A stretch of 64,000 nt of DNA from Candidatus Bathyarchaeia archaeon (GCA_049970895.1 JBMFMB010000002.1:1-64000); one strand, 5' to 3'; shown: positions 1 to 64,000, numbered from the stretch's first letter. Notes: generated from the letters alone by a model not told the origin. A program made the numbers and translations.

Positions 1-131
1 CCTTGAGGCTTTTTAGCATAGTAGGCTATTGTGAAGGCGTACGAAATTATTCCGCCTATTATCGCGGAAATTACTATAAGAATTATAACTGCGAGGGTTG
101 AAATGGCTTTTATGTCGGTTCGCAAGCTCAT
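1..131 (-). CDS. 5' part of a membrane-anchored/secreted protein with a class III (pilin-like) signal-peptide-like N-terminus; runs off the window
   Basis: Manual translation from ATG at 131: MSLRTDIKA-ISTLAVIILIVISAIIGGIISYAFTIAYYAKKPQ..., a K-A-I-S motif followed by a long hydrophobic helix. Confidence 0.65.
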   Translation of the reverse strand, partial: MSLRTDIKAISTLAVIILIVISAIIGGIISYAFTIAYYAKKPQ

Positions 132-267
132 AACTTTCACATTCCAAGCGTTTCTAAACTCATATTCCTTTGAAATAGATAAACATTCCTTTTAAACAGT
201 TTTTGGGGCAAATTTCTAATACATGTTTTTGATGTTTCTTTAAACTCTGCACTTTGAGGGGAGAGTT

Positions 268-1554
268 GTGGTCGAATATGATGCAGTAATTGTTGGGGCT
301 GGTGTTATTGGCTTATCAACCGCTTATCACATTAAGAGGCAGAATCCGCATTCAAAAATTTTGGTTGTTGACAAGTTTAACGCAGCAGGGCAGGGAAGCA
401 CCGCAAAAAGTATGTCTGCCTTCCGCTGCCTGTTTTCCTCCCCCATAAATTATGTTCTTTCGGATTCTTCCGTCGATTTTTATAGTCATGTTCAAACAGA
501 GCTTGGCGTTGACTTAAAGTTGCTTTTCGTGGGATATTTGTGGCTTTTAAGCGAGGACGATTTTATGGAGATGGCTTCGATTTTAAAAGAGTTGGCAGCT
601 AAAAATCTAAGGTATCAGGAGTATGAAGCTGAGGATCTTGCTAAGCGTCTTGGCTTAACTATATATTTACAAAGTGATGAGGAAGCTGAGCTTATGGGAT
701 TAAAAGATGTTTATAAGGGAATTTTTATTCCTAAAGCCGGAATTGTTGATGCTGACTGCGTTGTTAAGTTTTATGAGGAGGAGTTTATGCGGCTTGGTGG
801 GGAAATTCGCTATGGTGTTAAAGTTGAGGATTTAATTGTTGAGGCATGCCAGCCTCTCGGGATAACTGGAGAACCCTTTTTCTGGCAGGAGTCGAGAGTT
901 TCAGGTGTAAAAACGAATTGTGGAATAATTAAGGCGAAGAAGACGATTTTGGCGGCTGGCGCCTGGATCCCCCAACTTTTAGACAACGTGGGAATTGAGT
1001 GTTTTATAAAACCTAAGAAGAGGCAGGTTTTTGCAATAGAAGCAAAAAATCCACTTTTAAGGCAGTTGCTTTTCGCTCAAGGTTTCAATTCTGTTGGCTG
1101 TATTCCCTTCACTATTTTGCCAAAACCGAGAGTATTAATAAGACCTTTTCCATCCGAGGGGGTTTTTTGGCTGAGTTATGCTGATGATTTCCCGAGGGCT
1201 TTTAGGCTTGAGGAAGACCCACAACCTGAGAAAAACTTCTACCAGTACGGGATATATCAGGTTCTTGTGAAGTATTTTCCCCAGTTTAGGAATTGTCGTC
1301 CATATTCTGCGTTTGCTGGACTTTATGAGATTAACACTTTGGATGGGCATCCGGTGATTTTTGGAGAGAGGGATTTGATTGTTGTTGGCGGCGCCAGTGG
1401 TAGCGGTATTATGAAAGCGGACGCCATTGGCAGAATAGCTGCAGCCCTTTACAATGGTGAGGAGTATGCACTTCTTTATGGTGGCAGAAAATTCAAGGTT
1501 AGCGATTTAAGCATAAAAGGGAGGCGTGTTGAACCGGAGAAACTTCAAATTTAG
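268..1554 (+). CDS. FAD-dependent oxidoreductase, DAO / sarcosine oxidase beta / dye-linked amino-acid dehydrogenase family
   Basis: N-terminal VIVGAGVIG dinucleotide motif, GSTAKS, ILAAGAW, C-terminal GASGSGIMKA. Confidence 0.85.
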   Translation: MVEYDAVIVGAGVIGLSTAYHIKRQNPHSKILVVDKFNAAGQGSTAKSMSAFRCLFSSPINYVLSDSSVDFYSHVQTELGVDLKLLFVGYLWLLSEDDFMEMASILKELAAKNLRYQEYEAEDLAKRLGLTIYLQSDEEAELMGLKDVYKGIFIPKAGIVDADCVVKFYEEEFMRLGGEIRYGVKVEDLIVEACQPLGITGEPFFWQESRVSGVKTNCGIIKAKKTILAAGAWIPQLLDNVGIECFIKPKKRQVFAIEAKNPLLRQLLFAQGFNSVGCIPFTILPKPRVLIRPFPSEGVFWLSYADDFPRAFRLEEDPQPEKNFYQYGIYQVLVKYFPQFRNCRPYSAFAGLYEINTLDGHPVIFGERDLIVVGGASGSGIMKADAIGRIAAALYNGEEYALLYGGRKFKVSDLSIKGRRVEPEKLQI

Positions 1555-1625
1555 GCTATTTTGAACAGTGAATTTTATTAACGTTAAAATGTGATATATG
1601 CTGTCTGCATTGAAGATGATGCGTC

Positions 1626-3452
1626 ATGTATGGTTGGAATGGTAAATTCTTAAGAGTGAACTTATCTAAGCAGAAGGCTGTTGTTAAGGAATACGACGCT
1701 GCGATGGCGAGGAATTTTCTAGGTGGAAGAGGTTTTGCAGCTAAAATCTTGTGGGATGAGCTTAAACCCGGCGTAGATTCTCTTTCGCCAGAGAATAGAC
1801 TGATATTTGCAGCCGGTCCTTTAACTGGTTTTGCCTTGCCAAGCAGCGGTAAAATGGTTGTTGCAGCCAAAAGCCCGCTAACAGGCGGCTATGGTGATGG
1901 AAATATTGGGACTTATGCTGCAGTTCAAATGCGTAAGGCTGGCTATGACGCAATAATAGTTGAGGGGAAAGCTGAGGCACCAACCGTTCTGCTGGTTGAG
2001 GATAGCACAGTGAAATTTTTGGACGCTAAAGAACTTTGGGGTTTAAACGCTTTCGAAACTGAGGATAGATTGCGGGGCGTTTATGGAGCAACCGCCGGAA
2101 TCCTTGTGATTGGGCAAGGCGGAGAGAACCTTGTGCGCTTCGCTAACATAGTCTCTCAGAAGGGAAGAGGTGGCGGAAGACCTGGTATGGGTGCTGTTAT
2201 GGGTTCCAAAAACTTGAAGGCTGTTGTCATTGTTGGCAGCGGTGAATTGTCAGCTGCTCATCCAAAGGATTTGAAGGAGCTTGGCGCAGAAGCCTACAGA
2301 GAGGTTTTGACAAAGCCGAATTATGCCTTTTGGAAACGTCAAGGCACTATGATGACCATTGAGTGGAGCCAAGAAAATGGCGTTCTACCCACATATAACT
2401 TCAGTGAAGGGGTTTTTGAGGATGCTGAAGCCATCGGCGGTTTTTCCATGGAGAAGATTAAGTCTTCCCAAAGGGGTTGTCCAAACTGTAACATGACTTG
2501 TGGCAACGCCGTTGAGGATGCCGACCGCAAGGAGTCTGAACTTGATTATGAAAATGTCGCCATGTTAGGCTCAAACATCGGCATTGGCAATTTAGAGAAG
2601 GTTGCGGCTCTCAATAGAATGGCGGACGAATTTGGCTTGGACACGATTTCACTTGGCAATGTTATTGGCTTTGCAATGGAGGCTTCTGAAAAGGGACTGA
2701 TTAGTGAAAAAATTCCATGGGGCGACTATAAGACTGCTAGGGCTTTAATCGAGGACATTGCATATAAACGTGGTCTCGGCGCAATACTTGCGGAGGGCGT
2801 GCGTTTTGCAGCTGAAAAAATTGGAGGGGGTTCGAGCCGTTGGGCTATGCACGTTAAAGGCTTAGAGATTTCAGCATATGATTGTCACGCTGCACCAGCT
2901 ATGGCTCTTTCCTATGCCACAAGCCCTATCGGGGCTCATCACAAGGATGCTTGGGTTATAGCTTGGGAGGTCAAAGTTGGAAGAGAGCGGTATAGCGAGG
3001 AGAAAGTTGACAAAGTTATTGAATTTCAGCGCATTCGGGGAGGCTTTTTTGAATGCGCCACTGTTTGTAGGCTTCCATGGATTGAACTTGGCTTTGAGCT
3101 TGAATGGTACCCAAAGTTTCTGTATGCAGCTACTGGTCTTGAGATAGGGTGGGATGAACTAAACCTCATAGCCGACAGAGTTTACACGCTAATCCGAGCG
3201 TTTTGGGTGCGTGAGTACGGCAAGAATTGGAGTCGGGAAATGGACTTTCCACCAGCAAGATGGTTTGAGGAGCCGCTTACAAAAGGAAATTTGAAGGGCA
3301 CGAAACTTGACAGGGCGAAATATGAGGTTATGCTTAACATGTACTATCGAAAAAGAGGTTGGGATGAGCAGGGAATTCCAACAAAAACAACGTTTGAAAA
3401 GCTGGGTTTAAGAGATGTTGCAAAACAGCTTCAGAAACACGTTAAACTGTGA
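1626..3452 (+). CDS. aor: Tungsten-dependent aldehyde:ferredoxin oxidoreductase family protein
   Basis: MYGWNGKFLRVNLS start, FLGGRG, AKSPLTG, GRPGMGAVMGSKNLKA, CPNCNMTC Fe-S motif, DEFGLDTIS, YYRKRGWD. Confidence 0.93.
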   Translation: MYGWNGKFLRVNLSKQKAVVKEYDAAMARNFLGGRGFAAKILWDELKPGVDSLSPENRLIFAAGPLTGFALPSSGKMVVAAKSPLTGGYGDGNIGTYAAVQMRKAGYDAIIVEGKAEAPTVLLVEDSTVKFLDAKELWGLNAFETEDRLRGVYGATAGILVIGQGGENLVRFANIVSQKGRGGGRPGMGAVMGSKNLKAVVIVGSGELSAAHPKDLKELGAEAYREVLTKPNYAFWKRQGTMMTIEWSQENGVLPTYNFSEGVFEDAEAIGGFSMEKIKSSQRGCPNCNMTCGNAVEDADRKESELDYENVAMLGSNIGIGNLEKVAALNRMADEFGLDTISLGNVIGFAMEASEKGLISEKIPWGDYKTARALIEDIAYKRGLGAILAEGVRFAAEKIGGGSSRWAMHVKGLEISAYDCHAAPAMALSYATSPIGAHHKDAWVIAWEVKVGRERYSEEKVDKVIEFQRIRGGFFECATVCRLPWIELGFELEWYPKFLYAATGLEIGWDELNLIADRVYTLIRAFWVREYGKNWSREMDFPPARWFEEPLTKGNLKGTKLDRAKYEVMLNMYYRKRGWDEQGIPTKTTFEKLGLRDVAKQLQKHVKL

Positions 3453-3476
3453 AAGTGAGAAAGCAGATGGCAGCGC

Positions 3477-4919
3477 CTAATATGATTTCGCAAAGTAAAC
3501 AACTTCCTTTGCTTCCTTACCACAGTAAACGCAGTTGGAGAATGGCTCCTCCCTTTGGAAGGGAATAAGCCTAATAGTAGCGCTTGTTTCCTCCTTTATT
3601 CTTTCCTCACATTCTCGGCCGCCACACCATGCAGCCTTTATGAATCCGCCCTTCTCTTTCAAGACCTGTTTGAATTCGTTATATGTCTTTACCGAGGTTA
3701 TCATCTCCTCCAAGAATTTTTTGGCTTTGTTGAATAGGTTGTTTTGAATTGCTTCAAGGAGCTGCTGCACAGTCTCGATTACTTCTCCTTCTTTTACAAT
3801 GCACCTTTCAAATGTGTCTCTTCTCGCGATTGTCACTTGTCCCTCTCTAACGTCTCTTGGCCCTATCTCGATTCGTAATGGCACGCCTTTCAGTTCCCAG
3901 TCGTTAAATTTCCATCCCGGAGTATACTCTTTTCTATCGTCTAAGACCGTGGAAATTCCAGCTTTCTGCAGTTTCTTATAGATTTCTCTTGCTTTGGCGT
4001 GTATTGTGCTTGTGTCGGCCTCTTTATAGGGTATGGGAATTATCACCACTTGTATTGGGGCTATTTTTGGCGGTAGTACAAGTCCCTTGTCGTCGCCGTG
4101 GACCATTACTAGGGCGCCAATAACGCGTGTTGATATGCCCCAAGAAGTTTGCCAAACGTAATGCTCCTTTTCATCCTCGCCTATGAATTTTATTCCGAAA
4201 ACTTTTGAGAAATTCTGCCCAAGATTATGCGATGTGCCCATTTGAAGGGCTCTGCCATCGGGCATTATAGCCTCTAATGTTGTTGTGTAGAGGGCTCCGG
4301 CGAACTTTTCACTTTCAGTTTTCCTACCAACAAGCACAGGAATCGCCAAATAATTCTCCATCAAGTCACGGTACTCGTTTAGGATTTCCATAACCTCTTG
4401 ATCAGCTTCCTCTTTTGTTGCGTGAGCCGTGTGGCCCTCCTGCCATAGAAATTCCCTTGTTCTGAGGAAAAGTTTGGTTGCCTTTGTCTCCCACCTAACA
4501 ACGCTACACCACTGGTTAAGTTTAATAGGCAAATCTCTCCAACTTCTGATCCATTTGGCGTATGTTGCATAAATTATGGTTTCAGATGTCGGCCTTATGG
4601 CAAGTCTCTCTTCTAATGGTGTGTCGCCGCCGATGGTAACCCATGCAACCTCTGGCACAAAACCCGCAAAGTGTTCCGCCTCCTTCCTAAGGAAGCTTTC
4701 AGGAATGAACAAGGGGAAATACACATTTTTATGTCCAGTCTTCTTTATCTTCGCGTTGAAGATTTCTTGGATTTTCTCCCATATGGCATAAGAGAGTTCT
4801 CTGAAGATCATGCACCCTTTTATTGGCGCGTAGTCTGCAAGACCGGACTTCAGCACAACCTGCGTGTACCATTCTGAGAAGTCTTCAGACTTTTTGACTG
4901 TTATTCCTAAATCTGACAT
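3477..4919 (-). CDS. proS: Prolyl-tRNA synthetase, archaeal/eukaryotic type
   Basis: FSEWY, IRPTSET, FLRTREFLWQEGHT, QTSWGISTR, PGWKFNDWELKGVP, C-terminal FAKSY. Confidence 0.98.
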   Translation of the reverse strand: MSDLGITVKKSEDFSEWYTQVVLKSGLADYAPIKGCMIFRELSYAIWEKIQEIFNAKIKKTGHKNVYFPLFIPESFLRKEAEHFAGFVPEVAWVTIGGDTPLEERLAIRPTSETIIYATYAKWIRSWRDLPIKLNQWCSVVRWETKATKLFLRTREFLWQEGHTAHATKEEADQEVMEILNEYRDLMENYLAIPVLVGRKTESEKFAGALYTTTLEAIMPDGRALQMGTSHNLGQNFSKVFGIKFIGEDEKEHYVWQTSWGISTRVIGALVMVHGDDKGLVLPPKIAPIQVVIIPIPYKEADTSTIHAKAREIYKKLQKAGISTVLDDRKEYTPGWKFNDWELKGVPLRIEIGPRDVREGQVTIARRDTFERCIVKEGEVIETVQQLLEAIQNNLFNKAKKFLEEMITSVKTYNEFKQVLKEKGGFIKAAWCGGRECEERIKEETSATIRLIPFQREEPFSNCVYCGKEAKEVVYFAKSY

Positions 4920-5066
4920 TTCATCCTCTCCTCTGCTTTTGGTTCTTTGTCGAATATAATTCTAATGTATGGTTGGTTTTGATGCTGGGCGCTTTCAAGA
5001 GAAGTTTACCAAAGTGGAACTAGATCGCCCATTTTCAACCACTTGCATTCTAAAATGCGGTTCAAA

Positions 5067-5080
5067 TTATTTAAAGTTTC
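5067..5080 (-). promoter_or_regulatory. Putative BRE-TATA promoter for proS
   Basis: Minus strand reads GAAAC-TTTAAATA; the expected start near 5043 would leave a leader of about 125 nt. Confidence 0.45.
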
Positions 5081-5164
5081 TTCCGTGGAACAGAAAACTA
5101 ACAATAAGCGTTTTAACCACAGCCAACAACTTAAGGACTAGGACTGCTTGAAGGCTGATTAGGT

Positions 5165-6403
5165 TTGAAGGTTCTCCTAGTAATCGGAGATGGAATGGCT
5201 GACAGACCATTAAAAGAGCTGGGCTGGAAAACCCCATTGGAGGCTGCCCAAAAAACATCAATGAATCACATAGCAAGTTTTGGGGTCTGCGGAATAATGG
5301 ATCCAATCGCTCCTGGCATTCCACCGGGAAGCGACACAGCAACGCTAGCGCTTTTGGGCTATGACGCTTTTGAGGTTTATACTGGTAGGGGTGCCTTTGA
5401 GGCGTTGGGTTCTGGAATAGATGTTATGGAAGGGGATGTCTGTTTTAGGTGCAACTTTGCAACAGTAGATGAGAATTTTGTGGTTTTAGATAGGAGGGCT
5501 GGTAGAATAGCTGATTCTGATGCTTCTAAACTTGCCGAAAGTCTCCAAAAAGCTAGACTTTCAGATTCTTCGGTCGAATTTTTGTTTAAAAATACTGTTC
5601 AGCACCGTGCAGTTCTTGTTTTACGTGGTTCGAAACTTTCGTCAGCTGTTAGCGACTCCGACCCTGAAATTGTTGGGGAGAAAGTTTTGGAGGTCAAGCC
5701 ATTAAACGATAGTTTTGAGGCGAAGCATACCGCCAAAATTCTTAACGAGCTCATGTGGAAATTTCATGAAACTTTGAAGGAGCACCCGGTGAACAAGGAG
5801 AGGGTTGCCCGTGGGCTGCCTCCAGCAAACGCTATTCTTGTTAGAGGGGCTGGCACCTTGCCGAAGATTAAAACTCTCAGCAAAATTTATGGTGTTAACG
5901 CTGTGTGTGTGGCTGCAACTTCGCTGATTCGTGGTGTGTGTAGGGCTGCTGGCATGCAACTTTTAACCGTTAAGGGTGCAACGGGGACTCCGCAGACAGA
6001 TTATATTGCTAAGGCGAAGGCTGCTGTTCAAGCGTTGGAAAAGAATGATTTGGTGCTTTTGCATGTGAAAGCTCCAGATGTTGCCAGCCACGATGGAAAC
6101 ATTAAACAGAAGGTTGAGGTTATCGAGAAAATTGACAAAATGCTCTCCTACATACTTAATAAGGTTGATGTGGGCGAAACTTACGTGGCTTTGACGGCTG
6201 ACCACACAACATCATGTATAACAAAGAATCATGAGGGTGACCCAGTCCCGTTAGCCATAATGGGTCCGTACGTGCGCTGTGATGATGTTGAAGAGTACGG
6301 CGAGAGAACATGCGCCAAAGGAGGTTTGGGAAGATTAAGGGGAAAAGACCTAATGCCAATTCTAATGAATCTTACTGGCAAGGTTAAAAAGTTTGGAGCT
6401 TAA
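5165..6403 (+). CDS. apgM: 2,3-bisphosphoglycerate-independent phosphoglycerate mutase, archaeal type
   Basis: GDGMADRP, KTPLEAA, PGSDTA, RGAFEALG, FRCNFAT, DRRAGRI, PDVASHDG, TADH. Confidence 0.95.
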   Translation: MKVLLVIGDGMADRPLKELGWKTPLEAAQKTSMNHIASFGVCGIMDPIAPGIPPGSDTATLALLGYDAFEVYTGRGAFEALGSGIDVMEGDVCFRCNFATVDENFVVLDRRAGRIADSDASKLAESLQKARLSDSSVEFLFKNTVQHRAVLVLRGSKLSSAVSDSDPEIVGEKVLEVKPLNDSFEAKHTAKILNELMWKFHETLKEHPVNKERVARGLPPANAILVRGAGTLPKIKTLSKIYGVNAVCVAATSLIRGVCRAAGMQLLTVKGATGTPQTDYIAKAKAAVQALEKNDLVLLHVKAPDVASHDGNIKQKVEVIEKIDKMLSYILNKVDVGETYVALTADHTTSCITKNHEGDPVPLAIMGPYVRCDDVEEYGERTCAKGGLGRLRGKDLMPILMNLTGKVKKFGA

Positions 6404-6405
6404 TT

Positions 6406-7527
6406 TCACTGTACTGGCATGAGGCGCCACTCCCTATAATCCGTAACCACCTTAATGTAGCCTCTAAGCATTTTGTCGGTTTCAGCGTCTCCGGTGTCGA
6501 CCCTTAAAATTCCGCCTTCAATGTCGCGGAGCTTACTCTTAGTAGCCGCAACAATTATTCTGCTCTTTCCAACACGTTTTATGATTTCCGGGCTTATCTG
6601 CTGGTTTCCCCTGCCTAAAAGAATGCCTTGCCGTCCTATCGGCGACAAAATTATCCACGTGTTCTGCCAGTCTTCCACGTTTTCCAAAATCTTCTTCTCA
6701 TCAACATCCAAAATGACTTTGCCATTCTTGTATATATCAACGCCCAGCACCGTTTTTTGAACACTAAGCAGTTCGGCTACGCACTTCACGGTTGTTCCGG
6801 GTCCAAGAATGTATGTGGCGTTAGGCTGCATCTCCTCAACTATGGATTTGGCTATTGCCATCTGATTCTCCTTCTCGTCAACTGTTTCTGGGCTAACCTG
6901 TTTGCTTCCTTGAATCCTCATGGGGAGGAATGGTCCTTTCAAAAAGCCGTAAAGCTTAACCGCAAAAGTGTCGCTTCTGATAGCCCTTTCATCAGCATCC
7001 ATAACCTCAAATTCTGTTATTTCCGCCTCCCCTTTAGCATAGGCTAAGACAACTTCAACAGCGTCTGAAGGGTTCACGGCGAATATGCCACTATACATTT
7101 TAACACCGGAAGGAATACCTAAAACCGGCAGTTCAACGCCCCTCTTTTTCATCGCGTCGAGAATGTCCTTCGCCGTGCCATCTCCACCAACAAAAACTAT
7201 CAAATCCACTTTTTCGTCTACCAAAAGCTCAACAGCCTTTTTAGTGTCTTCCGCCGTTGTCTCAGCTCCAATTTTCATGGGCAAAATTTCCACAGCAAAA
7301 CCAGCATCCTTTGCTTCATCTTCACCCATAACGCCCGGACACGTTATTATCTTAATGAATTTTTCATGCATGCTTTCCTTAAGTTCTTGAAGAAACTCCA
7401 CAGCCCTTTTCGGAGAAACCGGCTTTGCTCCCCTCGCAATAGCCTCTTTTAGAACACCGTCGGTTCCTTTAAGCCCAACCCTCCCACCCATGCCAGCAAT
7501 TGGATTAACAATAAAGCCCATCTTCAT
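6406..7527 (-). CDS. ATP-NAD kinase / AcoX-like family protein
   Basis: GFIVNPIAGMGGRVGLKGTDG, FVGGDGTA, GIPSGVKMYSG, GRGNQQIS, VDTGD. Confidence 0.85.
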   Translation of the reverse strand: MKMGFIVNPIAGMGGRVGLKGTDGVLKEAIARGAKPVSPKRAVEFLQELKESMHEKFIKIITCPGVMGEDEAKDAGFAVEILPMKIGAETTAEDTKKAVELLVDEKVDLIVFVGGDGTAKDILDAMKKRGVELPVLGIPSGVKMYSGIFAVNPSDAVEVVLAYAKGEAEITEFEVMDADERAIRSDTFAVKLYGFLKGPFLPMRIQGSKQVSPETVDEKENQMAIAKSIVEEMQPNATYILGPGTTVKCVAELLSVQKTVLGVDIYKNGKVILDVDEKKILENVEDWQNTWIILSPIGRQGILLGRGNQQISPEIIKRVGKSRIIVAATKSKLRDIEGGILRVDTGDAETDKMLRGYIKVVTDYREWRLMPVQ

Positions 7528-7619
7528 AATTATCGATTACAAGGTTTTCTCGGCAGCCTATAAACCATTTTCCGCAAACGACTTTAATAAGTAAGACTGT
7601 GAACATTTAGCTGAGAAGA

Positions 7620-8909
7620 ATGAGGGTTATAGCCGACCTCCACATCCATGGGCGTTATAGCCGCGCCACAAGCCATAAAATGAGCATTGGGGAAATTGCC
7701 CGTTTTGCGAAAATTAAGGGCTTAAACCTTGTCGGCACCGGAGACTTTACCCATCCCAAATGGCTTAAGGAACTTCAAGAAACGTTAGTGGAGGAGCCTG
7801 GAACTGGACTATACCTTGTTGCCGAGAATCCAGACTTTCCCGTTTACTTTATGATAACAACAGAGGTTAGCACAATATTCACTTTTGAAAATGATGTGAA
7901 AAAGATTCACCACGTCATTCTAACGCCAAGCATAGAAACAGCAGTTCAGATAAACGAACGCCTGGCCAAATATGGCGACTTATCGGTTGATGGGCGGCCA
8001 ACCCTTAACATGTCTGCCCCACAACTTGTGGAGGAGGTTATGGAAGTCTCAGCCGATAACATGGTTTTTCCGGCCCATGCTTGGACACCATGGTTTAGCA
8101 TATTTGGAGCTTTCAGCGGCTTCGACTGCGTAGAGGACTGCTACCAAGACATGACAAAACACATTTTCGCCCTAGAAACCGGGCTATCATCAGATCCGCC
8201 TATGAACTGGCGTCTAAGCAAACTTGACAAGTTCACGTTGGTTTCTAACAGCGACAGCCACAGCTTCTGGCCATGGCGAATAGGGAGGGAAGCCAACATT
8301 TTTGAGTTGAAAAGTCCAAATTATTGGGAAATAATTGAAGCTATAAAAAACAAGGACAAGGAAAGATTCAGATTCACGGTTGAAACGGATCCAGCTTATG
8401 GGAAGTATCATTGGACTGGACATAGAAACTGTAACGTTTCACTTTCGCCGAGGGAAGCCATAAAACTGGGCAACATTTGTCCAGTTTGCCGCAAAAAACT
8501 GACCAAAGGCGTTGAGCAAAGGGTTGAGGAACTTGCAGATCGTCCAGCCGGATTTAAGCCAGAAAACGCCATAGGATATTTGCATTTGCTTCCCCTTTCT
8601 GAAATTATTGCAACAGTTTTAAACAGCGATTCCCCATCAACACAGCAGGTTTGGAACATTTACAATAAACTGGTCGAAAAGTTTGGGGATGAATATTCCG
8701 TACTTATCGATGCGCCTAGGGAAGCTTTAGAGACTATTGTAGACGCGAGGGTTGCTGAAGCCATAATAAGGGTTAGGGAAGACCGAATTAAAGTTGTGCC
8801 AGGATATGACGGAGTTTATGGTCGCCCAATAATTTTTGAGGATGAGGCTTTAACTGCAAAGAGCGTTTCGCCAAAAGTCCGACAGTTGAATCTTACCGAC
8901 TTCATGTGA
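7620..8909 (+). CDS. endoQ: Endonuclease Q (PHP domain + Zn finger DNA repair endonuclease)
   Basis: ADLHIHGRYSRATS, GTGDFTHP, PAHAWTPWFS, ETGLSSDP, SNSDSHS, GKYHWTGHRNC, CPVC, PGYDGVYG; C-terminal PIP-box-like QLNLTDFM. Confidence 0.9.
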   Translation: MRVIADLHIHGRYSRATSHKMSIGEIARFAKIKGLNLVGTGDFTHPKWLKELQETLVEEPGTGLYLVAENPDFPVYFMITTEVSTIFTFENDVKKIHHVILTPSIETAVQINERLAKYGDLSVDGRPTLNMSAPQLVEEVMEVSADNMVFPAHAWTPWFSIFGAFSGFDCVEDCYQDMTKHIFALETGLSSDPPMNWRLSKLDKFTLVSNSDSHSFWPWRIGREANIFELKSPNYWEIIEAIKNKDKERFRFTVETDPAYGKYHWTGHRNCNVSLSPREAIKLGNICPVCRKKLTKGVEQRVEELADRPAGFKPENAIGYLHLLPLSEIIATVLNSDSPSTQQVWNIYNKLVEKFGDEYSVLIDAPREALETIVDARVAEAIIRVREDRIKVVPGYDGVYGRPIIFEDEALTAKSVSPKVRQLNLTDFM

Positions 8910-8910
8910 C

Positions 8911-8945
8911 TGTTTTTGTATGTTTTTGTTGTGTTTGTGTGTTGT
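8911..8945 (+). terminator. T-rich terminator-like tract after endoQ
   Basis: tgtttttgtatgtttttgttgtgtttgtgtgttgt directly after the stop codon. Confidence 0.4.
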
Positions 8946-9000
8946 ACATATACACGACAAAGCTTATTAAGTCGTAATACGCACGATACTTTGATTTTCC

Positions 9001-9339
9001 ATGATGTGCACTATAAACCAACAAACTCGCAGAGAAAACGAGAAAATTTCGAGGATAATTGATCGTGTTATGAGGCAGGTTTTTGGGGATGAGGCTACAA
9101 ATCTAATTTATCGGTATTTAGAGAGTAACTATTCTGTTAGGCGGGATGAGATCGCCGATAAAATTGACTTGTTTGCGAAGGGGCTTGAGGATTTCTTAAA
9201 GTCTGGAGCTTATGTTATTGAGCGGAAGATTTTGGAGGACGTCTACTCCAGTTATGGGCTGCTTCGCCGAATTGAATTAGAGAAGTTGCGGGAAAGCGAT
9301 TTTGTGAGTCAAGTGAAGTTTATCACGCGGAAGGCATAA
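9001..9339 (+). CDS. Small helical hypothetical protein (DUF3227 / NitrOD5-like)
   Basis: IIDRVMRQVFGDEATNLIYRYLE..EIADKIDLFAKGLEDFL..GAYVIERKIL pattern recalled from this archaeal family. Confidence 0.6.
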   Translation: MMCTINQQTRRENEKISRIIDRVMRQVFGDEATNLIYRYLESNYSVRRDEIADKIDLFAKGLEDFLKSGAYVIERKILEDVYSSYGLLRRIELEKLRESDFVSQVKFITRKA

Positions 9340-9427
9340 AGTTTTCATCTATTGTTTAGTGGCAATTCTTATAAACGTCGTTTTCTTGATTACATCCCCT
9401 AAAAGGCTTACTTTGGGGAGGGGGACG

Positions 9428-10813
9428 TTGAAGGACGTTTTAACTAAAGTTGTTAATGCTGCTGTCAACCAGTTTGGCGCTGATTATGTGGAGGTGCGTG
9501 CACAGAAACTTTCCAAGACTATGCTTGCCATTAAAGAAGATAAGGTTGAGGCGGCAAAAGAAGGCATTGAAAATGGTGCTGCCATAAGGGTGCTCGTCAA
9601 TGGTGCGTGGGGTTTTGCATCTTCATGCTCGCTTGATGCTAAAACTTTGGTGGACGTTGTCTCTGAAGCTTGTAGGATGGCTAAAGCCGCAAGCCAGAAG
9701 CTTAAAAATCCTATAAAGCTTGTTGAAAGCCGAGCCCTCGAAGATCGCGTTTCAGTGAAGCCAAAAAAAGATCCCTCAAAAATCCCTATAGAAGACAAGA
9801 TAAGAACAGCTTTAACCATTTCTGAGACAGTTTTGGGATATGACAAGCGTGTCAAAAGCTGCACTGTAGATTATTTGGATTTGGTTGGAGTCAACTATTT
9901 CATGAATAATGAAGGTGCATATATTGAGCAGGACAAACTATATGTTTGGTCAAGAATTCTAGTTACCGCCAAAGAAGGGGAAGTCTTCACATTCAGCCGT
10001 GAAGAGGTAGGTTCCACAGGTGGCTACGAAGTTTTTGATATAGAAGCCCCAGAGGTTGTCGGCGAAAGGGCTGCAAAAAGAGCTGTTGAGCAATTGAAGG
10101 CTAAAACTCCAAGAGGTGGAGCTTTCCCTGTGGTTTTAGGTCCAAATGTTGTCGGAGTTTTTGTTCATGAGGCTTTTGGTCATCTGGCTGAGGCGGATTT
10201 AACATTGTCGGGTTCTGTTCTCATGGGTAAGCTTGGCAAGAAGGTGGCTTCCGAAGTTGTAACCATATATGATGATGGAACCATTGAGGGTGCTTTTGGC
10301 TCTTTCAAGTATGATGATGAGGGTGTTCCAGCTCAAAAAACACTTTTAGTCAAAGACGGCGTCGTCGTCGGGCTCATGCATAACCGCGAAACAGCACAGG
10401 AATTTAATGCTAAGCCAACCGGCAATGCAAGAGCAGAAGATTTCCGTGTAGGGCCAATAATACGGATGCGCAACACTTTCCTAGAGCCCAAAGACTACTC
10501 GTTTGGAGAGCTTATCAAAGACATAAAATTTGGGTACTATTTCAAAAGCTTCAGGGGCGGACATGCAAATTTAGATGGCACCTTCCAAGTTGGAATACAA
10601 GAGGGTTATGAGATAATTAAGGGTGAAGTTGGTGAGCCCGTGCGTAATGCCTCAATAAGTGGCAACACGCTTGAAACATTGTATAAAGTGGATGCTGTTG
10701 GGAAGGACTTTGAACTTTGGCCTGGAAGATGCGGTAAGGGTCAAACAGCCTTTGTTTGTGATGGCGGTCCCCATATAAGAGTTAAAGAGGTGCTTGTAGG
10801 TGGCAGTGCTTAA
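9428..10813 (+). CDS. tldD: TldD family metalloprotease
   Basis: [21 protein letters not shown] (HExxxH), YDDEGV, TGNARA, IRMRNT, GRCGKGQ..GGPH; start set at TTG 9428 after a G-rich RBS (ORF track begins at 9359). Confidence 0.92.
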
Positions 10814-12164
10814 AGAGGAAGAAACAATTAGTTTGGCTGAAAACGCTGTTAAATTTGCGCTTAAACATGGAGCTGACGAGGCTGAAGCCTTCGTATATCA
10901 AGGTTTAACGACGACTGTTGCCATTGAGAGAGGGCAAATCGCCAAAAGTTCAAGAATAATCGACCAAGGACTTGGAGTTAGGACAGTTGTTAATAAGGCG
11001 GTTGGCTTTTCTTACACAAACATTGTTAATAGCAAAGCGGCGGTGGAGGAAACTGTTCTAAAATCTTTGAAATCTGCGAAAGCTAGTAAGCCGGACAAGG
11101 ATTGGAAGGGCTTCCCATATAAAAAACCCTGCGCCGATGTGAGAGGCACATTTGATAGTGCTGTTTGTGAATTATCTCCAGAGGATTTGGTTAAGCTTTC
11201 TTCTTTGATGCTGGATGCCGCTGAAAAAACCGATGAGCGTGTCTTTCCAATAGAGGGTGGAACAGGGGCTTCTTACCTTTCTAGGGCTGTTGTAAACTCA
11301 AACGGTGTGGTGGGCTTTGATTGTGGAACAATTATAGAATGTAGTTTGGCAACGGTAGCTCATGAAGGTGGTGAAGTAACACCCGTCTGTTTCGAGTTTA
11401 ACGCTGAGAGAATTTACAAAATAGACCCTGAATGGGTGGGCAGAGAGGCTGCTCGCCTTGCTGGTTTGGCACTGAGGGCTAAACGGGTGGAGACGAGAAA
11501 TATGGAGGTTATTTTCGCCCATTTTGCCTTACAACAGCTTCTTTATTATACTTTGATGGATGCTGTTAAGGCGGATTGTGTGCAGCGAAATCGGTCAGCT
11601 CTTAAAGGTAGGATTGGTGAAAAAGTGGCCTCAGAAACCGTAACAATATTTGATGATGGCTTACTTGAGGGTGGGCTTCGAACATGGAAGTTTGACGGCG
11701 AAGGAGTCCCGCAACAGAAGACCCTCATAATAGGGCGAGGAGTGTTGCGGAACTTCATTTATGATAACTATACTGCCAAAAAAGAGGGGATGGAGAGCAC
11801 TGGAAACGCTTTCAGGGCTGGTTATTTGTCAACACCAAATGTTGAGACAACAAATTTCCATTTTGCAGTTGGGGAAAAATCTCCTGAGGAGCTTATAGGT
11901 GAAGTTGATGAGGGGCTTCTGGTTTACTCATTACAAGGGGCACATAGCAGCAATCCAGCAAGCGGGGAATTCTCTGTTGTGGCAACTCCCGCATGGAAAA
12001 TTGAGAAGGGCAGAATTGTCCACTCAGTTAAAGGTGCTATGCTGGCTGGCAACGTTTTTGAAGTTTTAAAGAATATTTCAGATTTGGCTAACAATGAAAG
12101 AAAGGTTGGTTCGCTCGTTGCGCCATGGGTTCTTGTGGAAAATGTTAAAGTTATCGGAAAGTAA
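10800..12164 (+). CDS. pmbA: PmbA/TldE family protein
   Basis: [32 protein letters not shown]; lacks HExxH; overlaps tldD. Confidence 0.9.
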
Positions 12165-12188
12165 ATAACCTAAACTTTCACTATCTCA

Positions 12189-13148
12189 TTGAAAAATGGG
12201 GCTGAAATGTTGAAGGCAAGCATCCGTCAAAATCTACTCAAATTTAACACGTTTCGCAGAATAGTTCAGTTTCTATCCTTCATATTGTTCAGTGCTATGC
12301 TCTTTAATTTAGGATCCCCTCCATTAGTGCTTCCAGTTTTATGGACTTGGGGTTATCAGCCTAACACTGTTGGAGATGCTTTTACAGCGCTACAGCTGAT
12401 GTTTAGCGGATGGGGACAGTCGCCAGTTGTTTTCCCATGGCTTGCAGTAGCATCCTTCCTCATAGTTGGTGTTTTGATCGGCAAATCCCTCTGCGGTTGG
12501 GTTTGTCCTTTCGGCTTTATCCAAGACCTGATAAGCTTCATTAAGGTGAAGAAGACAGAGGTTTCACCTAAAACCCATAGGAACATGACTTTAGTAAAAT
12601 ATTTTGTTTTAGGTATTGCACTTTTTATCAGCCTAACATTTTCGGCAACTAAACTTGCCGGAACTTACAGAGACTATGAGAGGGCATTGGGCATATTTGC
12701 CTATGCCCCCTTCACTGCTGTAAGTCCGGCTGAAACCTTGTTTTCAACGTTGCCGAGGGGCACTCAAATTTTTTCAATGGAGGTTATGGAGAAGCCGGTT
12801 TTAGATGTTTTATCCGGGGTTTTGGATTTGCCTCCTCTCTTCTGGGCTCAGCTGTTCATTCTTGTTGGTGTTCTTGTTTTGGCAGCTTATGTTCCGCGGG
12901 GATGGTGTAGGTATCTGTGCCCTCATGGTGCTATAATGGCTTTCCTAAACAAGTTTAGCTTTCTTGGTTTGCGGAGAGATCCCGTAAGATGTATTAAGGG
13001 TGAATGTCGCGAATGTGTCAAAGCTTGTCCAATGGTGGTTCCAATTTTGGATCTTCCATGGGAGAAGTTCAGCGACCCAGAATGCATTTACTGCTTGAAA
13101 TGTTCTGACGCCTGCCCGCAAAAAGCAATTAGGCTTAAGTATCCATAG
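12189..13148 (+). CDS. Membrane 4Fe-4S binding protein (NapH/MauN/YccM-like)
   Basis: Several TM segments, CGWVCPFG and WCRYLCPHG motifs, C-terminal CIKGECRECVKACP and CIYCLKCSDACP. Confidence 0.88.
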   Translation: MKNGAEMLKASIRQNLLKFNTFRRIVQFLSFILFSAMLFNLGSPPLVLPVLWTWGYQPNTVGDAFTALQLMFSGWGQSPVVFPWLAVASFLIVGVLIGKSLCGWVCPFGFIQDLISFIKVKKTEVSPKTHRNMTLVKYFVLGIALFISLTFSATKLAGTYRDYERALGIFAYAPFTAVSPAETLFSTLPRGTQIFSMEVMEKPVLDVLSGVLDLPPLFWAQLFILVGVLVLAAYVPRGWCRYLCPHGAIMAFLNKFSFLGLRRDPVRCIKGECRECVKACPMVVPILDLPWEKFSDPECIYCLKCSDACPQKAIRLKYP

Positions 13149-13160
13149 TTAGTAGCTGTG

Positions 13161-14363
13161 CTAAGCCCAGAAAGTCTTTGAGTACTCGCTTAAAACGTTC
13201 TCGTAAACCTTTTTTGTTTGCTGGCTTATTTTCTCCCAGTTATAAGTTTCAACAACTTTTCGGTAGGCGTTTTTCCTCAAATTATTAGCTAAATCATTGT
13301 CAAGCAAGACACGTGTTATCCCCCACGCCAACGAGTCTGGGTTGTTTGGATAAACCTTAATGCCTGTCACTTCGTGTTCAACTATTTCTGATAAGCCACC
13401 AGTATCTGAAACCACAACTGGACTTTTGGCTGCCATCGCTTCAAGTGCCACAATTCCAAAGGGTTCAAAGAGGGATGGAACAACTGAAACGTCTGCACAT
13501 TTTTGTAAGTTCCGTAGCGTTTTATCGTCCACAAAGCCTGTAAACATAACTTTGTGGGCTAACCCTATGTTTTTTATGTGTTCTGATAGGGATTGTTGCA
13601 TGTACCCGTTTCCAACAATAACGAATTTTGCGTTGACTTTTTCCAAAACTTTCGGCACTGCATTTACCAGGACGTGTATGCCCTTCTCATAAACGAGGCG
13701 ACCGACAAACAACACGATTTTCTCTTCTGGTAGGGCGAACCGTCGCCTAAACTGGTTTAAGTCATTGTCGCTTTTTTCATACTCTTTTGCGTCCACACCG
13801 TTTGGAATCATGATGAGTTTATCTTCTGGAAGCCCAAAAACCCATTTCACGTGAGAAATCATATAGTTGCTGCAGCATATAACCCTCCAAGCCTCATAGG
13901 TGAGCCAAGCCTCCGTTTCATGAATCATCCTCTCATAATCGGAGTGAATGCCATTCCGCCTCCCATACTCTGTGGAATGAATCGTCGCTAAAAGGGGTCT
14001 CCTAAAAACGTGTTTTAAGCCTATTCCAGCATTTGCCACAAGCCAGTCGTGGGCGTGGAAAATGTCAACTCCGCCTAACTCCCTAACAATGAAGGCTGCC
14101 TCCTTCTGCATATTCATATTCATCAAGTAAACCCAGCTTGCAAAATCTGGCGAGGGGTTCTTGTAGGAATCAACCCTATAAACCTCAACACCGTTCAGCG
14201 TTTCATGCGAAGGGGCACCTGGAAAATCGCATGTGACGACATAAACCTTAACGCCGCTTTTTGCAAGGCTTCTTGACAAGTAATAGACGTGGGGCGAAAT
14301 TCCGCCAACAATTCTTGGCGGGAACTCCCATGTGAGCATCATAACCCTTAATATGTCAGGCAC
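13161..14363 (-). CDS. GT4 family glycosyltransferase (glycogen/alpha-glucan synthase-like)
   Basis: WEFPPRIVGG, HAHDWL, TIHSTEYGR, FVGRLVYEKG, PSLFEPFGIVALEAMA. Confidence 0.92.
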   Translation of the reverse strand: MPDILRVMMLTWEFPPRIVGGISPHVYYLSRSLAKSGVKVYVVTCDFPGAPSHETLNGVEVYRVDSYKNPSPDFASWVYLMNMNMQKEAAFIVRELGGVDIFHAHDWLVANAGIGLKHVFRRPLLATIHSTEYGRRNGIHSDYERMIHETEAWLTYEAWRVICCSNYMISHVKWVFGLPEDKLIMIPNGVDAKEYEKSDNDLNQFRRRFALPEEKIVLFVGRLVYEKGIHVLVNAVPKVLEKVNAKFVIVGNGYMQQSLSEHIKNIGLAHKVMFTGFVDDKTLRNLQKCADVSVVPSLFEPFGIVALEAMAAKSPVVVSDTGGLSEIVEHEVTGIKVYPNNPDSLAWGITRVLLDNDLANNLRKNAYRKVVETYNWEKISQQTKKVYENVLSEYSKTFWA

Positions 14364-14978
14364 TTATGAGCCCTCCCGAAGGCTTTTGTAGACTTCCAAA
14401 ATGGTCTTGATCCATCGTTCAGACCCGGGTTTAACAACATTTATTTTTGCTACTGGAACCTTGTAGATTCTGGCGGCTTCGCTTGCCATCCATTCGGATT
14501 TCGCAAGAATTTTGCCTGCTTCATGCATGCCAAGCCACTCAATGCTCTTAATAGCCATATTAAAAGGAGAATCAGCACCATGAGAGCGGTGATCTTCCAA
14601 ACTCTCAATGGAATATGCAAAGGGGATGCCAAAAGCCTTCTTCAAGGTGACCGCTGCTGGAATAAAATGCCAGTCCTGCACGTCCATAGCGTCTATGTGC
14701 CCGCATGCCCTATAGTATATGTTGGCGGCGGCACGCTCCACTTCTTGATTTAATGTTAGGACCCATGTGAGAACACTTATGTGGGTTTTAACAGGATTTG
14801 TCACCCTGTAAGTTTTGACGCCGTTTTCTTCAAACTCCCCCATCATATAATCATGATAAGTAACCACGTATGTTTCGATTCTGTTTTTGGCAAGTTGCAC
14901 CGCCAACTCCTTCACATAATCTGCAAGTTTGCCAACGACTCTTGGCGGATACTCCCATGAAAGGATTACAACTCGCAT
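14364..14978 (-). CDS. Stand-alone GT4 N-terminal-domain protein
   Basis: WEYPPRVVG, QDWH, SIESLEDHR parallel the neighbouring GT4 N-domain; no GRL/EPFG C-domain. Confidence 0.75.
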   Translation of the reverse strand: MRVVILSWEYPPRVVGKLADYVKELAVQLAKNRIETYVVTYHDYMMGEFEENGVKTYRVTNPVKTHISVLTWVLTLNQEVERAAANIYYRACGHIDAMDVQDWHFIPAAVTLKKAFGIPFAYSIESLEDHRSHGADSPFNMAIKSIEWLGMHEAGKILAKSEWMASEAARIYKVPVAKINVVKPGSERWIKTILEVYKSLREGS

Positions 14979-14991
14979 TTGTAACCGCCAG

Positions 14992-15267
14992 TCAAGTGAA
15001 AAGGGCGCAAACTTTGATTATTCCCCTTCCAGTTAGATAATACCACTTCTTTCCATGCTCGTCGGCGAAGCTTTCCACGTAGCCCTCGCATCCGTACCCG
15101 TCCAAAATCCTCTCAACCTCTGCAACATCCAACTGTAAGACTTGAGCTAGTTCTTCGCTTTTCCTCGCCAAATCTGGGGCTGTTGCACATAGGTTGTGGA
15201 GTGTTTGCAGAATTTTCTCGGATATTGGGAGCTCCTCCCTCAATAGATGTTCACCTTTTAAGCCCAA
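14992..15267 (-). CDS. Small winged-helix protein
   Basis: SEELAQVL helix-turn-helix, GYVES...KWYYLTGRG wing. Confidence 0.65.
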   Translation of the reverse strand: MGLKGEHLLREELPISEKILQTLHNLCATAPDLARKSEELAQVLQLDVAEVERILDGYGCEGYVESFADEHGKKWYYLTGRGIIKVCALFT

Positions 15268-15303
15268 AACATGCCATGCGTTTTATTAAAGGCTTACGTG
15301 TGT

Positions 15304-16851
15304 TTAAAAGTATTCCGTCAAAGCCTTCAACTGTTGAACCAGCTCGCTGAATCTTTCTTTGGCGGCAGCGGTTAAGGCTTTCCTTAAGGCTTGCCCCCTT
15401 ATTTTCGAAAGCCTAATCTCTCTAAGTTTTTTAGCCAAAACCTTGTCATGAAGCGAATTTTCAGCCCATTTTTCAAAGTCGCCGCGGTTGTTGTGGAATT
15501 CTATGGATTTTATTTCAGCCTTCTGGAGGGCTTTGATGAACCCCTTAAGGCTCCAAGCCATTATTCCAGTATAATTTTCCTCTCCCAAACCTCGGTAAAA
15601 GAGGAATGGTTCATTGGCTGTTACTGTTGCAAGCCGCAAGCGGTTCTCAAAGTCAAGAATTGCCGCTTGGGCTGTTGCATAGGCGTCGGTTGGAGTGCTG
15701 AAGGGGCTGAAGTAGGAGTGAACTTCGCCTGGGGCTCCTCCGGCTGTGAACATGTAATATAGGTGGTCGCTTGTTTGGAAGTATCGCCATATTCTTAGAA
15801 AATCTTTGTCCTCTGACTCTTTAACGATGGGTTCAAGTCTTCTGACAGATGTGTAGTAAGCCCATTGGAGGGTGTTTCCAAGCCAGCAACTTGCATCCCT
15901 TTCCAAGTCAGCCCAAGACACCGTTCCACCCAGTTCTGGCACGTCAATTTCTCCAGCAGCCTCATATTTTTCAACAACTTCCGACGGTGTTGCCATGTGG
16001 AGGTGCCACCACTTCAAAATTTCCCCTGGTAGGTGCTTCAAAAACTCGTGAATGCCTGTTTCTGGCCAGTGATGCTCGCCGAAGGTTTCATAGTCTGGGA
16101 ATATGTTTATGCAGTTTCCCGGTGTTGCTGCCAGCCAGCTTGCGTATTTGTCTGCGGTTAGTGGCCACTCGCTCCACCATCTTGCGGAGAACCTAAAGCC
16201 TATGTCATCCGTTAGCTTATAGTTTCTGAGGAGTACTTTGATTTTCCTGCATCCTTTCGGCTTATACACGTAGTTGGGCGACTTTTCATGAAGTATTTTT
16301 TCTGTTCCTTCCGTGAATATTCCAGCAAAGCCAAACTCTTCTGCAATTCTTGCTATGACATTGTTGTATAATAGCTCGGTGTTCTCGAAGACTCGTGGCG
16401 TGTAGCCCAACAGGTCCTTTATTGCTTGCCTGTGCATTTTTATCTGTTCAATGAACTCCGTTTTTTCTGGGTAGAGGCTTGCAAGTGAATGGTAGTATGT
16501 TTGGTTTAGAAATTCCACACAGCCAGTTTCCCCAAGCTGTTTGAAGGACTCTAGCAAATCTTTGTTAAACATTTCACACTGTTCGAGGAAGGTTCCAGAA
16601 ATGCTAAAGGAGACTTTTACTTGTTTTTTCTCCCGCTTATACTTGTCTATTAGGTCTAGCAGTATCTGGTTTGATGGAAAATAGCACTTTTTGCATGCTC
16701 TTTCGAAAATTTCCTTGTCTAGTTCATGGTTAAAATAGTAGTTGAAGAGCTCCTCCCTTTTTAGACGTTTGAAAAGCTTGTTCTCCCAAAAGTAGTTCTT
16801 CCTTAACCTATGGGGCTGGTGGACTTCGAACACGAAAACTATGTCCGTCAA
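15304..16851 (-). CDS. GH57 alpha-amylase-like hydrolase with C-terminal DUF5752-like domain
   Basis: FEVHQP, QTYYHSL, FENTEL (nucleophile), DDIGFRFS, PDYETFGEH, QTSDHLYYM; C-terminal PFLFY...SIEFHNNRGDFEKW. Confidence 0.9.
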   Translation of the reverse strand: MTDIVFVFEVHQPHRLRKNYFWENKLFKRLKREELFNYYFNHELDKEIFERACKKCYFPSNQILLDLIDKYKREKKQVKVSFSISGTFLEQCEMFNKDLLESFKQLGETGCVEFLNQTYYHSLASLYPEKTEFIEQIKMHRQAIKDLLGYTPRVFENTELLYNNVIARIAEEFGFAGIFTEGTEKILHEKSPNYVYKPKGCRKIKVLLRNYKLTDDIGFRFSARWWSEWPLTADKYASWLAATPGNCINIFPDYETFGEHHWPETGIHEFLKHLPGEILKWWHLHMATPSEVVEKYEAAGEIDVPELGGTVSWADLERDASCWLGNTLQWAYYTSVRRLEPIVKESEDKDFLRIWRYFQTSDHLYYMFTAGGAPGEVHSYFSPFSTPTDAYATAQAAILDFENRLRLATVTANEPFLFYRGLGEENYTGIMAWSLKGFIKALQKAEIKSIEFHNNRGDFEKWAENSLHDKVLAKKLREIRLSKIRGQALRKALTAAAKERFSELVQQLKALTEYF

Positions 16852-17059
16852 TCTGTTAGCCTCTGTTCTTGTGTTTGTTATTGTTCTTTTTTGCCTTATA
16901 TTTCTGATTTGCTAAGTTTTAGATTGATTCGGATTTGATTTCTATAATTTCATTTCTTAAAACAAAGGTGAATAGCGTGTCGACTGAAAAAATAGCATTG
17001 AAAGTCGCCAAGAGCTGAAGCAGATGATGGTCAACGAGATAAACCTTGTGAAAAGGGTT

Positions 17060-17620
17060 TAACCGTGATTTGACATTTTCATTATACAACGTTTTAAATG
17101 CAACCAAGTTCACTAATAGCATGTTAAATAAGGAAGACTGCATTTACGAGTTGTCTCGTCCACGACTGGTTGAGTAGCATAGCCGGAATCATAATAAAGA
17201 ATGAGACAAAGGTACCAGTTGCTTTCACGTCTACAGCACGGAGTGGGAAGAAGTGGTGGGCGAGGCTCGGATGCTGTCTCCTATCTTGAGTGTGCTACCG
17301 CGCGAGGACTGACAGATAGTAACCGCCAGCCATGCAATGCAAGAGGCTGACTTGGGTTAAGGACGTCATAAACCCTTGTTCAAGCCATGCCCATGATTTG
17401 GCTGAATATCCAAAAACTAAGCTTGTTATTTTGGGCAAGGGAGAGCAGCAAAACGACATAATTGAGGCTGCTGTTAGGCTTGGAATAAGCGAAAAGCTGA
17501 TTTGCAGATTTGACTTCGTGCCGGAAAAGGTGCGCATACTAATTATGCGGCGGCAGACGTCTGTGTTTTTCCTATGTTAATGGTGGAAACCCCTGCTGAC
17601 ATAGCATGGGGGCATAAAAG
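17060..17620 (+). pseudogene. Decayed GT4 glycosyltransferase gene (several frameshifts/deletions; boundaries approximate)
   Basis: Fragments in changing frames: VHDWLSSIAG (HDW at 17161), HVYSTEW (17226), RLTWVK, YPKTKLVILGKGEQ, YAAADVCVFP (17544). Confidence 0.8.
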
Positions 17621-17700
17621 AGGTTTTATGCGACCCTAAAAGAGCCAATAATGAGGGAGAAGATTACAAAAAATAAAATGGAAATTTGGCGAAATCAAAG

Positions 17701-18930
17701 TTAACGCTTGCGAGCCGTTGCCTTTTCTAAGGCTACCACGCCTGGAAGCTTCTTACCCATTAAGAACTCTATTAAGGCTCCACCAGCAGTGCTCACGTAG
17801 GATATTTTGTTGGATAAGCCCAACTCTTGAAGGGCTGCTATTGTGTGGCCTCCACCGGCTAAAGAGAACGCCTTCGAGTTGGCGATTTCCTCGAAAATTC
17901 GTTTCGTTCCATAGATGAATTCGCTGTTTTCAAAAACCCCCATGGGACCGCTTACCACAATCGATTTTGCGTTGCGTATTATTTTTGCATAGTTTTCAAC
18001 GGTCTTTGCTCCGATATCAAATATTGGATAGTCTGTTGGAAGTTTTTCAACAGGGATTTCTTTTCGCTTTTTTTCAACTTCTACGGCTACGTCTGCTGGA
18101 ACCTTAATTTTTTCAGGATACTTCCCCATTAGCTCCTTTATTCCAGAAACTAAGCCCATCAGTTTTTTCTCTTCTAGGAATTTCATGTTTGGCTTGCCTA
18201 GGTCATATCCCTTTGCAACCATGAAGACGTGGCCGACAACGCCACCCGTTAATACATAGTCTGCTATTCCGTTGTCCAAAACATATTTTGAAATTTCGAG
18301 GGAGTCGTCTGCCTTAGCGCCGCCGAGCACGTAGACGCATGGTTTTTCCGGGTTTTCCAGCACTCTGCTTAGGGATTTCAGTTCCCTCTCCATAATTCTT
18401 CCGGCGACGCTTGGCAAAACAGCCGTGAAGCCAACCATTGAAACGTGGGCTCTGTGGGCTGCCGCAAAAGCGTCGTTAACGAATATGTCTACCAGTGGCG
18501 CTAATGCCTTAACAAGCTCTGTTTTTGCATGTTCTTCTGGTGTGCCTTCCTTTGTTTCTCCAGCAAAGTTCCTAACATTGTCTAGGACTAGGATTTCGCC
18601 GCTTTTCAGCTCCTTAATCGCTTTTTGGGCTTTCTCCCCAAAAACGTCGTCCACAAACTTCACTGGTTTGCCCAAAACTCTGCTTAAGATTTCTGCGTGC
18701 TGTTTTAATGGTATAAAGTCTGGGTCGCCTTTTCTTCCTTGGTGGGCAAGCACAACCACTTTGGCACCTTTTTCGGCCAGCTCTTTTAAAGTGGTTTCGC
18801 CATGTGCCCTAATCCTTGTGTCATCTAGAACCTTCTTCGTTTCCGGGTCCACGGGAGAGTTAAAGTCAACTCTTACAAGAACAACTTTGTCTTTCACGTC
18901 AACATCGTCTAGGGTTAAATATTTAGCCAT
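17701..18930 (-). CDS. pgk: Phosphoglycerate kinase
   Basis: VRVDFNSP, LAHQGR, NDAFAAAHRAH, LGGAK, SGPMGVFE, GGGHT, STAGGA. Confidence 0.97.
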   Translation of the reverse strand: MAKYLTLDDVDVKDKVVLVRVDFNSPVDPETKKVLDDTRIRAHGETTLKELAEKGAKVVVLAHQGRKGDPDFIPLKQHAEILSRVLGKPVKFVDDVFGEKAQKAIKELKSGEILVLDNVRNFAGETKEGTPEEHAKTELVKALAPLVDIFVNDAFAAAHRAHVSMVGFTAVLPSVAGRIMERELKSLSRVLENPEKPCVYVLGGAKADDSLEISKYVLDNGIADYVLTGGVVGHVFMVAKGYDLGKPNMKFLEEKKLMGLVSGIKELMGKYPEKIKVPADVAVEVEKKRKEIPVEKLPTDYPIFDIGAKTVENYAKIIRNAKSIVVSGPMGVFENSEFIYGTKRIFEEIANSKAFSLAGGGHTIAALQELGLSNKISYVSTAGGALIEFLMGKKLPGVVALEKATARKR

Positions 18931-19008
18931 ACCATTATCCCCTCTTTTAGGCTTTGGAACAAAAAATAGAGAGGGGTTGTTTGTTTTAAAGTTTTATATT
19001 TGGCTTGG

Positions 19009-20022
<1,014 letters not shown>

Positions 20023-20114
20023 TTAAATCACCATTTTACGCTAAATTTCGGATATTATTGGAATTGTTTCTCTTATTAATTTTCCGACGGAGATAAAAAG
20101 AAAAGTATGGGTTT

Positions 20115-21461
20115 TTAGCGGAGTTTCATCAGAACCATTTCAGCAGCTAAAACAAGGGGCTCCCAAGTCTCGTTTAGGGGCGGTGCGTAAGCCGTATCCG
20201 CCTTAGCCAATTCTCGTACAGTCATTTGCTTTTGTATGGCGAATGAGACAGCATTTATGCGTTGGGTTACCTCTTCCCCGCCTATAATTTGGGCTCCGAT
20301 AATGCGCTGAGACTCCTTCTCCGCGATAAGCTTAACTTTTATTGGTAAGGCGCCAGGGTAATAGTCTGCCTTTGTCTTTGAGGTTATGGTTCCTACGACC
20401 GTTTCTATTCCAGCCCTTTTTGCCGCTGTCTCGGTCAAGCCTGTCGCTCCTATTTGCATATCGTATAGTTGGGTTACCGACGAGCCTATTACGCCTGGAA
20501 ATAGTGCGTAGCCTCCCGCCGCATTTATTCCCGCCACTTTTCCTTGTCTTACAGCCACTGTTCCAAGCTGTTGGACGACTGGTTTTTGTGTGACAATGTG
20601 GATGGATTCTGCACAGTCGCCAACAGCGTAAACGTCTTTAACATTGGTTTCCATCCTTGCATTTGTCTTAATGAGTCTAGTTTCGCCTATTGCTATTCCG
20701 GCATCTACAGCAAGTTGTGTATTTGCCCTAACACCGAAGGCGCTGACAAAGAGGTCTGCGCTTATTTGTTCGCCTCCAGCCACTATGCCTGTCACTTTTT
20801 CTGTTCCGAGAAATTCTTCAACTGGTTTGTTGGTCATGATTCTTATGCCCTTCTTCTCCAGCTCTTCTTGGACGGTTTTGGCCATGTCTGCGTCAAGCAT
20901 GGCTGGCAAAACTTGGGGTAGCATTTCCACAACTGTCACTTTTAAGCCCCTTTCTTGTAGGGCTACGGCTGTTTCCAAGCCTATGAGTCCAGCACCCATT
21001 ACAACGGCTGTTTTTGCGCCTTCCTTTATTGATTGGTCTATTCGTTGTCCATCCTCAATTGTTCTTAGGGGCAAGATGCCTTGCTTTTCCCTTCCTTTTA
21101 TTGGTGGTGTGAAAGCGCTGGCACCTGCGGCCATTATTAGGCTGTCGTAGGGGATTTCCTCCGTTTTTCCAGCCTTATCCACTGTTATGACTGCCTTTTT
21201 GCTGGTGTCTATTTTTGTCACTTTTGTTTCCGTTTTTAGGTTCAGTTTCATCATTTGGAAGTAGCTTGGCGGGAAGACTATGAGGTTGCTGAAGCTTGTT
21301 ATTTGTCCGCCTATAACGAAGGGTAAGCCGCATCTGGAGTAGCCGGCATACTTCTCGTCAGTTATTAGGGTTATTTCGGCTGTTCGGTCTGTTTTTCTAG
21401 CGGCTGAGGCTGCATCTACCCCGGCGGCATGCGCCCCAATTATTACTATGCGTCTCGGCAA
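20115..21461 (-). CDS. CoA-disulfide reductase / NADH oxidase family flavoprotein
   Basis: Single redox Cys in YSRCGLP, GAGLIGLE, VYAVGDC, C-terminal AYAPP dimerisation motif. Confidence 0.85.
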   Translation of the reverse strand: MPRRIVIIGAHAAGVDAASAARKTDRTAEITLITDEKYAGYSRCGLPFVIGGQITSFSNLIVFPPSYFQMMKLNLKTETKVTKIDTSKKAVITVDKAGKTEEIPYDSLIMAAGASAFTPPIKGREKQGILPLRTIEDGQRIDQSIKEGAKTAVVMGAGLIGLETAVALQERGLKVTVVEMLPQVLPAMLDADMAKTVQEELEKKGIRIMTNKPVEEFLGTEKVTGIVAGGEQISADLFVSAFGVRANTQLAVDAGIAIGETRLIKTNARMETNVKDVYAVGDCAESIHIVTQKPVVQQLGTVAVRQGKVAGINAAGGYALFPGVIGSSVTQLYDMQIGATGLTETAAKRAGIETVVGTITSKTKADYYPGALPIKVKLIAEKESQRIIGAQIIGGEEVTQRINAVSFAIQKQMTVRELAKADTAYAPPLNETWEPLVLAAEMVLMKLR

Positions 21462-21464
21462 GGG

Positions 21465-21884
21465 CTACTTCCCTTCTTTAATTAGGCTTTTGTGCCACTC
21501 AACAGCCGCGTTAAAGTCCATTAGGTTTTTCAGTTCCGCCTGCAGGTTTGAGGGCTTTATAACGAGAAGCCAGCCCTTTCCATATGGGTCTTCATTTAGG
21601 AGTTCTGGTTTTGACTGGACTTCTGTGTTTACCTCTTCTATTGTTCCGCTTACTGGCGCCACAAGGTCTGATACGGCTTTTACTGATTCAACTGTGCCGT
21701 ATGGCTCGTTCTGTTTTGTTGTGGTTCCCGGGCTTGGCAATTCCGCGTAAACAATTTCTCTTAGCTGTTTTTGGGCGTAGTCTGTTATGCCTACGCGGAC
21801 TTTGTCTCCCTCAATTTTGAGCCATTCAAAATCCTTTGAATAATATAGTCCTTCTGGAACCTCGTATCCGTCAACTTTAACCAC
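21465..21884 (-). CDS. gcvH: Glycine cleavage H protein (lipoyl carrier)
   Basis: VGITDYAQ, VESVKAVSD (lipoyl Lys), APVSG, NEDPYGKGWL. Confidence 0.95.
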   Translation of the reverse strand: MVKVDGYEVPEGLYYSKDFEWLKIEGDKVRVGITDYAQKQLREIVYAELPSPGTTTKQNEPYGTVESVKAVSDLVAPVSGTIEEVNTEVQSKPELLNEDPYGKGWLLVIKPSNLQAELKNLMDFNAAVEWHKSLIKEGK

Positions 21885-21994
21885 TTCATTCCACCTCGCA
21901 TGTAGTTGTTAATCTCCTATTTTCAAGCCTTTAAAATTAACTGTTCAACCATGTGAGAGGTCATGTTTGAGGTTGGAGAAAAGCGGCAAATACG

Positions 21995-22138
21995 CTACCC
22001 CCTCTTGGTTTTTCAACAATTTTTGGTTGCCGAGAAAGGCCTAAATTGACTACCCCCTTCTAGATTTTTGAAGTCTTCCATCTTGAATTTAGCTGCGTTT
22101 TTAACTTTATTTTCGCCTCCCCCTTCCTCTAGTTTTTC
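21995..22138 (+). repeat. Three imperfect direct repeats CT(A)CCCCCT..T(A/G)G..TTTTT in the gcvH/purF divergent intergenic region
   Basis: CTACCCCCTCTTGGTTTTTC (21995), CTACCCCCTTCTAGATTTTTG (22050), CTCCCCCTTCCTCTAGTTTTTC (22117). Confidence 0.55.
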
Positions 22139-22235
22139 GCTCGCTTACGAAGTTTCATGCGCTTTTTGGTTTTCAATGCTTTTGATTTAAACTTGTTCTA
22201 AAAGTTGATAAAGAGGCTTTAATTTATCCCCGACC

Positions 22236-23741
22236 ATGGGAGAGCAGCTAAAAATAGCATGCGGGGTCTTCGGTGCAATAAATTTTGAAAGGCAGCCCAT
22301 TTTCCCATATGTTTATTGGGGTTTGAGGGCTCAGAATCATAGGGGACATCAGTCCCACGGCTTTCTTACATATGCTGATGGAAAATTCTATGTGCATAGA
22401 AGCCTAGACCTTGTGCCTAAAATAAAGACAAGCGCCCTCGAGGAGTGGTTTGGGCGTTTGCCAGGGCACATTGGGATAGGAAATGTTAGATACACAACTT
22501 CTGGGAAGACGGATGAAACGTCTCTTATAAGGGGCACCCAGCCTGTCACTGCTTCCAAAAACGGTTTAAGGTTGGCTATATCCTTTAACGGCAATGTCGT
22601 CAACACTTTTAAGCTTAAAAAGGTAATCTCCAAAGAGTTTCCAAACTTCTCTTATGAGTGCGACGCCGACCTCATCTGCCACAAACTCCTAATAGAGCTA
22701 GACAAGAGCAAAGATTTGGCTTCTGCCGTGAAATTGTGCATGCAGGAAGTTGAGGGTGCCTTTTCCGTTGCTGGAATAACTGGCGACGGCAAGTTTTTCG
22801 CTTTTAAAGACCCTTATGGTATAAGGCCTCTCTGTGCTGGTCGTGGTGATGGGGGGAAAACCTATGCTTTTTCTTCTGAGAGTGTTGGTTTGGACATAAA
22901 CGGTTTATGTCGGGTCTTTGAGGTGGAGCCCGGCGAATTCATAACGGTCTCCGAAGAGGGGTTTAGGCGTGAAAGGCTTGTAAATTCTGGGCGAAAAGCC
23001 TTTTGCGCCTTCGAGTTTGCCTATTTTGCCAGACCAGATTCCATTTTCGACAAGCGATATGTTTATGAGATTCGCGAGGAGTTTGGAAGAAACCTCGTGA
23101 GGGAGAACTCGGACATTGTTAGGGATGCAGATATAATTATTTCTATGCCGGAAACTGGCGATGACGCTGCTTTTGGGGTTCATGAAGAGTCTGGTTTGAG
23201 GTGGGAGAGGGCAACCCGTAGGCATCGCTATGTGACTGAGCGTGCCTTCATACTGCTTAACAGGGAGCGTTACGCCACCATAGACAAGAAAATTAATATT
23301 TTAGCCTCAAAAGTAAACGGTAAAAGGGTTATAGTGGTGGATGACAGCATCGTCAGAGGCGACACAACAAGGATTACTATTGAGAAGCTTCGCAGAATGG
23401 GCGCAAAGAAAGTCTACTTATTTGTGACTTTCCCCCGCATAATTGGTCCATGCTTCTATGGAATAGACATGGCAACTTATGGGCAGCTCATTGGTGCAAA
23501 GCACACACCCGAAGAGATAGCCAAAATTATAGGGGCGGATGCCGTCTGCTACCAGTCGATAGATGGACTTGTGAGGGCCACTGGCTTCAGAAGGGAAGAG
23601 TTATGCCTAGGCTGTTTAACTGGCGAATATCCAACGCCGCTGGCGCAGAAGATTGCGGATGAGATGAAGAAGAGGTTTTTGGAAGGCTTTGAGGAGACTG
23701 GAAGGCTTTATGAGATTCCAGAGCTTGTTGGCGAGGATTAG
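22236..23741 (+). CDS. purF: Amidophosphoribosyltransferase
   Basis: Propeptide then CGVFG, HRG, RYTTSG, FNGN, GIRPL, CAFEFAYFARPDS, VVDDSIVRGDT, PCFYGID, CLGCLTG. Confidence 0.96.
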   Translation: MGEQLKIACGVFGAINFERQPIFPYVYWGLRAQNHRGHQSHGFLTYADGKFYVHRSLDLVPKIKTSALEEWFGRLPGHIGIGNVRYTTSGKTDETSLIRGTQPVTASKNGLRLAISFNGNVVNTFKLKKVISKEFPNFSYECDADLICHKLLIELDKSKDLASAVKLCMQEVEGAFSVAGITGDGKFFAFKDPYGIRPLCAGRGDGGKTYAFSSESVGLDINGLCRVFEVEPGEFITVSEEGFRRERLVNSGRKAFCAFEFAYFARPDSIFDKRYVYEIREEFGRNLVRENSDIVRDADIIISMPETGDDAAFGVHEESGLRWERATRRHRYVTERAFILLNRERYATIDKKINILASKVNGKRVIVVDDSIVRGDTTRITIEKLRRMGAKKVYLFVTFPRIIGPCFYGIDMATYGQLIGAKHTPEEIAKIIGADAVCYQSIDGLVRATGFRREELCLGCLTGEYPTPLAQKIADEMKKRFLEGFEETGRLYEIPELVGED

Positions 23742-23792
23742 TGGCAAAATAGATTAGCGTCCTCCAGCATTTAGCATTTAAGCGCCAGAAGG

Positions 23793-25217
23793 GTGTGGCA
23801 AATCTTGGTCGAAAAGGTTGGCATACTCGTAGTTTCTTACGGCGCCCGCGAAGTGGCAATGGTTGACGCTTTTTTGCGAAGCACAAAATACGATGTAGAG
23901 GTTTATGTTGCTGATAAACAGCGAAACCCGTTTAACATGAAAAACGCAACGGTGCACGTTGTTATACCAGACTTGAATGTTGAGGCTATATGCAAATTCA
24001 CCGAAAAACATAAAGACCGCATAGACTTCGGCATTGTCGGTCCAGAAAAGCCCATAATTGAGGGCGTCCGCAACCTTGTCGAGAAGCGCACTGGCATACC
24101 GATGATTTGTCCAACTAAAGAGTACGCAATAGAAGCCAGCAAAGTTCAACAGCGCCTGCTGTTCCAGGAGACTGCTCCAGAGGTGAATCCCCGCTTCCGA
24201 ATCTTCCATCCAAAAGAGTTTAAAACACAGGAGGAGGCACGTAAAGCCCTTTACAAGTGGCTTGACGAGCTTGAAAATATGGCTGTTGTTAAGCCGGACA
24301 AGCCAGCAGCTGGCAAGGGTGTAGGCGTATGGGGAGACCACTTCACCACCCGCGAACAGCTCTTTGAGCATTTTTGGGAAAACCTGCGGCACGGTGCGGT
24401 TATAGTTGAAGAGAAAATTGATGGTGAAGAATCCAGCTTCCAAGCTTTCTGTGATGGAAAGCACTTGGTGCCGCTTCCAGAAACGAGGGACTATAAACGC
24501 GCCTTCGACGATGACAAGGGTCCAAACACTGGCGGTATGGGCTCCTATAAGGATTCTGGCGAAATATTACCATTCATGATAGTGGCGGACAGAGAAAATG
24601 AGCTTGAAATCGTAAACAAGATTTTTAGCAGGTGGAAAGCCCAAGACAACCAAGCCCTGAGAGGCATACCCTTCTACGTGGCTTTCATGCACACAGGCAA
24701 AGAGCCGAAAATCCTTGAGAACAACAGCCGCCCAGGCGACCCGGAAATAATTAACATTCTGCCAATTTTGAAGGATGACTTTGTTGATGTGTGCTTCAAA
24801 ATTCTTGACGGCAACTTAACCCGCATAGAAATTGAGAGGATGGCAACAGTAGTGACCTATAAGGTGCCGCCAAGTTATGGAGGCTATGCCGAGGCTTTTC
24901 CAGAACGCGTGAATAGGGCGGAAATAGGCAAGCCAGTAGATCTAACAAAAGCCTATGAACTTGGCAGAAAGTATGGCGACAGAATTCGCGTTTATCCAGC
25001 TTCTATGGAGCTCCGCGACGGCAAAACCTACGCCCTAAAGTCTAGGGCTGTTTGTGTGGTTGGCATAGGCGAGACGATTGAGGATGCCAGAAAAATCTCC
25101 TTAGAGGGCATCAAAGCCATAAATGGCGGAGCTTTGTGGCACCGGAACGACATAGCCTCAAAACAGCATATAGAAAAGAGCATACGCCACATGGAGGCGC
25201 TCAGAAAACGAGGATGA
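23793..25217 (+). CDS. purD: Phosphoribosylamine--glycine ligase (GAR synthetase)
   Basis: VGPEKP, IEASK, VVKPD..AAGKGV, DYKRAFDDDKGPNTGGMGSY, ENNSRPGDPE. Confidence 0.94.
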   Translation: MWQILVEKVGILVVSYGAREVAMVDAFLRSTKYDVEVYVADKQRNPFNMKNATVHVVIPDLNVEAICKFTEKHKDRIDFGIVGPEKPIIEGVRNLVEKRTGIPMICPTKEYAIEASKVQQRLLFQETAPEVNPRFRIFHPKEFKTQEEARKALYKWLDELENMAVVKPDKPAAGKGVGVWGDHFTTREQLFEHFWENLRHGAVIVEEKIDGEESSFQAFCDGKHLVPLPETRDYKRAFDDDKGPNTGGMGSYKDSGEILPFMIVADRENELEIVNKIFSRWKAQDNQALRGIPFYVAFMHTGKEPKILENNSRPGDPEIINILPILKDDFVDVCFKILDGNLTRIEIERMATVVTYKVPPSYGGYAEAFPERVNRAEIGKPVDLTKAYELGRKYGDRIRVYPASMELRDGKTYALKSRAVCVVGIGETIEDARKISLEGIKAINGGALWHRNDIASKQHIEKSIRHMEALRKRG

Positions 25218-26296
25218 AAAAAGTTTTCATTTCGGACTGTGAGGGACCAGTTTCCAAGAATGATAACGCCTTTGAACTAACAGCCCATTACGTGCCTAAC
25301 GGCGAGCACCTCTTCACGGTTATAAGCCGATACGACGATGTGCTCGCAGATGTTGTTAAAAAGCCCGGCTATAAGGCTGGCGACACGCTGAAGCTTATAC
25401 TGCCCTTTCTAAAGGCTTATGGCGTAACAGACCATAAAATGCAGAGTTTTTCTGCCAAGACGCTTCTGCTAATCGCTAATGTTAAGGAGAGTTTGGCTTT
25501 CATCCAGAAAGTTGCCCACGCCTTCATTGTTAGCACAAGCTACGAGCATTATGTTAGGGTGCTGTGCCAAGCTATAGACTTCCCTTTCAAGAAAGTTTAC
25601 TGCACAAGAGTGAATATTGACAAGTATTCGCTTAGCCAAAAAGAGCGGGATAGGCTTAGGGAAATTGCAGCCGAAATTGCCAAAATGCCAATAATCGAAA
25701 TTCCGAAAGGTGCAAGCTCAATCCAAGACTTTCCCAAAGAGCACCAGCAAGTCATAAGGCGGCTTGATGAAATCTTCTGGGAAGAAATAGCCAAAATGCA
25801 GATTGGAAGAGTTTTCAAAGAGGTTAATCCTGTGGGCGGACGTGAAAAAACCGAGGCGGTTATGCAAATAGCCAAAAAGCTGGACATAAGCTTTTCAGAA
25901 ATTGTTTATGTTGGCGACAGCATAACCGACGTTGAAACCTTCAAAACAGTCCGCAACGCAAATGGCTTAACAATATCTTTCAATGGCAACGAATACGCCA
26001 TAAGAGAGGCTGAAATAGCCATAATGTCTGAAAAAGCCCTTGTAATAGCATTGCTAACAGCAGTTTTCTGCAAGTTTGGCAAAGAGGGCGTAATCGAGCT
26101 GGTAAACAACTGGAGCTTTGAAAGGCTTAGGGAGCTTGACGTGGACGCGGAACTGAAAAGTAAGTTTTTTGAGGCTTATGGCGAGAAACTTCCACATGTG
26201 GAAGTTATCACGGCGGCAAATATGGAGAGGCTGGCGGAGGAGAGCAAAGCCTTTCGCAAAACAGTTCGGGGCGAAGCAATAGGGCGTTTGGGCTAG
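25214..26296 (+). CDS. HAD-superfamily hydrolase, EhaR / COG4030-like
   Basis: ISDCEGPVSKNDNAFEL (motif I variant), IVSTSY, GGREK, YVGDSITD, SFNGNEYA; ATGA overlap with the purD stop. Confidence 0.8.
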   Translation: MKKVFISDCEGPVSKNDNAFELTAHYVPNGEHLFTVISRYDDVLADVVKKPGYKAGDTLKLILPFLKAYGVTDHKMQSFSAKTLLLIANVKESLAFIQKVAHAFIVSTSYEHYVRVLCQAIDFPFKKVYCTRVNIDKYSLSQKERDRLREIAAEIAKMPIIEIPKGASSIQDFPKEHQQVIRRLDEIFWEEIAKMQIGRVFKEVNPVGGREKTEAVMQIAKKLDISFSEIVYVGDSITDVETFKTVRNANGLTISFNGNEYAIREAEIAIMSEKALVIALLTAVFCKFGKEGVIELVNNWSFERLRELDVDAELKSKFFEAYGEKLPHVEVITAANMERLAEESKAFRKTVRGEAIGRLG

Positions 26297-26369
26297 GCTT
26301 GTCAAAGGTTTAATAGCCTAAAGCACCAACCTAAAATAATCCCAACGTGAAGCGTGGAGCGGAGGTCTC

Positions 26370-27281
26370 TTGGCGAAAAAGGAGCTTGTGGAGGATACTT
26401 ACGCGGAAGCTTTCGAGGGTATCTACTGCCGAGTTGTCGTTACGGCTGATGATAAGGAAACTCTGCGGAAGGTGGCACTGCATGCAACAGCCACACCATC
26501 CATAGTCATCGGCAGAGTTGAAGGCGGAATAGAAAGGTGGCTGAGCGAAAAGGAAACACCAGACGAGCGCAAAGGTGTGATCCTCCAGTTCTGGGGTGGA
26601 ATAGACCCCAAAAAACCCTTTTCCGACTCCCTCAAAAAATTCGAAATTGAGCTCTCCTATCGTATAAGGCAGGATATCCTCGTGAAACCCTTCACGGCGG
26701 TTTTTGACGCCTTAGAGAATCCGCTGGGCAAAATTGACATGATGGAGCGTGTCGGCCACTGCGGGGACGGCTATGAGTGGGAGGAAAAACGCTACAACCG
26801 CCACGTCATAGTTGTGCCCATCATGGTTCCAGACTTCATAATAGAACGGTTTTTGGGCTATGCCCGCGGGGTTATGGGCGCGAACTTCTGGATAATGTGC
26901 AAGACAAAAGAGGCTGTTATGGAGGCTGGGGCAAAGGCTTTGGAAGCCATCCATAAAGTTGAAGGCGTAATAACGCCCTTCGACATTTGTTCCGCCGGTT
27001 CAAAACCCGAAACCCGCTATCCATGGATAGGACCGACGACAAACCACCCTTACTGTCCATCATTGAAGAGGCTGCTTGGCGAGGAGTCAAAGGTTCCAGA
27101 AGGCGTGAACTACATCCCGGAGATTGTGATAAACGGTGTTTCGCTTGAGGCTGTTAAAAGGGCTATGAAGGCTGGCATTGAGGCTGCATTAAAAGTGCGG
27201 GGTGTCGTGAAAATTTCAGCTGGAAATTATGGTGGAAAACTTGGCGATTACAAGATTCATTTGCGTGAGCTGTTCCCATGA
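26370..27281 (+). CDS. Formylmethanofuran--tetrahydromethanopterin formyltransferase-like protein (Ftr paralog, EhaS-type)
   Basis: [64 protein letters not shown]; has [17 protein letters not shown] where canonical Ftr has, from recall, ATGFxTSVIxCxxEAGI. Confidence 0.88.
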
Positions 27282-28192
27282 AACGTTTTGACGTTATAGG
27301 TTTCGGCGCCCTAAACGTGGACAAACTCTACAAGGTTAATAAGATAGCTGGACCAGAAGGGGAAGGCTTCATAAAAGGCTTCGAAGAGGCATGCGGAGGC
27401 TCGGCAGCCAACACCATTGTGGGCTTGGCGAGGCTAGGCTGCAAAGTTGGCTTTATTGGGAAGGTTGCCAACGACCGCGAGGGCAAAATGCTGCTAGAAG
27501 ATTTCCGCAAGGAAGGCGTAAACACAAAGGGCATTATAAGGGCGAAAACTGGACGAAGCGGAATAGTCATGGGCTTCGTAGATGAAATGGGCGAAAGAGC
27601 CTTATACGTGGACCCGGGCGTAAACGACACCATAAGCTTCGAAGAAATAGATTTGGGATATGCCTGCCAAGCAAAATTCATCCACTTAACGTCCTTTGTC
27701 GGCGAAATGTCCTTCGAAACCCAGAAAAGGCTTGTGAAAAACCTCCCAGAAGACGTTAAAGTAAGCCTAGACCCGGGCGAGCTTTATGCAAGAAAGGGCA
27801 TAAAAGCCCTAAACCCAATTCTGGAGAGAACCTTTGTTTTTATGCCAAATTCTCGTGAGCTGGCACTCTTGACGGGCATGGAGGACCATGTTAAGGGTGC
27901 CGAAAAAATGTTGGGGCTTGGGGTGAAAATTGTTGCAGTCAAACTTAGCGGCAGAGGATGCTACGTCACAGATGGGAAGGAGAGCCACCACGTGGAAGCC
28001 TTCAAAGTGCACATTGTGGACACAACTGGTGCTGGAGACGCCTTTTGTGCTGGCTTCCTCTACGGCTTGTTAAACGCTAAAAGCCTAAAAGAGTGCGCAA
28101 GACTAGGCAATTTTGTTGCTTCCCGTTGCATAATGAAGATGGGTGCCCGCACTGGGCTTCCACGCCTAGAAGAATTAAAATTGCTTCTCTAA
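27278..28192 (+). CDS. PfkB / ribokinase family kinase
   Basis: [39 protein letters not shown]; ATGA overlap with the ftr-like gene. Confidence 0.92.
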
Positions 28193-29014
28193 ATAGTCGA
28201 TTAGGTTTTCGAAGATTAGTTTTCCATCACCGTGTTGTGGCATAAGCCTCTGCCTTGTCCAGTCTGGCTGCTGCCACCAGTAGAAGGCTCTTTCTGGGTG
28301 GGGCATCAAGCCAAAAACTGTTCCTTCTGGGTTGCATATGCCAGCAATGTCGTGGAAAGAGCCGTTTGGGTTTATTGGATAACGTCCCTCAGCATATGTG
28401 CCATCACTTGTGCAGTATCTAAAAACCAGCTGGTCGTTTTCATAAAGCTTCTTCAAATACTGTTTTTCCTTTTCTTTGGCGAATAGGAATCTGCCCTCCG
28501 CGTGGGCGACCGGCATGCGCAAAACCTTTCCTTTCGGAATTTTCCTCGTAAACACGCATTTGCCGTTGTTTTCGTGCCGTATGTAGACCCAGCGGCAATT
28601 ATAGCCCGGAGGATGGTTTGTGGCTAGCGCCGCCTCTGGATAGGGGCTTATGCCATCAAATGCTGGAAGTAAGCCAGCCTCAACAAGCACTTGGAAACCA
28701 TTGCATATGCCGAGAATTGGGCGTCCCTCATCAACGAAAGCCTCCAACTCTTTGCCCATTTTTGAAAGCATCCACTTCGCCCAAATCGCGCCGGCACGCA
28801 CATAATCCCCATAGGAGAAGCCGCCTGGAAAAACCAGAGCATGGTAATCCATAAGGTTTCGCCGCTTAACCACCTCATTCACGTGGAGAATTTGAGCTTG
28901 AACGCCTAAATCCTCAAAGGCTGTCTTTGTTTCAGCGTCGCAGTTTGTTCCGCCAACACGAAGAATACAGACTTTAATTTCTTCGCGTTTCATGTTAGGC
29001 TTCGCCACTGCCAC
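28175..29014 (-). CDS. purQ: FGAM synthase glutaminase subunit
   Basis: GTNCD, PGGFSYGD, LGICNGFQ, HAEGRF, NPNGS, GLMPHPER. Confidence 0.97.
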   Translation of the reverse strand: MAVAKPNMKREEIKVCILRVGGTNCDAETKTAFEDLGVQAQILHVNEVVKRRNLMDYHALVFPGGFSYGDYVRAGAIWAKWMLSKMGKELEAFVDEGRPILGICNGFQVLVEAGLLPAFDGISPYPEAALATNHPPGYNCRWVYIRHENNGKCVFTRKIPKGKVLRMPVAHAEGRFLFAKEKEKQYLKKLYENDQLVFRYCTSDGTYAEGRYPINPNGSFHDIAGICNPEGTVFGLMPHPERAFYWWQQPDWTRQRLMPQHGDGKLIFENLIDYLEKQF

Positions 29015-31388
29015 TGCCGCTTAAGGTGTGCTTCCACCAAGCCAACAACTCACTTATGGACGCATCCACAACAACATTCCCATCCAAGCCATAAACACAA
29101 AGTTTTGGCGTAGCTGTAACTTTTCCAATTCTTGCAAAAGTGCATCCCCGCATAACAGCCTCAAAGTCCCTTTCGCATTTTTCCGGGACCTCCACGAGAA
29201 AGCGGCTATTAGATTCTGCGAAGAGAATGAAGTCGTTTCTTTTCAAGCCTTTTGTTGGGACAAGCCGCAAATCCAGTTCCATGCCATAGCCGCCGGAAAA
29301 AGCCATCTCCGCCGCCGCAACAGCCAATCCCCCTTCCGACAAGTCGTGGCAAGCATTAACCAAGCCATGGTCGATAGCCCTACCTATCGCCTTAAACGTT
29401 TTTCTGGCTTGGCTGACCCGCACCTTAGGCACAGTTTTCCCAGCAAAACCCAACAGCCTATAATATTCTGAGCCGCCAAGCTCATGGTAGGTTTTGCCAA
29501 CAATGTAGATGGAGCTGCCAGGCTCCTTAACATCCGACGAAACCACAACACGGATGTCTGGAATTATCCCAACAGCCGTTATCAGTAGCGTCGGCGTTAC
29601 AGGACCAAGGGGCGACTCATTGTATAGGCTGTCCTTACCAGAAATGAAAGGCGTCCCAAAGGCTTTAGCAAAATCATAGCAAGCCTCACAAGCCCTTACA
29701 AGACTTCCAAGCCTATCTGGTTTTTCAGGATTACCCCACGTAAAATTGTCAAGGAGCGCTATTCTTCTTCCGCCGACAGCCACATTGTTCCTTAATGCCT
29801 CATCTATGGCTGAAGCCGCCATCCAGTATGGGTCAATCTTCCCATATTGCGGGTTTATGCCACAGGAAATCACCAGACCACGCCACGAATCTTTTAGAGG
29901 CTTTAGGACTGCCGCATCATTTGGGCCGCCAAACTCCCCATGCAAGGGCTTTAGAACTGTGTTCCCCTTAACCTCATGGTCGTAAGTTCTGATGACGCTC
30001 TCCTTGCTGGCAATGTTCGGCGAAGAAAGCAGCCTCAAAACAGTGCTGGTCAAGTCTTTTGGTTCTGGTAAGGCTGGTTCCGTAAAAGCTGGTGGCTTAT
30101 ACTCGGCAACCCTAACTGTTCGGGGCGGTTCGAAAAGGAATGAGATGTCCAGCTCAGCAACCTTTACTCCGCCATAATAAATGCGCAAAATCTTGTCATC
30201 AGTATACCGCCCAATAGCAGTGGCTTCAACATCCTCCCCCTCAAAAACCTCCAAAACCCGCGTAAGGTTTTCTGGCGGAACAGCTAAGAGCATCCTCTCT
30301 TGAGACTCGGAAATGTAAATTTCCCAAGGAGCCAAGCCCGGATATTTCAGCGGCACCTTTTCAAGCTCCACAACAGCACCGCAGCCAAAACGTTTGGCGG
30401 TTTCGCCAACAGCGGAGGATAAGCCGCCCCCACCAAGGTCTGTTATGGCTGAAGCTAACTCCAAATTCCTTATGGCGATTATTGCCCTCTTAAGCTTCTC
30501 CTCCTCAATGGGATTCGCAATTTGAACAGCTGGTCTGGAAACCTCCTCAGACTTTTCCGTTAACTCCGCAGAAGCAAAAGTAACCCCGTGGATGCCGTCT
30601 CTTCCAGTTTTTCCTCCAGCCAAAACAATAAAGTCGCCTGGTTTCGCGTTTCTCCTAAACTTTTTTAGTGGCAGAAGCCCGACGCATCCACAATAGACAA
30701 CCACGTTGCCTATATAGCTCTCATCAAAGCATATGGCGCCATTAACCGTCGGTATCCCCATGTTATTGCCATAACTCCCAATACCAGCGACAACGCCCAA
30801 ATACACGTATTTTGGATGCTTAACCCCAGGCGGAAGCCTCTCATAAGGATAATCCAAAGGACCGAAGCCCAAAACATCCATACACGCAATCGGATCAGCC
30901 CAAACCCCCAAAATATCGCGTATGACGCCACCTACACCAGTGGCTGCACCGCCAAAAGGCTCTATAGCTGAGGGGTGATTATGAGTTTCAACCTTCACGG
31001 CTATACCATAACCATTTTCAAAGCGTATTATACCCGCATTATCTTCAAAAACAGAAAAGCACCAGCGGGGATTAAGCTCCCTTGTAACTCTTGCAATATA
31101 AGTTTTGAAGAGGCTGTCAATCTCTTTCCCATCAAACTTTACTATGCCTTTAAAGGTTTTGTGAAAACAGTGCTCAGACCAAGTCTGCCCAAGGGTTTGG
31201 AGTTCAACATCTGTTGGATTTCTACCCTTCTCCTTAAAGTATTTTTGAACAGCCTGCATCTCTTCAAGGTTTAAACCCAAACCAAGCTCACGGCTAACAT
31301 CCAACAACTGCTGGTCAGAGGCATAAGCCAAAGCCACTTCAAAAAGTGGGAAGGGTGTCTCCCTGCGAATGTAGAGGTTTCCGCTCAT
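28995..31388 (-). CDS. purL: FGAM synthase synthetase subunit
   Basis: QTWSEHCFHK, KVETHNHPS..PFGGAATGVGG, GRDGIHG, SESQERM, NFTWGNP, ISGKDSLYN, HDLSEGG. Confidence 0.97.
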   Translation of the reverse strand: MSGNLYIRRETPFPLFEVALAYASDQQLLDVSRELGLGLNLEEMQAVQKYFKEKGRNPTDVELQTLGQTWSEHCFHKTFKGIVKFDGKEIDSLFKTYIARVTRELNPRWCFSVFEDNAGIIRFENGYGIAVKVETHNHPSAIEPFGGAATGVGGVIRDILGVWADPIACMDVLGFGPLDYPYERLPPGVKHPKYVYLGVVAGIGSYGNNMGIPTVNGAICFDESYIGNVVVYCGCVGLLPLKKFRRNAKPGDFIVLAGGKTGRDGIHGVTFASAELTEKSEEVSRPAVQIANPIEEEKLKRAIIAIRNLELASAITDLGGGGLSSAVGETAKRFGCGAVVELEKVPLKYPGLAPWEIYISESQERMLLAVPPENLTRVLEVFEGEDVEATAIGRYTDDKILRIYYGGVKVAELDISFLFEPPRTVRVAEYKPPAFTEPALPEPKDLTSTVLRLLSSPNIASKESVIRTYDHEVKGNTVLKPLHGEFGGPNDAAVLKPLKDSWRGLVISCGINPQYGKIDPYWMAASAIDEALRNNVAVGGRRIALLDNFTWGNPEKPDRLGSLVRACEACYDFAKAFGTPFISGKDSLYNESPLGPVTPTLLITAVGIIPDIRVVVSSDVKEPGSSIYIVGKTYHELGGSEYYRLLGFAGKTVPKVRVSQARKTFKAIGRAIDHGLVNACHDLSEGGLAVAAAEMAFSGGYGMELDLRLVPTKGLKRNDFILFAESNSRFLVEVPEKCERDFEAVMRGCTFARIGKVTATPKLCVYGLDGNVVVDASISELLAWWKHTLSGSGSGEA

Positions 31389-31636
31389 CTTTCCTCCTCA
31401 ACCATTATGGTGTAATTGTCCTTTGTGGGGTTAGCCAAAAGCCTCTTACACATCTCCTCAGCCTTAGCCAAGGCTTCATCCCTAGAATCGGCTAAAACAA
31501 TAACGCTGTAAACCTTGCTAACGCCAACCCTTTCAACTCTATAGCCAAGCTCCTTAAGCAAACGGGCTGTGGTTTCGCCTTCTGGGTCGCTGTGCCCCGG
31601 TTTCAAGCCAACCTCAATTTTAAGACGATACCTCAT
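31385..31636 (-). CDS. purS: FGAM synthase PurS subunit
   Basis: LKPGHSDPEG, MCKRLLANP, located between purM and purL. Confidence 0.92.
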   Translation of the reverse strand: MRYRLKIEVGLKPGHSDPEGETTARLLKELGYRVERVGVSKVYSVIVLADSRDEALAKAEEMCKRLLANPTKDNYTIMVEEER

Positions 31637-31691
31637 AGGCTAAATTAAACCCAAAGCCGATTTAAACACTTTCACCACAGAAAAGGCAAAC

Positions 31692-32789
31692 TTACCTTTT
31701 TAAAACAATTCTCCTACCCTTATAAAAGATTCGGATTCCACGAGTACCCGTAACACGCCCAATCGCTTCGGCGTGCACCCCAGACCTTTCCAAAACGTCA
31801 ACAGCCTTATCCACCTCTTGTTTTTCAACCACTATTGCAAAACCCCAACCCATATTAAAAGTCTTAAACATCTCCTCATCTGATATTTTGCCGCCAAGCT
31901 CGGAAGCAGCCCTCTGAATGACTTCAAAAATGGGCTGAGGCTTAAAATTGTCAAACTCAAAGCCTATACCCTTCGAGAAAAGCGTCAAACGGTCAAATTT
32001 TAAGTAGGCATCACCAGTAATATGCACAGCGGCCTTAACCCTAACCTCGTCTGCAACCCGCAGAAAAGGCTTAACATAAATTTTAGTGGGCTCTAAAACC
32101 TCATAAACCAATTCCCTTTCAAGAGGCTCAACAACGTCAAACTGGTCGTATCTACCACCCCAACACTTAAACAAAACCTTACGCGCCAAAGTCACACCAT
32201 TGCTGTGGATTCCAGAACTCCGCAGGCCAACAACAACATCGCCGGGCTTCAAATTCCTCCCATAAATAACCTTGTCTTTAGAAACTTCGCCAACAGAGGC
32301 AAAAACCATGTCAAAACCCTTCCCCTCCGCCAAACCCCTAATCAACTCGGCAACATCACCAATCTCACCGCCCGGAACAACACATTCAGCCTCCACGGCA
32401 CCTTTCACTATACCCTTCATCCACTCCCTAACCAAAACCGGATCAGAAACCTGAGCGTGAATATTATCCACAACAGCCAAAGGCCTAGCCCCGGAACGAA
32501 TAACATCATTAACAGCCATAGCCACACCATCAACACCAATAGTATCATATTTGTCGGCCAACTGAGCCACCAAAACCTTAGTGCCAACCCCCTCCACCAC
32601 AAGATCCAAAAAATAGCCATCACGAAAAGGAAAAATCACACCATAAGGAAGCCGCACAACCCCACCATAACGACTAAAACCATAAGTCCTCCGCAAAAGA
32701 CGCAAAGCACCTTTCGCCCTCGTCCTCAACCCCCTATCAACACCGGCACCAGCATAAGTAAAATCCCTACGCAACAATAATCCTCCCAA
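31692..32789 (-). CDS. purM: Phosphoribosylformylglycinamidine cyclo-ligase (AIR synthetase)
   Basis: YAGAGVD, EGVGTK, AMAVND, GGE, SSGIHSNG, EPTKIY, HITG, TFNMGWG. Confidence 0.95.
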   Translation of the reverse strand: MGGLLLRRDFTYAGAGVDRGLRTRAKGALRLLRRTYGFSRYGGVVRLPYGVIFPFRDGYFLDLVVEGVGTKVLVAQLADKYDTIGVDGVAMAVNDVIRSGARPLAVVDNIHAQVSDPVLVREWMKGIVKGAVEAECVVPGGEIGDVAELIRGLAEGKGFDMVFASVGEVSKDKVIYGRNLKPGDVVVGLRSSGIHSNGVTLARKVLFKCWGGRYDQFDVVEPLERELVYEVLEPTKIYVKPFLRVADEVRVKAAVHITGDAYLKFDRLTLFSKGIGFEFDNFKPQPIFEVIQRAASELGGKISDEEMFKTFNMGWGFAIVVEKQEVDKAVDVLERSGVHAEAIGRVTGTRGIRIFYKGRRIVLKR

Positions 32790-32940
32790 ACAGCCAACCT
32801 ATCATAAGAAAATCCCTTTTAAAAGTGTTCACTCAAAGACATCTGCAAACAACGCTAACTTGCGCTCTGTTTCAGCGAAGGTTTTAATACATGTTTAATT
32901 TACAAACCAAAATGGCAGAAAGATTCAGATACATTTTATT

Positions 32941-33016
32941 GCGGCCGTAGTCTAGCCTGGCAGGACTTCGGCCTCCCGAGCCGGCGACCCGGGTTCAAAT
33001 CCCGGCGGCCGCACCA
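32941..33016 (+). tRNA. tRNA-Gly (anticodon CCC), intronless, CCA encoded
   Basis: Acceptor GCGGCCG/CGGCCGC-A-CCA; anticodon arm TCGGC-CTCCCGA-GCCGG; T arm CCGGG-TTCAAAT-CCCGG. Confidence 0.95.
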
Positions 33017-33140
33017 CCGTTTACTAAATTTTATTTTGCAGCTGAAATTGGAATGGCAAACGTTAAAATGGTTTGCATGTTTCAACATATTAGACGGTTA
33101 AGTTGCTTTGAAATGTGCGTGAAGTTTGTGGTGTTTGGAT

Positions 33141-34019
33141 TTGCACTTGCCAGTTATGAAGAATGAGGTTATTCGTTTTCTTGCTCCAAAGTTGGGTGAG
33201 GATTTTGTTGATTGCACCGTGGGTTTAGGTGGTCATGCTTTGGCGATTTTGGATCGGACGAGGCCTTCTGGTAGGGTTTTGGGGATAGACGCCGACCCAA
33301 CAATCTTGGAGAGGCTCAAGCGCAAACTGGAGGGTACAGATTATGAGGAGCGTTTAGTTCTTGTATGCGATAACTTTGCAAACTTGGGCGAGATAGTTAA
33401 GAAATACTCCTTTAGAAGTGTTTCTGGAGTTTTGTTTGATTTGGGTTTGTCCAGTTGGCACTTAGAGGAAAGTGGTCGTGGATTTTCTTTTCTCCGAAAT
33501 GAGCCGCTGGATATGCGGTACAGTCCGGAGAGTCCGCTGACAGCCGAGGCCATAGTGAACTTTTGGAGTTTGAAAGACCTTTGGAGGATTCTGAGGGTTT
33601 ATGGGCAGGAAAGGTTTTCGAGGAGAATTGCCGAGGAAATTGTGCGGTCCAGACCTTTGAGGACGACTGTGGATTTGGTTATGGCTGTTGAGAGGGCGAC
33701 GCCTTCATGGTATCATAGGGGGAGAATCCATTTTGCAACAAAAACCTTTCAGGCTTTGAGAATAGCCGTGAACAATGAGTTGGAGAATTTGGAGAGGGCC
33801 CTGCCTCAAGCCCTCGACATAATGGGTAATGGTGGCAGACTTGTGGTTATAGCTTTCCATTCTTTGGAAGACCGCATTGTTAAGAATTTTCTGAGGGAAA
33901 AGGCCAAGGAAGGTGTTGTTAAAATTTTGACGAAAAAGCCTGTCCGACCATCTAAGGCTGAGGTTGCGGAGAATCCTAGGGCTAGGTCGGCAAGGCTTAG
34001 GGCTGCATTGAAGGTTTGA
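33141..34019 (+). CDS. rsmH: 16S rRNA m4C1402 methyltransferase (RsmH/MraW), bacterial type
   Basis: HLPVM, DCTVGLGGH, FDLGLSS, RGFSF...PLDMR, ATKTFQALRIAVNNEL, FHSLEDRIVK, NPRARSARLR; start set at TTG 33141 (ORF track begins at 33126). Confidence 0.95.
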   Translation: MHLPVMKNEVIRFLAPKLGEDFVDCTVGLGGHALAILDRTRPSGRVLGIDADPTILERLKRKLEGTDYEERLVLVCDNFANLGEIVKKYSFRSVSGVLFDLGLSSWHLEESGRGFSFLRNEPLDMRYSPESPLTAEAIVNFWSLKDLWRILRVYGQERFSRRIAEEIVRSRPLRTTVDLVMAVERATPSWYHRGRIHFATKTFQALRIAVNNELENLERALPQALDIMGNGGRLVVIAFHSLEDRIVKNFLREKAKEGVVKILTKKPVRPSKAEVAENPRARSARLRAALKV

Positions 34020-34035
34020 GCCTTTTAAGGTTGCA

Positions 34036-34452
34036 CTATGGTGGTTTTATGGCTTTCAGTGTTGGTTCAAGTTCTTTAATTCTTTTGAGGATTATGTCTG
34101 AGTGGATGGTTATCCATGGGCTTGGGTTTTTAATTTTGCATATGCATATGGTTTTCTTACCCCTCATTTTTGCGTAGAACAGCTCCATGCATGTTCCAGC
34201 GGAAAGTTTAGGCATGTAGGCGATTAGGATGTCGCATTTCTCTATGTCTTCTAAATCCCTTTTAATGAAGTCTGCTGCTGGCACTTTCTCCCACCAACCA
34301 TGTTCTTTGCTTCTATAGATTATTTTTTCGCGTTGCCACGGGTCGATGGGCTCGTATCCGCAGCGGATGCAGATGCGCCTAATTGTCTCTCTATAAGACT
34401 GCCTTTTCTCCATTCCCTGTATTGGACCTGAAATGAAGACTTTACACCTCAT
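34036..34452 (-). CDS. Nucleoside 2-deoxyribosyltransferase / nucleotide N-hydrolase-like protein
   Basis: VFISGPI, RDLEDIEKCDILIA, SAGTCMELFYA. Confidence 0.75.
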   Translation of the reverse strand: MRCKVFISGPIQGMEKRQSYRETIRRICIRCGYEPIDPWQREKIIYRSKEHGWWEKVPAADFIKRDLEDIEKCDILIAYMPKLSAGTCMELFYAKMRGKKTICICKIKNPSPWITIHSDIILKRIKELEPTLKAIKPP

Positions 34453-34529
34453 AGTGTGGCACTTTTCGTGTTTTATGGAAAGGATTAAGTGTTGGGTGTA
34501 TATTTTGGTTTTCTAAAACTTGGAAAGGG

Positions 34530-35813
34530 ATGCTTGGTTTGGGATTGCTTGATCCTTTGACGGCTGTGGTGATTTCCTTCTGCTTTCTCGGAGTTTTGCT
34601 TTATAGACGTGTTAATTTGGGGATAACGCTAACCGCCACAGCTGTTCTTTTGGCTTTGCTTTCACTGGATTGGCGGAGTATCCCGGGCATAGCCTATGCA
34701 ACTGTTGACCCTTTGAAAAGTGAGGGGCTTCTTGCTATATCGGTTATTCTCGCAACTTTTGGCATAATGTGGCTTAGCCAACTCTACAAAGAGACTGGGG
34801 AAATCGCCAAACTGAGCGATAGCCTAAGCCGAATCATTAAAAATCCAAAAATTGTTCTAAGCGTGCTTCCAGCCGTGATAGGTTTCCTTCCAGTGGCTGG
34901 CGGAGCCTTAATGTCAGCTCCCATAGTGGATTCTGAGGCTGAAAAGTTGAAATTAAAGCCTGAAAGGAAGGCTTATGTGAATTTGTGGTTTAGACACACG
35001 ATTTTCCCGGTTTATCCACTAAGCCAACCGCTTATAGTGACAGCGGCCTTAACAGGAATAGCTATATTCTCAATTATTTTACTTCAGATTCCAACAGTTA
35101 TCGTAATGGTTGCTGTTGGCTTTTTGGTTGGCTTCTGGAAAATTCCAAGCGTAAAAAGTGGAGAAGATTCTGAAACAGCAAGAAGTAATGCCACCTTAGA
35201 GCTTAAACGTTTTCTCAAATCTTTCTCTCCTATACTGGTGACCATTGTTGTGGCTGTTTTTATTGATGCGCTGAGCTATGGCTTGTCCAGGCTGGGTTTT
35301 GATGTTTTAATCGCAACTTTTGCTGGCTTAGTGGCTTTAGTCATAATTTCAAGAATGAGCCGCAATTTTCTTGTGAAACCAATTAAGGAATGGGGAATTT
35401 ACGGTGTGACGCTCGCCGTTTACGGAGCCTTTCTCCTTCGAAAAGTGATTGATGCTTCTGGGTTTTCCGAGGTTTTCAAGCAGTTTGTTGCCAGCGGAAA
35501 TGTTGATGTTGCTTTGCCGTTGATTGTTATACCCTCAGTTTTGGGTTTTTTGACCGGTTCCCCGCTCGGAGCAATAGCCATAAGCGTACCCGTTTTGAAA
35601 GCAGAAGTTCTAACTTTTTCGCCAAAGACCGCCGCGCTTCTATATATTAGTGCCTACCTTGGATATACTATTGCACCCACACACCTTTGTTTCACGTTTA
35701 CCGCTGACTATTTCAAAAGTCCATTGGGCAAAGTTTACAAGTACGTGATTCCCTCTTTTATAGTTACTTTTGCGACAGCAGTACTAGTTTATTTCCTACC
35801 TTTTCCCATCTAA
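34530..35813 (+). CDS. DUF401 family multi-pass membrane protein (putative transporter)
   Basis: Many TM helices; PAVIGFLPVAGGALMSAP, NLWFRH, PTHLC..TADYF. Confidence 0.8.
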   Translation: MLGLGLLDPLTAVVISFCFLGVLLYRRVNLGITLTATAVLLALLSLDWRSIPGIAYATVDPLKSEGLLAISVILATFGIMWLSQLYKETGEIAKLSDSLSRIIKNPKIVLSVLPAVIGFLPVAGGALMSAPIVDSEAEKLKLKPERKAYVNLWFRHTIFPVYPLSQPLIVTAALTGIAIFSIILLQIPTVIVMVAVGFLVGFWKIPSVKSGEDSETARSNATLELKRFLKSFSPILVTIVVAVFIDALSYGLSRLGFDVLIATFAGLVALVIISRMSRNFLVKPIKEWGIYGVTLAVYGAFLLRKVIDASGFSEVFKQFVASGNVDVALPLIVIPSVLGFLTGSPLGAIAISVPVLKAEVLTFSPKTAALLYISAYLGYTIAPTHLCFTFTADYFKSPLGKVYKYVIPSFIVTFATAVLVYFLPFPI

Positions 35814-35852
35814 AATGCTTAAAAGTTTGCAGTGTTTTAAGCGTAAATAGGG

Positions 35853-36131
35853 GTGGAAATGGTTTTAGCACTTGGTGGTGAAACACTTTACGAGCTGGGC
35901 ATAATCATAATCTTAGTAGGCGTCATAATAGTCTTCGCGGCTTTTGTACTGCTTTTTCTTTCAAGTATAAAGGGCGGAAAAGCGCGGGGTGGTGGAGCAT
36001 TAATTATTGGACCCTTTCCAATAGTTTTTGGCAGCGATAAAGAATCCGTCAAGACCATTTTGTGGCTTTCGATAGCGCTCACCCTGCTTCTTTTTGTAGT
36101 TTTCATTGTGCTTTATCTGTTGGGTGGGTGA
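35853..36131 (+). CDS. DUF131 (TIGR00304) small membrane protein
   Basis: TM - GGGALIIGPFPIVFGSD - TM. Confidence 0.8.
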   Translation: MEMVLALGGETLYELGIIIILVGVIIVFAAFVLLFLSSIKGGKARGGGALIIGPFPIVFGSDKESVKTILWLSIALTLLLFVVFIVLYLLGG

Positions 36132-36137
36132 AAACGG

Positions 36138-36413
36138 ATGGTGTCTGAAAAAGAAGAAGACGAACGGATTAAACGCTACATAATGTTATTTTTCATAGGC
36201 TTTTTCATAATCTTGGTGGGCGTTATAATAACGGTGGCCGCCGCACTACTATTTGGCGAAGGCACCGCAAGCCTCGGAGGCTTCATACTTATTGGGCCAT
36301 TTCCAATAGTTTTTGGCGCTGGACCAGGAGCCACATGGCTTGCCTTATTCGCCATAATCCTTGGTATTTTAAGCCTTACACTACTCCTCATATTGTGGCG
36401 TAGGAAAAGTTGA
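36138..36413 (+). CDS. DUF131 small membrane protein, tandem paralog
   Basis: TM - GGFILIGPFPIVFGAG - TM. Confidence 0.78.
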   Translation: MVSEKEEDERIKRYIMLFFIGFFIILVGVIITVAAALLFGEGTASLGGFILIGPFPIVFGAGPGATWLALFAIILGILSLTLLLILWRRKS

Positions 36414-36432
36414 GAAGGGGCTACCGAGGGGT

Positions 36433-36549
36433 TCAGCTTTCCTTCTCTTCCCTACCATAGAATATGTATAGGAATATTAGGACTAGGACGACAAAAGTTG
36501 CCGTCATTAATACGTATTTGAGGGTTTCAAAGTATGCTCCAATATCCAC
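36433..36549 (-). CDS. 38-aa single-pass membrane microprotein (not in ORF track)
   Basis: GTG start after GGGGA: MDIGAYFETLKYVLMTATFVVLVLIFLYIFYGREEKES*. Confidence 0.6.
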   Translation of the reverse strand: MDIGAYFETLKYVLMTATFVVLVLIFLYIFYGREEKES

Positions 36550-36595
36550 GTGAAATCCCCTTTTCTACGCCTCTTCTAATTCTAATTTGTGGTAT

Positions 36596-37006
36596 TTAAG
36601 GAGTTGGTTTTCTCCATTCCCTCATCAATAGTTCGTATAGTTCGTCGTGCTCCTCTATCTTCTCGTACCATTCTAGAATGTTAGCTATTTTCTGAGCTAT
36701 CAAGTGGTAGCATAGGTGAATTTTTCTGTCTAGCACTCGGAAGTAGAAGTCGTCGCATGTGCAGAACTCCGCATCTGGCATTATTAGGTAGTCGCGTTCT
36801 TTGCCAACAACCACCCAGACAACCCTACCGCTTGGCTTGAAAGTGTACTTTTTCACCCTGTTCTCCTTTAAGGCTTCAAAAGCCTTTGTAAAACGCTGCC
36901 CAAAAACCTCATAAAGCCTAGTAAGGTTTTTGCCAGTCAGTTTGCCCTCTGCCTTAACCTCTTTACATATGGCATTTAGAATATCACTTTCGGAGGCCTC
37001 GCTCAT
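36596..37006 (-). CDS. SWIM zinc-finger protein
   Basis: WVVVG..RDYLI, FCTCDDF...CYHLIA. Confidence 0.85.
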   Translation of the reverse strand: MSEASESDILNAICKEVKAEGKLTGKNLTRLYEVFGQRFTKAFEALKENRVKKYTFKPSGRVVWVVVGKERDYLIMPDAEFCTCDDFYFRVLDRKIHLCYHLIAQKIANILEWYEKIEEHDELYELLMREWRKPTP

Positions 37007-37049
37007 AGAAGCACAGGCTTGAAATCCTATTGTAGTGTTTGCTAGCTTT

Positions 37050-37646
37050 TTATTCGATTTTTATTGGCTCGCCTTTGGGCTTCTTTTCTTCCTTTATCTT
37101 TGGAAGCTTAACCTCTAGAACCCCGTTTTTGTATTGAGTTTTGGCTTCTTTTATATTGACTTTGGCTGGGAGTGTCAACTCCTTGTAGTATTTCCGCTGG
37201 GGAGTGTCAACGCTTATGGTTAGTGTATCTTCCGTGCCGTGAAGCTTGATATCCTCCTTCTCAACGCCTGGAAGCTCAGCCACAACATGAATTTCATTAT
37301 CTGTCTCAACAATGTCCACCAGTGGTTCACGTTCCTCCTTAACTTTCGGTCCAAGACGGGTTGGTTTAACATTTCCAAACTCACGGATCTCAGGCTTGCC
37401 ATCCGGCCCAATCTTTATACTATAGCCATAGACGAAGGGTCCCCACTCCCTTATTGTTGTACCATCTGGTAATTTGCGTTCCCTAACATAGTCTCTCGGA
37501 ATCCTCGATGTAAACTCTTTAAATTCTTCCTCCATCCACCTTTCCATTTCACGGAACACGCGATCAACGTCCTCGAAGAACCAGCCTCCGAAGAATGGGA
37601 AGCGTCTCCTCCTAAACCATTCTGGAAAATCCTCTTCAGAAGGCAT
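37050..37646 (-). CDS. hsp20: Archaeal small heat-shock protein Hsp20
   Basis: GPFVYGYS..IGPDGKPEIREFGN, REPLVD, AELPGVEKEDI, YKNGVLEV. Confidence 0.94.
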   Translation of the reverse strand: MPSEEDFPEWFRRRRFPFFGGWFFEDVDRVFREMERWMEEEFKEFTSRIPRDYVRERKLPDGTTIREWGPFVYGYSIKIGPDGKPEIREFGNVKPTRLGPKVKEEREPLVDIVETDNEIHVVAELPGVEKEDIKLHGTEDTLTISVDTPQRKYYKELTLPAKVNIKEAKTQYKNGVLEVKLPKIKEEKKPKGEPIKIE

Positions 37647-37694
37647 TTTCCCACCTAGTTAGTGTGGAAAACTTCAATCTATAAAATCTTTGCG

Positions 37695-38540
37695 CTATTC
37701 AAGAATTCTAAGCTGGCTTAAAGCTCCAAGAAATGTTCCATCTAAAAGGTAGATTTCAGCATTTTCCATGTCAACAGCCTTTGTTCTCAAAATTGGTCCA
37801 ACAATCTTTTCGCCTTTTGCCTCTTCACCAGAATTTTTCTCGTTTAATGGTTTTCCTCCCAAATACTCATTAAAGGAAGGCATGATGAAAAGCTGTGAAG
37901 TTTTGGGTTTAACTCCATAATGTTTAAGCAAAGTTTGCTGTGGGCTGCCTTCAACCTTTATTCTATTCTTTTCCAACAGAATCTTCGTGAGATGCTCCTT
38001 GTCACAGTTCGCTTTAACCCAAACCTGCCTCGTTATCCTAAACCCGGCTGGGTCGCGGAATGCCACAACCGGGTGGACATGCCCCATAACAATGGTTTTA
38101 CATTTTAGAAGCGCAGGTGATGGCCAACGGTGACCGTGGAAAAACCCTACATCCCCCACAATAGTTCCGGATGACGGGAGGGTTTTTATGCCCTCTGGAA
38201 GCAACGGGTCTAGGTTTCCGTCATGGTTTCCCCGGATTACTTGTATTTCTTTGACGAGTGGTTTTAGTTCTGTGAAGAAGTCTGGGACGTCGTGCCACTC
38301 GCTTATTTCCGCTGCTGCCACAGTGTGTTTGACGTCGCCTATTATTAGGAGTTTTTCAGGCCTGTATAGGTTTATGAGCATCTTCAGTTTTTGTAGAAGT
38401 TTTGGCATCTGTGTTGGAACGTGTATGCCCTTTCCTGACAGGGCTATCTCCCACCCTATGTGCAAGTCCGCCACAACCAGAACTCTTGTTTCCCTTGTTT
38501 TTACGAGAGCTGCTGGATGGGGCATTAAGGGAGTTATCAT
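37695..38540 (-). CDS. Metallophosphoesterase (COG1407-like)
   Basis: ADLHIG, GDVKH, GNHD, HGH, GHVHP, MPSFN. Confidence 0.88.
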   Translation of the reverse strand: MITPLMPHPAALVKTRETRVLVVADLHIGWEIALSGKGIHVPTQMPKLLQKLKMLINLYRPEKLLIIGDVKHTVAAAEISEWHDVPDFFTELKPLVKEIQVIRGNHDGNLDPLLPEGIKTLPSSGTIVGDVGFFHGHRWPSPALLKCKTIVMGHVHPVVAFRDPAGFRITRQVWVKANCDKEHLTKILLEKNRIKVEGSPQQTLLKHYGVKPKTSQLFIMPSFNEYLGGKPLNEKNSGEEAKGEKIVGPILRTKAVDMENAEIYLLDGTFLGALSQLRILE

Positions 38541-39382
38541 TTGCTCCGCTTCAACCTTTTCCCTATCAGGCTTAGAATCTTTTTATGAATCCCAGGGTTG
38601 GCCGACGCCACAAAAGTTAGCCTCTCCATAGGGTCTAATTTGGCATTTAGGGGTTCCCCATCGGGTGTTGTGATTATTGCTCCAGCCTCCTTTATTATTA
38701 GCCAAGCAGCCGCGGTGTCTGTTGCTCTAAGCTTTCCGCGGATGTCGATAAAGGCGTCTGTCGTCCCGTCAGCCACGTAGCACAGTTCCAGCGCGTTTGC
38801 TCCTAGGTGGCGTATATGCTTTGTTTTTTCAATTAGGCTTGTTAGGTGTGGGGCAATTTCACGAGCCTTGTAGGTGTTTAGGTCTATGCCTATCACCGCA
38901 TCTTCCAAGTCTGTCTGTTTTGAGGGAACAATTTTCTTATCGTTACAGTGCGCTCCTCTGCCTTTTTCCGCCGTGTATGTTGTGCCGTGGGAGAGGTCTG
39001 CCACAATTGCTGTGTGAACAGTGTTTAGTTCTGGTTTTGTGGAAACAGCTATGGATGTTGCGTAGAAGGGTATCCCCCTTGTTAGGTTTGTAGTTCCGTC
39101 TATGGGGTCTGCTGTCACATAGTTTTCCTTGGGGTTTTTGCCGTACTCCCTTATACCGGATTCCTCGCTTATCAACGTGAAGGATATGTCTTGCCCAACA
39201 ATGGTTTCCACTATGGCTTTTTCCGCCGCCATATCGATTTGCTTTATTGGGTCGCCGCCGGCCCCTATGCCAAGATTTGGCTGCTGTTGTCTGCGGGCAG
39301 TTTCCAGAAAGGGGGCTATATGCTCTTTCACGTTATCTCTGCACCGGATTAGTATTGGCAGCCAGTCGATTTTCCTTTCCAT
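38537..39382 (-). CDS. Inositol monophosphatase / fructose-1,6-bisphosphatase (FIG superfamily)
   Basis: GAGGD...D..AE, ISEESG, DPIDGTTN, RHLGA.ALELCYVADG, D.AAA.LI..EAG. Confidence 0.9.
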   Translation of the reverse strand: MERKIDWLPILIRCRDNVKEHIAPFLETARRQQQPNLGIGAGGDPIKQIDMAAEKAIVETIVGQDISFTLISEESGIREYGKNPKENYVTADPIDGTTNLTRGIPFYATSIAVSTKPELNTVHTAIVADLSHGTTYTAEKGRGAHCNDKKIVPSKQTDLEDAVIGIDLNTYKAREIAPHLTSLIEKTKHIRHLGANALELCYVADGTTDAFIDIRGKLRATDTAAAWLIIKEAGAIITTPDGEPLNAKLDPMERLTFVASANPGIHKKILSLIGKRLKRSK

Positions 39383-39534
39383 TTTTCTCCGTTTTTATTA
39401 CAGTTTTCGTTTGATAAAGACTTTGCTAGGATGCGGAAATCAGGAAGTTTAACATGGAATTAGTATGGGTGGTTGGGCAAAAAATATATGAAAACAGATG
39501 GGTAACACAATTCAAAACTGGTTTAAGGGAGAGA

Positions 39535-40329
39535 ATGTGCTTGGACATTATTGTTTGTGTTAAGCATGTTCCGGAAACAGCAGAAGCAGAACTCAAAATT
39601 GACGTGACTGGAAAGGGCATAGAAAAGGCTGGTTTAGTCTTCGACATAAACGAGTGGGACGACTACGCCTTGGAAGAGGCTGTTCGCATAAAAGAGAAGT
39701 TCGGCGGAACAGTAACAGCCATAACAGTTGGACCAGAAGACTCTGAAAGCACACTGCGGAAATGTCTAGCCCGCGGCGCTGATAAGGCTATACGTCTAAC
39801 AGACCCAAAGTTTGCCGGCTCAGACGCCTATGCAACTGCAAAAATCCTTCATAGCGTAATTAGAAACCTTCACTTCGACCTAGTATTAACGGGGGCTCAG
39901 GCTGGCGACGATGGAAGCGCTGTTGTCGGGCCCGTCTTGGCTGAATTGCTTGGGATTCCACACGCTACTATGGTTAAGAAAATCGAGTTCAGCGACGGAA
40001 AAGCTATAGTCAACCGCGAGCTTGAGGGCGGCTTGGAAGAACGCCTAGAAGTTAAGTTGCCAGCACTTTTCGCTGTTCAAACGGGCATTAATGAGCCGCG
40101 TTATGTCTCCATAATGGGTATTCGCAAGGCTATGCAGAAAGAGGTCAAGGTTATGGGGTTGGCGGACATAGGCTTAACTGAAAACGATGTGGGTGAGGCT
40201 GGTTCATGGCTGAGGATAGAGAAGCTTTACGTCCCGCCGGTTGAGAAGCAAGCAGAATTCCTCAAGGGAAGCCCAGACGAAATAGCCACAAAAATTGTTG
40301 AAATCTTAAAGTCTAGGGGGCTGATTTAG
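39535..40329 (+). CDS. etfB: Electron transfer flavoprotein beta subunit
   Basis: IIVCVKHVPE, INEWDDYALEEA, GADKA, GAQAGD, NEPRY; start moved to ATG 39535. Confidence 0.95.
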   Translation: MCLDIIVCVKHVPETAEAELKIDVTGKGIEKAGLVFDINEWDDYALEEAVRIKEKFGGTVTAITVGPEDSESTLRKCLARGADKAIRLTDPKFAGSDAYATAKILHSVIRNLHFDLVLTGAQAGDDGSAVVGPVLAELLGIPHATMVKKIEFSDGKAIVNRELEGGLEERLEVKLPALFAVQTGINEPRYVSIMGIRKAMQKEVKVMGLADIGLTENDVGEAGSWLRIEKLYVPPVEKQAEFLKGSPDEIATKIVEILKSRGLI

Positions 40330-41319
40330 ATGACCGAAATTTTTGTTTTAGCTGAGCATAGGCAAGGACAATTAAGAGACATAACCTTTGAAATGTTGAC
40401 AAAAGCCAGAGAGCTAGCCGAAAAAACAAATGCGGAACCGGTGGCAGTTATTTTAGGCAAAGATGTTAGGGAACACGCAAAAAACTTGGCTGAGCATGCC
40501 AAAAAAGTTCTGTTGGTTGAGGATGCTAAGCTTGAGAACTTTAATTCAGAAGCCTACCAAAGGGTTCTTTCCCACCTAATTAAGGAGCATAAGCCCATTC
40601 TGACGATTATTGGGCACACGTCCTATGGGGTTGAGCTTGCCCCAAGGTTGGCGGCATCCCTAAACATTCCATTGGCAACGGACTGCATAGACTTGGCTTT
40701 TGAAGGCGACACATTAACAATTACAAGGCAGATGTATGGCGGGAAAGTGAACGCTAGGGCGACGCTTCGCCATGCTGAAAGTTACATGGTTACAGTCCGC
40801 CAAGCAGCCTTCCAAGCCCAAAAGCCGCCCACACCATTAAACGGGCAAATAGTTGAGGTTCCATCACCCCTAACAGAAGAGATAACGACAAAAAGGTTCT
40901 TGGAATACGTTTTACCACCGCCTGGAGGTGTTGACATTACAGCGGCAGATGTGCTTGTGGGGATTGGAAGGGGCATAAAAGACCAGAGCAACATACCGAT
41001 GGTTGAAGAGTTGGCGAAGATGCTTGGCGGAGTATTAGCGTGTTCTCGTCCAATTGTGGATAAGGGTTGGCTTCCAAGCGACAGGCAAGTGGGGACTTCT
41101 GGAAAAACTGTTAAGCCAAAGCTTTACATAGCCCTCGGCATAAGCGGCGCCTTCCAACACGTTTTAGGAATGAAAAACTCCGACCTAATAATAGCCGTGA
41201 ACAAAGACCCAAAGGCTCCAATATTCAGTTTTTCAGATTACGGCGTTGTTGAAGACATGTTCAAGGTTGTGCCAGTGCTGAAGAACAAGATTAGCGAGTT
41301 AAAGGCTCAAAAGGCGTAA
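40330..41319 (+). CDS. etfA: Electron transfer flavoprotein alpha subunit
   Basis: GIGRG, ACSRPIVD, QVGTSGKTVKPKLYIALGISGAFQH, AVNKDPKAPIF. Confidence 0.96.
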   Translation: MTEIFVLAEHRQGQLRDITFEMLTKARELAEKTNAEPVAVILGKDVREHAKNLAEHAKKVLLVEDAKLENFNSEAYQRVLSHLIKEHKPILTIIGHTSYGVELAPRLAASLNIPLATDCIDLAFEGDTLTITRQMYGGKVNARATLRHAESYMVTVRQAAFQAQKPPTPLNGQIVEVPSPLTEEITTKRFLEYVLPPPGGVDITAADVLVGIGRGIKDQSNIPMVEELAKMLGGVLACSRPIVDKGWLPSDRQVGTSGKTVKPKLYIALGISGAFQHVLGMKNSDLIIAVNKDPKAPIFSFSDYGVVEDMFKVVPVLKNKISELKAQKA

Positions 41320-41348
41320 AACCCATTTTTATCAGTGGAGGAGTTTAC

Positions 41349-42497
41349 ATGCAATTTAAGCTGACCGAGGAGCAGATGGAGATTAAGCGGGCTGCCCGCG
41401 AGTTTGCAGAAAAGGAGTTCACACCAGAACTAGCCCTAAAATACGATCAGAAAGAGGAGTTTCCAATGGAGCTTTACAGGAAAGCCGCCAAAATGGGCTT
41501 TACAAGCATGCGCATACCCCAAGAATATGATGGGCAAGGCTATGGCGTATTAGAAGAATGCCTAGTCGTTGAAGAATTCTGCCGTGTTGACCCAGGGTTG
41601 GGGGTGGCTGTTTCCCTTGGAAACTTAATGGTTCCAGATGTCTTGCTAAGGCATGGCACGGAAGAGCAGAAGGAAAAGTATATTCCGCCACTGGCTAGGG
41701 GCGATAAGGTTGCTGCGGCAGCCTTCACTGAGCCGGAACATGGAAGCGACATAACTAAATTGGACACGACAGCCGTTAAAGTTGGCGACGAGTGGGTGAT
41801 TAATGGTTCTAAACAGTTTATAACCAACGCCCCAATAGCCGACACCTTCATAATCCTATGTCAAACAGACCCAAACGCAGTGCCACCCCACCGTGGACAA
41901 AGCCTCTTCTTGGCAGAGAAGGGCATGCCCGGCTTAGAGGCGACAAAGCTTCATGGCAAGATGGGTATAAGACCATGTGTCACAGGCTCTCTGGCTTTAA
42001 GCGATCTCCGCATACCAGCAAATAACCTTGTAGGCGAACTGAATAGGGGCTTCTATTACGCCCTTGAACTTTTTGATGGAACCCGCATAACAGTGGCAGC
42101 CCAAGCCGTCGGCATAGCCCAAGGAGCCTTTGAAAAAGCCCTAAACTATGCTAAGACCCGCAAACAGTTCGGCCAGCCAATAATCAATTTTCAAGGCGTC
42201 TCCTTCAAGTTGGCTGATATGGCTATGAAAATTGAGGCTGCACGGTTGCTCACTTATAGGGCGGCTTGGATATACGACCATGAAAAACCAAGTCCAGCTG
42301 CGACTTCGATGGCTAAAGCTTATGCAAGCCGCGTAGCCATGGAAGTTACGGACGAAGCCATCCAAATATTCGGCGGGTATGGCTATTTGGCAGATTATCA
42401 TGTGGAACGCTTCCATAGATGTGCAAAAATAACTGAAATCTATGAGGGAACAAGTGAAATTCAAAAATTGACTATCGTCAACTTTTTAACAAAGTAG
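41349..42497 (+). CDS. Acyl-CoA dehydrogenase
   Basis: FTEPEHGSD, INGSKQFITN, KMGIR, RKQFGQPI, AIQIFGGYGY, ITEIYEGTSEIQ. Confidence 0.95.
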   Translation: MQFKLTEEQMEIKRAAREFAEKEFTPELALKYDQKEEFPMELYRKAAKMGFTSMRIPQEYDGQGYGVLEECLVVEEFCRVDPGLGVAVSLGNLMVPDVLLRHGTEEQKEKYIPPLARGDKVAAAAFTEPEHGSDITKLDTTAVKVGDEWVINGSKQFITNAPIADTFIILCQTDPNAVPPHRGQSLFLAEKGMPGLEATKLHGKMGIRPCVTGSLALSDLRIPANNLVGELNRGFYYALELFDGTRITVAAQAVGIAQGAFEKALNYAKTRKQFGQPIINFQGVSFKLADMAMKIEAARLLTYRAAWIYDHEKPSPAATSMAKAYASRVAMEVTDEAIQIFGGYGYLADYHVERFHRCAKITEIYEGTSEIQKLTIVNFLTK

Positions 42498-42599
42498 GCC
42501 GATTCTCCCCTTATTTTTCCTTGTCTCGCTGCAAAGTCTAAAAAGTTTTATTAGGAATGTTGTCTACTCGTTTCTATTCTATATTGGGAGAGGTTTTGT

Positions 42600-43784
42600 T
42601 TGGCTGGAAAATTGAAGAAAGTTGCTGTGATTGGTTCTGGGGCAATGGGGCATGGAATAACGCAGCTTCTGGCAATGAGCGGCATAGAAGTGGCAATGGT
42701 GGACATCAGCGACGAATTTCTGCAAAAGGGTATAGAGAAGATCAAATGGAGCCTCGGAAAGTTTGTCGAAAAGAAGAGGATAAGACAGGAAGATGCGGAT
42801 GCTGCACTTTCAAGGATAAAGACAACAACAAGCTATGAGGAGGCAGCCAAAGACATAGACCTAGCCATTGAAGCGGTTCCAGAAAACATGGAACTCAAAA
42901 AGCAGGTTTTTGCAAAACTTGACAGCATAGCACCTCCACACGCGATTCTAGCTTCTAACACCTCAACCTTAAGCATAACTGAAATGGGAAACGCCACAAA
43001 ACGTCCAGAAAAAGTGGCTGGAATGCACTTTTTCAACCCGCCGCAAATGATGGCTCTAGTGGAGGTCATTAAGGGCGAAAAGACAAGCCAAGAAACAATA
43101 GACACCCTGGTGGAATTGGCCAAAAGACTTGGAAAAACTCCGGTGATTGTTAAAAAGGATGTGCGGGGCTTTATAGTCAACCGCGTTCTTGGTGTAGTTT
43201 TCAATGAGGCTTTCTGGGCATACCATCGTGGCGAAGCCACAAAAGAAGGCATAGACGCCTCAGTCAAATACAGCGGCGGTTTCCCAATGGGATGGTTTGA
43301 ACTGGCAGACTTTGTTGGACTCGACATAGCCTACGAAGTTGGAAAAATCCTTTATGAGGCGTATGGCGAACGCTTCAAGCCATGCGCAGAAGTCATAGAA
43401 CCTCTTGTCAAAGAGAAGAAGCTTGGACAGAAAACCGGCGTGGGCTTCTACGACTGGACTAAGGGGAGACCAAGAATACCCTTCAACCTTATGGAGGAGT
43501 ACGACGTTGAAAGGTCTTGGGCCGTAGCAGTAAACGAAGCTGCATGGCTAATACATGAAGGCGCGGCAAGCCCAGCGGACATAGACACTGGAATGAAGCT
43601 TGGCACATATTGGCCTTCTGGACCATGCGAGTATGCGGATAGAACCGGCATAGACGTCATCGTCAACAAATTGAAGGAGCTCTACGCCAAATACAACATG
43701 GAAATGTATAAGCCATGCCCACTATTAGAAGAGTATGTCAGCAAGGGCTGGCTTGGAAAGAAAACTGGAAGGGGGTTCTACTAA
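42600..43784 (+). CDS. 3-hydroxyacyl-CoA dehydrogenase with duplicated C-terminal domain
   Basis: GSGAMGHGI, EAVPE, ASNTST, GMHFFNP, GFIVNR, two C-domains (PMG..GQKTG.GFY and PSGP..GKKTGRGFY). Confidence 0.94.
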   Translation: MAGKLKKVAVIGSGAMGHGITQLLAMSGIEVAMVDISDEFLQKGIEKIKWSLGKFVEKKRIRQEDADAALSRIKTTTSYEEAAKDIDLAIEAVPENMELKKQVFAKLDSIAPPHAILASNTSTLSITEMGNATKRPEKVAGMHFFNPPQMMALVEVIKGEKTSQETIDTLVELAKRLGKTPVIVKKDVRGFIVNRVLGVVFNEAFWAYHRGEATKEGIDASVKYSGGFPMGWFELADFVGLDIAYEVGKILYEAYGERFKPCAEVIEPLVKEKKLGQKTGVGFYDWTKGRPRIPFNLMEEYDVERSWAVAVNEAAWLIHEGAASPADIDTGMKLGTYWPSGPCEYADRTGIDVIVNKLKELYAKYNMEMYKPCPLLEEYVSKGWLGKKTGRGFY

Positions 43785-44939
43785 ATGAGGTTTGAATTGA
43801 CGGAAGAGCAGATTGGAATAAAAAACGCCGTGCGAGAGTTCTGCGATAAAGAGTTCAAGCCAGAACTAGCCTTGGAACTTGACAGAAAAGAAGAGTTCCC
43901 CATGGAACTTTACAAGAAAGCCGCCAAACTGGGTTTTACAAGCATGTTCTTCCCGCAGGAGTATGGAGGCCAAGGCTATGGGCTCCTGGAAACATGTCTG
44001 GTAATTGAGGAAATGTGCAGGTCGGACTCTTCGCTTGGTGTGGCAGTTTCAAGCGGAAACTTTGGAAGCGAACTTATACTGGCTTATGGCAGTAAGGAGC
44101 AGAAGGAGAAGTATCTGCCGCCAATCTGCAGAGGCGATTTTATATCAGCGGCAGCCTTCACAGAACCGAACGTCAGCGGAAGCGACATAACCCGTATGGA
44201 GACTACAGCCACAAAATATGGGAACGAGTGGTGGATTAATGGCACAAAAACCTTCATAACAAACGCCACAATAGCCGACTTCATCATCGTGTTGACGCAG
44301 ACAGACACAAAGGTTAGACCAACCTATAGGGGCGAAACGCTTTTCGTTGTCGACAAGGGTACACCGGGGCTGGAAACAACGAAGCTCCACAACAAGATGG
44401 GGATAAGGTGTTCCGTAACTGGCGAGGTGCGTTTTGACAATGTTAAGGTTACGGACTGGAACATTGTAGGTGAACTGAATAGGGGCTTCTACCATTCCAT
44501 GGAGTTCTTTGACAAGACAAGGGTTGGTGTGGCAGCCCAAGCCGTTGGCATGGCTCAAGGCGCATGGGAAATAGCCTTCAAATACTCAAAGCAGAGGGAA
44601 GCCTTTGGACAGCCAATAATCCAGCATGAAGCCATAGGCTGCACCTTGGCGGAATTGGCTACAAAAATAGAGGCTGCAAGACTCCTAACCTATAAGGCTG
44701 CATGGCTCATAGATGTTGGGAAAATGGATCCGATGGCAACAGCCATGGCAAAACAGTACGCAAGCCGCGTGGCAATGGAAGCCACAGACTTCGCCATCCA
44801 AACATTGGGCGGGTATGGCTACTTGGGCGAGTACCGAGTTGAAAGATACCACAGAGACGCAAAAATAACCGAGATTTACGAGGGCACAAGCGAAATTCAA
44901 AAGCTGACAGTGTTGAAGTATCTGCTAAGAAAGTTCTAA
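43785..44939 (+). CDS. Acyl-CoA dehydrogenase, paralog of 41349..42497
   Basis: FTEPNVSGSD, NGTKTFITN, REAFGQPI, GGYGY, ITEIYEGTSEIQ. Confidence 0.95.
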   Translation: MRFELTEEQIGIKNAVREFCDKEFKPELALELDRKEEFPMELYKKAAKLGFTSMFFPQEYGGQGYGLLETCLVIEEMCRSDSSLGVAVSSGNFGSELILAYGSKEQKEKYLPPICRGDFISAAAFTEPNVSGSDITRMETTATKYGNEWWINGTKTFITNATIADFIIVLTQTDTKVRPTYRGETLFVVDKGTPGLETTKLHNKMGIRCSVTGEVRFDNVKVTDWNIVGELNRGFYHSMEFFDKTRVGVAAQAVGMAQGAWEIAFKYSKQREAFGQPIIQHEAIGCTLAELATKIEAARLLTYKAAWLIDVGKMDPMATAMAKQYASRVAMEATDFAIQTLGGYGYLGEYRVERYHRDAKITEIYEGTSEIQKLTVLKYLLRKF

Positions 44940-44990
44940 ATCTCCCAAAAGTAATATAGGCTATTCCACAAAACATGGTTTGGTGAAATT

Positions 44991-45779
44991 ATGAGCAAGG
45001 CGTATGAAACCATAAAAATTGAGAGGGAAGACAGCGTCTTATGGATAATCCTAAATAGGCCGCATAGGCTTAACGCCTTCAACGACGTCTTAATGGAGGA
45101 GCTTGCAGACGCCCTAGACACGGCTGAAAAGGACCCCTCAGTAAGATGTGTGGTGGTAACTGGCGAAGGTGACAGATCCTTCAGCGCAGGCGCAGATGTT
45201 ACAATGTTTCCAAAGGCTACGCCCGTTAAGGCTGAGGAGTTCTCTAGGCTTGGGCAGAAGGTTTTCAGCAAAATAGAGGAGATGTCAAAACCAGTTATAG
45301 CGGCAATTAACGGCTTCGCCTTAGGCGGAGGTTTAGAACTGGCGCTGGCTTGTGACTTTAGAATAGCCGCAGAGCACGCGGAGCTTGGAAGCCCAGAAAT
45401 AAACTTGGGTCTCATACCCGGGTGGGGTGGGACTCAAAGGCTTGTGAGGATTGTTGGCTTGGCAAAGGCTAAGGAGATGGTTATGCTTGGAACACGGCTT
45501 AAGGCTGAAGAAGCCTTGAAAATAGGCTTAGTCCACAAGGTTGTGCATTACGAGAAGCTTAGAGACGAGGTTCGCGATCTGGCCAAAAAACTAAGCGAGG
45601 GACCACCAATAGCGCTGAAGTATGCGAAGTTCGCCATAAACTTTGGAACACAAGTACCATTAGAGGCTGGTCTACGCATTGAGTCTGGGCTTATGGCTTT
45701 AACCTTCTCCACAGAAGACTTAAAAGAGGGCGTAGAAGCCTTCATGTCAAGACGGAAAGCCGAATTCAAAGGAAAGTAA
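44991..45779 (+). CDS. Enoyl-CoA hydratase (crotonase)
   Basis: LNRP..LNA, FSAGAD, AINGFALGGGLELALACD, PEINLGLIPGWGGTQRL. Confidence 0.95.
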   Translation: MSKAYETIKIEREDSVLWIILNRPHRLNAFNDVLMEELADALDTAEKDPSVRCVVVTGEGDRSFSAGADVTMFPKATPVKAEEFSRLGQKVFSKIEEMSKPVIAAINGFALGGGLELALACDFRIAAEHAELGSPEINLGLIPGWGGTQRLVRIVGLAKAKEMVMLGTRLKAEEALKIGLVHKVVHYEKLRDEVRDLAKKLSEGPPIALKYAKFAINFGTQVPLEAGLRIESGLMALTFSTEDLKEGVEAFMSRRKAEFKGK

Positions 45780-45842
45780 CATACCCCACCACCTCCCATA
45801 TTTTTAATTGTTCAATTTGATGTCTGATGGAAGAGTGGTGAA

Positions 45843-47015
45843 ATGAGGAAAGTTGCAGTCATAGGAGTTGGAAGCTCAAAGTTTGGCGTCAGGAACGATG
45901 TTAATGTTGCTGAACTCGCCTTTGAAGCTTTTAAGCCGTCTGTCGAGGACGCCGGAATAACGCCGAAAGACATAGAATTTGTTGCTGTTGGCTCAACGGG
46001 AGCCGGGGCATGGTATGAAGAACTTCTCCCAGCCGTTGTCTCAGCCGAATATTGTGGCTTAACTGGGGCTGGGCTTGTGCGCTGTGAAGCCGCATGTGCA
46101 AGTGGAAGTGCAGCCTTCGCAACAGCTTATTGGGCTGTGGCAAGCGGGCAAGTCAAGATTGCGGCGGCTTTGGGTGTTGAGAAGATGCGGGAAATTGACA
46201 CTCCAACCATGATGGAGTGGATTGGAAGAGCTGGATACTACCTCTGGGAGTTCCACAATTTCGGCTTAACCTTCCCAGCTTACTACGCCTTGTATGCAAC
46301 AGCCCACATGGCTAAGTTTGGCACCACAGAGGAAGACTTGGCACTGGTTGCCGTTAAAAATCACAAGTACGCCTCAATGAACCCGATAGCGCATCTCCAA
46401 AACAGAATAACGGTTGACGACGTGCTGTCTTCCATGGTCATTGCTGCACCCTTAAAACTCTTTGACTGTTGCCCAATATCCGACGGAGCAGCCTCGGTAA
46501 TCTTAGCCTCCGAAGACAAAGTTAAAGAACTTAAGGTTGACACTCCAGTCTGGGTTGCCGGGGTAGGATACGCCTCTGGAACAGCCAATATGAGCAAAAG
46601 GCTCGACTACGTTGGATTAGAAGCCAGCGTGGCAGCAGCCCAAAAAGCCTACAAAATGGCGAATGTGACACCAGAACAGCTTGACGTCGCAGTGGTCCAC
46701 GACTGCTTCACAATAGCCGAAATAATGGCATACGAAGATTTGGGCTTCTGCAAAAAGGGCGAAGGAGCCAAACTAATAAGGGAGGGACAAACCGAAATCG
46801 GCGGAAAAATCCCAGTGAACGTTGACGGCGGTTTAAAAGCGAAGGGTCACCCCATCGGAACAACGGGCTGCTCAATGATATATGAGTTGACAAAACAGCT
46901 TAGGGAAGAGGCTGTTGAAAAGAGCAGACAAGCTCCCGTGAAAAATTACATAGCCCTAGCCCACAATGTGGGCGGAACTGGACATTACTGTTACGTGACA
47001 ATTTTAAGGAGGTGA
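45843..47015 (+). CDS. Thiolase, archaeal SCP-x-like type
   Basis: EAACASG, GVEKM, KNH, CCPISDGAA, HDCFT, GGLKAKGHPIG, HNVGG. Confidence 0.93.
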   Translation: MRKVAVIGVGSSKFGVRNDVNVAELAFEAFKPSVEDAGITPKDIEFVAVGSTGAGAWYEELLPAVVSAEYCGLTGAGLVRCEAACASGSAAFATAYWAVASGQVKIAAALGVEKMREIDTPTMMEWIGRAGYYLWEFHNFGLTFPAYYALYATAHMAKFGTTEEDLALVAVKNHKYASMNPIAHLQNRITVDDVLSSMVIAAPLKLFDCCPISDGAASVILASEDKVKELKVDTPVWVAGVGYASGTANMSKRLDYVGLEASVAAAQKAYKMANVTPEQLDVAVVHDCFTIAEIMAYEDLGFCKKGEGAKLIREGQTEIGGKIPVNVDGGLKAKGHPIGTTGCSMIYELTKQLREEAVEKSRQAPVKNYIALAHNVGGTGHYCYVTILRR

Positions 47016-47452
47016 TAAAGATGGCTGCCATGCCCTCAATAAAATCGCGAGAAATAAAAATTGTTCAAGACATCCCCATAGGTAGGACGCTGCCATTCTG
47101 GGAAGCCCTTAAAGAAGGGAAAATCCTAGCCACAAAATGCAGAAAATGCGGAAAACTGTGCTTCCCGCCAGTTGCCGACTGCTCAAACTGCCTAACCTCA
47201 GACATGGAGTGGGTTGAACTCAGCAACGATGCAACAATAGAAACTTTTACGCATGTAGTTGTTAGACCAACAACCTTCCAGCAGGAAAAGCCCTACACAG
47301 TCGCCATAGGCAGACTTAAGGAAGGCGTTAGGGTGCTCGCGTGGCTTACAGGCTTTAAACTTTCAGAAGTTAAGGTCGGCATGAAAGCTAAACTTGTGGC
47401 AAAGATAACCCCCGAAGGACGCCCCACATACGAGTTCACGAGGCCGGAGTAA
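47012..47452 (+). CDS. DUF35 Zn-ribbon/OB-fold thiolase partner
   Basis: FWEAL, KCRKCG..FPP..DCSNC, PYTVA; overlaps the thiolase stop. Confidence 0.9.
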   Translation: MIKMAAMPSIKSREIKIVQDIPIGRTLPFWEALKEGKILATKCRKCGKLCFPPVADCSNCLTSDMEWVELSNDATIETFTHVVVRPTTFQQEKPYTVAIGRLKEGVRVLAWLTGFKLSEVKVGMKAKLVAKITPEGRPTYEFTRPE

Positions 47453-47530
47453 AAACTGCTGCTTGCACAGCTTTGACTATGGAAAGTATTATTACTCCAA
47501 AAACCGCAAATATCTCTAATAGGGTTTAAT

Positions 47531-49264
47531 ATGTCAGCTAAAAGGAAAAAGAAGGTTGAAGAAGCAAAAATTGAAAAACCGCCGGAAAAACCATGGTACA
47601 AGTTTTGGCCTCCAGGCGTTAGGAAACACATAGACTATCCAGAAGTGCCACTTTTCGAGTTTTTAAGGGATTCTGCCAGAAAATATCCGGATAAGACCGC
47701 GATCATCTACTTTGACAGAAAAATAACCTATAAAGAGCTTGACGTGCTTTCCGACAAGTTTGCAACAGCCCTAGTGGATTTGGGAGTGAAAAAGGGAGAC
47801 AAGGTCGCAATTTTCCTTCCAAATATCCCACAGTTTGTAATTTCATATTATGGCGCGTTAAAGGCTGGAGCAATTGTAACGGCAATAAGTCCCCTCTACA
47901 AGGAGCGGGAGGTGGAGCATCAACTAAACGATTCTGAAGCTGAAACAATAATTGTCCTCGACATGCTTTACCCAATCGTGGAAAAGGTTTGGGAGAAAAC
48001 AAAGCTTCGAAATGTCATAGTGGCTAGTCTAAAGGATTATATGCCAACGTTTAAGGCTTTTTTGGGTTCTCTGCTGAAAAAGATTCCAGCACGTAAAGTA
48101 GAACGTAGGGCGAATGTTTACTTCTTCACAGAACTTATGGCAAGGTATGAGGCTAAGCCGCCAAAGGTTGAAATAAATCCGAGGGAGGATTTGGCTGCCC
48201 TCCAATATACTGGTGGGACCACAGGCATCTCTAAGGGGGCTATGCTCACCCACATGAATCTTGTTTCCAACGCAGTTATGTGTAAAGAGTGGCTGCAAGC
48301 CAAAGAGGCTGAAGAAGTTGTTTTAACGGTTCTTCCGCTTTTCCACATTTACGGCATGACAACAAGCATGAACGCCCCAATATTCTTCGTTGGAACAATG
48401 GTTATGCTGCCCCGCTTCGACGCGACAGCCGTCTTGGAAGCCATTCAAAAATATAGAGTGTCTGTGTTCTGCGGTGCACCCACAATGTATGCGATGCTTC
48501 TAGCCCACCCAGACATCAAAAAATACAATCTTAGATCAATAAAGTTCTGCATATCCGGTGCGGCTCCACTCCCACCAGAGGTTCAGAAGAAGTTTATGGA
48601 GGTTACTGGCGGCGTTTTGGTTGAGGGTTATGGGCTTACAGAGTCATCGCCAGTAACACACGCCAACCCGCTTGACAAGACCATGAAAACGGTGAAGATA
48701 GGTTCAATAGGAATACCATGGCCAGACACAGACGCGAAAATAGTTGACATAGAAACTGGCGAAAAAGAGCTCCCACCCGGAGAAGTTGGTGAGCTCATAG
48801 TTAAGGGTCCGCAGGTTATGAAGGGTTATTGGAAGATGCCGGAGGAAACAGCTGAGGTTCTAAGAAATGGTTGGCTCTACACTGGCGATATCGGCAAAAT
48901 GGATGAGGATGGCTACTTCTACATAACAGATAGGAAGAAAGATCTAATCAAGTATAAGGGTTACAGTGTTTATCCAAGGGAGCTTGAAGATATCTTATAT
49001 GAGCATCCAGCCGTGAAACTATGCGGAGTTATTGGCAAACCAGACCCTGTTGCCGGTGAAATTCCAAAGGCCTTCGTTGTGCTTAAAGAGGGGATGACCA
49101 CCACAGAAGAGGAACTTATGAAATTTGTGAATGAGAAGGTTGCACCCTACAAGGCAATAAGGGAACTAGAAATTCGCAGGGAGCTGCCACTTAGTGCTGT
49201 TGGCAAAGTTCTCCGAAGAGTATTGCGGGATGAAGAGCTTAAAAAACTGGCTGCTAAAACCTAG
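47531..49264 (+). CDS. Long-chain fatty acid--CoA ligase
   Basis: QYTGGTTGISKG, LPLFHIYG, EGYGLTE, GWLYTGD, DRKKD, GKVLRR. Confidence 0.93.
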   Translation: MSAKRKKKVEEAKIEKPPEKPWYKFWPPGVRKHIDYPEVPLFEFLRDSARKYPDKTAIIYFDRKITYKELDVLSDKFATALVDLGVKKGDKVAIFLPNIPQFVISYYGALKAGAIVTAISPLYKEREVEHQLNDSEAETIIVLDMLYPIVEKVWEKTKLRNVIVASLKDYMPTFKAFLGSLLKKIPARKVERRANVYFFTELMARYEAKPPKVEINPREDLAALQYTGGTTGISKGAMLTHMNLVSNAVMCKEWLQAKEAEEVVLTVLPLFHIYGMTTSMNAPIFFVGTMVMLPRFDATAVLEAIQKYRVSVFCGAPTMYAMLLAHPDIKKYNLRSIKFCISGAAPLPPEVQKKFMEVTGGVLVEGYGLTESSPVTHANPLDKTMKTVKIGSIGIPWPDTDAKIVDIETGEKELPPGEVGELIVKGPQVMKGYWKMPEETAEVLRNGWLYTGDIGKMDEDGYFYITDRKKDLIKYKGYSVYPRELEDILYEHPAVKLCGVIGKPDPVAGEIPKAFVVLKEGMTTTEEELMKFVNEKVAPYKAIRELEIRRELPLSAVGKVLRRVLRDEELKKLAAKT

Positions 49265-49296
49265 CCTTCCTCTTTCTTTATTGGCGCTGTTTACTT

Positions 49297-50838
49297 TTAA
49301 ACTGGCTCGCTTAGCTTCTTCCCAAACTTTTCAGTCCACTCGCTGACTGAGATGGCGAACTGTTTTTCCACATTGTTTCTGTGGATGCTGTTGTATGTGC
49401 AGAAAGGTCTGACCTTGCCGTCTGGCGTTGCGTAGTGTATTACGCATCTTTGTACGCGGTCTAGGTCAAAGTTCCAAACGTCCATAAAGTGCATTATTCC
49501 AATCATGATTATTTTTCGCATGAAACTTCCAAGTGCCTCGTAGCTTCCCTTTGTTATAACGTCCTTAAGCAAGCCTCTAACAAGAGACGACTTCACCAGT
49601 GGCAGCAGCTCCAACATCTTCATCTTCGCCTTCGTCCTCTTGCCCTTAACACCAGAGTAGTAAATGTCCCAGAAGATTTCGGCGAGACGGTCAACATCCA
49701 CATATTGGGTTATAGGCTTGTATGAACCGTCCTTTTCAACTACTAGGAATGTCGCCGCCCCACACATGGGGTGCATAGTAAACTCGGGATAAATCCTGTT
49801 CTTCACAACGCCCATGCCCTTAGAAATTGGAACAGGCCAATTAACAGGCCTCCAGTCCCACCGTGTAACAACCCCGTTCGTCTGCTCTTCTATTAGTTTG
49901 ATGGTTTCCGGCACCGTTATGCGCATTTTCCGCATTTCGTCTTTGCGAGCTCTTCCAGCCATGGAGATTGGCTGAATGTTGATGCATCTGACGACATCGT
50001 GATTTTCAACCGCGTAGCGGACTATGTCGCCTAAGTCTTTGTCGTTCACGCCTCTTGCGAGGGTGACCACCAAAACTATTGAGTCTAAGCCTACTTTTCG
50101 CGCGTTTTCCAATACCTTATGCTTTATTTGGGCAAGGTCTGTTCTACCCCTAGTCTTCTTGTAAATTTCTTCTCTTAAACCATCAAACTGCAGGTAGAGT
50201 GTGCTCATGCCAGCATCAAAAAGCTTCCTGAAATAGTCTACGTCTTCTGCGATGCGTAAACCATTAGTGTTCACTTCCACATGTTCTATCCCAGCCTTTT
50301 TCGCTTCTGCGATAAGCTGTGGCAAATCGTTTCTTAGGGTTGGTTCGCCTCCGCTGAACTGTAGAGCGTTACACGCCCAGGGCTTGTTGTTCCTGAGCAG
50401 TTTAATCATTTCCACAATCTGCTGATATTTTGGTTCATAAACATAATTGACCGCCCCAGCATAGGCAAAGCAGACAGGACAAGCCATGTTGCACCTGTTT
50501 GTTACATCTATTATGCCTAAAACTGTGTAGGACTTGTGCTGGGTGCATAAGCCGCAGTCGTATGGGCACCCGTTAACAGTTTTTGTATGAGGGTTCTCCA
50601 AGCCGTTTCCCATGTATTTGGCGTTATACCATTCCCTGTAAATCCACTTGAAAAGTTCAGCGTCACCCCAATAGACATCTTCAAATTTCCCATGTTTGGG
50701 ACATGTTTTTTCAAGGTAGATTACGCCGTTTTCCTCATAAATTCTCATGGGAACTCTGTTTAGGCATTCTGGGCACAGGCTTGTGGAATAGGCTTCAAAT
50801 TTTGCCTCTTCTTCTTGTTTTTGCATTTCAATCGCCAT
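49297..50838 (-). CDS. tes: Tetraether lipid synthase (GDGT macrocycle-forming radical SAM enzyme)
   Basis: SLCPEC...KTCPKHG, CPYDCGLCTQH, CNMACPVC (radical SAM), QFSGGEPT, HPMCG, MHFMD.WNFD..RVQRCVIHY..PDG...PFCTYN. Confidence 0.88.
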   Translation of the reverse strand: MAIEMQKQEEEAKFEAYSTSLCPECLNRVPMRIYEENGVIYLEKTCPKHGKFEDVYWGDAELFKWIYREWYNAKYMGNGLENPHTKTVNGCPYDCGLCTQHKSYTVLGIIDVTNRCNMACPVCFAYAGAVNYVYEPKYQQIVEMIKLLRNNKPWACNALQFSGGEPTLRNDLPQLIAEAKKAGIEHVEVNTNGLRIAEDVDYFRKLFDAGMSTLYLQFDGLREEIYKKTRGRTDLAQIKHKVLENARKVGLDSIVLVVTLARGVNDKDLGDIVRYAVENHDVVRCINIQPISMAGRARKDEMRKMRITVPETIKLIEEQTNGVVTRWDWRPVNWPVPISKGMGVVKNRIYPEFTMHPMCGAATFLVVEKDGSYKPITQYVDVDRLAEIFWDIYYSGVKGKRTKAKMKMLELLPLVKSSLVRGLLKDVITKGSYEALGSFMRKIIMIGIMHFMDVWNFDLDRVQRCVIHYATPDGKVRPFCTYNSIHRNNVEKQFAISVSEWTEKFGKKLSEPV

Positions 50839-50868
50839 GTTATGGTTTAAGGTCTCGGCTTGTGGCTA

Positions 50869-50893
50869 TATTAAAATTTCCATAATTTTAATA
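50869..50893. promoter_or_regulatory. Perfect 10-bp inverted repeat forming back-to-back TATA boxes between tes and trmB
   Basis: TATTAAAATT-TCCAT-AATTTTAATA; each arm reads TTTTAATA about 25-30 nt from the ATG of the gene it faces. Confidence 0.6.
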
Positions 50894-50917
50894 GGATGAA
50901 AAGTGTTATTCCTTTAC

Positions 50918-51661
50918 ATGAGCGAAAAAGTAAAGATGATGCTGAGAAGGGTTGGACTTACAGACTACGAGGCAGACGCATACCTACTCCTTATGGCGAA
51001 AGGTGCATTAACAGCCAAACAAATAAGCTATGGAGCCCAAATACCCTACTCAAAAGTTTACCAGATCCTAAACAGCTTGGAAAAGAAGGGTTGGATAGAG
51101 GCGACAAGAAAAAGACCAAGCAGATACTTTCCAAAATCGCCTGAAACAGCCTTAAAAACGGCCAAGGCAGCCTTTGAAAACGAGTGGCTTCAAATCGAGA
51201 AAACAATAACCGACGAGCTGCTCCCAATCTATGAAAAACTGAAAACTAAAGAGAAATATGATGTTTGGATTTTGCGAGGCGCATTAAACATAATTTCAAA
51301 GTTTAGGGAAATGACCAAAAAATGTAGGCAGGAGATGCTCATAGCCCTACCATTCATCAAAGAAGAGTTTCTGATGGATTTCCACCAACTGCTCCACTCT
51401 TTTATCGGCGATGGAGTGCAGGTCCGCTTCATGATGTTAAAGGGATTAAGCGAAAATGTGTATAGGGCTCTTTCAAAAATTGGCGAGGTAAAGTGCAGAA
51501 CAAAAATGTTTGGCGGCGGCGCCATATCAGACGGCAGCGAAGTTCTATTGCTCTTCAGCGATGAAAGGGGTGAGATAAGTGCCATATGGTCTGACCATCC
51601 TGGCTTGGCGACATTAGCAAAAGACTACTTCAACTATTTGTGGAAGGAGCCTGAAGGGTGA
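50918..51661 (+). CDS. TrmB family transcriptional regulator
   Basis: GLTDYEADAY..L, IPYSKVYQILNSLEKKGWI, RPSRY.PKSP, C-terminal effector domain. Confidence 0.9.
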   Translation: MSEKVKMMLRRVGLTDYEADAYLLLMAKGALTAKQISYGAQIPYSKVYQILNSLEKKGWIEATRKRPSRYFPKSPETALKTAKAAFENEWLQIEKTITDELLPIYEKLKTKEKYDVWILRGALNIISKFREMTKKCRQEMLIALPFIKEEFLMDFHQLLHSFIGDGVQVRFMMLKGLSENVYRALSKIGEVKCRTKMFGGGAISDGSEVLLLFSDERGEISAIWSDHPGLATLAKDYFNYLWKEPEG

Positions 51662-51713
51662 AACTTTAAAACCAGCTTTTCAACTGTGAATAAATTTCAA
51701 GAGATGGAATACG

Positions 51714-53993
51714 GTGCGAGTGAAGGTTAGAGTTACGGGCATAATTCAGGGCGTAGGATTCCGCCCCTTCATATATCGCATAGCCGTAAAAAATGGCCTG
51801 AAAGGCTATGTCAGGAATATGGGCGATGCTGGTGTTGAAATCCTCCTAGAAGGTGAGGAAAACGCCATCAACAATTTCTTGAGGGATTTGAGGTGGAAGA
51901 AGCCGCCTTTGGCGCAGATTCAAGAAATTATCATAAGGGAGCTCGAAGGCGAGAACCAGTATACAAGCTTTACGATTGAGAAGAGCTCAGAGGAGTCTGA
52001 GCTTTCTGGTTCTGTTATTCCGCCAGATGTAGCCATATGCGACGAGTGCCTAAAGGAGTTAAGGGAGAAGGGCAACCTCAGATACGAGTACTTTTTCATA
52101 ACTTGCACTGATTGCGGTCCAAGATACACGATTATTGAGAGGCTTCCCTACGACCGTGAAAACACCACCATGCGGGACTTCCCCATGTGCAGCTTCTGCC
52201 AAAAAGAGTACAAAGACCCATTGAATAGGCGTTTTCATGCACAAACTGTGGCTTGCCCAAAATGTGGTCCAAAAGTTTACCTAACAACGTGTAAAGGCGA
52301 ACTTGTTTCCACTAATGATCCAATAAGGGAGACTGGTAAACTGCTCGCGGAAGGCTTTATCGTCGCCATAAAGGGATACGGTGGCTTCCACGTGGCGGCT
52401 GCAACAACAAAGGATGAGCCTTTGATAAGGCTTAGGGAAGCGAAGCATAGAAGGCAGAAGCCCTTCGCTATTATGGCAAGAAGCCTCGAAGCCGTGCAGT
52501 CCTTCGCCGAAGTAAGCCCAAAAGAAGCCGAGCTTTTAATCTCCCATACACGTCCAATAGTACTTCTGAAAAAGAACAGCAAATACTACCTTTCAGATTT
52601 GATTGCTCCGGGCTTGCATAATGTCGGCGTCATGCTCCCCTATACTGGACTACACTATATGCTTTTTGACGAGGTGGACGAGCCAGCCTTTGTTATGACG
52701 AGTGCTAATCCACCAAACCAGCCTATAGTTAAAGATGACGATGAAGCCCTAAAAACTCTTGGTGGCATTGTTGACTACTTCCTTTTTCATAATAGACGAA
52801 TAGCCCATAGATGCGACGACTCAGTTGTGCGGGTGCACGGCGAGAAAACGGTTTTTATTAGGCGTTCGAGGGGTTATGCGCCCGCCCCAATAATGCTGAG
52901 GGAAAAAGCCAAAAAATGCGTTTTAGCATTGGGCGGAGAGCTGAACAACACTGCTTGTGTTTTGCTTGGCAATAAAGCCTTCATATCCCAGCACATAGGC
53001 GATGTGGAAAACATAGAAACCCGCGATTTCTTGGAGAATGCAGCCAAACATTTAATTCGCCTAACAAACAGCAAGGTGGACGCTGTTGCATGCGATTTAC
53101 ACCCAAAATTCACAACAACAAAGCTTGCAAAAGACTTGGCGGAAGGGAATGATTGGCAGTTCTTCCAAGTTCAACATCACTATGCACATGTTGCAGCCTT
53201 GATGGCTGAACATGGCATATCCGAAATCGTTGGCATCTGCTGCGACGGCTATGGTTATGGCGTTGACGGCGAAGCTTGGGGAGGCGAAATAATACTAGGC
53301 TTAAGGGACTCGATGGAGTTTAAACGCCTAGCCCACCTTGAAAAACAGCCTATGATCGGCGGGGATTTAGCCACCAGCTATCCGCTCAGGATAGCGGCTG
53401 GAATACTACACAAAAAAGTGAACGTGGAAGACTGGCTCATGCAAAATAAGGGGCTTTTTCCGCATGGCGAAAAGGAAGCCCAGCTAATTTTTCAGCAATT
53501 GAAAACGGGGCGCGGCACGGTTAAAACAACAAGTTGTGGAAGGGTTTTAGACGCTGTTGCCGCCGTTTTAGGAGTGTGCCATGAGCGAACATATGAGGGC
53601 GAGCCAGCTATGAAGCTGGAATCAACAGCCATAAAAGGAAAAGACGTCTTGAAATTAAAGCCAATAATTGAAGACAACACCCTCAACACGACAGAACTGC
53701 TATTGGAGATATTTGAAAACAGGGAAAGATATGGCATACATGATTTGGCTTTCTCCGCCCACGCCTACCTAGCAAAAGGCTTGGCAGAACTAGCCATAGA
53801 AAAGGCGTTAGAGAATGACGTTAAAGCAGTGGGCTTTTCTGGCGGAGTTGCATGCAACGAAATACTAGCAAGAATCATACGGGAAACTGTTGAGGCATCT
53901 AACCTAAAATTTCTCGTTCACGAGGCTGTTCCGTCGGGTGATGGCGGCTTATCTTTTGGTCAAGCTTTCGCCGCTGGATTCCTGCCACCATAA
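51714..53993 (+). CDS. hypF: Hydrogenase maturation carbamoyltransferase
   Basis: GIIQGVGFRPF, CDEC, CTDCGPRY, RRFHAQ..CPKCGP, SQHIGD, DLHP, QHHYAH, GDGGLSFGQ. Confidence 0.97.
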   Translation: MRVKVRVTGIIQGVGFRPFIYRIAVKNGLKGYVRNMGDAGVEILLEGEENAINNFLRDLRWKKPPLAQIQEIIIRELEGENQYTSFTIEKSSEESELSGSVIPPDVAICDECLKELREKGNLRYEYFFITCTDCGPRYTIIERLPYDRENTTMRDFPMCSFCQKEYKDPLNRRFHAQTVACPKCGPKVYLTTCKGELVSTNDPIRETGKLLAEGFIVAIKGYGGFHVAAATTKDEPLIRLREAKHRRQKPFAIMARSLEAVQSFAEVSPKEAELLISHTRPIVLLKKNSKYYLSDLIAPGLHNVGVMLPYTGLHYMLFDEVDEPAFVMTSANPPNQPIVKDDDEALKTLGGIVDYFLFHNRRIAHRCDDSVVRVHGEKTVFIRRSRGYAPAPIMLREKAKKCVLALGGELNNTACVLLGNKAFISQHIGDVENIETRDFLENAAKHLIRLTNSKVDAVACDLHPKFTTTKLAKDLAEGNDWQFFQVQHHYAHVAALMAEHGISEIVGICCDGYGYGVDGEAWGGEIILGLRDSMEFKRLAHLEKQPMIGGDLATSYPLRIAAGILHKKVNVEDWLMQNKGLFPHGEKEAQLIFQQLKTGRGTVKTTSCGRVLDAVAAVLGVCHERTYEGEPAMKLESTAIKGKDVLKLKPIIEDNTLNTTELLLEIFENRERYGIHDLAFSAHAYLAKGLAELAIEKALENDVKAVGFSGGVACNEILARIIRETVEASNLKFLVHEAVPSGDGGLSFGQAFAAGFLPP

Positions 53994-54039
53994 GCCATAA
54001 ACGATTTATCCCTGTTTGTTTTGCTATTTTCAGATAAAA

Positions 54040-54285
54040 ATGTGTTTAGCTATCCCCGCAAAGGTTGTAAGCATTCAGGGCAATGTTGCAAAAGTGGATT
54101 TTGGAGGGGGCATAATAAGGGAGGTTGACGTAAGCCTCGTAGACGTCAAGCCCGATGATTATGTGCTTGTTCATGCGGGTTATGCCATTCAAGTGCTAAG
54201 TAAGGAAGAAGCTGAAGAAACGCTTCGTTTATGGAGTGAAATTCTAGAAGCTGGAGAAAAGCTTGAACGAAATGATTTGCGATGA
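54040..54285 (+). CDS. hypC: Hydrogenase maturation chaperone
   Basis: MCLAIPAKV, YVLVHAGYAI. Confidence 0.96.
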   Translation: MCLAIPAKVVSIQGNVAKVDFGGGIIREVDVSLVDVKPDDYVLVHAGYAIQVLSKEEAEETLRLWSEILEAGEKLERNDLR

Positions 54286-54291
54286 GCTGAA

Positions 54292-55392
54292 ATGTTTGAG
54301 CATTTAAAATTCAGAGATCCAAAATTAGCGAAACGTGTCGTTGAAAAAATCCACGAAGTTGCACCAAAACGTGATACCGTGAAGATATGCCATGTCTGCG
54401 GCACTCACGAGTGGACAATAACCCATTATGGGCTTAGAAGCCTTTTACCACAAAATGTTGAGGTTATAGCTGGACCAGGATGCCCAGTGTGCATTACACC
54501 AGCCTCTGAAATAGATGAGGCTGTGCAACTCGCCCTAAAAGGGGTTGTTGTGACATGCTTTGGGGATGTGCTCCGCGTACCGGGCTCCGAAAAATCACTA
54601 TTAGACGCCAAAGCGGAAGGAGCAGATGTCCGAGTTGTTTATAGCGCATTAGACGCGGTTAAAATGGCTGAAAAAGAGCCGGATAAAGAGTTCACCTTTT
54701 TCGCTATAGGTTTTGAAACAACAGCTCCATCAACAGCCCTTGAAATCTTGAAAATGCCGCCAAAAAACCTAAGCTTTCTGGTCTCTCATCGTCTTATACC
54801 ACCAGCAATGGAGCTTCTCCTTGGAATAGGCGACCTCCACATAGATGGTTTCATCGCTCCAGGACATGTGAGCACCATTATAGGCTTAAAGCCATATGAG
54901 ATTTTCCCGAAAGCTTATCGCATGCCAACAGTGGTAGCTGGCTTTGAACCTTTAGATGTATTATTTGCCATATACATGGTCTTAAAACAGATTAAGGATA
55001 ATACGGCACGTTTAGAAAATGAGTATGTTAGGGCTGTAAGCTGGGAAGGCAACGCTAAAGCGCAAGAGCTAATGCACAAGGCATTCCAAACTGTAGACGG
55101 AGAGTGGCGTGGTTTAGGAAAACTTCCATCATCAGCATTCAAATTAAGGGAAGAACACCGCACTTTTGACGCAAGGGAAAAGTTTGGAGTAAAAATTAGT
55201 CGCGGAAGAGACCTACTGCCAGGATGCCAATGCCACCTCGTGATGATTGGGAAGATTGAGCCTACAGAATGCCCGCTATTCATGAAGGCTTGCACTCCGC
55301 AAAAGCCCATGGGTGCATGCATGGTCAGTGCAGAAGGAACATGCAGCATATGGGCAAAGGCAATAAATACAACAGAAAATAGAATAGCGTAA
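54292..55392 (+). CDS. hypD: Hydrogenase maturation protein
   Basis: HVCGTHE, GPGCPVC, GFETTAP, PGHVS, GFEP, GACMVSAEGTC. Confidence 0.97.
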   Translation: MFEHLKFRDPKLAKRVVEKIHEVAPKRDTVKICHVCGTHEWTITHYGLRSLLPQNVEVIAGPGCPVCITPASEIDEAVQLALKGVVVTCFGDVLRVPGSEKSLLDAKAEGADVRVVYSALDAVKMAEKEPDKEFTFFAIGFETTAPSTALEILKMPPKNLSFLVSHRLIPPAMELLLGIGDLHIDGFIAPGHVSTIIGLKPYEIFPKAYRMPTVVAGFEPLDVLFAIYMVLKQIKDNTARLENEYVRAVSWEGNAKAQELMHKAFQTVDGEWRGLGKLPSSAFKLREEHRTFDAREKFGVKISRGRDLLPGCQCHLVMIGKIEPTECPLFMKACTPQKPMGACMVSAEGTCSIWAKAINTTENRIA

Positions 55393-55403
55393 TATGTGAT
55401 GCC

Positions 55404-55566
55404 TATGTCAGAAAAAATGTAAGAAAAGAAGTCATGGAGCTTAGAGAAAGGGTTGTAAAACTAGAGGTAAAGGTTGAAGAACTCACAAACGCGTTGATAA
55501 CCTTCAAACTATGCAAGAGAACTTTATAATTACTTGCAAAAACAAGCAAGCAAACCAACATTTTAA
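55404..55566 (+). pseudogene. Frameshifted small coiled-coil protein gene (or sequencing-error artefact)
   Basis: About three single-base corrections in short A/T runs restore MSENVRKEVMELRERVVKLEVKVEELTKRVDNLSNYARELYNYLQKQASKPTF*. Confidence 0.45.
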
Positions 55567-55581
55567 GATAAAAGAAAAGGA

Positions 55582-56010
55582 TTATGGCGGGGGGTGGCGG
55601 CGGAGGCCCTTTTCCAAAGAAAGCTTTGACATGCGGTCTCGTTAAGTAATACAATATCAGTATGTCAATGATTAAGCTGATTACTCCTGATGGAAGCGAC
55701 AGAATACCAAGGATTAAGCCAATAATTGAAAATACTAGGCATAGGGTCCAAGCCCATCCTTTACCAGTCCATAAACCATAAGCGATGAAAAAGAAATGAG
55801 TCCAAGAATGACCATCACGACCCCTATTACAATCAACATTCCAGCGACAAGCCCGCCCAGCACCCCAGGAGCCTCAGGCATTTCTCCTACGATAGTTCCA
55901 ATGAAACCTGCTGCTGCAAGCATTAAAGCACCAGCACCTAACGAGAAGAGCTCACTAACGATTTCTAAAATTGCAAGCACCGTAACTCCAAAAGGTCTCT
56001 CCATTGCCAT
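55582..56010 (-). pseudogene. Frameshifted 4-TM membrane protein gene with Pro-rich tail (or sequencing-error artefact)
   Basis: ERPFGVTVLAIL...LGLISF, shift at A5 run 55788-55792, then IAYGLWTGKGWAWTL...YYLTRPHVKAFFGKGPPPPP; second slip at G6 run 55589-55594. Confidence 0.7.
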
Positions 56011-56163
56011 TTTATTTCTCCAAACTCTCTTTGGTGTATTTACGTTATTTACGTTTAATTATATTATCTTCGGTTTGGAATAATTTCTGCGGCAGTTTTG
56101 AACATTTAACGTTATTGTTTTTAACTCGTCATAAAGAAAATAAATTGTAGGCAAAAACATGGC

Positions 56164-57234
56164 TTAGCATATTCTTGGAACAGGGTCTCCTACTGGTCTA
56201 GCGATTATTCTTTTTCCTCCAACTATCGTTTGCATTGCCACTCCACTAAACTCTCTTGTGGCTTCGCCTATAATCTCGGCGTCCTTGCCTTCTTCGGTGG
56301 CTTTTAGAAACTTTAAAACTTCTTCGGCTTTCTCCTTTACGACGCCTATGATTATTTTTCCTTCGTTGCCGACCTCGAGCGGATCCAAGCCTAGCATTTC
56401 GCATGCTGCGCGTACATTTTCCTTTATTGGTATCTTTTCTTCATAGATTAGTATGCCCACTTTGGATTTTTCGCTGAACTCGTTTAGGGCGTCTGCCAAG
56501 CCTCCGCGTGTTGGGTCTTTCATGGCGACTATGCCGCCAACATTGCTTAGCAACTGCTGAATGAGGCGGTTTAGGGGTTTAACGTCGGATTTTATTTCGC
56601 TTCCAAAGCTTAAGCCCTCTTGGGCTGATAAAACTGCCAAGCCATGGTCGCCTATTGTGCCGGACAATATTATTTTGTCTCCGGGTTTAAGGTTTGAATC
56701 TAAAATCCAACGTGTCTTAAAGTTGTCTCTAAAACGTTTAACAACTGCCAAATTTTTTTCTAGGGCTTCTGTTCTTCTGCCAATTCCAGAAACGTTTACC
56801 ACACAGCCGCCTAGGCTTCCTTTCTCAACAACTTTTGTGTCGCCCGTCACTATGCTTACATTTGCTTCTCTGCATGTTTCTTGCATGCTGGCCAAAATCT
56901 TTTCAAAATCTGTTAAGAGTAAGCCCTCCTCCAAAATGAAACCACACGCCAAGGCATAGGGTTCAGCCCCCAAAACCGCAATGTCATTAACGGTGCCAGA
57001 GACAGCCAGACGTCCAATGTCTCCGCCAGGGAAGAATATGGGCTTTACAGCATGGGAGTCGCTTTTCAAAACAATATTGCCTACAACCGCCGCATCGTCC
57101 AAAGCCTCAAGGGGCACCTCAAAATTCGCGCCTTCAGTGCCACCAAAGTACTTTAAAATGTAGTTTTTGACGAGGTCATGCATAACCGTTCCGCCAGCGC
57201 CGTGCAGCATAGTGATGTGTTTGTTCTGCTTCAT
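56164..57234 (-). CDS. hypE: Hydrogenase maturation protein
   Basis: HGAGG, DDAA, FPGGDIGRLAVSGTVND, GDTKVV, KDPTRGG, NEG, C-terminal PRIC. Confidence 0.97.
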   Translation of the reverse strand: MKQNKHITMLHGAGGTVMHDLVKNYILKYFGGTEGANFEVPLEALDDAAVVGNIVLKSDSHAVKPIFFPGGDIGRLAVSGTVNDIAVLGAEPYALACGFILEEGLLLTDFEKILASMQETCREANVSIVTGDTKVVEKGSLGGCVVNVSGIGRRTEALEKNLAVVKRFRDNFKTRWILDSNLKPGDKIILSGTIGDHGLAVLSAQEGLSFGSEIKSDVKPLNRLIQQLLSNVGGIVAMKDPTRGGLADALNEFSEKSKVGILIYEEKIPIKENVRAACEMLGLDPLEVGNEGKIIIGVVKEKAEEVLKFLKATEEGKDAEIIGEATREFSGVAMQTIVGGKRIIARPVGDPVPRIC

Positions 57235-57437
57235 AGTTTCACCATTTTAGGTGCCAATAAGGTTTAGGTTAAACATAAATGCATCGAGGGCCTCAAAAGT
57301 TTAGTAATGCTAATTCATTAAATTTTGAAATTGGCTTGTTTTGTTGGTGTTTGGTAAACTTTAAAATGTACTAGTTTATGGAAAACCATATAAACCGCCA
57401 TGTAGCTGTTCAATTGCACAGTTGGAGAGTCTATCAA

Positions 57438-57929
57438 GTGCCAAAATGGGGATACTCCATACCAGAAGAAGCATTAGACCCAGAAAAAACGGTTAAGGCA
57501 AGCGGGCGAGAGGTTAGGGTATCCCATAAATCCACCCGTGAAATATGCAACGCAATAAAGGGCATGATGCTTTCAGAAGCGAAAAAGTTTTTGAGAGATG
57601 TTATAGCCAAAAAGAGAGCTGTCCCATTTACAAGGTTTAAGAAGAAAGCTGCCCATCGTCGTGGGTTGGAAAAGGCTTATGCTGGCAGATACCCCGTAAA
57701 GGCGGCTAAACAAATCCTAAAAATTCTTGAAGGCGCTGAAGCTAACGCAGAGAATAAGGGATTAGACACTGAAAGGCTCAAAATAATTCATGCTTCGGCT
57801 TATCCTGGAATGAAGATTAAACGTTACATGCCGAGGGCTTTTGGTAGAGCCACGCCAAAATTTGAAACCTTAACCCACATTGAACTAGCCCTAGAAGAGC
57901 AACCCGAAGCTGTCGCGGAGGAAGCCTAA
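57438..57929 (+). CDS. rpl22: 50S ribosomal protein L22
   Basis: PKWGYS, GRYPVKAA, PRAFGRA; GTG start at 57438. Confidence 0.96.
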   Translation: MPKWGYSIPEEALDPEKTVKASGREVRVSHKSTREICNAIKGMMLSEAKKFLRDVIAKKRAVPFTRFKKKAAHRRGLEKAYAGRYPVKAAKQILKILEGAEANAENKGLDTERLKIIHASAYPGMKIKRYMPRAFGRATPKFETLTHIELALEEQPEAVAEEA

Positions 57930-58624
57930 TGTCCGTCGTTAAACATTTTATTTCAAAGTCGAGGAAGAGGGCGGAAATCGACGAATTTCTGCAGAAAAAA
58001 CTTGAGAAGGCCGGTTATGGCGGGGTAAACATTTCAGAAACCCCCCTCGGAACCCACATAGTCATTTATGCTATGCGCCCAGGCCTTGTGATAGGAAGGA
58101 GCGGCGAAACCATAAGGGAACTCGCAAAAATACTGGAAGAGAAATTTAAGGTTCCGAACCCACAAATCTCAGTTTCAGAAATCGAGGTTCCAGAGCTAAA
58201 CCCATACATTGTTGCCACCCGCATAGCCTCAGCCCTAGAGAGAGGTGTGCACTTTAGACGCGCTGGTTTCTGGGCTTTAAACCAGGTTATGGAAGCTGGC
58301 GCCTTAGGAGCTGAGATAATCATTAGTGGGAAATTACGAACTGAACGTGCCAGATATGAAAAGTTTAGAAGCGGCTACTTGCCAAAATGTGGAGACCCAG
58401 CCCTAAAGTATATGCGAAAAGCCGAAGTGCATGTCCAGCTTAAACCGGGCATTTACGGCGTAAAGGTTAGGATAATGCCACCAGACGCCAAGTTTCCAGA
58501 TAAAATCCAAATAGTTGAGGCTCCACCGACAGAGGAAAAACACGAAGAGGCTTTAGAAGAGGTTCAAACAGAGGAGACCAAAGATGCAAGCGAGGAAGAA
58601 GGAGAGGAGGAGGCTGCCGAGTAA
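57929..58624 (+). CDS. rps3: 30S ribosomal protein S3
   Basis: AGYGG, RPGLVIGRSG, SGKLRTERAR, GIYGVKVRI; acidic tail. Confidence 0.97.
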   Translation: MSVVKHFISKSRKRAEIDEFLQKKLEKAGYGGVNISETPLGTHIVIYAMRPGLVIGRSGETIRELAKILEEKFKVPNPQISVSEIEVPELNPYIVATRIASALERGVHFRRAGFWALNQVMEAGALGAEIIISGKLRTERARYEKFRSGYLPKCGDPALKYMRKAEVHVQLKPGIYGVKVRIMPPDAKFPDKIQIVEAPPTEEKHEEALEEVQTEETKDASEEEGEEEAAE

Positions 58625-58864
58625 ATGCCAATAATTAGGGTTAAGGAAATAAGGGAAATGTCCCCGGAAGAACGCCTTAAAAAGCTTAACGAGTTTAAAA
58701 CAGAGCTTCTTAGGCTTAAAACTATGGTTAAGGCTGGTGGTACGGTAGAAAATCCTGCAAGGATAAAGGAGCTGCGAAGGGCAATTGCTAGAATATTGAC
58801 CATAGAAAATGAGCAAAAACTTGAAGCTAAAAAGGCAGAGGGCAAGGAGAAGAGAGACAAATGA
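58625..58864 (+). CDS. rpl29: 50S ribosomal protein L29
   Basis: EIREMS, ENPARIKELRRAIARILT. Confidence 0.96.
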   Translation: MPIIRVKEIREMSPEERLKKLNEFKTELLRLKTMVKAGGTVENPARIKELRRAIARILTIENEQKLEAKKAEGKEKRDK

Positions 58865-59142
58865 AGGTGACGCCAGACGTAATCCGCTACGAGTTCATCG
58901 GAACCGAGGCGAAAGTTGCTCGAAGCACTCACTGCGGCTACGTTGGGTTACGTGGCAAAATAATTGACGAGACACGAAACACTTTCACCATGCTCCATGA
59001 TGGTAAAAGGAAAATTGTTGTGAAAGATTCTTCTGTTTTCCATTTCAAGTTCCCCGACGGAACTGTTGTTGAAATTGATGGTAAGCTTCTTGTTGGAAGA
59101 CCTGAAGACCGACTTAAAAAGCGTGTTAGGAGGCTTTGGTGA
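58861..59142 (+). CDS. rnp1: Ribonuclease P protein component 1 (Rpp29)
   Basis: EFIG, GKIIDETRNT, IDGKLLVGRPEDR; conserved position in the operon. Confidence 0.93.
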   Translation: MKVTPDVIRYEFIGTEAKVARSTHCGYVGLRGKIIDETRNTFTMLHDGKRKIVVKDSSVFHFKFPDGTVVEIDGKLLVGRPEDRLKKRVRRLW

Positions 59143-59462
59143 TGGCACTAACCTTTAAAAAGCCTAAGAAAACATGCAATGACCGCAACTGCCCATTCCA
59201 TGGGAATCTTCCAATAAGAGGCCGAATATTAGAGGGTGTGGTTGTAAGCGCCAAAATGGATAAAACCGTCATAGTGCGCCACGACTATTTGAAATACGTT
59301 CCAAAATTCATGAGGTATGAAAGGCGCCGCAGCCGCATTCCATCCCATAACCCGCCATGTATAGACGCAAAAGAGGGCGACCGTGTCGTAATAGCTGAAT
59401 GCCGACCAATAAGCAAGACAGTCTCCTTCGTAGTGGTGGAGAAGAAGGAGGAGGCGAAGTAG
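59142..59462 (+). CDS. rps17: 30S ribosomal protein S17
   Basis: [28 protein letters not shown]. Confidence 0.97.
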
Positions 59463-59463
59463 A

Positions 59464-59904
59464 ATGGCGGCAAAAGCGAAAACAAGGGGTCTAGTTGCTA
59501 AAGGGGTGATTGGTCAGAGACCAAAAATCTCCAGGGGTTTGCCAGCCGGCTCTATCCTGAAATGTGCCGACAACACTGGAGCCCGAGAGCTGCGCCTAAT
59601 ACAGGTTATGGGTTATAAGGGTAGGCTTAGGCGTGTGCCCTCCGCGGCTGTCGGCGACCGCATAACAGTCTCTGTTAAGCATGGCACACCGGACATGAGG
59701 AAGAAAATTTTCCAAGCGGTTGTTGTCAGGCAGAGAATGCCCTTCAGAAGGGCTGACGGCGTCTGGGTTCAATTTGAAGACAATGCCGCGGTAATAATAA
59801 CTCCGGAGGGCGAGATGAAAGGCTCTGAAATCCGCGGACCGGTGGCGAAGGAGGCGGCTGAAAGGTGGCCCAGAATAGCAAGTGCCGCCAGCATCATAAT
59901 ATAA
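59464..59904 (+). CDS. rpl14: 50S ribosomal protein L14
   Basis: [25 protein letters not shown]. Confidence 0.97.
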
Positions 59905-59918
59905 TGTGGTGAAGTTAT

Positions 59919-60542
59919 ATGCAGACAATAGCCCAAACATCAAAACCTTCAAAACAAAGGAAAATGCTCTTCCAAGCCCCAGACCACATACGCTATAAGC
60001 ATTTCGCCGCACCATTGGCACCAGAGCTTAGAAAATCTTATGGAACTAGAAGTCTTCCTGTAAGGAGTGGCGACACGGTTCGCGTTTTAAAGGGAGACCA
60101 CAAAGGGTTTGAGGGAAAAGTTGCCCGCGTTGATAGGAAAAAGTTTAGAATTTATGTTGAAGGCTTAACCCGTGAGAAGGTTGACGGCTCAACAGTTTTT
60201 GTTCCAATCCATCCGTCAAAGGTTATGATAACAAAGCTTAACCTTGACGACAAGTGGCGAAAGAAAATTCTGGAAAGGCGCAAGAAAGCCAAAGAAGCCA
60301 TAGAAAAAGTTGTGGAAAAACCGCCAGAAGAAGTAAAAGTTGTTGAAGAAAAACCAGTCGAGGAGAAGCCTTCAGTCATAGAAGAGCTACCACCGCCAGA
60401 AGAGAAAAAGCCAGCGGGGAGGAAAAGAGCCGCGAAGAAGCCTAAGGAAAAAGTTGCAGAAAAAGCGGAGGAAAAGGCGCCAGAGAAAAAGAAAAGGACT
60501 GGAGGAAAGCGCAAGAAAACGGAGGAATCCAAGCTTGGGTAG
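59919..60542 (+). CDS. rpl24: 50S ribosomal protein L24 with long charged C-terminal tail
   Basis: SKPSKQRK, GDTVRVLKGD, PIHPSKVMITKL. Confidence 0.96.
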   Translation: MQTIAQTSKPSKQRKMLFQAPDHIRYKHFAAPLAPELRKSYGTRSLPVRSGDTVRVLKGDHKGFEGKVARVDRKKFRIYVEGLTREKVDGSTVFVPIHPSKVMITKLNLDDKWRKKILERRKKAKEAIEKVVEKPPEEVKVVEEKPVEEKPSVIEELPPPEEKKPAGRKRAAKKPKEKVAEKAEEKAPEKKKRTGGKRKKTEESKLG

Positions 60543-61293
60543 GAAAGGCGGCTCAACAACCCTAAAACGGAAGCCTGCGCCTAGAATTTGGCCAATACAT
60601 AGGAAAGAGTATGTTTGGGTTGTGAAGCCTACTCCTGGCCCCCACTCTTTGGAAAGTTGTCTGCCCATAACCTTGCTTTTGCGTGACATTTTGGGTGTTG
60701 CAAAAACAAGGAAGGAAGCAAAAATAATAACTGCTCAGGGAAAGGTTTACGTTGATGGAAAAGTCAGATGGGACGACAAGTTTCCAACGGGACTTATGGA
60801 TGTGGTTTCGCTTCCCGATTTGGATAAACATTTCCGCATATTACCATCCAATAAGGGTTTAATTCTCCATCCCATAAGCAAGGAGGAAGCCAGCTTCAAG
60901 CTTTGCAGAATAGAGAACAAAACCATAGTAAAGAATGGGCATATACAACTGAATCTCCACGACGGTTCGAACGTGCTTGTTAAAGTTGCCGACCCAAAGA
61001 ACCCTCAAGAGGATGTTTACAGCACCTTTGACACCGTTAAAATCAGTCTTCCCGATAGGCAAATTCTCGGGCACATTAAGATGAAAGAGAACGACTATGT
61101 AATAATCACTGGTGGGAAAAACGTAGGAAAGCACGGCAGAATTGTTGAAATCGAGAAGGTTAAGGGTAAAAAGCGCAAAGACGCCATAGTAACAGTGGAG
61201 GACGAGAAGGGCAACCGTTACCAGACAATTATGGATTTCGTTTTTGCCGTGGGCGAGGAAAAACCGCTGATATCTTTGCCGGAGGCTTCATAG
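60535..61293 (+). CDS. rps4e: 30S ribosomal protein S4e
   Basis: LKRKPAP..WPI.RK, PGPH, VDGKVR.D..FP.GLMDV, QLNLHDG, TGGKNVG. Confidence 0.96.
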   Translation: MGRKGGSTTLKRKPAPRIWPIHRKEYVWVVKPTPGPHSLESCLPITLLLRDILGVAKTRKEAKIITAQGKVYVDGKVRWDDKFPTGLMDVVSLPDLDKHFRILPSNKGLILHPISKEEASFKLCRIENKTIVKNGHIQLNLHDGSNVLVKVADPKNPQEDVYSTFDTVKISLPDRQILGHIKMKENDYVIITGGKNVGKHGRIVEIEKVKGKKRKDAIVTVEDEKGNRYQTIMDFVFAVGEEKPLISLPEAS

Positions 61294-61294
61294 G

Positions 61295-61834
61295 ATGTCT
61301 GAGGATGAAATTAGAAAGAAGTGGGAGGAAAATCCGATGCTAAAACCAAGGATAGAAAAGGTTGTCGTTAACATAAGCGTTGGAAAGTCAGGCGAGCCTC
61401 TTGAAAAGGCTGCAAAGGTGCTGAAGGATTTGACTGGGCAAACGCCTTGCAAGCGGAAGGCAAAGAAAACCATTAGAGATTTCGGAATAAGAAGAGGTGA
61501 ACCGATGGCTTGTATTGTCACTCTTAGAAAGCAGAAAGCCATAGAATTCCTAAAGAAAGTCTTACATGTGGTTGATTATAAGATTCCGAAAAGCTGTTTT
61601 GATAGGTTTGGTAACTTCGCATTTGGAATAAAGGAGCATATTGAAATCCCAGGGGTCAAATATGACCCTGAAATAGGGATTTTCGGCATGGACGTATGTG
61701 TGTCCCTGAGCAGACCAGGGTGGCGTGTTAAAAACAGGCGGAGGGGCAAGGCAAAGATAGGTTCAAGTCATCTTTTAACGCCCGAGGAGGCTATGGTTTT
61801 TGTTAAAGACACTTTGGGGGTTGAAATAGTTTAA
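61295..61834 (+). CDS. rpl5: 50S ribosomal protein L5
   Basis: [39 protein letters not shown]. Confidence 0.97.
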
Positions 61835-61857
61835 TCAGCTGTTTAGAGGGAGAATTT

Positions 61858-62022
61858 ATGGGTAAAAAGAAGCCTAAAAAGGAAAGAAAATATGGCAAGG
61901 GTGCCAGACCATGCGTAAGATGCGGCTCATATGGCCCCATTATACGGCGTTATAATTTATATTTGTGTAGGCATTGTTTTAGGGAAGTAGCCAAAAAGCT
62001 TGGTTTCCAAAAATATGAGTGA
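61858..62022 (+). CDS. rps14: 30S ribosomal protein S14, Zn-binding type (not in ORF track)
   Basis: [54 protein letters not shown]. Confidence 0.96.
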
Positions 62023-62032
62023 TGAGGAAAGC

Positions 62033-62419
62033 ATGATGGATGTGCTGTCAAATGGCCTAACAACAATATTAAACAATGAGATGCGCAACAAACGTGAATG
62101 TGTGATTAGCCCAGCCTCTAAACTTTTGGGCAAAGTTTTGAGGGTTATGCAGTTAAACGGCTACATTGGCGAATTCGAATTTATAGATGATGGACGCTCT
62201 GGAAAGTTCAAAGTTCAGCTTTTGGGCAGAATAAATAAGTGTGGCGCCATAAGGCCACGGTTCGCTGTTAAGGTTAACGAAATTGAGGATTGGGAGAAGA
62301 AGTTTCTGCCATCAAGAGAAGTGGGGCTACTAATAATCTCAACTTCAAAGGGTGTACTGTCTCACAGAGAGGCCAAGGAAAAAGGCATCGGAGGCAGACT
62401 CTTAGCCTACGTCTATTAA
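62033..62419 (+). CDS. rps8: 30S ribosomal protein S8
   Basis: [43 protein letters not shown]. Confidence 0.97.
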
Positions 62420-62432
62420 GGGGGATTTGCAG

Positions 62433-62981
62433 ATGCGGGCTGTTGAAGTCTCAAAGGTTGTTCAAATTCCAGATGATGTGGAATTAACCCTCGAAGGCAA
62501 AAAAGTGACTGTTAAAGGCGCAAAGGGAACTTTAACAAGAGACTTCTCCTACGCCCCAGTTTCAATGGAGTTGAAGGGTAAAAGCCTCCGCATTTGGGCT
62601 AATTGGCCTCGCAAAAAAGAGAGCGCCTTAGTCGGCACAATTTATGCCCACATTAACAATATGATTACCGGAGTTAGGAAAGGCTTCACGTATAAGCTGA
62701 AGATAGTTTTCTCCCACTTCCCAATTTCAGTTAAGGTTCAAGATGGAATGGTGCTTATTGAAAACTTTACCGGTGAAAGAAACCCGAGGAAGGCAAAAAT
62801 TGTCGGTGACGCCAAAGTGAAGGTTGTCGGTGACGACGTAATAGTTCAAGGAATAAACCTTGAAGATGTAAGCCAAACAGCCGCCAACATAGAGCAAGCC
62901 ACAAAAGTGCGGAGGAGAGACCCCCGCGTCTTCTTGGACGGCATATACCTATACGAGAAAAGCGAGGGAATGGAGGCATGA
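62433..62981 (+). CDS. rpl6: 50S ribosomal protein L6
   Basis: [30 protein letters not shown]. Confidence 0.97.
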
Positions 62982-63544
62982 AAGAACAAAACCCAGCTGT
63001 TGTGGAAAAAGCCTTAAGGATAAGGGCTAAACTCAAAAAGAAAAAGCCTGACTTTGTACGGCAGGAAAGCTGGCGTTACGACCGGTTAAAGGAGAACTGG
63101 CGAAGGCCAAAGGGCATAGACAACAAAATGAGGAGAAAAATTAAGGGCTGGCCCCAAACAGTAAACGTTGGATATAGGGGACCGAAAGCCGCTAGAGGGC
63201 TTCATCCATCCGGCTGTGAAGAGGTTTTAGTGCATAATGTTGACGAACTTAAGAAGGTGAACCCAAAAACCCAGGCTGTGCGAATCGCCCACACCGTTGG
63301 CAGAAGGACTAGACTGCAAATTCTTGCAGAGGCTAGAAAGAAGAAAATAACAGTATTAAATGTGGGAGTTAAGGAAGAAGAAAAGAGAGAAGAAGCGGAA
63401 AAAGCTGAGGCTGAAGAAAAGGAAAAGGCTGAAAAAGAGGCCTGGAAGGAAAAAGCTGAGGAAGAAAAGCCGATTGAGGAAGAGAAACCGAAGCCTAAGC
63501 GTAAGAGGGCGAAGAAAAGCGAGGGAGGGGAAAGAGAAAAGTGA
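62978..63544 (+). CDS. rpl32e: 50S ribosomal protein L32e with charged C-terminal tail
   Basis: [33 protein letters not shown]. Confidence 0.96.
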
Positions 63545-63996
63545 CAAGTCTGAAAAGCCAAAGACGGCTAGCAGCCCAAATATTGAAGGTTGGTCAAGAT
63601 AGGGTTTGGATAGACCCTAATAGGATAGAGGATGTTGAAGCCGCCATAACCCGTGAGGAGATTAGGAAGCTTATCCACGAGGGTGTGATTAAGCCTTTAA
63701 AGGAGAAAGGTGTCAGCCGGGCAAGGGCAAGAATTGTTCACCAAAAGAGGAAAAAGGGTTTAAGGCGGGGACGAGGAAGCAAAAGCGGCGCGGTTCGGGC
63801 GAAAATTTCTAAAAAGGAGGTTTGGATGAACAAGGTTCGGGCATTGAGGAAGAGGCTTCGCGAGTTAAAGGCTAACAAAATAATCACTGAAAGCACCTAT
63901 AGAAAGCTCTACACAATGGTTAAAAGTGGAAGGTTCACGTCTGTCACCGACATGGAAAGGTTCTTAAAAGCTCATGACCTCTGGAGGAAACGCTGA
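63541..63996 (+). CDS. rpl19e: 50S ribosomal protein L19e
   Basis: [37 protein letters not shown]. Confidence 0.97.
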
Positions 63997-64000
63997 TGGC

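Follow-up and report, generated by a model that had tools for sequence, protein, structure and literature searches.

A HAD, Ftr-paralog and PfkB gene trio behind purD as the best candidate for the missing GAR formylation enzyme of methanopterin-using archaea

The DNA analysed here (the window, 64,000 nucleotides) comes from the genome of a Candidatus Bathyarchaeia archaeon, which is 1.34 Mb in 79 contigs and 97.3% complete. ORF calling and Pfam searches placed a plus-strand operon, purF-purD-HAD-Ftr2-PfkB, facing purM, purS, purL and purQ on the minus strand:

22236..23741, plus strand: purF, amidophosphoribosyltransferase (step 1; GATase_7/GATase_6), opening the plus-strand operon
23793..25217, plus strand: purD, GAR synthetase (step 2), with GARS_N, GARS_A and GARS_C, all three GARS domains
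25214..26296, plus strand: protein with a HAD fold (AF1437 family), for which a role as GAR 5'-phosphatase or phosphotransferase is proposed
26370..27281, plus strand: Ftr2, a divergent Ftr paralog with FTR and FTR_C, proposed formyltransferase for GAR or its riboside
27278..28192, plus strand: PfkB/ribokinase-like kinase (PfkB, 180 bits), proposed 5'-kinase restoring the phosphate
28175..29014, minus strand: purQ, glutaminase subunit of FGAM synthase (step 4; GATase_5, 237 bits)
28995..31388, minus strand: purL, FGAM synthase (step 4), with AIRS, AIRS_C and FGAR-AT_linker
31385..31636, minus strand: purS (step 4; PurS, 71.5 bits)
31692..32789, minus strand: purM, AIR synthetase (step 5), with AIRS/AIRS_C

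The HAD start codon (ATG at 25214) and the stop codon of purD (TGA, 25215-25217) share an ATGA, as do the PfkB start codon (ATG at 27278) and the stop codon of the ftr-like gene (27279-27281). Ftr2 starts with TTG, 7 nt past a GGAGG and 73 nt past the HAD stop, and purQ converges on PfkB with an 18-bp overlap. PurD is encoded by a single gene in the genome; it matched TIGR00877 over positions 3-423 of 425 with 256.6 bits, just below the cut-off of 288, and appears to be full length though somewhat divergent.

Purine steps 1, 2, 4 and 5 are encoded in the cluster, while PurE and a single copy of PurP (contig C7) are encoded elsewhere in the genome; PurH was not found in the whole genome. The Pfam searches found neither of the PurN/PurT domains (Formyl_trans_N fold, PurT-type ATP-grasp) in any of the three trio proteins. 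Across the whole genome the Formyl_trans_N profile PF00551 had no match, the PurT model TIGR01142 (cut-off 502) scored at most 38 bits, and tblastn with PurN, PurN-like and PurT examples from relatives gave no match of at least 45 bits. The Ftr family has two genes in the genome, the canonical Ftr1 on contig C16, which scores 186 bits to FTR, and the one in the window; the two proteins are 37% identical. The original prediction had described the pur cluster with HAD, Ftr and PfkB genes behind purD, both ATGA overlaps, the lack of purN and purT, and an Ftr protein that diverges from the canonical one; all of this holds, and the lack of purN and purT extends to the whole genome.

A passage of PMC3261824 names Archaeoglobi, Methanobacteriales-type methanogens and Methanopyrus as groups in which GAR formyltransferase is missing, and this gap for the step-3 enzyme in several archaeal groups has stood since 2011. 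Sections of PMC9012536 describe an uncharacterised Ftr2 clade and, separately, a lack of PurN/PurT, and they do not join the two. The earlier suggestion that several methanopterin-using archaea have no recognisable GAR transformylase is thus in print in these two sources. Our literature search found no paper linking Ftr2 to the GAR formylation gap.

Ftr2 carries PF01913 (FTR, 149.7 bits) and PF02741 (FTR_C, 204.1 bits) over its whole length. It passes the Ftr subfamily model NF002554 (354 bits, cut-off 297) and misses TIGR03119, the equivalog of the characterised enzyme (242.5 bits, cut-off 292.6). In a first tree the window protein belonged to a group of 11 rows, distinct from one of 41 rows with the genome's own Ftr1 (SH-aLRT 99 for the branch), and in a second tree 54 Ftr2 rows were separate from 17 Ftr1 rows (supports 83 and 94). 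Both trees therefore place the protein outside canonical Ftr, in a distinct Ftr2 group. Profile A2 scored Ftr2 proteins at 340 bits or more and Ftr1 proteins at 278 bits or less.

By Pfam, Ftr2 shares the two-lobe fold of Ftr (EC 2.3.1.101; PDB 1FTR/2FHJ, 1M5H, 1M5S) and FhcD (6S6Y), and it matched the three archaeal Ftr structures with E values of 1e-53 to 3e-52 at about 37-40% identity. Glu251 is invariant in the 54 Ftr2 and 17 Ftr1 rows and aligns with the Glu of the EIVING motif in the PDB chains. Judging from this motif, the column probably corresponds to the catalytic oxyanion-stabilising Glu, which is Glu252 of FhcD, whose catalytic role is described in a part of PMC6926001. While this Glu is kept, the clade, an insert and specific residues set Ftr2 apart. 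The comparison of the 54 and 17 rows gave 15 clade-specific conserved substitutions, and the residues specific to the clade include R100 (replacing Gly), C131 (replacing a Phe invariant in all 17 Ftr1 rows), W174 and G221-P222. The 9-residue insert holds an invariant Trp75. Moreover, Ftr2 sits in pur operons whereas canonical Ftr sits with C1-pathway genes, and this genome has both types.

The HAD-like protein matched PDB 1Y8A (AF1437 of Archaeoglobus fulgidus) with an E value of 8e-33. Its structure model (pLDDT 93.7) matched 1Y8A in Foldseek with TM scores of 0.81/0.92, followed by SerB/ThrH type IB members at about 0.45, and is that of a Rossmannoid HAD fold with a cap. AF1437 is a structural-genomics protein with the same D-x-E-G-P motif I, and a literature search on the name AF1437 found no relevant paper. 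D8, E10, G11, K212 and G234-D235-S236-I237-x-D239 are invariant across the three lineages considered here, and the STS of motif II is conserved. In motif I, classically D-x-D, Glu takes the place of the second acid (D-x-E-G) throughout Bathyarchaeia, a second Thermoproteota class (family f47), the Asgard-like genomes and AF1437. The third protein of the trio matched PF00294 over its whole length (residues 9-295, 179.7 bits). Its best NCBIfam match was the ribokinase TIGR02152 (171.7 bits, cut-off 299.65), followed by ribose-1-phosphate kinases, with every other equivalog further under its own cut-off. Thus, by profile scores, its closest relatives appear to be kinases that act on the 5-OH of ribofuranose.

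Among 251 Bathyarchaeia genomes at least 90% complete, 230 encode PurD, and Ftr2 is present in 156 of these and absent in 74. A Formyl_trans_N gene was found in one of the 156 Ftr2 genomes and PurT in none. PurN, PurN-like or PurT proteins were found in 68 of the 74 Ftr2-free genomes (59 with Formyl_trans_N, nine with PurT or PurT-like proteins; six have none of these). In 38 of the 59, the match is PurN-like and lies under the NCBI PurN cut-off (76-108 bits where scanned), and with strict cut-offs just 30 of the 74 are covered by PurN/PurT. The PurN-like genes of one family (f19) do not adjoin purD. The PurN-like proteins are presumed to be GAR formyltransferases. At the family level, Ftr2 is the sole type in 12, PurN/PurT types stand alone in another 12, and three are mixed; one mixed family (f13) has five genomes with PurT, one with Ftr2, one with PurN and one with none. 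These relatives are not independent, and the lineage switches are few. The complementarity could partly reflect the use of folate or methanopterin by lineage.

The slot directly behind purD is occupied by PurN in 12 Bathyarchaeia genomes, by a PurN-like gene in four and by PurT or a PurT-like gene in four, while Ftr2 genomes carry HAD-Ftr2-PfkB there. Across the Bathyarchaeia loci, HAD is directly upstream of Ftr2 in 65 of 70, purD in 59 of 64, and PfkB is directly downstream in 72 of 75; purF is upstream of purD in 54 of the 59 loci with enough flank. The linkage of Ftr2 to pur genes is kept in 76 of 80 loci. The gene behind purD thus appears, from these neighbourhoods, to be displaced in situ by lineage. 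PurN (10-formyl-H4F) and PurT (formate/ATP) share this slot with the trio in related genomes and are nearly mutually exclusive with it in Bathyarchaeia, but their folds are unrelated, one gene stands against three, and the donor is folate or formate rather than the proposed methanopterin or methanofuran compound.

PurD, Ftr2, a divergent HAD-like gene and PfkB were found in all five f47 genomes, in which Ftr2 is usually apart from the PfkB-HAD pair, and PF00551 and PurT were found in none of the five. In the Asgard-like phylum, two loci have the full purF-purD-HAD-Ftr2-PfkB-purL operon, three have purD-Ftr2 with neither HAD nor PfkB alongside, and three have purD-HAD-PfkB within complete pur operons, one of which reads purS-Q-L-F-D-HAD-PfkB-purE-purB-purM-purP. 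Each trio gene is found behind purD in some lineage, and some genomes have Ftr2 at a distance from HAD and PfkB. Searches of the Asgard-like genomes recovered the HAD-like gene from 17 of 17 with Ftr2 and from 0 of 17 that have PurN but no Ftr2. There are 25 Asgard-like Ftr2 genomes with PurD, and 13 of them have neither PurN nor PurT. Since the other 12 also have a bona fide PurN, Ftr2 is not a simple alternative to PurN everywhere. The Ftr2 proteins of these 12 form one clade and do not adjoin pur genes, which may indicate redundancy or another function of Ftr2. None of the step-3 candidates (PurN, PurT, Ftr2) was found in six Bathyarchaeia and seven Asgard-like genomes with PurD. The original prediction had called for checks of pur linkage in relatives and of the trio's distribution against the absence of purN/purT, and both came out in its favour as far as the analysis reached: the linkage recurs, in other gene orders, in the Asgard-like phylum, and a distribution complementary to PurN/PurT is seen in Bathyarchaeia and f47.

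The PurN-bearing Asgard clade would suit a role in cofactor metabolism, in which the trio acts in methanopterin/methanofuran biosynthesis or repair, or Ftr2 is a second Ftr isoenzyme, and the location near pur genes is a coincidence. The subfamily cut-off passed by Ftr2 and its retained Glu are consistent with this, as are the methanogen genes co-transcribed with a hydrogenase operon (a passage of PMC3087415). However, 64 Ftr1-only Bathyarchaeia have no Ftr2 and, where tested, no HAD, and the same is true of Ftr1-bearing Asgard-like genomes (such as G590, G693, G702 and G681). Since such genomes exist, the trio is dispensable for methanopterin/methanofuran use. The placement behind purD in three deep lineages with several gene orders and the 15 substitutions, including Cys131, also argue against incidental placement, and we regard this explanation as very unlikely.

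Because the trio sits after purD, in the position that PurN or PurT takes in related archaea, it is, on genomic grounds, the best candidate for the missing archaeal step-3 enzyme. The observed gene content, linkage, co-occurrence and complementarity suggest that the HAD/Ftr2/PfkB module probably performs step 3, from GAR to FGAR, and it would serve archaea that use H4MPT and methanofuran and have no PurN and PurT. Ftr2, with its Ftr fold and catalytic-position Glu kept, would be the formyltransferase. N5-formyl-H4MPT (or formyl-methanofuran) would be the donor, and the glycyl amino group of GAR or its riboside would take the place of the methanofuran aminomethyl group as acceptor. It is highly improbable, in our judgement, that the module instead frees or activates formate or a formyl carrier from formyl-H4MPT/formyl-methanofuran and that a PurP-like ATP-grasp ligase, not Ftr2, formylates GAR. 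The genome does encode the formate-requiring PurP, and bacterial FhcD, an Ftr homolog, acts in formate release (a part of PMC6926001), but PurP is single-copy here and no FhcA-type amidohydrolase was found in the cluster by Pfam. Furthermore, PurT genomes likewise need formate but do not have the module, and the HAD and the kinase would be left without a role.

For the partners of Ftr2 in step 3, the most likely role would be a phosphate-off/phosphate-on bracket: the HAD might strip the 5'-phosphate from GAR, Ftr2 might formylate the resulting riboside, and the ribokinase-like PfkB might rephosphorylate it with ATP to give FGAR. The bracket looks wasteful; its net ATP cost would be that of PurT. 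In the riboflavin pathway, a HAD phosphatase and, later, riboflavin kinase stand around chemistry on the unphosphorylated form, a precedent for dephosphorylation followed by rephosphorylation, and the Salmonella aminoimidazole riboside kinase is a PfkB protein that acts on the riboside of a purine intermediate. These likenesses come from other pathways or salvage, and we know of no such bracket around GAR formylation.

An alternative scheme, in which Ftr2 alone formylates GAR itself, would leave HAD and PfkB to salvage dephosphorylated intermediates, to control flux or to handle the unstable phosphoribosylamine. The three Asgard-like purD-Ftr2 loci and the f47 genomes, where Ftr2 is mostly separate from the PfkB-HAD pair, would fit this, and the invariant Ftr2-specific Arg100, Gly elsewhere, could bind phosphate, so that a phosphorylated substrate could fit equally well. 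We still consider it unlikely, given the strict co-occurrence of the HAD-like gene with Ftr2 in the Asgard-like genomes examined (17/17 against 0/17) and the retention of all three genes in every f47 genome; salvage would also leave the absence of HAD from PurN-bearing, Ftr2-free genomes unexplained. The bracket, as a possible but doubtful route, would mean that methanopterin-using archaea make purines via glycinamide riboside and formylglycinamide riboside, with a D-x-E-type HAD taking the phosphate off, Ftr2 formylating from the methanogenic C1 pool and the kinase putting the phosphate back. To our knowledge, these two ribosides have never been described as de novo purine intermediates.

According to a passage of PMC3087415, the co-transcribed ehaA-T operon of Methanothermobacter includes EhaS, with an Ftr annotation, and EhaT, with a ribokinase annotation. 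The likeness of EhaR-EhaS-EhaT, at the end of this operon, to Ftr2 and PfkB is drawn from the annotation of EhaS and EhaT only, and its context is a hydrogenase operon, whereas the trio here is in a pur operon. Methanobacteriales have neither PurN nor PurT (parts of PMC3261824 and PMC9012536). If the riboside route is true, it would also account for the presence of such genes at the end of the eha operon, with Eha refilling the C1 cycle drained by the module.

The purine cluster lies in a genome of 1.34 Mb that is 97.3% complete, and the proteins encoded in the window have close homologs labelled Candidatus Bathyarchaeia. On the plus strand the order is purF, purD, a HAD-fold gene (360 aa), an Ftr-family gene (303 aa, hereafter Ftr2), and a PfkB kinase gene (304 aa). 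The genes purM, purS, purL, and purQ are on the minus strand and converge on the purF-to-PfkB genes. The sequence shows an ATGA overlap between the purD stop and the HAD start, another between the ftr-like stop and the PfkB start, and a TTG start codon with an upstream GGAGG for the ftr-like gene. Every detail of the cluster in the original prediction, including the trio and both overlaps, was thus confirmed from the ORFs, domains, and sequence. The prediction also noted that the cluster has no PurN or PurT, the known enzymes for step 3 (GAR to FGAR), and the same is true of the genome: whole-genome searches gave no Formyl_trans_N gene, and the top match to the PurT model reached 38 bits, with the cut-off at 502. 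PurH was not found in the whole-genome search either. Contig C7 carries PurE and a single PurP. A separate canonical ftr (Ftr1) is present on contig C16, and the window copy is 37% identical to it.

Ftr2 matched three archaeal Ftr structures with E about 1e-53, and it scored above the cut-off of the NCBIfam Ftr subfamily model and below that of the equivalog model. In a first tree of 59 rows, Ftr2 fell in a group of 11 rows, and a separate canonical group of 41 rows included the genome's own Ftr1. A second tree of 73 rows was built from every sixth of 80 Bathyarchaeia loci (14 in all), 4 further loci from that class, 5 loci from family f47 of a second Thermoproteota class, 20 loci from an Asgard-like phylum, 27 representatives, and both of the genome's own Ftr copies. 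Here Ftr2 comprised 54 rows and Ftr1 17 rows, so in both trees the window protein grouped apart from canonical Ftr. A profile made from eight Ftr2 sequences scored at least 340 bits on Ftr2 and at most 278 bits on Ftr1. Ftr2 keeps Glu at the catalytic position (E251). At fifteen positions, a residue shared by 90% or more of the Ftr2 rows is seldom present in Ftr1. These residues include Trp75, which lies in an insert specific to the clade, Arg100 (mostly Gly in Ftr1), Cys131 (Phe in 17 of 17 Ftr1 rows), Trp174, and Gly221-Pro222. The fused Ftr representatives (P0164, P0170, P0172, and others) were uninformative on Ftr2, since they are FwdA/FwdC-type fusions of canonical Ftr.

The HAD-like protein is a homolog (E 8e-33) of AF1437 from Archaeoglobus fulgidus, which has a solved structure (1Y8A) without an assigned function. 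Its predicted model (pLDDT 93.7) superposed on 1Y8A with TM-scores of 0.81/0.92, and the next structural matches, SerB and ThrH, scored about 0.45. Members from Bathyarchaeia, f47, and the Asgard-like phylum invariably carry the nucleophile Asp, the motif III Lys, and the motif IV GDSIxD. Motif I is D-x-E-G, and its second acid is Glu in every case in these three groups. The PfkB protein is closest to ribokinase (172 bits, below the cut-off), followed by ribose-1-phosphate kinases.

To see how the trio is distributed relative to PurN and PurT, an even sample of the class, comprising 251 Bathyarchaeia genomes with a completeness of 90% or more, was searched with each of the window Ftr2, PF00551, the purT model, and GARS_A. 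The tallies for this class and for the Asgard-like phylum were made by hand from the search tables. PurD was present in 230 of the 251 genomes.

Step-3 genes in Bathyarchaeia genomes with PurD
With Ftr2 (n = 156): Formyl_trans_N, 1; PurT or PurT-like, 0; neither, 155
Without Ftr2 (n = 74): Formyl_trans_N, 59; PurT or PurT-like, 9; neither, 6

The 156 genomes take in G046, in which Ftr2 is truncated by a contig end. The counts in Bathyarchaeia support the idea that the trio stands in place of purN and purT: a Formyl_trans_N gene occurs in 1/156 and PurT in 0/156 of the Ftr2 genomes, against 59/74 and 9/74 of those free of Ftr2. The one Formyl_trans_N gene, in G089, is PurN-like (108 bits). The sole PurT-like match in an Ftr2 genome, in G172, is PurK. 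Among the 59 matches in Ftr2-free genomes, 21 have a full-length PurN score; the other 38 are PurN-like, with PurN as the best NCBIfam match at sub-cut-off scores (76-108 bits in those scanned). Five of the nine PurT-type genes, all from family f13, are divergent (224-253 bits), and the PurT-like examples scanned, from G014 (f13) and G004 (f14), scored 246-254 bits, where NF006766 has a cut-off of 339.

The gene immediately behind purD is PurN in 12 Bathyarchaeia genomes, PurN-like in 4 (G031, G134, G068, G008), and PurT or PurT-like in 4 (G074, G013, G050, G004). In Ftr2 genomes of other families, HAD-Ftr2-PfkB occupies this slot (loci L113, L115, L122-L125). The divergent PurN-like and PurT-like genes are supported by this position behind purD. 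At the level of GTDB families, 12 have only Ftr2, 12 have only PurN or PurT types, and 3 are mixed. Family f13 has PurT in five genomes, Ftr2 in one, PurN in one, and none of these in one. Family f28 has PurN in precisely the 15 of 23 genomes that carry PurD. Family f19 has scattered pur genes, and its PurN-like gene does not adjoin purD.

Ftr2-free Bathyarchaeia have two families of divergent PurN-like proteins, about 260-290 aa long (L103:9725-10564, L086:9505-10335, L094:9602-10471, and relatives). PurN is their best NCBIfam match, with 76-101 bits where the cut-off is 150, and they probably represent GAR (or other) formyltransferases that have gone unrecognised. Behind purD in G134 and G068, the PurN-like gene is followed by another gene, which is of PurN grade. 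The PurT of family f18 (L106:11168-12574, L107:3469-4932) carries an insert, giving an ORF of about 470 aa. The insert splits the model match into positions 1-233 and 228-377, and the protein still scores 482 bits, above the NF006766 cut-off.

The best 80 of 547 relatives of the locus were all from Bathyarchaeia. These 80 loci come from different records with Ftr2 72-93% identical, and each neighbor was counted where the flank was long enough. HAD was immediately upstream of Ftr2 in 65 of 70 loci and PfkB immediately downstream in 72 of 75. Further upstream, purD was present in 59 of 64 loci and purF in 54 of 59. At least one pur gene was found in 76 of 80 loci, and thus the predicted linkage to pur genes is conserved among relatives. 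L082 has an inverted second purF-purD-HAD-Ftr2-PfkB copy with many frame breaks, and the cluster of L049 is split into numerous short frames. In both loci, errors of assembly or of long reads seem to be the cause rather than biology.

Among 401 Thermoproteota genomes, Ftr2 was found outside Bathyarchaeia only in family f47, in 5 of 5 genomes. All five have PurD and a divergent HAD-like gene; PF00551 was found in 0/5, and PurT also in 0/5, where the top matches were ORFs of carbamoyl-phosphate-synthase size. The trio without purN or purT thus extends beyond Bathyarchaeia. The f47 HAD-like genes were missed by the window HAD as a single query and were recovered with a divergent local homolog and the HAD-like profile A4. 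PfkB abuts the HAD-like gene in four of the genomes, and in the fifth the HAD-like gene overlaps the Ftr2 start. Ftr2 is away from purD in this family. In G477 (L130:10053-12011), Ftr2 and canonical Ftr1 are tail to tail beside the CODH/ACS subunit genes CdhC and CdhD.

The Asgard-like phylum was entered via the genome of locus L068, labelled Candidatus Thorarchaeota. In a sample of 131 genomes, PurD was found in 88, PF00551 in 69, and PurT in 3. Ftr2 scored 350 bits or more in 27, with one additional partial match.

Step-3 genes in Asgard-like genomes with PurD
With Ftr2 (n = 25): PurN, 12; PurT, 0; neither, 13
Without Ftr2 (n = 63): PurN, 53; PurT, 3; neither, 7

Absence of PurN and PurT alongside Ftr2 thus held for 13 of 25 genomes in this phylum and failed for the other 12, which keep PurN. 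The Ftr2 sequences of the PurN-bearing genomes form one clade (SH-aLRT 99; 11 loci, 9 of them from PurN genomes), and these Ftr2 genes have no pur neighbors.

Gene orders at Asgard-like loci
purF-purD-HAD-Ftr2-PfkB-purL-purQ-purM: 2 loci
purS-Q-L-F-D-Ftr2: 3 loci; a PfkB-HAD pair near purM in two of these genomes
purS-Q-L-F-D-HAD-PfkB-purE-purB-purM-purP and similar: 3 loci; Ftr2 elsewhere
purD-HEAT-HAD: 6 loci, in the clade with PurN

With the HAD-like profile, a full-length HAD-like gene was found in 17 of 17 Asgard-like Ftr2 genomes, and 17 Ftr2-free genomes with PurN and PurD gave only partial matches (25-37 bits). Of the 16 searched genomes with Ftr2 and PurD, 12 have the HAD gene downstream of purD at a distance of no more than about 2 kb. 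In the PurN-keeping clade, a small HEAT-repeat protein (about 162 aa) is encoded between purD and the HAD-like gene (L174-L177, L179, L180). At L185 (G626:C35), HAD-PfkB directly follows purS-Q-L-F, with purD missing between them; GARS_A had no match anywhere in G626.

The three genes are retained together within genomes of three deep lineages, and each is directly behind purD in some lineage. The module and the known GAR formyltransferases swap in the same slot after purD, and HAD and Ftr2 strictly co-occur where tested. A pattern of this kind would be expected if step 3 had undergone non-orthologous displacement. The cofactor logic also fits. The lineages with the module possess the methanopterin/methanofuran C1 pathway; PurN is described as requiring formyl-H4F (PMC3261824), and Ftr chemistry as running in both directions between N5 of H4MPT and a primary aminomethyl group (PMC6926001). 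On the other side, part of the pattern may be driven by cofactor usage, the relatives in the counts are not independent, and the GAR formyltransferase role of the PurN-like families is putative. Thirteen PurD genomes have no step-3 candidate at all. Moreover, the module is not always a substitute for PurN, because one Asgard clade has PurN together with Ftr2 and HAD. Taking both sides into account, we consider it fairly probable that the module carries out step 3. How it might do so is more doubtful. Tentatively, the simplest scheme that gives each of the three enzymes a part would have the HAD phosphatase dephosphorylate, the formyltransferase formylate the riboside, and the 5-OH ribofuranose kinase rephosphorylate.

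PMC3261824 describes the step-3 gap. The lack of an assigned enzyme for this step goes back to at least 2011 for Archaeoglobi, Methanobacteriales, Methanopyrus, and ANME-1, and our survey extends the list to Bathyarchaeia, the second Thermoproteota class, and part of the Asgard-like phylum. An uncharacterised Ftr2 clade from ANME-1, ANME-2a/b, Archaeoglobales, Methanopyrus, and Methanothermobacter has been reported (PMC9012536). A separate section of that paper describes ANME-1, Archaeoglobales, and Methanobacteriales as lacking PurN and PurT, and the two sections do not join this to Ftr2. EhaS and EhaT are treated as hydrogenase subunits in PMC3087415. Full-text literature searches returned no published link between Ftr2 or EhaS and GAR formylation. 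If the step-3 role is true, it would link an enzyme of the methanogenesis type to nucleotide synthesis, and the methanopterin/methanofuran C1 pool would feed purines directly, with neither folate nor free formate involved. Genes named canonical Ftr, ribokinase, or 'HAD hydrolase' would need re-annotation in their thousands, 1Y8A would gain a function, and the tail of the eha operon, long a puzzle, would have an explanation.

Three further regions near the cluster were observed in the window.

20115-21884, minus strand: GCV_H (glycine-cleavage H protein, 135 bits) and a dihydrolipoamide-dehydrogenase-like flavoprotein
33126-34019, plus strand: full-length RsmH/MraW-type methyltransferase (Methyltransf_5, 321 bits)
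34036-34452, minus strand: nucleoside 2-deoxyribosyltransferase-like gene (42 bits)

The GCV_H and flavoprotein pair is divergent, just upstream of purF, and adjoins GAPDH and PGK. Glycine is the substrate of PurD, and the glycine cleavage system is a further C1 source. The deoxyribosyltransferase-like gene is near the purine cluster. The RsmH/MraW-type gene, here in an archaeal genome, is conserved as a neighbor of the pur cluster in at least one relative (L009).
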